Shown here piece after piece: positions 1 to 64,000 of a DNA stretch of 64,000 nt. Both the position numbers and the translations under genes were made by a program. Location of the stretch: assembly GCF_051903065.1 (NCBI RefSeq), contig NZ_CP178438.1; one strand, 5' to 3'. Under the pieces are notes generated by a model. The model searched no databases, was not told the origin of the DNA, and worked only from the letters and a program-made list of their open reading frames with translations. Positions within the stretch are counted from its first letter, which is position 1, and every line of letters begins with the position of its first letter. Origin of the DNA: Escherichia coli (lineage in GTDB: Bacteria > Pseudomonadota > Gammaproteobacteria > Enterobacterales > Enterobacteriaceae).

Positions 1-692
1 ATCAGTGTTTGCGGTTCTGATGGATAGTGCTTGCGCGCATAACTCAATTTATCGTTGTCGGTATCGGTAATGACGAGCAGCGACGGGTTAACGGGTCCAT
101 GTAGCGCATAATCAATCGCCAACAGTCCCATTGGTCCGGTGCCGCCGAGGATCAGCGTGCGCCCTTGCGGGCGAATCCCCATCGTGTGGTTATAACTACC
201 TTCCTGAAGATGATAGTTGGCGTTGAACGCGCCAATCACGCAGGAAAGCGGTTCAACCAGCGAGCCTTCAAAGTAGGTTTCGCCTTCGTATGCCAGCAGG
301 CAATCTTGTTCCATAACCTCATTTGGGATAACCACATGTGTGGCTTCACCACCCACCCACGGGAAGGAGTAGCCGGGGCAGTCCGGGCGGTCGGGGAGTT
401 GCAGGTTGGCCTGAATCACATAACGCTGACCCGGCTGGAATTTGTGCTGCCACTTTTTACCCACGGCCAGAATATCGCCGCAAAACTCGTGGCCGATGAT
501 GATTGGGTTGGTCGCCACATCGTCGGGTACTTTTTTATGGTTTTCACCCAGGTTGGCCTCTTTCCAGGAAGAGAGGCACAGGCTGTCAGTGACCACCGTC
601 GCGAGGATTTCATCCTCCTGCATTTCAGGAAGGTCAAAGGTTTCCAGGCGTAAATCACGTTTACCATAAAGACGCAGAGCTGTTGTTTTCAT
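1..692 (-). CDS. sorE: Sorbose-1-phosphate reductase-like zinc-dependent dehydrogenase, N-terminal part (gene continues beyond window start)
   Basis: Reverse-strand reading from ATG at 692 gives MKTTALRLYGKRDLRLETFDLPEMQEDEILATVVTDSLCLSSW with a GAGGTGG RBS; last gene of a sor-type PTS operon. The + strand ORF 165..653 in the track is antisense to it. Confidence 0.6.
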   Translation of the reverse strand, partial: MKTTALRLYGKRDLRLETFDLPEMQEDEILATVVTDSLCLSSWKEANLGENHKKVPDDVATNPIIIGHEFCGDILAVGKKWQHKFQPGQRYVIQANLQLPDRPDCPGYSFPWVGGEATHVVIPNEVMEQDCLLAYEGETYFEGSLVEPLSCVIGAFNANYHLQEGSYNHTMGIRPQGRTLILGGTGPMGLLAIDYALHGPVNPSLLVITDTDNDKLSYARKHYPSEPQTL

Positions 693-743
693 AAACCACC
701 TCATGTTGAGCGATGGCCCCGGCAGTCGTGCCGGGGCGAAGAA

Positions 744-1598
744 TCAGGACAGGAAGCCCAGCGCATTGCCGATAATCCCTAAGCCAAACAGGGCGAAAAT
801 CAGCCATACCGGGTTAATTTTTTTGTTGAGCAGACGAACCATTAGTAGCGTCAGACCGAGCGCCAGCAAACCAGGGCAAAGTTGATCGAGAATGTTCTGC
901 ACGGTCATGGTGACGGTGGAGCCATCAGCGGCATGCGTTTGTGAAACCACCAACGGTACGTTGATTGACGTCCATTTGGTGACCAGCACGCCCATCACAA
1001 ACAGTCCGAGAATCGACGCGCCTTCGGTGAGTTTTTGCAGCACATTCCCGCCCATATCGCTGACGATATTCACCCCTTTGCGAAAGCCGAGCTGTAGGCC
1101 ATACCACTTCATCGCCAGACGCACCGCGTTGAAAATAAAGAAGAACAGCCGCGGGCCGAGAATGTTGCCCGAAAGTGCCAGAGATGCGCCGAGCGCGGCG
1201 GTAATCGTGCGCAGCGTTCCCCAGACCAGTGGATCGCCAACCCCTGCCAACGGTCCCATCAGACCGACTTTGATGCCGTTAATGGTACCGTCATCAATTT
1301 CCGCGCCGTTGGCCCGCGCCTCTTCCATGGCGGCAGTGACGCCGATGACCGGGCCACATACGGCTGGCGTGGTATTGAAGAACACCAGGTGTCGCCTGAG
1401 CGCCGCAACCTGATCCTCTTTTAATGGGTAAAGTCGCTTGATGGCGGGGATCATGTCGTAGCAAAAACCCAGCCCGTGAATACGTTCAAAGTTAAAGGAC
1501 GCCTGTTGCAGGTTGGAGCGCAGAAACATGCTCACCAGATCGCCGCGTGTAATTTTTCTCTGTTCCATGATGGCTCCGTTAATCGTCAAGTTGGTCAA
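744..1598 (-). CDS. sorM: PTS mannose/sorbose-family EIID component
   Basis: 284-aa ORF; overlaps the EIIC gene upstream; recognised as an EIID-type membrane protein by eye; operon context. Confidence 0.8.
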   Translation of the reverse strand: MTNLTINGAIMEQRKITRGDLVSMFLRSNLQQASFNFERIHGLGFCYDMIPAIKRLYPLKEDQVAALRRHLVFFNTTPAVCGPVIGVTAAMEEARANGAEIDDGTINGIKVGLMGPLAGVGDPLVWGTLRTITAALGASLALSGNILGPRLFFFIFNAVRLAMKWYGLQLGFRKGVNIVSDMGGNVLQKLTEGASILGLFVMGVLVTKWTSINVPLVVSQTHAADGSTVTMTVQNILDQLCPGLLALGLTLLMVRLLNKKINPVWLIFALFGLGIIGNALGFLS

Positions 1599-2376
1599 GG
1601 GCGGTGGAAGCGGGGGCCTGGAGTTGAGGTTCAGCTTTACGCCACTGTGGATTTAGCTGGATGTAGACCAGGGCCATGATCACGCCGACGCCACCGAACG
1701 CCAGCAGACTGAGATCGAGGTAGCCACCTGCGAGGAAACCGAGGAAAAAGAAAGGCATCAAATATTTCACGCCCATCATACGTAGCACCATGGCGTAACC
1801 GACCACCACGATAAAACCGCCAGCAATCTGTAGTCCTCGGGTCACAAATTCGGGAATGGCGTTTAACATATTGCTCACCATATCGGCGCTGACGAACAGC
1901 GAGACAATCAGTGCCGGAACAGCAACGCGCAGCGCCTGCACGCCAAGCGCGGAGACATGCAGAATATCGAGAGTGCGAAACCGTGCCTCTTCCGCTGCTT
2001 TATCCGCCGCGTGCTGGAACACTACGGTGATGGTACGTGCAAACACCGTCAGCACCTGGCCTGCCGCAGCCACAGGCAACGCGATGGCGATTCCGGTGGC
2101 GATGCTTTGCTGACCAACGATAACCAGAATGGCGGAGATTATGCTGGCGAGTGCAGAATCCGGAGATTGCGCCGCGCCGACGTTCATCCAGCCGAGAGCT
2201 ATCAATTCCAGCGTACCACCGAGTATTATTCCGGTTTTTAAATCACCGAGAATTAAACCAATCACCGTACAGGCAATTAACGGGCGATGAGTCTGGAATT
2301 CATCCAGCACGCTGCCCATTCCGGCAATACAGGAAAAAAGAAATATAGCAATAATTTGTAGGGTACTTATTTCCAT
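1579..2376 (-). CDS. sorA: PTS mannose/sorbose-family EIIC component
   Basis: 265-aa hydrophobic ORF between the EIIB and EIID genes. Confidence 0.8.
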   Translation of the reverse strand: MEISTLQIIAIFLFSCIAGMGSVLDEFQTHRPLIACTVIGLILGDLKTGIILGGTLELIALGWMNVGAAQSPDSALASIISAILVIVGQQSIATGIAIALPVAAAGQVLTVFARTITVVFQHAADKAAEEARFRTLDILHVSALGVQALRVAVPALIVSLFVSADMVSNMLNAIPEFVTRGLQIAGGFIVVVGYAMVLRMMGVKYLMPFFFLGFLAGGYLDLSLLAFGGVGVIMALVYIQLNPQWRKAEPQLQAPASTALDQLDD

Positions 2377-2441
2377 GATTTGTCACCTTTTAAGTGTCGT
2401 CATCCCTGCCTGTTAAAGCATATGTACACAGGCGCTATTAT

Positions 2442-2936
2442 TTAATTTGCGATTAACTGTTCGTTTATTTTGTCGATAATATTGATTGAGGGATCTGACG
2501 CTACGACGCGTAAATCCAGTATGACGCCAAGATTATTTAACTCATGAAATGCGTTAATATCATCATCATCTAATGAAACCGCTTTGGTTAACTGTTTTTT
2601 ACCGGGCCGCCAGGCCATGCCGCCAATATTTAGGGTGCCTATTTTTACCCCCTGGCGAACCATCGCTAAGGCATCCTGTGGGCGAGTGAAAAGATAAAAA
2701 ACGGTTTCGTCCTGATATTGCGGGTTGTGATAAACCGCGACGGCTTTTTCAATATTGACCACGTTAACCTTCATTCCCGGTGGCGCAGCCTGACGCAATA
2801 ATGTCCGGCGAACTTCATCGTTATAAACTTCGTCATTGCAGATAATAATGCGCTGGGCGTTAGCCACTTTCGACCAGACGGTAGTGACCTGACCGTGGAT
2901 CAGGCGGTCATCAATGCGGGCGAGCGTAATGTTCAT
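2442..2936 (-). CDS. sorB: PTS mannose/sorbose-family EIIB component
   Basis: 164-aa ORF with N-terminal MNITLARIDDRLIHGQVTT (phospho-histidine motif of mannose-family EIIB). Confidence 0.8.
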   Translation of the reverse strand: MNITLARIDDRLIHGQVTTVWSKVANAQRIIICNDEVYNDEVRRTLLRQAAPPGMKVNVVNIEKAVAVYHNPQYQDETVFYLFTRPQDALAMVRQGVKIGTLNIGGMAWRPGKKQLTKAVSLDDDDINAFHELNNLGVILDLRVVASDPSINIIDKINEQLIAN

Positions 2937-3343
2937 CAGAAATCCTCCTCTGTCGTTGCCAGTTGTTTCCAGACAACGCAGGTTTGCTTTGCGATTTGCG
3001 TCAGGTGTTCACACAGTTCATCAACATTCATGCTGTCCTGGTTATCAACCAGTTCGAGCGCCAGCGGCAGAGAAAGTCCGCTGATTACCCGCAGACGAGG
3101 ATTGCGCATCGCAAGCATCGCTGCCGCATTCCACGGGCTGCCGCACTGTAAATCCACGGCAATCAGCCACTCATCTTGATTGTGAATGCTTACTAACTTT
3201 TCCAGCTTTGCTACGATGTCTCCGGCGTTCTCGCCGGGCACAAATTCAACGGCTTCAACATTGGCGTTGCCGTAAACCATCTGAACCGATTCCAGCATGG
3301 CGCAAGCTAATTTGCCGTGGGCACAAAAAATGGCGTTGACCAT
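2936..3343 (-). CDS. sorF: PTS mannose/sorbose-family EIIA component
   Basis: 135-aa ORF MVNAIFCAHGKLA...; start overlaps the stop of the EIIB gene. Confidence 0.75.
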   Translation of the reverse strand: MVNAIFCAHGKLACAMLESVQMVYGNANVEAVEFVPGENAGDIVAKLEKLVSIHNQDEWLIAVDLQCGSPWNAAAMLAMRNPRLRVISGLSLPLALELVDNQDSMNVDELCEHLTQIAKQTCVVWKQLATTEEDF

Positions 3344-3352
3344 AAAGCCTCC

Positions 3353-4159
3353 TTAGCCGCGCGTTTTGCCGCCCGCAATGTTAGTGGTTACTCCGGTGAT
3401 ATAGCTGGCGCGTTCAGACAGCAGATAACAAACAAAATCAGCGACTTCTGCTAATCTTCCGGCGCGCCCAATAGGAATGGCGTTTTTGGTATAGCCTTCA
3501 CGCAGCTGCTCGACGGTGATATTGCGCGTCCACGCCAGCGCTTCTTCATATTCCGGCGTGCGTAGCCCGGTTTTTTCCAGAATCCCCGGCGCGATACCGA
3601 CTACACGGATACCGTGTTTACCCAATTCTTTCGACCAGGATCGCGTGAAGCTATTAAGCGCGGCTTTGGTAGCGGCGTAACAGCTTTGTCCTTCTGAGCC
3701 TTCCAGCCCACTTTCTGAGGAAACATTCACAATCACGCCATCATGTTGTTTGACCATCTGTCGCGCCACCGCCTGCGACATCAGAAAAACGCCTTTCTGG
3801 TTGATATTGACCATTTTTTCGAATGCAGCTTCGTTGAGTTCATACTGCCCGGCAGGCGCTTTCTCATCGACCAGCAGACGCGGGAAATTGACCCCGGCGT
3901 TATTGACCAGACCGTCGATGCGACCAAAACGCTGGATAATTTCCGCTACCGTATGATTTACCTCTTTGGCGCTGGAAATATCGGTCGGCCAAAACTGATA
4001 GCCTTTATGAACTTCATATTGACCATCGCCACCGTGAATATCTACCATCTGTACGTTTGCGCCTTGTGCTAATAATTCCTCTACAATAGCCAGACCAATA
4101 CCGGATGCGCCGCCGGTGACGATAATGATTTTATCCTGCAAATTTAACCACGTTTGCAT
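3353..4159 (-). CDS. sorD: Short-chain dehydrogenase/reductase (sorbitol-6-phosphate dehydrogenase-like)
   Basis: 268-aa ORF with Rossmann motif TGGASGIGLA near the N-terminus. Confidence 0.75.
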   Translation of the reverse strand: MQTWLNLQDKIIIVTGGASGIGLAIVEELLAQGANVQMVDIHGGDGQYEVHKGYQFWPTDISSAKEVNHTVAEIIQRFGRIDGLVNNAGVNFPRLLVDEKAPAGQYELNEAAFEKMVNINQKGVFLMSQAVARQMVKQHDGVIVNVSSESGLEGSEGQSCYAATKAALNSFTRSWSKELGKHGIRVVGIAPGILEKTGLRTPEYEEALAWTRNITVEQLREGYTKNAIPIGRAGRLAEVADFVCYLLSERASYITGVTTNIAGGKTRG

Positions 4160-4228
4160 AACAGACTCCTGATTTTAGATAATAGGGACCCGCCGTAATT
4201 TTTATTACGGTAAACATCGGGAAGATTT

Positions 4229-5176
4229 TTATTTCAGTAATAGTTCAGCTGTGCTGCTATTCGTTACCAGACAATTAATATATTTTCCACGCAGTGCACC
4301 AATAATTCCGCTGTATTTTTCTTCACTCATGGCAATGCCAATGGAATATCGTGCCTGCTTTAATTTATTCATTTCGATAGAGAGTGTTTTTTCGCTCATA
4401 TTCGTTTCAACCATTGCGCCGTGAATATCAAAAAAGCGCGAGCAAATATCGCCAGCAACCTGGCGGGCATTCAGGTCGTCACTCTCTTCACCACCATAAA
4501 ACGCATGCCAGTTAGCGCCGTCGCGAATGGCCGGTGAGCCAATTCCCACCAGGGCGACATCCAGATTATCCCAGTAGGCAGAGATGGTTTTAAAGTGCTG
4601 AGACTGCATGATCCCATTACGAATTAATGGGTTATCCAGTAGAGCCGGAAAATCCGCGAGGTGCGATTCCCCTTTCAGCTTCGCTGCCGCGCTGTAGGTT
4701 AATGTGTTTACGTGATAGCGGCTTTCGAGTTTACCGGACGGTCCGCCAATAATTGGTACGCAGATTAACTGCCGCGATTGCCCCGCCTGCGGCAAGTTTT
4801 CAACCAGTGCGCTCACCGCGCGACCCCAGGAAAAACCGACAATATCGCCAGGCTCCAGCAAGCGATCCAGCAGTTGCGCGCCGTGTAACCCCATCATCGC
4901 CAGTTGAGTCTCTTCATCCTCATCATTTCCCGACACCACCACAACGTCTTTCAGGCCAAACTTTTGCTTCAGTTGCTGCTCCAGCCAGAGATTTTCGTTG
5001 TAGTCATAGTTGATGGCGATGGTGACAATTCCCTGATCGCGGCCTCGTTTAAGCAAGCGGCTGATGGTGGTGCGGTAAATACCCAGTTCGCGCGCGATTT
5101 GCGCCTGCGTCATATCCTGTTCGTAATAGAGTTGGGCAATCTTCACAATCAAACGGATATCGTCACTGTTTTCCAT
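4229..5176 (-). CDS. sorC: SorC-family transcriptional regulator
   Basis: ORF 4229..5260 in track; start placed at internal ATG (MENSDDIRLIV...) preceded by AGGAGG RBS; HTH segment QIARELGIYRTTISRLL followed by a sugar-binding domain. Confidence 0.75.
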   Translation of the reverse strand: MENSDDIRLIVKIAQLYYEQDMTQAQIARELGIYRTTISRLLKRGRDQGIVTIAINYDYNENLWLEQQLKQKFGLKDVVVVSGNDEDEETQLAMMGLHGAQLLDRLLEPGDIVGFSWGRAVSALVENLPQAGQSRQLICVPIIGGPSGKLESRYHVNTLTYSAAAKLKGESHLADFPALLDNPLIRNGIMQSQHFKTISAYWDNLDVALVGIGSPAIRDGANWHAFYGGEESDDLNARQVAGDICSRFFDIHGAMVETNMSEKTLSIEMNKLKQARYSIGIAMSEEKYSGIIGALRGKYINCLVTNSSTAELLLK

Positions 5177-5523
5177 TGCCGCCTCCTGGTTCTGCACATT
5201 TGTGCAAATACGCTTTCTCACCGCTTGATCTGATATAACCCCATCATGATGGCCTTTCAAAGCGATTTTTCACTCTTTGCATGGGGAGAAATAGCGCTTT
5301 CTCTTGCACATTTGTTTCTCTGCGCAGTAGTCATCAGCACAGGTGTGCGGAGATTCGTAATAGGTTGATTATCCTTATTTTGCCAGGCAAATTTGCATTG
5401 TACTTCCGGAGACACTTTTGTGATAAAAGGCGTGGCAGATCACATTTAATTTCGACGTTGCCGCATAACCCTGTTTTTCCCCGCTAAGAGGTACGGTATA
5501 TTCCGCGTTTTACAGGAGAATTT

Positions 5524-6396
5524 ATGCTGCCCGACTCATCAGTCCGTTTAAATAAATACATCAGCGAAAGCGGAATTTGCTCACGCCGCGAAGCGGATCG
5601 CTATATCGAGCAAGGCAATGTGTTCCTTAATGGCAAGCGAGCCACCATTGGCGATCAGGTGAAACCCGGCGACGTTGTGAAAGTAAACGGTCAGTTGATT
5701 GAACCTCGGGAAGCCGAAGATTTGGTACTTATCGCCCTGAACAAGCCCGTCGGTATTGTCAGCACCACCGAAGATGGCGAGCGCGATAACATTGTCGATT
5801 TTGTTAACCACAGCAAACGCGTGTTCCCGATTGGCCGCCTGGATAAAGACTCCCAGGGGCTGATTTTCCTCACCAATCACGGCGATCTGGTGAATAAGAT
5901 CCTCCGTGCGGGTAACGATCATGAGAAAGAGTATCTGGTGACGGTCGATAAACCGATTACCGATGAATTTATTCGTGGTATGGGGGCGGGGGTGCCGATC
6001 CTCGGGACGGTGACTAAAAAGTGCAAAGTCAAAAAAGAAGCGCCGTTTGTCTTCCGCATTACCCTGGTGCAGGGGCTGAACCGTCAGATCCGGCGCATGT
6101 GCGAGCATTTCGGCTATGAAGTGAAAAAGCTGGAACGCACGCGCATCATGAACGTTAGCTTAAGCGGCATTCCGCTGGGGGAATGGCGCGATTTAACCGA
6201 CGATGAGTTAATCGACCTCTTTAAGCTCATTGAAAATTCCTCTTCCGAGGCAAAACCTAAAGCGAAGGCTAAACCGAAAACGGCGGGCATCAAACGCCCG
6301 GTGGTGAAGGTAGAAAAAACGGCGGAGAAAGGTGGCCGCCCGGCATCAAACGGCAAGCGTTTCGCCTCGCCGGGGCGGAAGAAAAAAGGTCGTTAA
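5524..6396 (+). CDS. rluF: 23S rRNA pseudouridine synthase F
   Basis: 290-aa ORF with S4-like N-terminus and RluF-like sequence throughout. Confidence 0.9.
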
Positions 6397-6669
6397 TCAG
6401 CGTTTGCCGCGCGTCGACGTATTTGCCGACCAACTGAATGACGCTTCAGGATCCGGTTTATAAGCCTGCTTTTTCTTTAACTGGCGGGCTTTTTTCGCTT
6501 CAGCCTCACGCTCGACCATTAATTTATCGATGTACTCTTTCTTAATGCTGTTGGTTTCGGAGTTGGTCAGTACGCGACCATGCGCAATCCGCGCCCGATC
6601 CAGCAGTGTTTTAAGTTCACGCTGCTCGCGTTCAGTCATCTCTTTTTGGGTAATACGGGGGAGTGCCAT
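6397..6669 (-). CDS. yjbD: Small conserved protein YjbD (DUF3811-like)
   Basis: 90-aa ORF MALPRITQKEMTEREQRELK...; convergent with rluF; expected position upstream of lysC. Confidence 0.7.
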   Translation of the reverse strand: MALPRITQKEMTEREQRELKTLLDRARIAHGRVLTNSETNSIKKEYIDKLMVEREAEAKKARQLKKKQAYKPDPEASFSWSANTSTRGKR

Positions 6670-6921
6670 GATGGTGCCCTCAGTGAGCCAGAGAGTTCAG
6701 TGTACGGGAATTCGTTTGCGAGCAGAACTGATAATATTCATTTTGCCTTCTCTTAACTATTTATCTCTTTCGATAATTAATTAGAGATGCAGATAAAAAA
6801 ATTAAAGGCAATTATTCTCCGATAAAGACGCTGGTTAACAGAGTACAGGCTCGTTTATTGATGAGCATAGTGACAAGAAAATCAATACGGCCCGAAATAT
6901 AGCTTCCAGGCCATACAGTAT

Positions 6922-8271
6922 TTACTCAAACAAATTACTATGCAGTTTTTGTACCACCTGCTCGGCATCTTCGCCGGGCACCAGGAAGCACAGGTTATGG
7001 CTGGATGCGCCGTAACAAATCATGCGAATGTTGAACGGTTCCAGTACGCCGAATACCTCTTTGCCAACGCCGCAGGCTTTTGACAGGTCATTGCCAATCA
7101 ACGCGACCAGCGCCAGACCTTCTTCCACCTCCACCCGGCACAGTGCGGAAAGCTCCATCAGCAGAGATTGCGTTAGCAACGTATCGCCAGTGGAGGTTGA
7201 ACCGGTGGTATCAAGGGTTAATGCCACGCTCACTTCTGACGTGGTGATTAAGTCTACCGAAATATTATGCCGCGCGAGGATGCCGAAAACTTCCGCGAGG
7301 AAACCGCGAGAATGCAGCATATTCAGGCTGTGCAAAGTGAGCAGAGTCTGATTGCGACGAAGCGCCAGCGCGCGGAACAGCGGCGGATTTTCAGTTTTAT
7401 TGCACACCAGCGTACCACCTGCGCGTGGGTCTTTGCTGGAGCCGACAAAGACCGGGATATCGCTGCGTACTGCGGGTAGCAACGTTGCCGGATGCAGTAC
7501 TTTTGCACCAAAAGTTGCCATCTCTGCCGCTTCGGCAAACGCGATTTCATCAATGCGTTTTGCTGCGGAAACCACGCGTGGATCGGTGGTGTAGATGCCC
7601 GGGACGTCGGTCCAGATATCAACACGAGATGCGTGTAAAGCCTCCGCCAGCAAGGCTGCCGTATAATCGCTGCCTCCACGGCCAAGCGTCGTTGTTCGAC
7701 CTTTATTTTCGCTACCGATAAATCCCTGGGTGATCACTAAGCCTTCATTGAGGCGTGGGAGCAGCTGCAGCGCGGCCAGTTCCGCCAGCGCGGCTACATC
7801 TGGCTCTGCACGACCAAATCGGTCGTTGGTACGCATCACTTTACGTACATCAAACCACTGTGCCTGAACATCGCGTTCGCGCAGGATCTCAACAAACAGC
7901 AGGGTCGACATCAGCTCGCCGTGGCTGACCAGTTCATCTGTCAGCGCCGGAGACGTTGCCAGCGCCGCCGCTTCTGCCAGAACAGTAATGTTCTCCAGCA
8001 GACGTTCAATCTCTTCACGGATAACGTTCGGGTAACGCAGACGTTCCAGAATGGCAAACTGGATATTGCGGATTGCGTCGAGTTTTTCGAATCGCTCGCC
8101 AGGTTCCAGTCCTTCCGCTAAAGCGACCAGCAGATTAGTGATACCAGCAGAAGCCGAGAGGACAACTAAACGCACGTTGGCATCAGAAAGCACAATATCA
8201 GCGCTGCGGTTCATGGCGTCAAAATCAGCTACGCTGGTACCGCCAAATTTGGAGACAACAATTTCAGACAT
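6922..8271 (-). CDS. lysC: Lysine-sensitive aspartokinase III
   Basis: 449-aa ORF MSEIVVSKFGGTSVADFDAM... (aspartokinase N-terminus), ACT domains at C-terminus. Confidence 0.95.
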   Translation of the reverse strand: MSEIVVSKFGGTSVADFDAMNRSADIVLSDANVRLVVLSASAGITNLLVALAEGLEPGERFEKLDAIRNIQFAILERLRYPNVIREEIERLLENITVLAEAAALATSPALTDELVSHGELMSTLLFVEILRERDVQAQWFDVRKVMRTNDRFGRAEPDVAALAELAALQLLPRLNEGLVITQGFIGSENKGRTTTLGRGGSDYTAALLAEALHASRVDIWTDVPGIYTTDPRVVSAAKRIDEIAFAEAAEMATFGAKVLHPATLLPAVRSDIPVFVGSSKDPRAGGTLVCNKTENPPLFRALALRRNQTLLTLHSLNMLHSRGFLAEVFGILARHNISVDLITTSEVSVALTLDTTGSTSTGDTLLTQSLLMELSALCRVEVEEGLALVALIGNDLSKACGVGKEVFGVLEPFNIRMICYGASSHNLCFLVPGEDAEQVVQKLHSNLFE

Positions 8272-8560
8272 AACTACCTCGTGTCAGGGGATCCATTTTC
8301 AGCCTTGGCACAAGGGAAGAGCGGAAGACGGGTGGGCGCAGAGCGATACTTCGCTACTATTTTCACCCAGAAGTGCTCCACCACTTGCGAAACGCCCGAC
8401 TGCGAACGCTTCTGGTGACAACCCAGGGGATTCAGCCCCTGTAGCCGATGATGAACGTGGCCAGCCGTTCAATCACCTCGGCGATGCACCCCCTCAGGTG
8501 TTATCACAGGACTGGCTCCTCCAACACCGTTACTTGGGCAACGCGCCTCTTCTGGCCTGC
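8272..8560 (-). promoter_or_regulatory. lysC leader containing lysine riboswitch (LYS element)
   Basis: About 290 nt GC-rich untranslated leader directly upstream of the lysC start; matches the known position of the lysine riboswitch; boundaries approximate. Confidence 0.65.
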
Positions 8561-8795
8561 GCTAGCGCAGGTAGTACATTTATAAATAAAGGGTGAGCGG
8601 GGCGGTTGTCAACGACGGGGTCATGCGGATTTTTCATCCACTCCTGGCGGTCAGTAGTTCAGCTAATAAATGCTTCACTGCGCTAAGGGTTTACACTCAA
8701 CATTACGCTAACGGCACTAAAACCATCACATTTTTCTGTGACTGGCGCTACAATCTTCCAAAGTCACAATTCTCAAAATCAGAAGAGTATTGCTA

Positions 8796-10445
8796 ATGAA
8801 AAACATCAATCCAACGCAGACCGCTGCCTGGCAGGCACTACAGAAACACTTCGATGAAATGAAAGACGTTACGATCGCCGATCTTTTTGCTAAAGACGGC
8901 GATCGTTTTTCTAAGTTCTCCGCAACCTTCGACGATCAGATGCTGGTGGATTACTCCAAAAACCGCATCACTGAAGAGACGCTGGCGAAATTACAAGATC
9001 TGGCGAAAGAGTGCGATCTGGCGGGCGCGATTAAGTCGATGTTCTCTGGCGAGAAGATCAACCGCACTGAAAACCGCGCCGTGCTGCACGTAGCGCTGCG
9101 TAACCGTAGCAATACCCCGATTCTGGTTGATGGCAAAGACGTAATGCCGGAAGTCAACGCGGTGCTGGAGAAGATGAAAACCTTCTCACAAGCGATTATC
9201 TCCGGTGAGTGGAAGGGTTATACCGGCAAAGCAATCACTGACGTAGTGAACATCGGGATCGGCGGTTCTGACCTCGGCCCGTACATGGTGACCGAAGCAC
9301 TGCGTCCGTACAAAAATCACCTGAACATGCACTTTGTTTCTAACGTCGATGGGACTCACATCGCGGAAGTGCTGAAAAAAGTAAACCCGGAAACCACGCT
9401 GTTCCTGGTAGCATCTAAAACCTTCACCACTCAGGAAACCATGACCAACGCCCATAGCGCGCGTGACTGGTTCCTGAAAGCGGCAGGTGATGAAAAACAC
9501 GTTGCGAAACACTTTGCGGCGCTCTCAACCAATGCCAAAGCCGTTGGCGAGTTTGGTATTGATACTGCCAACATGTTCGAGTTCTGGGACTGGGTCGGTG
9601 GCCGTTACTCTTTGTGGTCAGCGATTGGCCTGTCGATTGTTCTCTCCATCGGCTTTGATAACTTCGTTGAACTGCTTTCTGGCGCACACGCGATGGACAA
9701 GCATTTCTCCACCACGCCTGCCGAGAAAAACCTGCCTGTCCTGCTGGCGCTGATTGGCATCTGGTACAACAATTTCTTTGGTGCGGAAACTGAAGCGATT
9801 CTGCCGTATGACCAGTATATGCACCGTTTTGCGGCGTACTTCCAGCAGGGCAATATGGAGTCCAACGGTAAGTATGTTGACCGTAACGGTAACGTTGTGG
9901 ATTACCAGACTGGCCCGATTATCTGGGGTGAACCAGGCACTAACGGTCAGCACGCGTTCTACCAGCTGATCCACCAGGGAACCAAAATGGTACCGTGCGA
10001 TTTCATCGCTCCGGCTATCACCCATAACCCGCTCTCTGATCACCACCAGAAACTGCTGTCTAACTTCTTCGCCCAGACCGAAGCGCTGGCGTTTGGTAAA
10101 TCCCGCGAAGTGGTTGAGCAGGAATATCGCGATCAGGGTAAAGATCCGGCAACGCTTGACTACGTGGTGCCGTTCAAAGTGTTCGAAGGTAACCGCCCGA
10201 CCAACTCTATCCTGTTGCGCGAAATCACTCCGTTCAGCCTGGGTGCGTTGATTGCGCTGTATGAGCACAAAATCTTTACTCAGGGCGTGATCCTGAACAT
10301 CTTCACCTTCGACCAGTGGGGCGTGGAACTGGGTAAACAGCTGGCGAACCGTATTCTGCCAGAGCTGAAAGATGATAAAGAAATCAGCAGCCACGATAGC
10401 TCGACCAATGGTCTGATTAACCGCTATAAAGCGTGGCGCGGTTAA
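8796..10445 (+). CDS. pgi: Glucose-6-phosphate isomerase
   Basis: ORF 8790..10445; start taken at [15 protein letters not shown]; diagnostic PGI sequence throughout. Confidence 0.95.
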
Positions 10446-10570
<125 letters not shown>

Positions 10571-10615
10571 TCGTATTCGGCAATTAATGCATAGCACGAT
10601 TAATTAAATAACCTT

Positions 10616-10650
10616 AAAAACAATGCCGACTATAAGTCGGCATTGTTTTA
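10616..10650 (+). terminator. Rho-independent terminator downstream of pgi
   Basis: Hairpin caatgccgac...gtcggcattg followed by TTTTA. Confidence 0.6.
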
Positions 10651-10957
10651 TCAGATAAATCTCCTTGTCTGTGATTTAACGGAAATCATACCGTGAGGTT
10701 AATCCTAAAATAGATTTTTAATCGTGATTTATTTCGGAAAATACTCAGATTAATTACTTTTGCTTTTATTTTAACACTATGATTTTTAATGTTATTTATA
10801 TATAAGTTGTAGCTTATATTTGATATTCATTCCAATTATCCTAAAACCCCATCTCTAATTCCCCGCGCCGTAATTCGCATGCTTTAGTTGTGTATACTCG
10901 ATCCCGCCCGAAATGTTTTTGGGTAAATCTCCATTCATTCAATGAAGGGAAATTGTT

Positions 10958-11200
10958 ATGAAAAAAGTTCTGTATGGCATTTTTGCCATATCTGCGCTTG
11001 CGGCGACTTCTGCGTGGGCTGCACCTGTACAGGTGGGCGAAGCGGCAGGGTCGGCAGCAACGTCGGTTTCGGCGGGTAGTTCCTCCGCGACCAGCGTCAG
11101 CACCGTAAGCTCGGCGGTGGGTGTCGCGCTCGCGGCAACCGGTGGCGGTGATGGTTCTAATACCGGGACCACAACAACCACGACCACCAGTACCCAGTAA
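10958..11200 (+). CDS. yjbE: Small secreted Ala/Ser/Thr/Gly-rich protein
   Basis: 80-aa ORF with signal peptide and low-complexity body; RBS GGGAAATTGTT upstream; first gene of the yjbEFGH cluster. Confidence 0.75.
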
Positions 11201-11313
11201 TAAAGTATGTATCCCCAAAATAATTCGAGTCATCGCATCTGTGGCTTGAAGTATGAAGGGATTTACCATAACCACACTCCGGTGTGGTTATTCTGCCCCT
11301 CTGGAGAAGAGTC

Positions 11314-11952
11314 GTGAAGCGACCTGCACTCATTCTTATCTGCCTGCTATTACAGGCCTGTTCAGCCACGACTAAAGAGCTGGGCAATTCACTGTGGGAC
11401 AGTCTGTTCGGTACGCCAGGTGTACAGCTGACGGACGATGATATTCAAAATATGCCCTACGCCAGCCAGTACATGCAGCTTAATGGCGGGCCGCAGTTGT
11501 TTGTGGTGCTGGCCTTCGCTGAAGACGGACAACAAAAATGGGTCACTCAGGATCAGGCCACTCTCGTCACACAACATGGTCGTCTGGTGAAGACTCTGCT
11601 TGGCGGCGACAACTTGATTGAGGTGAATAACCTTGCCGCCGACCCGCTGATTAAACCCGCACAAATCATTGATGGTGCAACCTGGACGCGCACGATGGGC
11701 TGGACCGAGTACCAGCAGGTACGCTACGCCACCGCACGCTCAGTCTTCAAATGGGATGGCACCGATACCGTCAAGGTCGGCAGCGATGAAACCCCGGTTC
11801 GCGTGCTGGACGAAGAAGTCTCCACCGACCAGGCGCGCTGGCATAACCGCTACTGGATCGACAGCGAAGGGCAAATTCGCCAGTCGGAACAGTATCTCGG
11901 CGCGGATTATTTCCCGGTGAAAACCACCCTCATCAAGGCGGCAAAACAATGA
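11314..11952 (+). CDS. yjbF: Lipoprotein YjbF
   Basis: ORF 11284..11952; lipobox LLLQAC; start probably GTG at 11314 (VKRPALILICLLLQACSATT). Confidence 0.75.
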   Translation: MKRPALILICLLLQACSATTKELGNSLWDSLFGTPGVQLTDDDIQNMPYASQYMQLNGGPQLFVVLAFAEDGQQKWVTQDQATLVTQHGRLVKTLLGGDNLIEVNNLAADPLIKPAQIIDGATWTRTMGWTEYQQVRYATARSVFKWDGTDTVKVGSDETPVRVLDEEVSTDQARWHNRYWIDSEGQIRQSEQYLGADYFPVKTTLIKAAKQ

Positions 11953-12686
11953 TCAAACAAACTTTTGTCGCGTTGCTTTTGAGTGTGGGAGCGTCATCGG
12001 TCTTCGCGGCAGGAACCGTCAAGGTGTTCAGCAATGGCAGCAGTGAGGCCAAAACACTAACAGGCGCAGAGCATTTAATCGATCTGGTAGGCCAACCGCG
12101 GCTGGCAAACAGCTGGTGGCCCGGTGCGGTGATCAGCGAAGAGCTGGCAACGGCGGCAGCATTGCGTCAGCAGCAGGCGTTGCTGACACGGCTGGCAGAA
12201 CAGGGCGCAGATTCCAGCGCCGACGATGCCGCTGCGATTAACGCCTTACGCCAGCAAATTCAGGCGTTGAAGGTGACGGGCAGGCAAAAAATCAATCTTG
12301 ATCCCGATATCGTCCGCGTTGCTGAACGCGCTAACCCGCCGTTGCAGGGCAACTACACGCTGTGGGTCGGACCACCACCGTCCACGGTCACGTTGTTCGG
12401 GCTTATCAGCCGTCCTGGCAATCAGCCATTCACTCCCGGTCGCGACGTGGCGAGCTATCTCTCCGGGCAAAGTCTGCTTAGCGGTGCGGATCGTAGCTAC
12501 GCGTGGGTGGTTTACCCGGACGGACGCACACAAAAAGCGCCGGTGGCTTACTGGAACAAGCGTCACGTAGAGCCGATGCCCGGCAGCATTATTTATGTTG
12601 GCCTCGCGGACTCCGTCTGGAGTGAGATGCCTGATGCCCTTAACGCCGACATTCTTCAGACTCTGACGCAGCGGATACCTCAATAA
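11949..12686 (+). CDS. yjbG: Periplasmic protein YjbG
   Basis: 245-aa ORF with signal peptide; overlaps yjbF stop (ATGA). Confidence 0.75.
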
Positions 12687-14782
12687 TGAAAAAAAGACAT
12701 CTGCTTAGCTTACTGGCGCTGGGCATTAGCACAGCTTGCTACGGCGAAACATATCCTGCGCCCATTGGTCCGTCGCAGTCGGATTTCGGTGGCGTAGGAT
12801 TATTACAAACGCCCACCGCGCGTATGGCACGGGAAGGGGAGTTGAGTCTGAACTATCGTGATAACGATCAGTACCGTTATTACTCAGCTTCAGTGCAACT
12901 CTTCCCGTGGCTGGAAACAACGCTGCGCTACACCGACGTGCGCACCCGGCAGTACAGCAGCGTCGAAGCGTTCTCTGGCGATCAAACGTATAAAGATAAA
13001 GCCTTCGATCTCAAACTGCGTTTGTGGGAAGAGAGTTATTGGCTGCCGCAAGTGGCGGTTGGTGCGCGGGATATCGGCGGTACGGGGCTGTTTGATGCGG
13101 AATATCTTGTTGCCAGCAAAGCCTGGGGGCCGTTCGATTTTACGCTCGGCCTGGGCTGGGGATATCTGGGCACCAGCGGTAATGTGAAAAATCCGCTCTG
13201 TTCAGCCAGTGATAAATATTGCTATCGCGATAACAGCTACAAACAGGCGGGATCTATCGACGGTAGCCAGATGTTCCACGGTCCTGCCTCACTGTTTGGC
13301 GGCGTGGAATACCAGACGCCCTGGCAACCGCTGCGCCTGAAACTGGAGTATGAAGGCAATAATTATCAGCAGGATTTTGCCGGGAAGCTGGAGCAAAAAA
13401 GTAAGTTTAACGTCGGGGCGATTTATCGCGTTACCGATTGGGCCGACGTTAACCTTAGCTATGAACGTGGCAACACCTTTATGTTTGGCATCACGCTGCG
13501 CACCAACTTTAACGATCTGCGCCCGTCTTACAACGATAACGCCCGCCCGCAATATCAACCGCAGCCGCAGGATGCCATTTTGCAGCATTCGGTGGTGGCG
13601 AATCAGTTAACGCTGTTGAAATACAATGCCGGACTTGCCGATCCGCAGATCCAGGCGAAAGGCGATACGCTGTATGTTACCGGCGAGCAGGTGAAATATC
13701 GTGATTCGCGCGAAGGGATCATCCGTGCTAATCGGATCGTGATGAATGATCTGCCGGATGGGATCAAGACGATCCGCGTTACGGAAAATCGCCTTAACAT
13801 GCCGCAGGTGACGACGGAAACGGATGTCGCCAGCCTGAAAAATCATCTCGCCGGAGAGCCGTTGGGCCACGAAACGAAGCTGGCGCAAAAACGCGTCGAG
13901 CCAGTGGTTCCGAAGTCCACCGAGCAGGGCTGGTATATCGACAAATCACGCTTTGATTTCCATATCGATCCGGTGCTGAACCAGTCGGTCGGTGGCCCGG
14001 AAAACTTTTACATGTATCAGCTCGGCGTGATGGGAACGGCAGATTTGTGGCTGACGGACCATCTGCTGACCACCGGCAGCCTGTTCGCTAACCTTGCCAA
14101 CAACTACGACAAGTTTAACTACACCAATCCGCCGCAGGACTCGCACTTACCGCGCGTGCGTACCCATGTGCGCGAGTATGTGCAGAACGATGTCTATGTG
14201 AATAACCTGCAAGCCAACTACTTCCAGCATCTGGGCAACGGCTTCTACGGTCAGGTCTACGGCGGCTATCTCGAAACCATGTTTGGCGGTGCGGGGGCAG
14301 AAGTGTTGTATCGCCCGCTGGACAGCAACTGGGCGTTTGGTGTGGATGCCAACTACGTTAAACAGCGCGACTGGCGTAGTGCAAAAGATATGATGAAATT
14401 CACCGACTACAGCGTGAAAACCGGACATCTGACCGCCTACTGGACGCCATCTTTCGCTCAGGATGTGTTAGTTAAAGCCAGCGTCGGGCAGTATCTGGCA
14501 GGGGATAAAGGCGGCACGCTGGAGATCGCCAAACGCTTTGATAGCGGTGTGGTGGTGGGTGGCTATGCCACGATCACTAATGTTTCGAAAGAGGAGTACG
14601 GCGAAGGGGACTTCACCAAAGGCGTGTATGTCTCTGTACCGTTGGATCTCTTCTCGTCTGGCCCGACACGCAGCCGTGCGGCAATTGGCTGGACGCCGCT
14701 GACGCGTGACGGTGGTCAGCAACTTGGGCGTAAGTTCCAGTTGTATGACATGACCAGCGACCGTAGCGTCAATTTCCGCTAA
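12686..14782 (+). CDS. yjbH: Outer-membrane/exopolysaccharide-associated protein YjbH
   Basis: 698-aa ORF with signal peptide, Tyr/Gly-rich beta-rich composition; coupled to yjbG. Confidence 0.8.
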
Positions 14783-14828
14783 GTCATGGGAAAGGTGCCA
14801 GTTTTCGCACTCACTGGCACCTTCATTC

Positions 14829-15107
14829 TTAATGGCCTGTCGAGCCATCAGGAACGCAGTTCACCCCCGGTTTGCGATCTGGTGTGTAAAGGCGAAAACA
14901 TTCTGTCTTCCTGTCCGTCGATATCGGTTGCAGGTCTGGTTGCCTGAGCGACTGGGCCATCATTGGGCTGGAGACATTGCTTTGCGGTAGGTCGGCTTTA
15001 TCAGCAGTACCGAGCGGACCAGCATAAGCAGGAAGAACAGAGACTGATAACATCAAAGCAGCAAAATAAGGCTTCATTTTTACCACCTTTATCAGGTTAC
15101 GTTTCAT
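14829..15107 (-). CDS. yjbT: Small secreted protein YjbT
   Basis: 92-aa ORF with signal peptide MKPYFAALMLSVSVLPAYA. Confidence 0.6.
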   Translation of the reverse strand: MKRNLIKVVKMKPYFAALMLSVSVLPAYAGPLGTADKADLPQSNVSSPMMAQSLRQPDLQPISTDRKTECFRLYTPDRKPGVNCVPDGSTGH

Positions 15108-15376
15108 TTGTTCCAGAGGAACATTGTCGATTTTTCGCGCATTGCTGGTGGCTGGGAATCACCTGAATGGGTGATTTTTGAATTACCGGCTTTGGTGCGG
15201 TTTGTCTTGCCGGATGCGCCGCCAGGCGCGGCTTATCCGGCCTACGGGTAGGTATATCCGGCTTTGGTGGAGGCGCGCTCCAAATCCAGGCTGAACAAAA
15301 CATACACAAAAAATATAGATCTCCGTCACATTTTTGCGTTATACAGGAAGCTCGCCACTGTGAAGGAGGTACTGCT

Positions 15377-15787
15377 ATGACGTCACTCTCTCGTCCGCGC
15401 GTGGAGTTTATCTCCACCATTTTGCAGACCGTACTCAATCTTGGCCTGCTGTGCCTCGGCCTTATTTTGGTTGTCTTCCTCGGCAAAGAAACGGTGCATC
15501 TGGCTGATGTGCTGTTCGCGCCAGAACAAACCAGCAAATATGAGCTGGTAGAAGGACTGGTGGTTTACTTTCTCTATTTCGAATTTATCGCGCTGATTGT
15601 GAAGTACTTTCAGTCCGGTTTTCACTTCCCGCTACGTTACTTTGTCTATATTGGGATCACCGCCATTGTGCGCTTGATCATCGTCGATCATAAATCGCCA
15701 CTGGATGTGTTGATCTACTCGGCTGCGATCCTGTTACAGGTGATCACCCTGTGGCTGTGTAATTCGAAACGGCTGAAGCGGGAGTAA
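15377..15787 (+). CDS. psiE: Phosphate-starvation-inducible protein PsiE
   Basis: 136-aa membrane [25 protein letters not shown]...; RBS GGAGG upstream. Confidence 0.9.
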
Positions 15788-15793
15788 AAAGAC

Positions 15794-15820
15794 AGCACGC
15801 CGAACTGGCGCGGCGTGCTG
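15794..15820. terminator. Bidirectional hairpin terminator between psiE and xylE
   Basis: cagcacgccg...cggcgtgctg inverted repeat between convergent genes. Confidence 0.6.
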
Positions 15821-15830
15821 GACAGGAAGA

Positions 15831-17306
15831 TTACAGCGTAGCAGTTTGTTGTGTTTTCTTCGTTTCCGGTTCCCAGAGGGCTTCCAGCTCCTCAAGGGTT
15901 TTACCTTTGGTTTCCGGGACAAATTTCCACATAAATAGTGCTGCCAGAACGCCCATACACCCGTAAATCCAGTAGGAGAAACCGTTGTGGAAATGGGCCA
16001 CCAGCCAGGAGTTTTTGTCCATCATCGGGAAGGTCCAGGAGACGAAGTAGTTCGCCAGCCACTGGGCCGCCACCGCGATTGCCAGCGCTTTACCACGAAT
16101 AGCATTCGGGAAGATTTCCGACAGCAGTACCCAGCATACCGGACCCCAGGACATGGCAAAGGCGGCAACATAGAACAGCATCGACAGAAGCGCCACAATA
16201 CCCGGTGCCTGAGTGTAAAACGCGGTACCGAGGCTAAACATACCGATTGCCATTCCGAGTGCGCCGATAATTTGCAGTGGCTTACGACCAAATTTATCCA
16301 CCGTCATAATTGCCAGAACGGTGAAGGTGAGGTTGATAACTCCGACAATAATGGTCTGCAACAGCGCGATATCCGTGCTGGCCCCCAGCGTTTTGAACAC
16401 TTCCGGCGCGTAGTACAGCACCACATTGATGCCGACAAATTGCTGGAAGATGGAGAGCATAACGCCGATTACAATCACGCCTACGCCAAACATCAGCAGA
16501 CGACCACCGGTTTTGCGGCCATGATCCAGAGAGTGTTTAATTTCCTGTACTGCCTGAGTTGCAAGCGTGTTGCCCATAATTTTGCGCAGGATACCTTCCG
16601 CCTGTTCTTGCTTGCCGCGTGACATCAGCCAGCGAGGACTTTCTGGCACGGTATACAGCAGCATTAAGAACAGCAGTGCAGGGATACATTCCGAGGCAAA
16701 CATATAACGCCAGCCGTCAGTATTCAGCCAGCTGGCATCACCGGAACGCGCAATAAAATAGTTTACGCAGTAAACTAAAAGTTGCCCGAAAATAATCGCA
16801 AACTGGTTAAAAGAGACCAGTTTCCCGCGAATATGAGCAGGAGCAAGTTCCGCAATATACATTGGTGAAAGCATTGAGGCTAAACCAACGCCAATACCGC
16901 CAATAATACGATAAATAACAAATTCCGGGACATAACCTGCCAGATAAACAGGCACTGTGTTGTCCGGGTTTATAGAGGTAAAACCAAGTTCTGGCCAGGC
17001 AGAACCTACACCAGAAATAAAAAACAGGACAGCAGCAATCTTAAGTGAATCACGACGACCGAAGCGGTTACTGCAATAACCACCGAGGGCACCGCCGATG
17101 ATGCAACCAATCAGAGCGCTGGCCACGCAAAACCCTAACAGGGAGTTGGCAGCGGATTCACTTAAGTTTTGTGGAGCAACAAAGACGGTATTGAGTGACT
17201 CAACAGTACCGGAAATAACGGCGGTGTCGTAGCCAAATAATAAACCACCTAATGTAGCGACTAAGGTAATCGAAAATATATAACTGGAATTATACTGGGT
17301 ATTCAT
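15831..17306 (-). CDS. xylE: D-xylose:proton symporter (MFS)
   Basis: 491-aa ORF MNTQYNSSYIFSITLVATLGGLLFGYDTAVISG... (sugar-porter signature). Confidence 0.95.
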   Translation of the reverse strand: MNTQYNSSYIFSITLVATLGGLLFGYDTAVISGTVESLNTVFVAPQNLSESAANSLLGFCVASALIGCIIGGALGGYCSNRFGRRDSLKIAAVLFFISGVGSAWPELGFTSINPDNTVPVYLAGYVPEFVIYRIIGGIGVGLASMLSPMYIAELAPAHIRGKLVSFNQFAIIFGQLLVYCVNYFIARSGDASWLNTDGWRYMFASECIPALLFLMLLYTVPESPRWLMSRGKQEQAEGILRKIMGNTLATQAVQEIKHSLDHGRKTGGRLLMFGVGVIVIGVMLSIFQQFVGINVVLYYAPEVFKTLGASTDIALLQTIIVGVINLTFTVLAIMTVDKFGRKPLQIIGALGMAIGMFSLGTAFYTQAPGIVALLSMLFYVAAFAMSWGPVCWVLLSEIFPNAIRGKALAIAVAAQWLANYFVSWTFPMMDKNSWLVAHFHNGFSYWIYGCMGVLAALFMWKFVPETKGKTLEELEALWEPETKKTQQTATL

Positions 17307-17677
17307 TCAGACCTGCCTTAGACCATTCTGATCTTTTATCAGTGCATTGATGTTGGAATTGTCAGGCAGTTAAGGCAATTATCATTTTTTACAATGCGTT
17401 TACGTAATGTCTTTTCTGTGATCTTAATTGTGATAATTATCCAAAATTGATAAAAACAATACTATTGCCGTGACTCAGAGCACGAAAGAGAATTATCGTA
17501 AGTGGGAAAACAAATAACGTAAAAATAATAAGTTCTATGATGGAAATATTAACCGGCGAACGATTCAGATTGCAGACGAAAGAAAAAAAGGCGCTCCGTG
17601 GAGCGCCGAATAACAGTCACAAGTTGGGATAACGTAAGTTGAGGGTGCAGCGGCATAACATTGGCAGAACAACATCT

Positions 17678-18568
17678 TTAACCTTTCACACCACCTGCCG
17701 TCAGGCCGTTGACCAGCCAGCGTTGAGCCAGCAAGAAGACGATGGTGATCGGTAATGCAGACATCACGGCAGCGGCGGCAAAGTCACCCCACAGGTAGTT
17801 TTGCGGGTTGAGGTATTGCTGCATCCCCACGGCCAGGGTGTAGCTGTTTACGTCACGCAGTAACAGCGATGCGACCGGAACTTCAGTAATGGCAGCGATA
17901 AACGACAGGATGAACACCACCGCCAGAATCGGTACTGACAGCGGCAACAGGACAAGGCGGAAGGCCTGCCACGGTGTCGCACCATCCAGCGCAGCCGCTT
18001 CTTCCAGCGAACTGTCGATGGTTTCGAAATAGCCTTTGATGGTCCAGACGTGCAGCGCAATCCCACCCAGATACGCGAAAATTACGCCGCCGTGAGTATT
18101 CAGGCCAATGAATGGAATGTACTCACCCAGACGATCAAACAACGCATACAACGCGACCAGTGAAAGTACTGCCGGGAACATCTGGAAAATCAGCATTCCT
18201 TTCAGCAGCGTCGCTTTGCCTGGAAAGCGCATACGGGCGAAAGCGTAGGCGCAGGTGGTGGAGAGCGCCACAATGCCAATCGCGGAAATCCCGGCGACCT
18301 TTACCGAGTTCCACAGCCACAGCAGTACCGGGAATGGCGGTGGCGTAATGCGACCATCAGCCTGTTCAACGCTAAAACCTAACGCCAGTTTCCAGTGATC
18401 CCAGGAGATTTGCTCCGGGATCAGGCTACCGGTCGCGAAGTTTCCCTGACGCAGCGAGATAGCGACGACCATCAGCAGCGGGAACATAATCGCCGCGATA
18501 AAAAGTAGCAGTAGCAGGTGAGTAATAAACAAACGTGCTTTTTGCGATTTCGGTTGGACCATTGCCAT
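17678..18568 (-). CDS. malG: Maltose ABC transporter permease
   Basis: 296-aa ORF with EAA-loop motif; downstream of malF. Confidence 0.95.
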
Positions 18569-18582
18569 TTTTGTTATCTCCC

Positions 18583-20127
18583 TTAATCAAACTTCATTCG
18601 CGTGGCTTTCAGGTTCACTATCGCCAGCGCACCCACCAGCAGGAAGATCAGCGTGGCAATTGCTGCTGCCAGACCGAAGTCCTGACCCCCGCCGCCTTCA
18701 AAAGCGATGCGGTAGGTGTAGTTAACAAGCAGGTCGGTATAACCGGCTGGCGTGGTCGTGCCAAGACGATCCGGGCCGCCGTTGGTTAACAGTTGAATCA
18801 GCACGAAGTTGTTAAAGTTAAAGGCGAAGCTGGCGATCATCAGCGGCGTCAGCGGTTTAATCAGCAGCGGCAGCGTAATCTTAAAGAAGTTCTGGAACGG
18901 ACCTGCACCATCCATTGCTGAGGCTTCATACAAATCGTCCGGAATCGCTTTCAGCAAGCCCATGCAGAGGATCATCATGTACGGATAGCCCAGCCAGGTA
19001 TTGACGATAATCAACATCGTTCGGGCGGTGGTCGGATCGCTGAACCAGGCGGGCTTCACGCCAAACAGCGCGCTCAACATCATGTTGATCTCACCGAAGC
19101 TCTGGTTAAACAACCCTTTGAAAATCAAGATTGAAATGAACGATGGCACCGCGTAGGGCAGAATCAGCAGGACGCGATAGACCGCTTTGCCGCGCAACGC
19201 TTCCCACTGCACCAGACATGCCAGAACCATGCCGACCGCCACCGTTAAAAAGACGGTGATCAGTGAAAACACCACGGTCCAGACGAAAATGGCGAGGAAC
19301 GGTTTCTGAATGCCTTCGTCGGTAAAGACGCGGGTAAAGTTTTTCCAGCCAGTAGTCACGGTGTAACCGGGGCTTAGCTTTTCATCGCCCCAGTTGCCGT
19401 CGGCGGTAATGGACTGGTAAAAGCCAATTTGGTTATTCGGACGATATTTCACGCCGCTCTGATTATTCGTCAACGTGCCGTCACCGTCGAGTGTGTAGAG
19501 CGGCTGCGTGCCAGAAAACTGGCGTAGGGAGCTCATCATCACTTTGTTGCCATCCGGCAGAATGGCGGTAATGTCACTCAGCGCCTGACGATTCTGGGTA
19601 ATAACGCGTAGATTCGCGCGTTCGCCTTCGGGCTGGGCGGTCGTTTCTTTCAGTTGCAGTTTTTGCTCGCCGCCAAATTTAAAAGCGTCGGAAAGGTAAT
19701 TTTTGCCGGTTTCGCCGTCGCTGAGGGCTAGTTGCCACTCATCGCCCGCCGGGTAAAGACCAAAATTATAGGTTTTGCCTGCTTGCCAGGAGCGATCTAA
19801 CAACACTTCCTGCGCACGTTCAAAAGTCAGCTGGTTAGTGCTGCTGTAGTTGGTGAAGGCAATGGCGATGGTGCAGACCAGAGGGAAGAGGACGAATAAT
19901 CCCATTCCAGCCATTCCCGGGTAAACATAGCGCCAGGCGTAGGCTTTACGATTGGCGAAAATATACAGCCCCGCTGAACTCAATATCAGCGTGGTAATGG
20001 CGAACAGGTATTCCCCTTGTGCGTACATTAAAACAACAAGGTAACCCACCAGCAGGCCGAGCAGACCTAACACTGACCATTTCAGCGCGTCGCTTTGCCA
20101 CCAATGTTTCTTTTTAATGACATCCAT
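18583..20127 (-). CDS. malF: Maltose ABC transporter permease
   Basis: ORF 18583..20142; start taken at [16 protein letters not shown]. Confidence 0.95.
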
Positions 20128-20139
20128 GGGGTTCTTCCT

Positions 20140-20280
20140 CATTCCAGGACGGATAAGGCTTTCACGCCTTATCCGACAACAACTGCCTGATGCGACGCTG
20201 ACGCGTCTTATCAGACCTACATACGTTTCGGTTTTGTAGGCCGGACAAGGCGTTCACGCCGCATCCGGCATTTCACAGCA
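20140..20280. repeat. REP/BIME repeats in malE-malF intergenic region
   Basis: ggataaggc...gccttatccg and gccggacaaggcgttcacgccgcatccggca palindromic units. Confidence 0.7.
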
Positions 20281-21835
<1,555 letters not shown>

Positions 21836-22951
21836 ATGGCGAGCGTACAGCTGCAAAATGTAACGAAAGCCTGGGGCGAGGTCGTGGTATCGAAAGATAT
21901 CAATCTCGATATCCATGAAGGTGAATTCGTGGTGTTTGTCGGACCGTCTGGCTGCGGTAAATCGACTTTACTGCGCATGATTGCCGGGCTTGAGACGATC
22001 ACCAGCGGCGACCTGTTCATCGGTGAGAAACGGATGAATGACACTCCGCCAGCAGAACGTGGCGTTGGTATGGTGTTTCAGTCCTACGCGCTCTATCCCC
22101 ACCTGTCAGTAGCAGAAAACATGTCATTTGGCCTGAAACTGGCAGGCGCAAAAAAAGAGGTGATTAACCAACGCGTCAACCAGGTGGCGGAAGTGCTACA
22201 ACTGGCGCATTTGCTGGATCGCAAACCGAAAGCGCTCTCCGGTGGTCAGCGTCAGCGTGTGGCGATTGGCCGTACGCTGGTGGCCGAGCCAAGCGTATTT
22301 TTGCTCGATGAACCGCTCTCCAACCTCGATGCTGCACTGCGTGTGCAAATGCGTATCGAAATCTCCCGTCTGCATAAACGCCTGGGCCGCACAATGATTT
22401 ACGTCACCCACGATCAGGTCGAAGCGATGACGCTGGCCGACAAAATCGTGGTGCTGGACGCCGGTCGCGTGGCGCAGGTTGGGAAACCGCTGGAGCTGTA
22501 CCACTATCCGGCAGACCGTTTTGTCGCCGGATTTATCGGTTCGCCAAAGATGAACTTCCTGCCGGTAAAAGTGACCGCCACCGCAATCGATCAAGTGCAG
22601 GTGGAGCTGCCGATGCCAAATCGTCAGCAAGTCTGGCTGCCAGTTGAAAGCCGTGATGTCCAGGTTGGAGCCAATATGTCGCTGGGTATTCGCCCGGAAC
22701 ATCTACTGCCGAGTGATATCGCTGACGTCATCCTTGAGGGTGAAGTTCAGGTCGTCGAGCAACTCGGCAACGAAACCCAAATCCATATCCAGATCCCTTC
22801 CATTCGTCAAAACCTGGTGTACCGCCAGAACGACGTGGTGTTGGTAGAAGAAGGTGCCACATTCGCTATCGGCCTGCCGCCAGAGCGTTGCCATCTGTTC
22901 CGTGAGGATGGCACTGCATGTCGTCGACTGCATAAGGAGCCGGGCGTTTAA
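21836..22951 (+). CDS. malK: Maltose ABC transporter ATP-binding protein
   Basis: ORF 21746..22951; start at [18 protein letters not shown]; Walker [10 protein letters not shown], signature LSGGQRQR. Confidence 0.95.
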
Positions 22952-22992
22952 GCACCCCACAAAACACACAAAGCCTGTCACAGGTGATGTGA

Positions 22993-24363
<1,371 letters not shown>

Positions 24364-24369
24364 TAGCAA

Positions 24370-24500
<131 letters not shown>

Positions 24501-24605
24501 AAAACAGGTTGTCATTATCTGAAAGGGGCGAAAGCCCCTCTGATTATCGGGTTTAGCGCGCTATTGCCTGGCTACCGCTGAGCTCCAGATTTTGAGGTGA
24601 AAACA

Positions 24606-25526
24606 ATGAAAATGAATAAAAGTCTCATCGCCCTCTGTTTATCAGCAGGGTTGCTGGCAAGCGCGCCTGGAATCAGCCTTGCCGATGTTAACTACGTACC
24701 GCAAAACACCAGCGACGCGCCAGCCATTCCATCTGCCGCGCTGCAACAACTCACCTGGACACCGGTCGATCAATCTAAAACCCAGACCACCCAACTGGCG
24801 ACTGGCGGCCAACAACTGAACGTTGCTGGCATCAGTGGTCCGGTTGCTGCGTACAGCGTCCCGGCAAACATTGGCGAACTGACCCTGACGCTGACCAGCG
24901 AAGTGAACAAAAAAACCAGCGTATTTGCGCCGAACGTGCTGATTCTTGATCAGAACATGACCCCATCAGCCTTCTTCCCCAGCAGTTATTTCACCTACCA
25001 GGAACCAGGCGTGATGAGTGCAGATCGTCTGGAAGGCGTTATGCGCCTGACACCGGCGTTAGGGCAGCAAAAACTTTATGTTCTGGTCTTTACCACGGAA
25101 AAAGATCTCCAGCAGACGACCCAACTGCTCGACCCGGCTAAAGCCTATGCCAAAGGCGTCGGTAACTCGATCCCGGATATTCCCGATCCGGTTGCTCGTC
25201 ATACCAGCGATGGCTTACTGAAACTGAAAGTGAAAACGAACTCCAGCTCCAGCGTGTTGGTCGGGCCTTTATTTGGTTCTTCCGCTCCAGCTCCGGTTAC
25301 GGTAGGCAACACGGCGGCACCAGCTGTGGCTGCACCCGTTCCGGCACCGGTGAAGAAAAGCGAGCCGATGCTCAACGACACGGAAAGTTATTTTAATACC
25401 GCGATCAAAAACGCTGTCGCGAAAGGTGATGTTGATAAGGCGTTAAAACTGCTTGATGAAGCTGAACGCCTGGGATCGACATCTGCCCGTTCCACCTTTA
25501 TCAGCAGTGTAAAAGGCAAGGGGTAA
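24606..25526 (+). CDS. malM: Maltose operon periplasmic protein
   Basis: ORF 24597..25526; start at MKMNKSLIALCLSAGLLASAPGISLA. Confidence 0.9.
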   Translation: MKMNKSLIALCLSAGLLASAPGISLADVNYVPQNTSDAPAIPSAALQQLTWTPVDQSKTQTTQLATGGQQLNVAGISGPVAAYSVPANIGELTLTLTSEVNKKTSVFAPNVLILDQNMTPSAFFPSSYFTYQEPGVMSADRLEGVMRLTPALGQQKLYVLVFTTEKDLQQTTQLLDPAKAYAKGVGNSIPDIPDPVARHTSDGLLKLKVKTNSSSSVLVGPLFGSSAPAPVTVGNTAAPAVAAPVPAPVKKSEPMLNDTESYFNTAIKNAVAKGDVDKALKLLDEAERLGSTSARSTFISSVKGKG

Positions 25527-25558
25527 TTACGCCCCACAGTGCTGATTTTGCAACAACT

Positions 25559-25585
25559 GGTGCGTCTCCTGGCGCACCTTTTTTT
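25559..25585 (+). terminator. Rho-independent terminator after malM
   Basis: ggtgcgtctcctggcgcacc hairpin followed by TTTTTTT. Confidence 0.7.
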
Positions 25586-25951
25586 ATGCTTCATTCCAGG
25601 GATATGAGCGATTTTTTATAGTACTTCACTTCTTCTTCACTAAGAATATCCATTATCTCAATGCATTATCAGAGATTCTTTTCCTTTCGCCGGTAGTGTC
25701 TGGACGCTCAGGCTACTTTTTCCAGTTATTTCATTTCTGTAATGCAGAGGTTTTATGTTAGGTCATATCTCAAAGTTTGACGGCAATAACTCTTTGATAA
25801 AACATGGTGTGGTGCAAGGAAATAATATAGTAGATTTTGATTTACTACGTAATTTTAATGGGGTGCCAGGGTTAAATCGAGAAAACTTTATTTATATCAG
25901 CAATATTTTTTAAATATAAAACAACGGAACGAAAAAAATCATTCAATAAAT

Positions 25952-37689: not shown

Positions 37690-38105
37690 CGGATTATCAG
37701 CCATACAGGAAAGGAACTGTGCTTGCCCCAACTGGGCCATGCAATCATCTTCATGTGATTTGTAATGATCCTGTTTATTACCCCGTTAACGATTGTTATT
37801 GTGTTTTAGTTGTTAATATTTCTAGTATCAAGGATGGTGTCCCCCACGATCCGTCTTGCGTCTTGAATTCTGGTGATCATCGCTTTATCAAGCATCCAAG
37901 TTATGTTGTTTACGCTGAAGCTATAATTTGGCGAGTGGATAACATGGTTAGAAAGCAGCGATCGGGTGAGATTTCTGTTCATGATGATATGCCAGAAGCT
38001 ACATTCAATAGAATTCTGGACGGTTTTGATATCTCTGATGAAGTTACGCCAAAGAACCTTAAATTTAAAAATAAATATTGCGTATCATCTATTGATGATG
38101 AGTAA
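37686..38105 (+). CDS. Hypothetical 139-aa protein translationally coupled to the Panacea-like gene (candidate toxin/effector)
   Basis: ATGA start/stop overlap at 37686-37689; no family recognised; Cys/His cluster CNHLHVICND...DCYC. Confidence 0.5.
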   Translation: MTDYQPYRKGTVLAPTGPCNHLHVICNDPVYYPVNDCYCVLVVNISSIKDGVPHDPSCVLNSGDHRFIKHPSYVVYAEAIIWRVDNMVRKQRSGEISVHDDMPEATFNRILDGFDISDEVTPKNLKFKNKYCVSSIDDE

Positions 38106-38145
38106 ACAACAGGAATTGTTTCGGTATAACTTCAGGAGTTTTCTA

Positions 38146-38319
38146 TGGAAGATCAAAAAGCAACCAAGCCACAGGTTAAGTTCGACACAATGAAAGCATT
38201 CGCAGGTATGGGTGCTGCTGTTGAAGTTCTGATGAAGGCTGCTCCTAATGCGTTCACTCACGCTACTGTCTCTGGTAAAGAGCAGCAGGGTAAGCTTCGT
38301 CGTCGCAAAGCAGCATGAT
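38146..38319 (+). CDS. Small hypothetical protein (57 aa)
   Basis: ATG at 38146 (MEDQKATKPQVKFDTMKAFAGMGAAVEVLMKAAPNAFTHA...) ending just before a strong terminator; below the ORF-track size cutoff. Confidence 0.35.
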
Positions 38320-38337
38320 CATAGCTGGTGCTTTTTG

Positions 38338-38366
38338 AAAACCCGCCTTTAGGCGGGTTTTTTATT
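38338..38366. terminator. Rho-independent (possibly bidirectional) terminator
   Basis: aaaacccgcctttaggcgggttttttatt hairpin with flanking A and T runs, between convergent genes. Confidence 0.7.
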
Positions 38367-38647
38367 TAGTGATGTTCTTTGCCCTTCTGTTTGCTTGTTC
38401 TGACCTGTTCCCACTCGATACGTCCTTCTTCTCGTCTTTTGTCTATGTATTCCGCAAGATCCTGAATATTGATGCAACGTTTTGCTTTTTGTGATGTGCC
38501 GATGCGATATGTTGGAACGGGCAACTTACAAGCGTTTGCTTTTGCTTCTGCCGTGGCTGGACTCATGCCAAAGTACTTTTGGCTAACTGCTGAGAGTTCA
38601 ATGTTAGGGGTATTGAATTCAGCCATCAGTAAAAACAAGGTGTTCAT
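38366..38647 (-). CDS. Excisionase/PrtN-like small DNA-binding protein
   Basis: ORF 38366..38674; likely start at MNTLFLLMAEF (GGAG RBS); basic C-terminus; position at prophage end. Confidence 0.5.
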   Translation of the reverse strand: MNTLFLLMAEFNTPNIELSAVSQKYFGMSPATAEAKANACKLPVPTYRIGTSQKAKRCINIQDLAEYIDKRREEGRIEWEQVRTSKQKGKEHH

Positions 38648-38683
38648 AATTTTCTCCATCAAAACCGGCTGCACCCGGGAAAA

Positions 38684-39259
38684 TCATAATTCTGTGCTGG
38701 TGGCAGGAATTAATTTCTGCCAGATAGCGGAAACATATTTTGCCTGATGACGGGCATCAGCCAGGGCGTTGTGCCGTTCGCCATCGAAAGGCATGTCCAT
38801 TTTGGGGTCGAATCCGATGGAACGCCCAAGCGTAACGATCGTGCGTACATCGTGGTCATTCCAGTATGCCCACGGGCAGATTTGTCCTGCTCGCTCATAA
38901 GCTCCACGTAAAATTACGTTGTCGAAGGTGGCTCCGTTACCCCAGACTTTTAAATATTTCGTATTGTCTGCGTGCCGGTTAATGAAATGATTTAGTTCTG
39001 AGAGAGCATCGCTGATCGACAAAGTATCATCAATACAGATTGCAGCTCGTGCTTCAGGGCTTTGTTTCAACCACCACAGGATGGTATCGCCGTCAGGTGT
39101 AGCTCCTTGCCCCATAGCACTTTCCAGGCTAACAACCGTATAGAATTCTTGTCCGATGTCTCCGGTTTCTGGAGTGAAGAACACCGCGCCAATGGAAACG
39201 ATCGGTGCATCCTTATTTTTCCCCATCGTCTCAAGGTCGATCATTAAGTTGTTCATCAC
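38684..39259 (-). CDS. Phage 3'-5' exonuclease (DnaQ-like fold)
   Basis: 191-aa ORF MMNNLMIDLETMGKNKDAPIVSIGAVFF... with DxE exonuclease motif. Confidence 0.65.
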   Translation of the reverse strand: MMNNLMIDLETMGKNKDAPIVSIGAVFFTPETGDIGQEFYTVVSLESAMGQGATPDGDTILWWLKQSPEARAAICIDDTLSISDALSELNHFINRHADNTKYLKVWGNGATFDNVILRGAYERAGQICPWAYWNDHDVRTIVTLGRSIGFDPKMDMPFDGERHNALADARHQAKYVSAIWQKLIPATSTEL

Positions 39260-40065
39260 TTCACCTCTTGTGATGGTTTTGCTGCAAAATACTCGATACC
39301 TTTATCCCAGATAGATTTTATGGTCGACCACGTGACTGGCACTTTAATTTCAATACGTCCGCTCCCGTCACAGGTATCGCAATCATCATCGCCAAAGCAT
39401 TCCAGGCAGCTTATAAACGTAGTTTCTGAAAATTCACCGGATAGCGCCCCCTTAGCGCCGTTCTCGGCTGTTAGTCTCTTCGGCACCATAACCCAACCAT
39501 CCGGAGTTACCGGAGAGTTGCCAGACAGTGCGTTCTGCAATCGTTCCAGCTTAACGTATTCCTGAACCCTGTTTCCGTCGCACGCCTGAAGCCATTGCAC
39601 AGCCTTTTGCGCATCAGTGTGAAAGGCACAAGTGCGACCGTCATCAAATTGCATTTCGTAGAGGTCAGCAACCTGTTTAAACTGCGTTTGTGGCAACTTG
39701 TAAGCCTGGCTTGCAGGTACGGCACCATAGAGCATGGCAGCGCGGCAGGCGTTCCAGCCTTCATCAAAACCGACTATGCCATTATTTAAAGACGGACGAG
39801 CATCTGGCACCACCGGCACTGGCTTGGCTATATATAGCGGCTGAACATACCAGCCCTTTGATAACCAACTGTCAGCAATGTTTTTACTCCTGGTTATTGC
39901 CGGAATACCTAAGCCATTGTCTGAATGCAGCCATGCCACCGGATCCTCTTCCAGCGATGCCAGAGCAATTTCATAAGCACGGCGCTCAACATTGTCTCGC
40001 ACGTCCATGCTGCTGATTCGTTCTTTGATTTCTTTAATCAGTTCTTTATCGGTAAATGTGGTCAT
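39256..40065 (-). CDS. Hypothetical phage early protein with C-terminal CxxCxGxG zinc-finger-like motif
   Basis: 269-aa ORF; C-terminal CLECFGDDDCDTCDGSGRIE. Confidence 0.5.
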   Translation of the reverse strand: MTTFTDKELIKEIKERISSMDVRDNVERRAYEIALASLEEDPVAWLHSDNGLGIPAITRSKNIADSWLSKGWYVQPLYIAKPVPVVPDARPSLNNGIVGFDEGWNACRAAMLYGAVPASQAYKLPQTQFKQVADLYEMQFDDGRTCAFHTDAQKAVQWLQACDGNRVQEYVKLERLQNALSGNSPVTPDGWVMVPKRLTAENGAKGALSGEFSETTFISCLECFGDDDCDTCDGSGRIEIKVPVTWSTIKSIWDKGIEYFAAKPSQEVK

Positions 40066-40427
40066 TATGCTCCAGCCTCCGGTGCTTTTGGCATTACTGC
40101 CCAGTGAGTGATGTTGACGTTTTCAAGGTCCCCGACCTGAAATGTCCACTGCCATTCTCCGGTTTCTTTTTGCCCCCATGTATACCAGAGAGAACGCCAG
40201 CCAATCAGCCAGCCTTCTCCATTAGCATCAAATAACAGAACACTTTCATTCGCTGGCGGCAGTTCAGCTGACACTGGTATTACTTTGTTTTCCAGTGCTG
40301 CACATTTAGCTTCAAGCGCATCAAATTTACGCACCAGGTATTCAGCATCCGTTTCATTCACTTTCAGATCTCGCGGTACACATTTCCCGCGAAGAAATCC
40401 TTCCATTTCGAAAACATTCATGCGCAT
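40065..40427 (-). CDS. DUF551-like phage protein
   Basis: 120-aa ORF; C-terminal GEGWLIGWRSLWYTWGQKETGEWQWT...HWAVMP resembles DUF551. Confidence 0.5.
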   Translation of the reverse strand: MRMNVFEMEGFLRGKCVPRDLKVNETDAEYLVRKFDALEAKCAALENKVIPVSAELPPANESVLLFDANGEGWLIGWRSLWYTWGQKETGEWQWTFQVGDLENVNITHWAVMPKAPEAGA

Positions 40428-40981
40428 TTGCGTAACTCCGATAATTCGTTAAAGCGTTCCATAAACATCCCGTAGGCATGGCCTGGAGCCAGTGGAATCA
40501 CGTTGAACATCTCTGTTGCCGGGATACCTTCCAGTACAGGCCAGAAAGAGCCATCATCAAGCCCGAGATCGCGGCGTTCGGTTGCCAGCATGATGAGATC
40601 GGCATATTTCACGGGCGTACTCATAACCGGTGGTAACCCGTATTTCTCACGGATTACGGCGTCTATTTTTTCTTCCATCCGTTTATAGTCAGGAAGAAGG
40701 CGTTTCAGTGGTGCGGGAATGTCCTGGCAATACGCTTCTGTTGCATCATGCATTAACGCTTCAAAAGCAAATTCCTGCGGCACCAGCTGGCTGCAAAGAA
40801 CCGCATGTTGGGCGACGCTGTAGAAGTGCGAAAGATGACCGGCAAAGCGACAGATATTTGAAAGGGAAACCGCGATATCGTTAATATCGATGTCGTCTTT
40901 ATTTATCCTGTCATAATAAAAATGCTTCCCAGAAAAAGTTTTGATAAATGACATTTTGTTCTCCACGTATATGCGCTGCAC
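40418..40981 (-). CDS. HD-domain phosphohydrolase (5'-nucleotidase-like)
   Basis: 187-aa ORF with H...HD metal-binding pattern (AQHAVLCS...MHDATEAYCQDI). Confidence 0.6.
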   Translation of the reverse strand: MQRIYVENKMSFIKTFSGKHFYYDRINKDDIDINDIAVSLSNICRFAGHLSHFYSVAQHAVLCSQLVPQEFAFEALMHDATEAYCQDIPAPLKRLLPDYKRMEEKIDAVIREKYGLPPVMSTPVKYADLIMLATERRDLGLDDGSFWPVLEGIPATEMFNVIPLAPGHAYGMFMERFNELSELRKCA

Positions 40982-41081
40982 CGCGCTGAATTCTGGTAAA
41001 AAGAATCCCTCACCATCCGGTGATTATTGAGTAAATTACGTTTCCATAAATGCCCCCGCAGGGGCATTTGCAGTAATGAAA

Positions 41082-41906
41082 TCAGGCGGTGAAAGTACCA
41101 ATAAAGGTTTCTACTTTGCTGTCCTTGAATTTCTCAACAAGCAGATCACGAAATTCGTTAGCCATTTCTTCCTGCACCGCCTCCAGCTGAATAATGCGCA
41201 GAACCAGTACAGGACGATCGCCAGTGATAATGCTGAGGCGTAATTTAAACGGACGTTCTTTCAGACCTTCAAACGGAACGCATTTAAATTCAAATGCCAC
41301 TGGCATAATGTCTTTGGTCTTCGCTTCGACAGACTCCATCAGGGAGCGTTTGCCGCTGAAGTCATTGTCTTCAAAATCAGCGGTCTGGTTCGCTTCAATT
41401 GTGATTTTACGGATCGCCGCAGCCGCTTTGGTTGCCTGAATGGCGTCACCATTAGCATCAAAGCCCACAAGGTAGTCTGCCCAGTCTTCAATCCATTCTG
41501 CCAGTGACTTCTGGGAGTTACGCTCGCCATTAACAGACAACAGAGCAGAGAACGGTGCTGTCTTTTTCAGTTTGAGAGTGGCGGTGTTATCTGCGTGACC
41601 TGGTTCATCAATAGTACCCAGGTTAAGCACACTGACGGCTCGCATATTATCGGCATCGATAAAGCAGCGGGTGCCTTCATCTGCAAGATCTTTAGAATAA
41701 CGGGTAAAGTCATCGATGCTGGCAGTGGAAAGTGCACCACGGAAACGGAAACGATTTAAATTAAATTTTTCCAGATCATGAATGCGGAAATTCTCAGGCA
41801 ATGCCACAGCATCGGCACCAATCTTACTGATAATTTCATTAACACCCTGAGCAGAAATAAGGGCATGGATTTGATTAATTGCGGTTGAGTCTAAGTTCTG
41901 AGACAT
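41082..41906 (-). CDS. DUF2303 (YfdQ-like) prophage protein
   Basis: 274-aa ORF resembling YfdQ-family prophage proteins by eye. Confidence 0.5.
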
Positions 41907-41971
41907 AATAAGTCCTCACTATATTAAGATATTCAGTGATGAGATAAATAATCAGTTAATTAAGAACGATA

Positions 41972-42323
41972 TTAATGACCTGCTGCGCGGAGTTTTCCGT
42001 CAGGTTCACCGGCAAGAGTCAGTAATTGTCCCTGGTCTTCCTGCAGAATAGTCAGGCGACCACCGCGATTGACATACATCGGCGTTTCGGTGGTGTCTTC
42101 TTCGGAAATTTTCCCGCGGTTAGTCGGGCGAACATATGAGAGTTTGTGTTTGATTTTCACACGGTTCTCATCAAATGGTTCGATTTCCAGGTTGAGTGAG
42201 ACCTTACCTTTGGTTTTCGTGTTCATCACACCGGAAGCGACTTCACTGAGAACTGCGCCGATTTTGGTTTCAAATACGCCGCCGTCCAGCTCCCCGATAA
42301 ATTCCTGCACGTTGGTACTGCGT
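41972..42323 (-). CDS. Hypothetical phage early protein (117 aa)
   Basis: ORF 41972..42565 in track; start placed at MASERSTNVQEF with GAGGAG RBS; upstream part of the long ORF looks non-coding (palindromes). Confidence 0.5.
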
Positions 42324-42942
42324 TCGCTAGCCATTTTGCTGCTCCTCATCATATCGACCCTGCAAGGTCGGTTGGTTTCTCCACAAAACAGAGAAGAACA
42401 CCTGCGGTGGTAGCCGCCCGGATGGATTGGGTTATGAGCCCGTCGTCCGGTGATGCTCTTCTCTGTTTTGTAAAAAGAGCGGTACCAGCCGGAAGCAAGT
42501 GTACAAACTGGTACCGCCAAAGCAGTGGCTGTTGTGGTGGGGTTGTCACTCAGGCGTATGGTCAACCTGACAATCCGGTGTCCTCAACGGGGAAAGAGTA
42601 ACCCCGCCATACTTACCGCCGCGCCATTTCGCGGATTACCACAACGCTGAGAGCACTTAGCCAGTTACGGCACCACACTTTGTCGAGGTTCCATAAATGC
42701 CCTCATCGTTGCACCCTGGTCTCTTCCCAGGCGTCAAACCGAATCGCCACGCTGGTTAGGCGTCTTATCAGCATCCTCATTGACTTGCACATTCCGGCTA
42801 CCTGGTTTGTTTGCCCGAGCAAGGAGTGGATTGTCCCCTTTAACGTCCCCAGACCGCTAACGACGCATGTGCCATACGCCGTGTTACAACCAAATTTTGT
42901 CAGGACCTTGTTTGTTGGTCTGGAAAGAAAGATAAAATGAAA

Positions 42943-42980
42943 TTGCGTAACGTGCAAGTATTTTATTGCGAGATATGCAA
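42943..42980. promoter_or_regulatory. Candidate leftward operator pair (TTGCG-N5-GCAA)
   Basis: ttgcgtaacgtgcaa (42943-42957) and ttgcgagatatgcaa (42966-42980). Confidence 0.45.
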
Positions 42981-42989
42981 TAGTGTGAG

Positions 42990-43016
42990 TAATGAAAAGC
43001 CACCTTCTGGTGGCTA
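42990..43016 (-). terminator. Hairpin terminator downstream of repressor gene
   Basis: gccaccttctggtggc hairpin; on minus strand followed by TTTTCATT. Confidence 0.5.
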
Positions 43017-43036
43017 ATTGATGTTGAGGTAGGGGG

Positions 43037-43729
43037 TTAATTGTGTCGCTTAAGGGTTTGTGACTGACTGATTAAGACCTTTCCAAAGACCATAAACCGG
43101 TGTTCGTTTTCGCTGGTAATTCCCCATTCGCGGTAAATCTGATTATCAGAAATTACCAGCAGTTTATCAGGTATCATTTGCAGTCGTTTGACGTAAATTT
43201 TATCATCAAAACCAAATACATATATACCATCCCCATCAAACTGATTGATACTGATATCAACGAAGATGAGATCTCCTGGCTCAATGGTTGGACACATACT
43301 GTCCCCACGAACGTTGATAACTTTAATGTGATTTGCTGGTCGTCCACCAAACATCGATACAGCATTATCAGTTCTGTATTCAATGGCATGAATCACATCA
43401 ATGACATCACCGCCCTGGATAAGGCCATTTCCCGCACTGGCACTGACATCCAGCATTTCAATACGGAATACATCCTTCACCTGCGCAACATCCTCACTAA
43501 TACTGTTTTTACATACAGTATTACTTTTGAGGTCTGAGGTAAAGAGATCAGCAATATCAACACCTAAGCTCCTGGCAATATTACTCAGGGCTTGTTCAGT
43601 GAATTGTTTCTGCTTACCTGTTTCGAGGCGCGAGATATTCGCCGCATCCACTCCTATTGCTTCAGCGAGATCGGCGATTTTCATGTTCTTCGCCTGGCGA
43701 AGTTGTCTGACTCGATTTCCTATGTTCAT
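43037..43729 (-). CDS. CI-like phage repressor (HTH-XRE plus S24 peptidase domain)
   Basis: 230-aa ORF MNIGNRVRQLRQAKNMKIADLAEAIGVDAANISRLETGK...; C-terminal RGDSMCPTI and KRL (Ser/Lys dyad). Confidence 0.85.
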   Translation of the reverse strand: MNIGNRVRQLRQAKNMKIADLAEAIGVDAANISRLETGKQKQFTEQALSNIARSLGVDIADLFTSDLKSNTVCKNSISEDVAQVKDVFRIEMLDVSASAGNGLIQGGDVIDVIHAIEYRTDNAVSMFGGRPANHIKVINVRGDSMCPTIEPGDLIFVDISINQFDGDGIYVFGFDDKIYVKRLQMIPDKLLVISDNQIYREWGITSENEHRFMVFGKVLISQSQTLKRHN

Positions 43730-43826
43730 GCGTTTATTACATTTCTTTATTGCGCGTTAAGCAAATCAACTTGCGCAAAATATTTGCGTGAAATAATATG
43801 CTCATCACGCAATATGTGGAGGTTAT
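43730..43826. promoter_or_regulatory. Repressor/Cro divergent promoter-operator region
   Basis: ttgcgcgttaagcaa (43750-43764), palindrome TTGCGCAA (43771-43778), and TTGCGTGA-N13-TCACGCAA (43785-43813). Confidence 0.6.
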
Positions 43827-44087
43827 ATGCAATCACCATTACGGAATGTGCGTAAGGCGCACGGATTTACTTTGCAGCATGTTGCTGCGGGCGTTCAGGT
43901 CAATCCAGCGACGCTGAGTCGTATTGAAAGACTGGAACAAATTCCATCTATCGATCTTGCAGAACGTCTGGCCAATTTTTTTAAGGGTGAAATCAGCGAA
44001 ATGCAGATTCTTTATCCGGCACGTTTTCAATCTAGCCAAAACCAGAATGGGTTTAAACCACAGGAACAGGAGGTAAGCCGTGGGTAA
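43827..44087 (+). CDS. Cro-like HTH regulator
   Basis: 86-aa ORF with GGAGG RBS; HTH FTLQHVAAGVQVNPATLSRIERLEQIPSIDLAERLANFF. Confidence 0.75.
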   Translation: MQSPLRNVRKAHGFTLQHVAAGVQVNPATLSRIERLEQIPSIDLAERLANFFKGEISEMQILYPARFQSSQNQNGFKPQEQEVSRG

Positions 44088-44631
44088 GCATCATTGGAAA
44101 GTGGAAAAACAACCTGAGTGGTACGTGAAAGCTGTCAGAAAAACTATCGCGGCATTGCCAGGGGGTTACGCTGAAGCTGCTGACTGGCTGGATGTAACAG
44201 AGAACGCTTTATTCAACCGCCTTCGTGCAGATGGCGATCAGATTTTCCCGTTGGGATGGGCAATGGTTTTACAGCGTGCTGCTGGCAATCACCACATTGC
44301 GGATGCTGTCGCACAGTCTGCTGGTGGGGTGTTTGTATCACTTCCTGAAATTGAGGAAGTAGAGAACGCCGATATCAACCAGCGCCTGCTGGAGGTCATT
44401 GAACAGATCGGCAGTTATTCCAGACAGATTCGTTCAGCAATTGAAGACGGGGTGGTGGAACCACACGAGCAGGCAGCAATTAACGACGAGCTGTACATGT
44501 CAATTTCGAAGCTGCAGGAGCATGCAGCACTGGTCTACAAAATCTTTTGCGCTCCAGAAAAGAGTGACGCCCGCGAGTGTGCAGCTCCGGGCGCCGTGGC
44601 GTTTTGTGTCTGTGGAGAAACTAACGCATGA
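44080..44631 (+). CDS. CII-position regulatory protein (possibly YdaT-like)
   Basis: 183-aa ORF, GTG start with AGGAGG RBS, overlapping cro stop; family uncertain. Confidence 0.4.
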
Positions 44632-44966
44632 ACAGTTTAACAACACACTACCGTCGCTCGCAACTGATTGCGCTTCCTGTACCGGGTGGAAAAGCGAAGG
44701 TGGAGTATTGCTATGCAGTGAATGTACCAGGTGACAGGGAAATTGTAACCCACAGCTTTGCAGAGTGGGCTGTGGGTGATTTCAACCGGCAGAAGGAGAC
44801 AGTCCTTTGCGACAAGTTAACCGCTGGTTCAAAGATCACTACGGAGTGCCCGTCAGAGTCATTCGTTGGGAGCCGGAAACACAACGGGTTATCTACCTCC
44901 GTGAAGGCTATGAACATGAATGCTTCAGTCCGCTCGAACAGTTTCGTCGTAAATTCAGGGAAATAG
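44628..44966 (+). CDS. Hypothetical protein (112 aa), overlapped by an alternative-frame small ORF
   Basis: ORF from track; ATGA coupling to preceding gene; no family recognised. Confidence 0.3.
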
Positions 44967-45019
44967 AGGTCGGTCATGAGCCTGTTAATGACATCCCAGC
45001 CCATTGTGATAAATCGTGA
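44807..45019 (+). CDS. Hypothetical small protein (70 aa), TTG start
   Basis: TTG at 44807 preceded by GAAGGAG; overlaps the previous ORF in another frame. Confidence 0.3.
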
Positions 45020-45968
45020 TCTTGCATGCCGTATTGGTCTGAATGAGGCAATTGTGTTGCAGCAGCTTCATTACTGGCTGAATGAAACGAATTCAGGCAC
45101 TGAGCATGGCGGAATTCGCTGGGTTTATAACACGACAGAACAGTGGCTGGAGCAGTTTCCGTTCTGGTCAGAGTCCACTCTGAAACGCACATTTGCAAGC
45201 CTGAAATCACTTGGGGTTTTGCGTCGCGAGCAACTCAATAAATCGAAGCGTGACATGACCAACTTCTACACGATCAACTATGAAAGTGAGCTTTTAGAAG
45301 AGGTCAAAGTGAACGAATCGATCAGGTCAAAATGCACTTCTCCATCGGGTCAAAGTGACCTGATGGATGGGCGCAAAATGACACGATCCATTGGTTCAAA
45401 ACGACACGCTGTCATCGGGTCAAAATGGCCCAATGATCTTACAGAGAATACAACAGAGATTACTACAGAGAATAAAACCTCTTCTCGTCCGGACGCTTCG
45501 CAACCGGACACGCAAACGGCTGAACAGGAGTTTTTAACTCGCCATCCTGATGCGGTTGTATTCAGCCCTAAAAAGCGCCAGTGGGGAACGCAGGATGATT
45601 TGACCTGCGCACAGTGGCTCTGGAAAAAAATCATCGCCCTGTACGAGCAGGCCGCCGAATGTGACGGCGAGGTGGTTCGTCCCAAAGAACCGAACTGGAC
45701 AGCCTGGGCAAACGAAATTCGCCTGATGTGTGTGCAGGATGGTCGTACTCACAAACAAATCTGCGAGATGTACAGCCGCGTCAGCCGCGATCCGTTCTGG
45801 TGCCGTAACGTGCTCAGCCCGTCGAAGTTGCGGGAAAAATGGGATGAGCTTTCCCTGCGCTTATCGCCGTCCGTCAGCACGCACACAGAAAAACGTGAAG
45901 ACCCGTACTTCAAAGCCAGTTACGACAACGTGGACTACAGCCAGATCCCGGCAGGATTCAGGGGGTGA
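44976..45968 (+). CDS. Phage replication initiation protein (O-like N-terminus)
   Basis: 330-aa ORF in the replication position after cro/cII; assignment by position and composition. Confidence 0.5.
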   Translation: MSLLMTSQPIVINRDLACRIGLNEAIVLQQLHYWLNETNSGTEHGGIRWVYNTTEQWLEQFPFWSESTLKRTFASLKSLGVLRREQLNKSKRDMTNFYTINYESELLEEVKVNESIRSKCTSPSGQSDLMDGRKMTRSIGSKRHAVIGSKWPNDLTENTTEITTENKTSSRPDASQPDTQTAEQEFLTRHPDAVVFSPKKRQWGTQDDLTCAQWLWKKIIALYEQAAECDGEVVRPKEPNWTAWANEIRLMCVQDGRTHKQICEMYSRVSRDPFWCRNVLSPSKLREKWDELSLRLSPSVSTHTEKREDPYFKASYDNVDYSQIPAGFRG

Positions 45969-46459
45969 TCATGAGTCTTTTGAATGAAGTTCAGAAATTC
46001 ATTGAAGCCCATCCGGGGTGTACTTCCGGAGACATTGCGGATGCTTTTGCAGGTTACTCACGGCAGCGCGTTCTGCAGTCAGCAAGCAAGTTACGTCAGA
46101 GTGGGCGTGTGGCTCACCGTTGTGAAGGAGATACACGCAGACATTTCCCACGCCTGACTGAGAGAGCGCAGGAGCCGGAACCACAACCAGTTCGTGAAAC
46201 CAGACCTGTGCGCAATTTCTATGTCGGCACTAACGATCCCCGGGTGATTTTGTGCCTGACCCGCCAGGCGGAAGAACTGGAGTCCAGGGGCCTATACCGT
46301 CGTGCTGCAACGGTGTGGATGGCGGCATTCCGTGAAAGCCACTCCCAGCCAGAACGAAACAATTTTCTGGTGCGTCGTGAGCAGTGTTTACGGAAAAGCA
46401 GCAAGCGCGCTGTATCGGGTGATGAGTGGTATCTGTCAGGGAATTACGTGGGGGCTTAA
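45965..46459 (+). CDS. PerC-like transcriptional activator homolog
   Basis: 164-aa ORF; segment LESRGLYRRAATVWMAAF resembles the PerC/Pch core from memory. Confidence 0.35.
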   Translation: MIMSLLNEVQKFIEAHPGCTSGDIADAFAGYSRQRVLQSASKLRQSGRVAHRCEGDTRRHFPRLTERAQEPEPQPVRETRPVRNFYVGTNDPRVILCLTRQAEELESRGLYRRAATVWMAAFRESHSQPERNNFLVRREQCLRKSSKRAVSGDEWYLSGNYVGA

Positions 46460-47112
46460 TGAGTAATAAATATTGCCAGGAGCTGGTGGAACTGCGGAAC
46501 AAACCAGCCCATGAACTGAAGGAAGTGGGTGATCAGTGGCGCACGCCGGACAACATTTTCTGGGGAATTAACACCCTGTTTGGCCCGTTTGTTCTGGATC
46601 TGTTCACTGACGGTGATAACGCCAAATGTGCCGCGTATTACACGGCGGAAGACAACGCGCTGGCGCATGACTGGTCAGAACGCCTTGCGGAGCTTAAAGG
46701 TGCTGCCTTTGGTAATCCTCCATACAGCCGCGCCAGTCAGCATGAGGGGCAATACATCACCGGCATGCGTTACATCATGAAACATGCCAGTGCCATGCGT
46801 GATAAGGGCGGGCGCTATGTTTTCCTGATCAAAGCTGCCACCAGCGAAGTGTGGTGGCCGGAAGATGCAGATCATATTGCTTTTATTCGCGGGCGTATTG
46901 GTTTTGAACTGCCTGTCTGGTTTATCCCGAAAGACGAGAAGCAGGTACCGACAGGAGCTTTTTTCGCTGGTGCTATTGCTGTTTTTGACAAGACCTGGAA
47001 GGGACCGGCAATCAGCTACATCGGGCGCGATGAACTTGAGGCATGTGGTGAGGCGTTTCTGGCGCAGGTTCGCCAGCAGGCGGAAAAACTGGTCAGGGAG
47101 ATGGCGGCATGA
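46459..47112 (+). CDS. Phage DNA N6-adenine methyltransferase (Dam-like)
   Basis: ORF 46426..47112; start at MSNKYCQ (GGGGG RBS); catalytic NPPY motif (FGNPPYSRA). Confidence 0.7.
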   Translation: MSNKYCQELVELRNKPAHELKEVGDQWRTPDNIFWGINTLFGPFVLDLFTDGDNAKCAAYYTAEDNALAHDWSERLAELKGAAFGNPPYSRASQHEGQYITGMRYIMKHASAMRDKGGRYVFLIKAATSEVWWPEDADHIAFIRGRIGFELPVWFIPKDEKQVPTGAFFAGAIAVFDKTWKGPAISYIGRDELEACGEAFLAQVRQQAEKLVREMAA

Positions 47113-47435
47113 CGACATTAACTCAATGCCAGCAGCAGGTGCTGGATATGCTGATTTCTTATCAGAAAGAGCGTGGCTTTCCGCCAACCAATCAGGAGGT
47201 GGCAACCATGCTGGGATACCGTTCAGTGAATGCAGCGGTGGAGCATCTTCGCGCACTGGAGAAAAAAGGCGTCATCACGATAAAGCGTGGCGTGGCCCGG
47301 GGGATAACGCTTCATACCGCGGTGAAGGACGACGACAGCGAGGCGGTCGGGATTATCCGCGCACTGCTTGCCGGTGAGGAAAACGCAAGGCTGCGTGCAA
47401 CCCACTGGTTACATGAGAGGGACCTGAAAGTATGA
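47109..47435 (+). CDS. LexA N-terminal DNA-binding-domain paralog (no S24 peptidase domain)
   Basis: 108-aa ORF MTTLTQCQQQVLDMLISYQKERGFPPTNQEVATMLGYRSVNAAVEHLRALEKKGVITIKRGVARGITL aligns by eye with host LexA residues 1-70 in this window. Confidence 0.7.
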   Translation: MTTLTQCQQQVLDMLISYQKERGFPPTNQEVATMLGYRSVNAAVEHLRALEKKGVITIKRGVARGITLHTAVKDDDSEAVGIIRALLAGEENARLRATHWLHERDLKV

Positions 47436-47821
47436 AGCTGATCCTGCCTTTTCCGCCCAGCGTGAACACGTACTGGCGACACCCCAACAAAGGGGCATTT
47501 TCTGGTAAGAGCCTGATAAGCGCGGCGGGGCGAAAATTTCAGAGCGCGGCGTGCGCAGCAATAGTTGAGCAGTTACGTCGTCTGCCAAAACCAACGTCGG
47601 CACCTGCTTCAGTGGAGATCGTGTTGTTTCCTCCGGATAACCGGATCCGCGATCTGGACAACTATAACAAGGCGCTGTTTGACGCCCTGACCCACGCGGG
47701 TGTGTGGGAAGACGACAGACAGGTGAAAAGAATGCTGGTGGAGTGGGGACCGGTTATCCCGGAAGGGAAGGTCGAGATCACTATCAGTAAGTACGAGAAA
47801 ACGGCGGGTGCAGCCGCCTGA
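47432..47821 (+). CDS. rusA: Holliday-junction resolvase RusA
   Basis: 129-aa ORF MKLILPFPPSVNTYWRH... with D-x-D-N-Y catalytic segment (RDLDNYNKALFDAL). Confidence 0.85.
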   Translation: MKLILPFPPSVNTYWRHPNKGAFSGKSLISAAGRKFQSAACAAIVEQLRRLPKPTSAPASVEIVLFPPDNRIRDLDNYNKALFDALTHAGVWEDDRQVKRMLVEWGPVIPEGKVEITISKYEKTAGAAA

Positions 47822-47840
47822 GCAAAAGGAGAAACGAAGT

Positions 47841-48650
47841 ATGAATAATCTGATGGTCATTGATGGTATTGAAGTTCGTCGTGATGCTTATGGGCGTTAC
47901 AGCCTGAACGATCTGCATCGCGCAGCAGTAGCATCTGGTGCAAATGCCAGAACCAAGGAGCCGGGAAAGTTTCTTTCCAGCCAACAAACTGTTGAGCTTG
48001 TTCATGAATTGACCAACACCCAGAATTTGGGTGTTGACCCGGTGAGTGTGATTCATGGGGGAAATGAAAGGGGAACGTATGTCTGCAAGGAACTGGTGTA
48101 TGCCTATGCAATGTGGATCAGCCCGTCATTCCATCTGAAGGTGATCCGTACTTTCGATATGGTAACCAGCGCACCGGAAAAATTATCCGGACAGGCTGCT
48201 GACAAGATGCAGGCTGGCGTGATCCTGCTGGACTTTATGCGCCGGGAGTTAAACCTGTCTAACTCTTCAGTGCTTGGTGCCTGTCAGAAACTCCAGGAGG
48301 CTGTTGGCTTACCGAATCTGGCACCGCGCTATGCCATTGATGCTCCTGCTGACGCGCCTGATGGCTCAAGCCGCCCCACGCTATCATTGAGTGCACTGCT
48401 GAAGCAGTATGGTATCCGCCTGACAGCTAATCAGGCATATCACCAGATGGCGAAGCTGGGGATCGTTGAACAACGTGAACGATACAGCCGCACTGCGATT
48501 AACAACATCAAAAAATTCTGGTCGCTGACAGCGAAAGGCTGCATGTTCGGCAAGAACATCACCAGTCCCGCAAATCCGCGCGAGACGCAGCCGCATTTCT
48601 TCGAATCCCGATTCCCTGAGCTGTTAAAGCTGCTCGATACCGTTCATTGA
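47841..48650 (+). CDS. KilA-N domain protein (antirepressor-like)
   Basis: ORF 47808..48650; start at MNNLMVIDGIEV (AAGGAG RBS); KilA-N-like N-terminus. Confidence 0.55.
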   Translation: MNNLMVIDGIEVRRDAYGRYSLNDLHRAAVASGANARTKEPGKFLSSQQTVELVHELTNTQNLGVDPVSVIHGGNERGTYVCKELVYAYAMWISPSFHLKVIRTFDMVTSAPEKLSGQAADKMQAGVILLDFMRRELNLSNSSVLGACQKLQEAVGLPNLAPRYAIDAPADAPDGSSRPTLSLSALLKQYGIRLTANQAYHQMAKLGIVEQRERYSRTAINNIKKFWSLTAKGCMFGKNITSPANPRETQPHFFESRFPELLKLLDTVH

Positions 48651-48651
48651 G

Positions 48652-49647
48652 GTGACCGTGAGAGCACTACTGACTCCTGAAATTGCCCCGCGTATGGGGA
48701 TCGTATTGTTCAGGCCAGGTTCAGAGCTGATGCCCCTGTTTATGCAGGGGCGTGTCCTGTTGGAGCCTGAGCCGGAACGTTATTCATCTTTTGCCAGTGG
48801 TGCCGTTCCGGCGGTATCACAACCGCTGGCGGATGATCCTGCCGTTCGGGGCGTGTTCCGCAATGAGGCAGTGATCCGTCGTGCTGGTGGCGTGGAATGT
48901 CTTGAAAGCTGGTTACTTCGTGAAAAGGGCTGTCAGTGGCCTCATTCCGACTGGCACAGCGAGAACATGACCACAATGCGGCACGCGCCGGGCGCAATCC
49001 GTCTGTGCTGGCACTGCGATAACCAGCTGCGCGATCAGTTCACGGAACGGCTGGAATCAATGGCAACGGATAACTGTGCCCGCTGGGTATTGTCTGTTGT
49101 GCGTCGGGATCTCGGTTTTGATGATAGTCACGTTGTGACAATGCCGGAACTGTGCTGGTGGCTGGTTCGTAATGACCTGGCGGATGCCTTACCGGAAAGT
49201 GCAGCCCGTAAGGCACTGAGATTACCGAAGCCTGTTGTGCCGTCTGTCACCCGGGAAAGTGACCTTGTGCCTTCGGTTCCTGCCACCAGCATCATCCAGG
49301 ATAAGGCGAAAAAGGTGCTGGCGCTGAAAGTGGATCCGGAGTCGCCGGAGTCTTTTATGTTACGCCCAAAACGTCGCCGCTGGGTTAATGAAAAGTACAC
49401 GCGCTGGGTTAAGACACAGCCGTGTGCATGTTGTGGAAAGCCCGCTGATGATCCCCACCACCTGATAGGCCACGGTCAGGGGGGAATGGGTACAAAAGCG
49501 CATGACCTCTTTGTGTTGCCTTTGTGCAGAAAGCATCACGACGAGCTGCATGCGGATACCGTGGCATTTGAAGAGAAGTATGGCTCCCAGTTGGAGCTGA
49601 TATTTCGTTTTATCGATCGTGCGCTGGCAATAGGCGTACTGGCGTAA
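48652..49647 (+). CDS. DUF968-family phage protein
   Basis: 331-aa ORF with C-terminal CACCGKPADDPHHLIGHGQGGMGTKAHD...PLCRKHHDELH; start uncertain. Confidence 0.55.
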   Translation: MTVRALLTPEIAPRMGIVLFRPGSELMPLFMQGRVLLEPEPERYSSFASGAVPAVSQPLADDPAVRGVFRNEAVIRRAGGVECLESWLLREKGCQWPHSDWHSENMTTMRHAPGAIRLCWHCDNQLRDQFTERLESMATDNCARWVLSVVRRDLGFDDSHVVTMPELCWWLVRNDLADALPESAARKALRLPKPVVPSVTRESDLVPSVPATSIIQDKAKKVLALKVDPESPESFMLRPKRRRWVNEKYTRWVKTQPCACCGKPADDPHHLIGHGQGGMGTKAHDLFVLPLCRKHHDELHADTVAFEEKYGSQLELIFRFIDRALAIGVLA

Positions 49648-49660
49648 GTGGAGAACGAGC

Positions 49661-50413
49661 ATGAACCTTGAAGCCTTACCAAAATATTACTCCCCAAAAT
49701 CTCCCAAATTGAGCGATGAGGCACCGGCGACAGGCTCGAGTGGTTTAACGATTACGGATGTGATGGCTGCGCAGGGGATGGTGCAGTCGAAAGCACCGCT
49801 TGGGTTTGCCTTATTTCTGGCAAAAGTTGGTGTTCAGGATCCTCAGTTTGCGATTGAAGGTCTGCTCAATTACGCGATGGCACTGGATAACCCGACATTG
49901 AACAAATTGAGTGAAGAAACCCGGTTACAGATCATCCCTTACCTTGTGAATTTTGCCTTTGCTGATTATTCCAGGTCTGCTGCAAGTAAGGCTCGCTGTG
50001 AGCATTGTGCTGGTACTGGATTTCATAATGTATTGCGCGAAGTGGTGAAACACTCCAGAAGCGGGGAATCTGTTATCAAGGAAGAGTGGGTGAAGGAACT
50101 ATGTCAGCATTGTTATGGTAAGGGAGAGGTCAGCACAGCGTGTAGAGGGTGTAAGGGGAAAGGTATTGTACTGGATGAAAAAAGAACCCGGCTTCATGGT
50201 GCGCCTGTTTATAAGGTTTGTGGGCGTTGCAATGGAAACCGGTTTAGCCGTTTACCAACCACACTGGCGCGGCATCATGTCCAGAAGCTGGTACCGGATC
50301 TGACGGATTATCAGTGGTACAAAGGATATGCAGATGTCATTGATAAACTGGTTACAAAGTGCTGGCAGGAAGAAGCATATGCAGAGACACAATTGAGAAA
50401 AGTGACAAGATAA
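49661..50413 (+). CDS. Late-gene antiterminator Q-like protein
   Basis: 250-aa ORF with zinc-binding cysteine pairs (CEHCAGTG, CQHCYGKG, CRGCKGKG, CGRCNG); immediately upstream of candidate late promoter and terminator. Confidence 0.65.
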   Translation: MNLEALPKYYSPKSPKLSDEAPATGSSGLTITDVMAAQGMVQSKAPLGFALFLAKVGVQDPQFAIEGLLNYAMALDNPTLNKLSEETRLQIIPYLVNFAFADYSRSAASKARCEHCAGTGFHNVLREVVKHSRSGESVIKEEWVKELCQHCYGKGEVSTACRGCKGKGIVLDEKRTRLHGAPVYKVCGRCNGNRFSRLPTTLARHHVQKLVPDLTDYQWYKGYADVIDKLVTKCWQEEAYAETQLRKVTR

Positions 50414-50446
50414 ATGATTTTCGCCGAAGATGGCGACATGATGCTT

Positions 50447-50476
50447 GCATTTTTCAAAAAATATGGATAAGATTTT
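50447..50476 (+). promoter_or_regulatory. Candidate late promoter (PR'-like)
   Basis: TTGCAT, 17-bp spacer, TAAGAT. Confidence 0.45.
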
Positions 50477-50520
50477 CCCAACGATGGGCTTTGTATGTCT
50501 ACCGTTGATAAGATTTAAGA

Positions 50521-50550
50521 ACCCGCCACTGAGCGGGTTTTTTGTACCTG
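50521..50550 (+). terminator. Rho-independent terminator (tR'-like)
   Basis: aacccgccactgagcgggttttttg. Confidence 0.7.
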
Positions 50551-50665
50551 TAAACTTGGTGCAGTACAGTAAACACGCTGGTGGTCGTGAATACTGACTT
50601 TTTATCTTGCTGGATTTTTAGACAAGAGTTATTGGTATGTCATGTTAACCAGAAGGGAAAAAGAC

Positions 50666-50869
50666 ATGCTAAAACAGCAAGATATGACAGAAACCGCCGC
50701 CGCAGTCCTTCATTTCTTACCTGCTGACAAGTGGGTAACGCCACGCATGATGACGAGAACTACCGGAGTAAGCGAAGCCCGGTGCCAGTTAATACTGACT
50801 CAGTTAGTTCTGGCGGGTCTGGCGAAGGATAACGGCGGGTACGGGAATAAATTCAGACGCTGCCAGTAA
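50666..50869 (+). CDS. Small hypothetical protein, possible winged-helix
   Basis: ORF 50642..50869; likely start at second ATG (MLKQQDMTETAAAV...). Confidence 0.35.
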   Translation: MLKQQDMTETAAAVLHFLPADKWVTPRMMTRTTGVSEARCQLILTQLVLAGLAKDNGGYGNKFRRCQ

Positions 50870-51019
50870 TGGCGGTTTCCTGCTGTGAAAATGGGCGGCT
50901 GGTGGGTGTTGGTAGCACCTGCCAGCCATTCGCTCATGCTTACTGGTCACAAGCGAACCACGGCCCACTGCTTTAGCGCAAAAGCAGAGTGAGCCTACCA
51001 GAGTTACGCTTACTGATCC

Positions 51020-52072
51020 ATGAAAAATACTGTAAAAATAAACAGTGTTGATTTAATCAACGCTGATTGCCTGCATTTTATTCAGTCCCTGCCTGATGAT
51101 TCCATTGACCTGATTGTTACCGATCCGCCTTACTTCAAGGTGAAACCTAACGGTTGGGACAATCAGTGGAAAGGGGACGAAGATTACCTTAAGTGGCTGG
51201 ACCACTGTCTGGCCCAGTTCTGGCGGGTGTTGAAACCTGCCGGAAGCCTTTACCTGTTCTGTGGGCATCGCCTGGCATCTGATATTGAGATCATGATGCG
51301 TGAACGTTTCAACGTGCTTAACCATATCATCTGGGCGAAGCCGTCCGGACGTTGGAATGGGTGTAATAAAGAAAGTCTGCGCGCATATTTTCCTGCCACA
51401 GAGCGCGTTCTGTTTGCTGAACATTACCAGGGGCCATATCGCGGCAAAAGTGACGGCTATGCGGCAAAAGAAAGGGAACTCAAACAGCACATAATGGCAC
51501 CGCTGATATCGTATTTCAGGGATGCTCGTGCCGAACTGGGTATAACGGCAAAACAAATTGCCGAAGCCACAGGTAAGAAAAATATGGTTTCCCACTGGTT
51601 TGGTGCCAGTCAGTGGCAGTTGCCGAATGAGGCTGACTATCGGAAGTTACAGGCACTGTTTTCCCGTATAGCGGCAGAGAAGTTTCAGGAACAACAACTG
51701 GAACAACCACACCACCAGCTGGTGGCATCTTATGATTCACTGAATCGCAAATATTCTGAATTGCTGGATGAGTTTAAATCTCTCCGGCGCTATTTCTCCG
51801 TATCAGTCTCCGTGCCTTATACCGATGTCTGGACGCATAAGCCCGTTCAGTTCTACCCGGGTAAACATCCGTGCGAGAAACCGACGGATATGCTCCGGCA
51901 AATAATCAATGCCAGTAGTCGACCTGGTGATCTGGTTGCTGATTTCTTTATGGGATCCGGTTCCACAATAAAAGCAGCAATGGCGCTGGGGCGTCGGGCG
52001 TTAGGTGTTGAACTTGAGTCAGAGCGGTTTAATCAGACGGTGAAAGAGGTAAGTGAACTGGTGGGGAAATAA
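51020..52072 (+). CDS. Orphan DNA methyltransferase (N6/N4 class, DPPY motif)
   Basis: 350-aa ORF with DPPYF catalytic motif and C-terminal SAM-binding segment FFMGSGSTI. Confidence 0.75.
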   Translation: MKNTVKINSVDLINADCLHFIQSLPDDSIDLIVTDPPYFKVKPNGWDNQWKGDEDYLKWLDHCLAQFWRVLKPAGSLYLFCGHRLASDIEIMMRERFNVLNHIIWAKPSGRWNGCNKESLRAYFPATERVLFAEHYQGPYRGKSDGYAAKERELKQHIMAPLISYFRDARAELGITAKQIAEATGKKNMVSHWFGASQWQLPNEADYRKLQALFSRIAAEKFQEQQLEQPHHQLVASYDSLNRKYSELLDEFKSLRRYFSVSVSVPYTDVWTHKPVQFYPGKHPCEKPTDMLRQIINASSRPGDLVADFFMGSGSTIKAAMALGRRALGVELESERFNQTVKEVSELVGK

Positions 52073-52077
52073 TTCTG

Positions 52078-52102
52078 GTGGCCACGTTGCGTGGCCTTTT
52101 TA
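52078..52102 (+). terminator. Hairpin terminator after methyltransferase gene
   Basis: ggccacgttgcgtggcc followed by TTTTTATTT. Confidence 0.55.
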
Positions 52103-52148
52103 TTTCCAACACAGCACCCGCAAATATCGCGAGGTGAGAGATGACGAA

Positions 52149-52484
52149 ATGCCTCATAACCCAAATACCTGGCCGGACTGGCTGGAGTTGTTTCAGAGCT
52201 GGTGGCGTGGAGACACACCGCTGGGTGCAGTGATTATGTCGATCGTTATGGCTGGTTTGCGCATCGCCTATTTTGGCGGTGGTGGTGGCTGGAAGCGAAA
52301 AACGCTCGAGATTTTGCTCTGTGGCGCTCTGACGCTGACCTTTGCATCCGCTCTTGAATATGTCGGATGGCCTAAATCGCTTTCTGTTGCCATTGGTGGT
52401 GGCGTGGGGCTGATCGGTGTCGATGCTATTCGTGGGGCTGCAATGCGAGTAATCGGTAACAAATTTGGTAGCTCGAAGGAGTAA
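52149..52484 (+). CDS. Putative holin
   Basis: ORF 52053..52484; start at MPHNPNTWPDW; hydrophobic segments; directly upstream of endolysin. Confidence 0.5.
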   Translation: MPHNPNTWPDWLELFQSWWRGDTPLGAVIMSIVMAGLRIAYFGGGGGWKRKTLEILLCGALTLTFASALEYVGWPKSLSVAIGGGVGLIGVDAIRGAAMRVIGNKFGSSKE

Positions 52485-52487
52485 TTT

Positions 52488-52964
52488 ATGCAGGCACTAA
52501 ATTCCCAGCGTAAAGCTTTCCTGGATATGGTGGCATGGTCAGAAGGAACGGATAACGGGCGACAACCGACACGTAACCACGGTTATGATGTTATTGTTGG
52601 TGGCGAACTGTTCACTGATTACTCCGATCACCCTCGCAAACTTGTCACGCTAAACCCAAAACTCAAATCAACAGCCGCCGGACGTTACCAGCTTCTTTCC
52701 CGTTGGTGGGATGCCTATCGTAAGCAGCTTGGCCTGAAAGACTTCTCTCCGAAAAGCCAGGACGCTGTGGCATTGCAGCAGATTAAGGAGCGTGGCGCTT
52801 TACCGATGATTGATCGCGGTGATATCCGTCAGGCTATCGATCGTTGCAGCAATATCTGGGCGTCGTTACCTGGTGCAGGTTATGGTCAGTATGAACATAA
52901 AATCAGTGATCTGATTTCCCGGTTTAAAGAGGCTGGTGGGGTGGTAAATGAAGTTGAGCTATAA
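52488..52964 (+). CDS. R: Endolysin, lambda R-type lytic transglycosylase
   Basis: 158-aa ORF ...QRKAFLDMVAWSEGTDNGRQPTRNHGYDVIVGGELFTDYSDHPRKLV... closely resembles lambda R from memory. Confidence 0.9.
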   Translation: MQALNSQRKAFLDMVAWSEGTDNGRQPTRNHGYDVIVGGELFTDYSDHPRKLVTLNPKLKSTAAGRYQLLSRWWDAYRKQLGLKDFSPKSQDAVALQQIKERGALPMIDRGDIRQAIDRCSNIWASLPGAGYGQYEHKISDLISRFKEAGGVVNEVEL

Positions 52965-53340
52965 GCTGGTTATCGCTGCATTCTTCTTTACTGTCATCGG
53001 TTCTTTCATCTGGTCTGCCAACCACTACTACAGCAAATATCAGCACGAAAAGAAACGTGCTGATGAGGCTGTACAAAATGCCAAATCGGCAACTGTCATT
53101 ACCAATAACGTCCTGCAATCACTGCAAATCGTCAATACAGTTCTGGAGGCTAACCAGCATGCAAAACAGCAGATCACACTGGAGTCACAGAGAACCCAGG
53201 AAGATATCAAAGTGGCTGTTGCGGATGATGATTGTGCTTCACGTCCTGTGCCTGCTGCCGCTGCTGACCGGTTGCGGAAGTACGCGAACAGTTTACGTAC
53301 CGATTCCGGCGGTACCGTTGCCAGCAAGCCTGACTACTGA
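52948..53340 (+). CDS. i-spanin (Rz-like)
   Basis: 130-aa ORF with N-terminal TM segment and coiled-coil-like body; after endolysin. Confidence 0.65.
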   Translation: MKLSYKLVIAAFFFTVIGSFIWSANHYYSKYQHEKKRADEAVQNAKSATVITNNVLQSLQIVNTVLEANQHAKQQITLESQRTQEDIKVAVADDDCASRPVPAAAADRLRKYANSLRTDSGGTVASKPDY

Positions 53341-53497
53341 AACTCCCCAGCCAGTCATTCCCGAGCCGCTGACCTATGGGGCCAGTCTGGATCTGAATGT
53401 GAGCCTGCTTTCGGCGTTGGGACAATGCAATATTGACAAAGCGGGGATTCGAAGTATCGAGATGCGCCGTAACGCTTTGCTGGCAGCAGGCAAATAG
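53225..53497 (+). CDS. o-spanin (Rz1-like lipoprotein) in alternative frame, overlapping and extending past Rz
   Basis: ATG at 53225; MMIVLHVLCLLPLLTGCGS lipobox; Pro-rich body. Confidence 0.6.
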   Translation: MMIVLHVLCLLPLLTGCGSTRTVYVPIPAVPLPASLTTETPQPVIPEPLTYGASLDLNVSLLSALGQCNIDKAGIRSIEMRRNALLAAGK

Positions 53498-53523
53498 TCC
53501 GGACAAAGAACAGGAATATATTT

Positions 53524-53874
53524 ATGCCCCCTCGAACTCCAAAAGCCTGCCGCGTTCGCGGCTGCCGTAATACCACGACAGACCCGTCAGGCTACTGCGA
53601 AAGCCACAAAAGCGAAGGCTGGAAGCAATACAAGTCAGGACAATCCCGTCATCAGCGCGGTTATGGTTCTAAGTGGGATGTTATCCGTGTGCGTGTGCTG
53701 CAACGTGACAAAGGCCTGTGTCAGTTATGTCTGCGTGCCGGTGTGGCGCGTGAAGCGAAAACCGTTGACCACATCATCCCTAAAGCACATGGCGGCACTG
53801 ATGCCGACAGTAATCTGCAGAGTCTGTGCTGGCCGTGTCATAAGGCGAAGACGGCCCGTGAACGGCTTAAGTGA
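53524..53874 (+). CDS. HNH endonuclease (terminase-associated)
   Basis: 116-aa ORF with HNH zinc motif CQLCLRAG...DHIIPKAHGG...NLQSLCWPCH. Confidence 0.8.
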   Translation: MPPRTPKACRVRGCRNTTTDPSGYCESHKSEGWKQYKSGQSRHQRGYGSKWDVIRVRVLQRDKGLCQLCLRAGVAREAKTVDHIIPKAHGGTDADSNLQSLCWPCHKAKTARERLK

Positions 53875-53999
53875 TAATAACTCTCAACTGTCTGAGGGGA
53901 GGGGCGGGTCAAATCTCTGTGACCTGACGTCTTCCGGACTGCCCGCCCCATCGTTTTTTTATACCCGCGAAAAATGAAATTTAACCAGGAGTGCCGCAT

Positions 54000-54494
54000 A
54001 TGGCTGGAACGGCGGGGCGTTCCGGGCGTCGCCCCAAGCCAACGGCGCGCAAGGCGCTGGCCGGAAACCCCGGCAAGCGAGCCCTGAACAAAGATGAACC
54101 TGTTTTTACGCCCATCAAAGGGGTTGAGCCACCGGAGTGGTTCGCAGAAGAAGATCTCCCTCTCGCTACGATCATGTGGCAACTGACAACTAAAGAACTC
54201 TGCGGTCAGGGTCTGCTGTGCGTGACTGACCTCGCGGTGCTTGAGCGGTGGTGCGTGGCCTACGAGTTCTGGCGACGTGCCGTGAAAAATATTGCCAGAC
54301 AGGGCAACACCATCACCGGTGCAATGGGCGGTATGGTCAAAAATCCGGAGCTGACCGCCAAAAAAGAACAGGAGTCCGAGATGAGCAGTACGGGGGCAAT
54401 GCTCGGACTCGACCCCAGCAGCCGCCAGCGTCTGATTGGCCTGGCGGGGCAGAAGAAAGCCACTAACCCGTTTCTGAAAATCATCGAATCATGA
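54000..54494 (+). CDS. Terminase small subunit
   Basis: ORF 53991..54494; start at [14 protein letters not shown] (AGGAG RBS); immediately upstream of large terminase. Confidence 0.7.
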
Positions 54495-56224
54495 GCCGGA
54501 AATCTTACCCCAACGTAAATGCTGCCAATCAGTATGCCCGTGATGTCGTGCGCGGAAAGATTGTGGCCTGCCAGTTTGTGATTCAGGCCTGCCAGCGCCA
54601 TCTTGATGACCTGATGGAGGAAAAAAGTAAGTCGTTTCGTTACCGCTTCGACAAGGACCTGGCTGAACGGGCCGCGAAATTTATTCAGCTGTTGCCGCAC
54701 ACCAAGGGTGAGTGGGCATTTAAACGGATGCCCATCACGCTGGAGCCGTGGCAGCTATTTGTGATCTGCTGTGCGTTTGGCTGGGTCAATAAAGGCACCC
54801 GGTTGCGCCGCTTCCGGGAGGTGTATACCGAAATTCCCCGTAAGAACGGCAAATCGGCAATCTCTGCCGGTGTTGCCCTGTATTGTTTTGCCTGTGATAA
54901 CGAGTTCGGCGCGGAAGTGTATTCCGGTGCCACGACGGAGAAACAGGCATGGGAAGTCTTTCGTCCGGCACGACTGATGTGTAAACGCACACCCATGCTG
55001 ACGGAAGCGTTCGGGATTGAGGTTAACGCCTCAAACATGAACCGTCCGGAGGATGGTGCGCGGTTTGAACCGCTGATCGGTAACCCCGGTGATGGTTCAT
55101 CACCCCACTGTGCCGTGGTGGATGAATATCACGAGCACGCCACAGATGCGCTTTACACCACGATGCTTACCGGGATGGGGGCGCGACGCCAGCCACTGAT
55201 GTGGGCCATTACCACCGCCGGGTACAACATTGAGGGGCCGTGCTACGACAAACGGCGGGAAGTCATCGAGATGCTCAACGGCTCGGTGCCCAACGATGAA
55301 CTGTTCGGGATCATCTATACCGTTGACGAAGGCGACGACTGGACCGACCCGCAGGTACTTGAAAAAGCTAACCCGAATATCGGTGTGTCGGTTTATCGCG
55401 AGTTTTTGTTAAGCCAGCAGCAACGTGCGAAAAATAACGCCCGTCTGGCAAACGTCTTTAAAACAAAACACCTCAATATCTGGGTGTCGGCGCGTTCGGC
55501 GTATTTCAACCTGGTGAGCTGGCAGAGCTGCGAGAATAAATCACTGACCCTTGAGCAGTTTGAGGGGCAGCCGTGCATTCTGGCCTTTGACCTGGCGCGT
55601 AAGCTGGATATGAACAGTATGGCGCGACTTTATACCCGCGAGATTGACGGTAAAACGCATTACTACAGTGTGGCTCCGCGCTTCTGGGTACCGTATGACA
55701 CGGTGTACAGCGTCGAGAAAAATGAAGATCGCCGGACAGCCGAACGCTTTCAGAAATGGGTGGAAATGGGCGTTCTGACCGTTACCGATGGTGCGGAGGT
55801 GGATTATCGCTACATCCTCGAGGAGGCCAAAGCGGCGAACAAAATCAGCCCGGTCAGTGAGTCACCCATCGACCCCTTCGGGGCGACCGGGCTGTCGCAT
55901 GACCTTGCGGATGAAGACCTGAACCCCATCACCATCATTCAGAACTACACCAACATGTCCGACCCGATGAAAGAGCTGGAAGCGGCAATTGAATCGGGGC
56001 GTTTTCATCATGACGGCAATCCCATCATGACCTGGTGTATCGGCAACGTGGTCGGCAAAACCATTCCGGGTAACGATGATGTGGTGAAGCCCGTCAAGGA
56101 GCAGGCGGAAAACAAAATTGATGGTGCAGTTGCGCTGATTATGGCGGTTGGCAGAGCCATGCTGTACGAGAAAGAAGACACGCTGTCTGATCACATTGAG
56201 TCCTACGGGATCCGCTCGCTTTAA
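54491..56224 (+). CDS. Terminase large subunit
   Basis: 577-aa ORF with Walker-A-like IPRKNGKSA and nuclease-domain acidic residues. Confidence 0.85.
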
Positions 56225-56235
56225 CTGAGGTAATT

Positions 56236-56418
56236 ATGATCATGCTGATTCTCGCGCCTCTGGTGGGCGTGCTGGGTGCGCTTTTGCTGGCGTATGGTGC
56301 CTGGCTGATTTATCCCCCGGCTGGGTTTGTTGTTGCCGGGGCGCTGTGCCTGTTCTGGTCGTGGCTGGTGGCGCGATATCTCGACCGTACACAGCCGTCT
56401 GTCGGCGGAGGTAAATAG
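56236..56418 (+). CDS. Small hydrophobic protein (60 aa)
   Basis: ORF from track; two predicted TM segments. Confidence 0.3.

Positions 56419-64000: not shown

Follow-up and report, generated by a model that had tools for sequence, protein, structure and literature searches.

A probable cos site lying between HNH endonuclease and small terminase genes in an Escherichia coli prophage of the SfV/SfI/phiP27 type

In the stretch of E. coli DNA analyzed here (64,000 nt, referred to as the window), positions 53896-53983 very probably constitute the cos packaging site of an integrated temperate phage (prophage) of the SfV/SfI/phiP27 type, as judged from sequence comparison. The assignment is founded on the identity of a 10-mer with an experimentally mapped cohesive end, the homology of the flanking genes, and the pattern of conservation among related sites. 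The site is already known, as it was mapped by experiment in 2013 in the near-identical phage SfI, and the copy in the window is an ordinary member of its group. What comparison adds is a sub-structure, consisting of an upstream box, a nick motif of the HNH type, and a downstream box linked to the small terminase subunit.

The original prediction, made from the sequence alone, had placed a possible packaging site or terminator at 53875-53999, between the genes for an HNH endonuclease and the terminase small subunit (TerS). These coordinates hold, with 53874 as the last position of the HNH ORF and the ATG of TerS at 54000, leaving an intergenic region of 125 nt. The genes for HNH, TerS, and the large terminase subunit (TerL) all lie on the + strand, with the gap sitting between the HNH and terminase genes. 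The features of the region are as follows, with a caret marking the position of a nick.

53524-53874, + strand: HNH endonuclease gene, 116 aa, Pfam HNH match with E = 5e-16, presumed accessory nuclease for cos cleavage
53896-53919, + strand: conserved upstream cos box, G-run plus TCAAATC (53909-53915), including the left arm (53901-53908) of an inverted repeat, at a cosQ-like position
53920-53935, no strand: variable spacer between the upstream box and the nick, nearly constant in length and free in sequence (24 aligned and 78 unique sites)
53936-53939, + strand: GGAC just 5' of the overhang, with the putative bottom-strand nick at 53939/53940 within AC^TG
53940-53949, + strand: cohesive end TGCCCGCCCC, 10 nt, presumed 3' overhang, identical to the SfI run-off gap, with the putative top-strand nick at 53949/53950
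53954-53960, + strand: run of seven T (T7) in an A/T-rich stretch, +5 to +11 from the cut and 4 nt past the right repeat arm
53961-53983, + strand: candidate TerS-binding box (cosB-like) TATACCCGCGAAAAATGAAATTTAA, about 12-34 bp downstream of the cut
53987-53991, + strand: AGGAG ribosome-binding site of terS, seen in the sequence 8 nt ahead of the ATG at 54000
54000-54494, + strand: small terminase subunit (TerS) of the P27 family, 164 aa, Terminase_4 match
54491-56224, + strand: large terminase subunit (TerL), 577 aa, ATPase plus nuclease, Pfam TerL_ATPase and TerL_nuclease

TerL is followed by a portal protein (Phage_portal) and then by an S78 prohead protease (Peptidase_S78), and the order HNH, TerS (Terminase_4), TerL, portal, and S78 protease is that of an HK97-type packaging module; TerL itself matches the HK97 TerL structure 6z6d_A with E = 5e-25. 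A promoter scan of the gap (53875-53999) found no terS promoter. Further upstream in the window, a 350-aa N6_N4 DNA methyltransferase (51020-52072, + strand; Pfam E = 1.6e-42) is encoded between the Q-antiterminator region of the prophage and the lysis genes, preceded by a 250-aa ORF with several CxxC motifs (49661-50413, + strand), in the position that the Q antiterminator occupies in a related E. coli prophage.

The presence of a cos site in this gap, initially offered only as a possibility, was borne out by comparison with phages whose genome ends have been determined or annotated. The termini of SfI virion DNA were sequenced directly with outward primers lying in the HNH gene and terS, revealing a 10-nt gap, 5'-TGCCCGCCCC-3', relative to the prophage, from which it was concluded that SfI packages its DNA by a cos mechanism (PMC3636060), and the same cos site is reported for SfI, SfII, SfIV, and SfV (PMC3851460). 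In the window this 10-mer occupies 53940-53949. The SfI record, which ends in ...GGACTGCCCGCCCC and starts with GTCGTTTTTTT..., has the cohesive end as its very end; the joined ends of the SfV record are identical to the window across the whole gap; and linear records of SfV/SfI-group phages start and end within this gap. A misc_feature of phiP27 named 'cos-site', CGCCCGCCCC, lies at the homologous place, and both the HK97 genome end (...CGCCGCCAAA / ...GACCGCCGCCAAA) and the ends of the virion-derived genome of Edwardsiella phage EPP-1 (...TGCCCGCCTC / ...GTACTGCCCGCCTC, restarting directly after) fall at the same aligned position as the cohesive end of the window. There are thus four independent records, SfI, phiP27, HK97, and EPP-1, with a genome end or cos feature at one aligned position. 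Over 1.4 kb surrounding the site, identity with the Shigella/E. coli phages SfV, SfI, SfII, and SfIV and with several E. coli phages amounts to 94-99%, TerS is 99-100% identical to its counterparts in the SfI/SfV/SfII/SfIV/phiP27 group, and the composite cos motif occurs once in the window and in 0 of 100 shuffles. Since the gap appears in both SfI run-off reads, the 5' ends of both template strands must be recessed, and on this ground, together with the analogy to HK97, the overhang in the SfV group would be a 3' one.

Several database records of the group begin elsewhere. The first position of the SfV record (NC_003444.1) corresponds to 53933, 7 nt ahead of the SfI-mapped overhang, that of the ST64B record corresponds to 53985, and the SfII record opens right after the HNH stop; these start positions indicate that the record boundaries are not physical genome ends. 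In addition, NC_031940.1 (Salmonella phage 118970_sal3, 77,375 bp) matches the query at two places and, at about double the genome size that is usual in the group, may be a concatenated or double record.

For the analysis of conservation, relatives found through the TerS protein were near-identical and uninformative for covariation, and a DNA-pattern scan of IMG/VR and phage records was therefore used, yielding 78 unique sites (about 80); some 20 chance matches were removed by requirements on spacing and the G-run. Twenty-four diverse sites were aligned (alignment A1) for counts of conservation and pairing. Given that TCAAATC and ACCCGCGAAA served as anchors in selecting the sites, the conservation of these two motifs within the set is partly circular; HK97, phi467, F1055, and EPP-1 are independent of this selection.

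In the 24 diverse cos regions, the AAATC of the upstream box is invariant and the G-run nearly so. TCAAATC starts 41 nt before the top-strand cut in both the window and HK97, and in EPP-1, AAATC at 39 nt represents the same spacing, so that the sub-site stands at a nearly constant distance from the cut. In HK97 and Pseudomonas phage PARCL1pr, where the end of the HNH gene is displaced upstream by about 300 nt, the box keeps this distance. Because the position of the box tracks the cut and not the HNH gene, the box belongs to cos rather than to the gene, and by its position it may function in the manner of cosQ. At the nick, no variation is seen at C53939 or G53941, A53938 is shared by at least 90% of the 24 sites, and AC^YG is found at the bottom-strand nick in all of them (24/24); the remaining bases of the overhang are C/G-rich but variable, and those around the top-strand nick are poorly conserved. 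The reach of this conservation can be seen in PARCL1pr (MZ496292.1, 1500-1620), in which the same cos layout (GGGGGAGGGGAGGGTCAAATCTCT ... ACACCCGCGAAATT) is recognizable about 310 nt downstream of the HNH gene, although its HNH protein is only 42% and its TerS 43% identical to those of the window.

The downstream half of the site behaves differently from the upstream half. The downstream box TTTTTAYACCCGCGAAA (53956-53972 and onward) is kept in Klebsiella phages, EPP-1, phiP27, and PARCL1pr, whose TerS proteins are 43-100% identical to that of the window, and among sites with a P27-type TerS in this identity range CCCGC and AAA are nearly invariant. In contrast, phi467-type phages (TerS 24% identical) and F1055 (TerS unrelated) have another sequence in place of the box, although their upstream box and nick motif are retained and their HNH proteins are 73-93% identical. 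Given that the downstream box swaps with the type of TerS and the upstream features with HNH, the downstream half travels with terS and the upstream half with the HNH gene. In Salmonella phage F1055, with a 93%-identical HNH and the upstream box and overhang kept, the unrelated TerS region begins about 13 nt past the cut, and in phages of the E. coli phi467 type the switch is right at the cut; as read from these sequences, such mosaic breakpoints suggest that recombination takes place at cos ends or close to them. The minimal TerS site of HK97 spans +15 to +29 (CTAACCCGATTTTTT), and neither the G:C pair at position 21 nor the A-tract next to it is dispensable (PMC11331095). In the window, ACCCG followed by an A-tract is found at +14 to +25, about the position of the HK97 TerS site. 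No sequence homology was detected between the TerS of the window and HK97 gp1; for a structural model of the window TerS, the best match among 48,164 chains is the HK97 TerS:DNA complex. The small terminase of EPP-1 (OQ910326.1, 48-653; 201 aa) carries an internal tandem duplication of about 37 residues, either real or an assembly artefact.

The GC-rich inverted repeat and the T-run, on which the original prediction was built, are real. A repeat search returned the arms GGGGCGGG (53901-53908) and CCCGCCCC (53942-53949), 8 nt each, 100% complementary, and 33 nt apart, the right arm falling within the cohesive end. For the longer arms first described (ggggcgggtc / gactgcccgcccc), the 8-bp core stands, and the full length pairs only with a 3-nt bulge (ctg). 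By itself the repeat is not beyond chance: when the 125 nt were dinucleotide-shuffled 5000 times, 296 of the shuffles (5.9%) contained a perfect inverted repeat of at least 8 bp within 60 nt. Nor do these features define the site: the repeat is unconserved as a structure, and the T-run lies between the cut and the candidate TerS site. P27-type sites and F1055 keep at least five consecutive T here, phi467 lacks such a run, and the corresponding sequence in HK97 is GAATTTA. We take the T-run to belong to an A/T-rich and probably bendable linker that separates the nick from the TerS box, and not to be the tail of a terminator.

The suggestion that a GC-rich hairpin followed by a T-run forms a Rho-independent terminator, ending the lysis/HNH transcript instead of or besides a cos role, has some sequence features in its favor. 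The 8-bp stem consists entirely of G/C pairs and, past the HNH stop, leads on the coding strand into T7; the folding energy of the 49-nt hairpin in isolation is -22.4 kcal/mol; and nowhere else on the + strand of the 64-kb window does a T-run follow a GC-rich 8-bp inverted repeat. Even so, a terminator is very unlikely, because a terminator scan makes no call at 53875-53999, the RNA fold of the gap is no better than that of shuffles (z = -0.82), and the 33 nt between the arms, with the T-run beginning 4 nt after the stem, depart from the compact stem-loop (loop of about 3-8 nt) with an immediate U-tract. Covariation lends it no support either: in the alignment of 24 diverse sites 66.0% of cells are paired, compared with 66.5% in shuffles, the covariation score is 0.153 versus 0.158, 285 of 500 shuffles reach the observed score, slid registers pair about equally, variants of the arms recombine freely without compensation, and the region has no Rfam family match (53000-55000, E up to 1). 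In lambdoid phages, terS and the downstream head genes share the late transcription unit, in which a strong terminator at this place would be counter-productive unless overridden by Q.

It is still less probable, to the point of being hardly credible, that terminase or HNH recognizes the inverted repeat itself, either as a cruciform or as a binding site with two-fold symmetry. In favor of this reading, the two arms match perfectly in the SfV/SfI/phiP27 type and the overhang itself supplies the right one, yet the center of symmetry of the repeat, at about 53925, is roughly 20 nt from the center of the overhang (53944.5), and members from HK97, Klebsiella, and Pseudomonas keep both boxes with only 3-6 of the 8 positions able to pair. 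Among 67 sites with the same spacing there are 20 combinations of arms, of which only that of SfV/P27 pairs at 8/8 positions and the others at 3-6. The arms also change on one side only, the left from GGGGCGGG to GGGGGAGG with either right arm, including the right arm as before, and the right from CCCGCCCC to CCCGCCTC with the left arm unchanged. A conserved hairpin or cruciform was therefore rejected, with no covariation in either the 67 same-spacing or the 24 diverse sites. The absence of covariation, the one-sided changes, and the equal pairing in slid registers imply that the complementarity comes free from a G-rich box facing a C-rich overhang, and the inverted repeat is probably an incidental by-product of this arrangement, not a selected hairpin. 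A tRNA-like element was also considered, given the superficial T-loop likeness of TCAAATC, and rejected, as the Rfam search was blank and ARAGORN found no tRNA-like gene in the window.

The remark that HNH endonucleases adjacent to terminase are often required for cos cleavage fits published work on HK97, in which the cos overhangs are 10-nt 3' extensions and the HNH protein gp74 stimulates cos cleavage in vitro (PMC9410871, PMC11331095). The HNH protein of the window has an N-terminal zinc-ribbon-like CxxxxC...CxxH motif, matches the GVE2 HNH nicking endonuclease 5h0m_A (PMC5304195) over its full length (E = 1.9e-12), is 78% identical to the phiP27 HNH, and has a core 40% identical to HK97 gp74. 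N.phiGamma and N.phiE2, of the zinc-ribbon HNH group, nick CG^GT, which is AC^CG on the other strand (PMC3592412). As placed by the mapped overhangs, the bottom-strand cos nick lies exactly at CG^GT in phiP27, HK97, and Klebsiella phages, the window and SfI having CA^GT instead, and CR^GT, equivalent to AC^YG on the top strand, comprises the only invariant bases of the nick region. Given that AC^YG corresponds to the nick specificity of homologous zinc-ribbon HNH nickases, these sequences suggest that HNH makes a sequence-specific nick in the bottom strand and TerL the second nick 10 nt away. In HK97, which nuclease cuts which strand has been left open (PMC11331095).

It is tempting to go further and propose, albeit tentatively and with more doubt than conviction, that the upstream box is a universal cos sub-site (cosQ-like, or a docking site for TerL/HNH) and that HNH itself makes the bottom-strand nick. 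Phages with small terminases that bear no sequence relationship to one another (HK97, SfV/P27, Klebsiella, and Pseudomonas phages) have the box in common, and no description of a shared upstream box or of an HNH-type nick motif was found in the searchable literature, beyond whose reach lie Kala et al. 2014 and Juhala et al. 2000. If true, bottom-strand nicking by HNH would settle the question of strand assignment in HK97.

A packaging scheme can accordingly be sketched only in conditional terms. During lytic growth, concatemeric DNA would be cut at the 53896-53983 site, the bottom strand being nicked at 53939/53940 and the top strand at 53949/53950 to give complementary 10-nt 3' overhangs, of which the right genome end would carry TGCCCGCCCC. 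If events follow the HK97 pattern, the P27-family TerS would bind TATACCCGCGAAAAATGAAATTTAA downstream of the cut, thereby arresting and positioning TerL, and TerL together with the HNH endonuclease encoded upstream would make both nicks. The G-run/TCAAATC box would be a third sub-site, probably for cleavage or the termination of packaging. The matching of proteins to boxes and of nucleases to strands in this scheme should be regarded as putative.

Compared with known systems, the site is closest to SfI, SfV, SfII, SfIV, and phiP27, with which it shares a gap identical to that of SfV, a 10-nt end identical to that of SfI, and the gene order HNH, cos, TerS (P27), TerL; phiP27 has C for T at overhang position 1 and a diverged spacer, and otherwise nothing of substance differs. 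With HK97 it has in common a 10-nt overhang (documented as 3' in HK97 and implied here by the SfI gap), a G-run and TCAAATC 41 nt before the cut, AC^YG at the bottom-strand nick (AC^CG in HK97, AC^TG here), ACCCG and an A/T tract downstream, homologous TerL and HNH core, and an HK97-type portal and protease. It differs from HK97 in that the match between the TerS proteins is at the level of fold only, the ACCCG box is 4 nt nearer the cut, and the HNH protein, with its zinc-ribbon-like N-terminus, aligns over its full length with GVE2/gamma-type nickases, whereas HK97 gp74 aligns over the HNH core only (PMC3592412). Like the zinc-ribbon HNH nickases N.phiGamma and GVE2 HNHE, the HNH of the window is encoded beside cos and terminase, and their AC^CG site matches the invariant AC^YG; these enzymes, in contrast, come from phages of Gram-positive bacteria and nick frequent 3-5 bp sites in vitro, and the site in the window is CA^GT, not CG^GT.

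Lambda cos (cosQ, cosN, cosB) shows the same order of upstream element, nick site, small-subunit site, and small-subunit gene, and is likewise cut site-specifically on concatemers. Its overhangs are 5' and 12 nt long, it lacks an HNH partner, and its small subunit is an HTH protein that binds repeated R sites, with IHF also involved. The window, on the other hand, has a 10-nt overhang (3' implied), an adjacent HNH gene, and a Terminase_4 TerS, and a repeat search found no direct repeats longer than 8 nt around the site. A lambda-type cos was rejected on account of the overhang length, the lack of long direct repeats, the Terminase_4 TerS, and the HNH neighbor. By sequence criteria, the site is assigned to the wider class of HK97-type, HNH-associated 3'-cos sites, having only the order of elements in common with lambda cos.

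Of 5426 complete E. coli genomes, 1182, or about a fifth, carry the module. Many E. coli prophages of the SfV/P27 type are cryptic, and the abundance of the module is compatible with many degraded copies, so that the site could be a cos site by descent that is inert here, in a defective prophage that never packages. We consider this unlikely, although less so than a terminator, because the plaque-forming phage SfV has exactly this cos region, the HNH, TerS, TerL, portal, and protease ORFs are all full length, and the TerS protein is 100% identical in dozens of predicted viral contigs.

As the place at which the genome would be cut for packaging, the site sets the ends of the virion chromosome in a common type of E. 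coli prophage and in Shigella serotype-converting phages. Its recognition is of use for correcting the annotation of prophages, for predicting the cos-dependent mobilization of satellites and plasmids, and for designing packaging-competent vectors. Beyond the site as already known, the comparative sub-structure, with its upstream box, HNH-type nick motif, and TerS-linked downstream box, provides testable hypotheses about HK97-type packaging.
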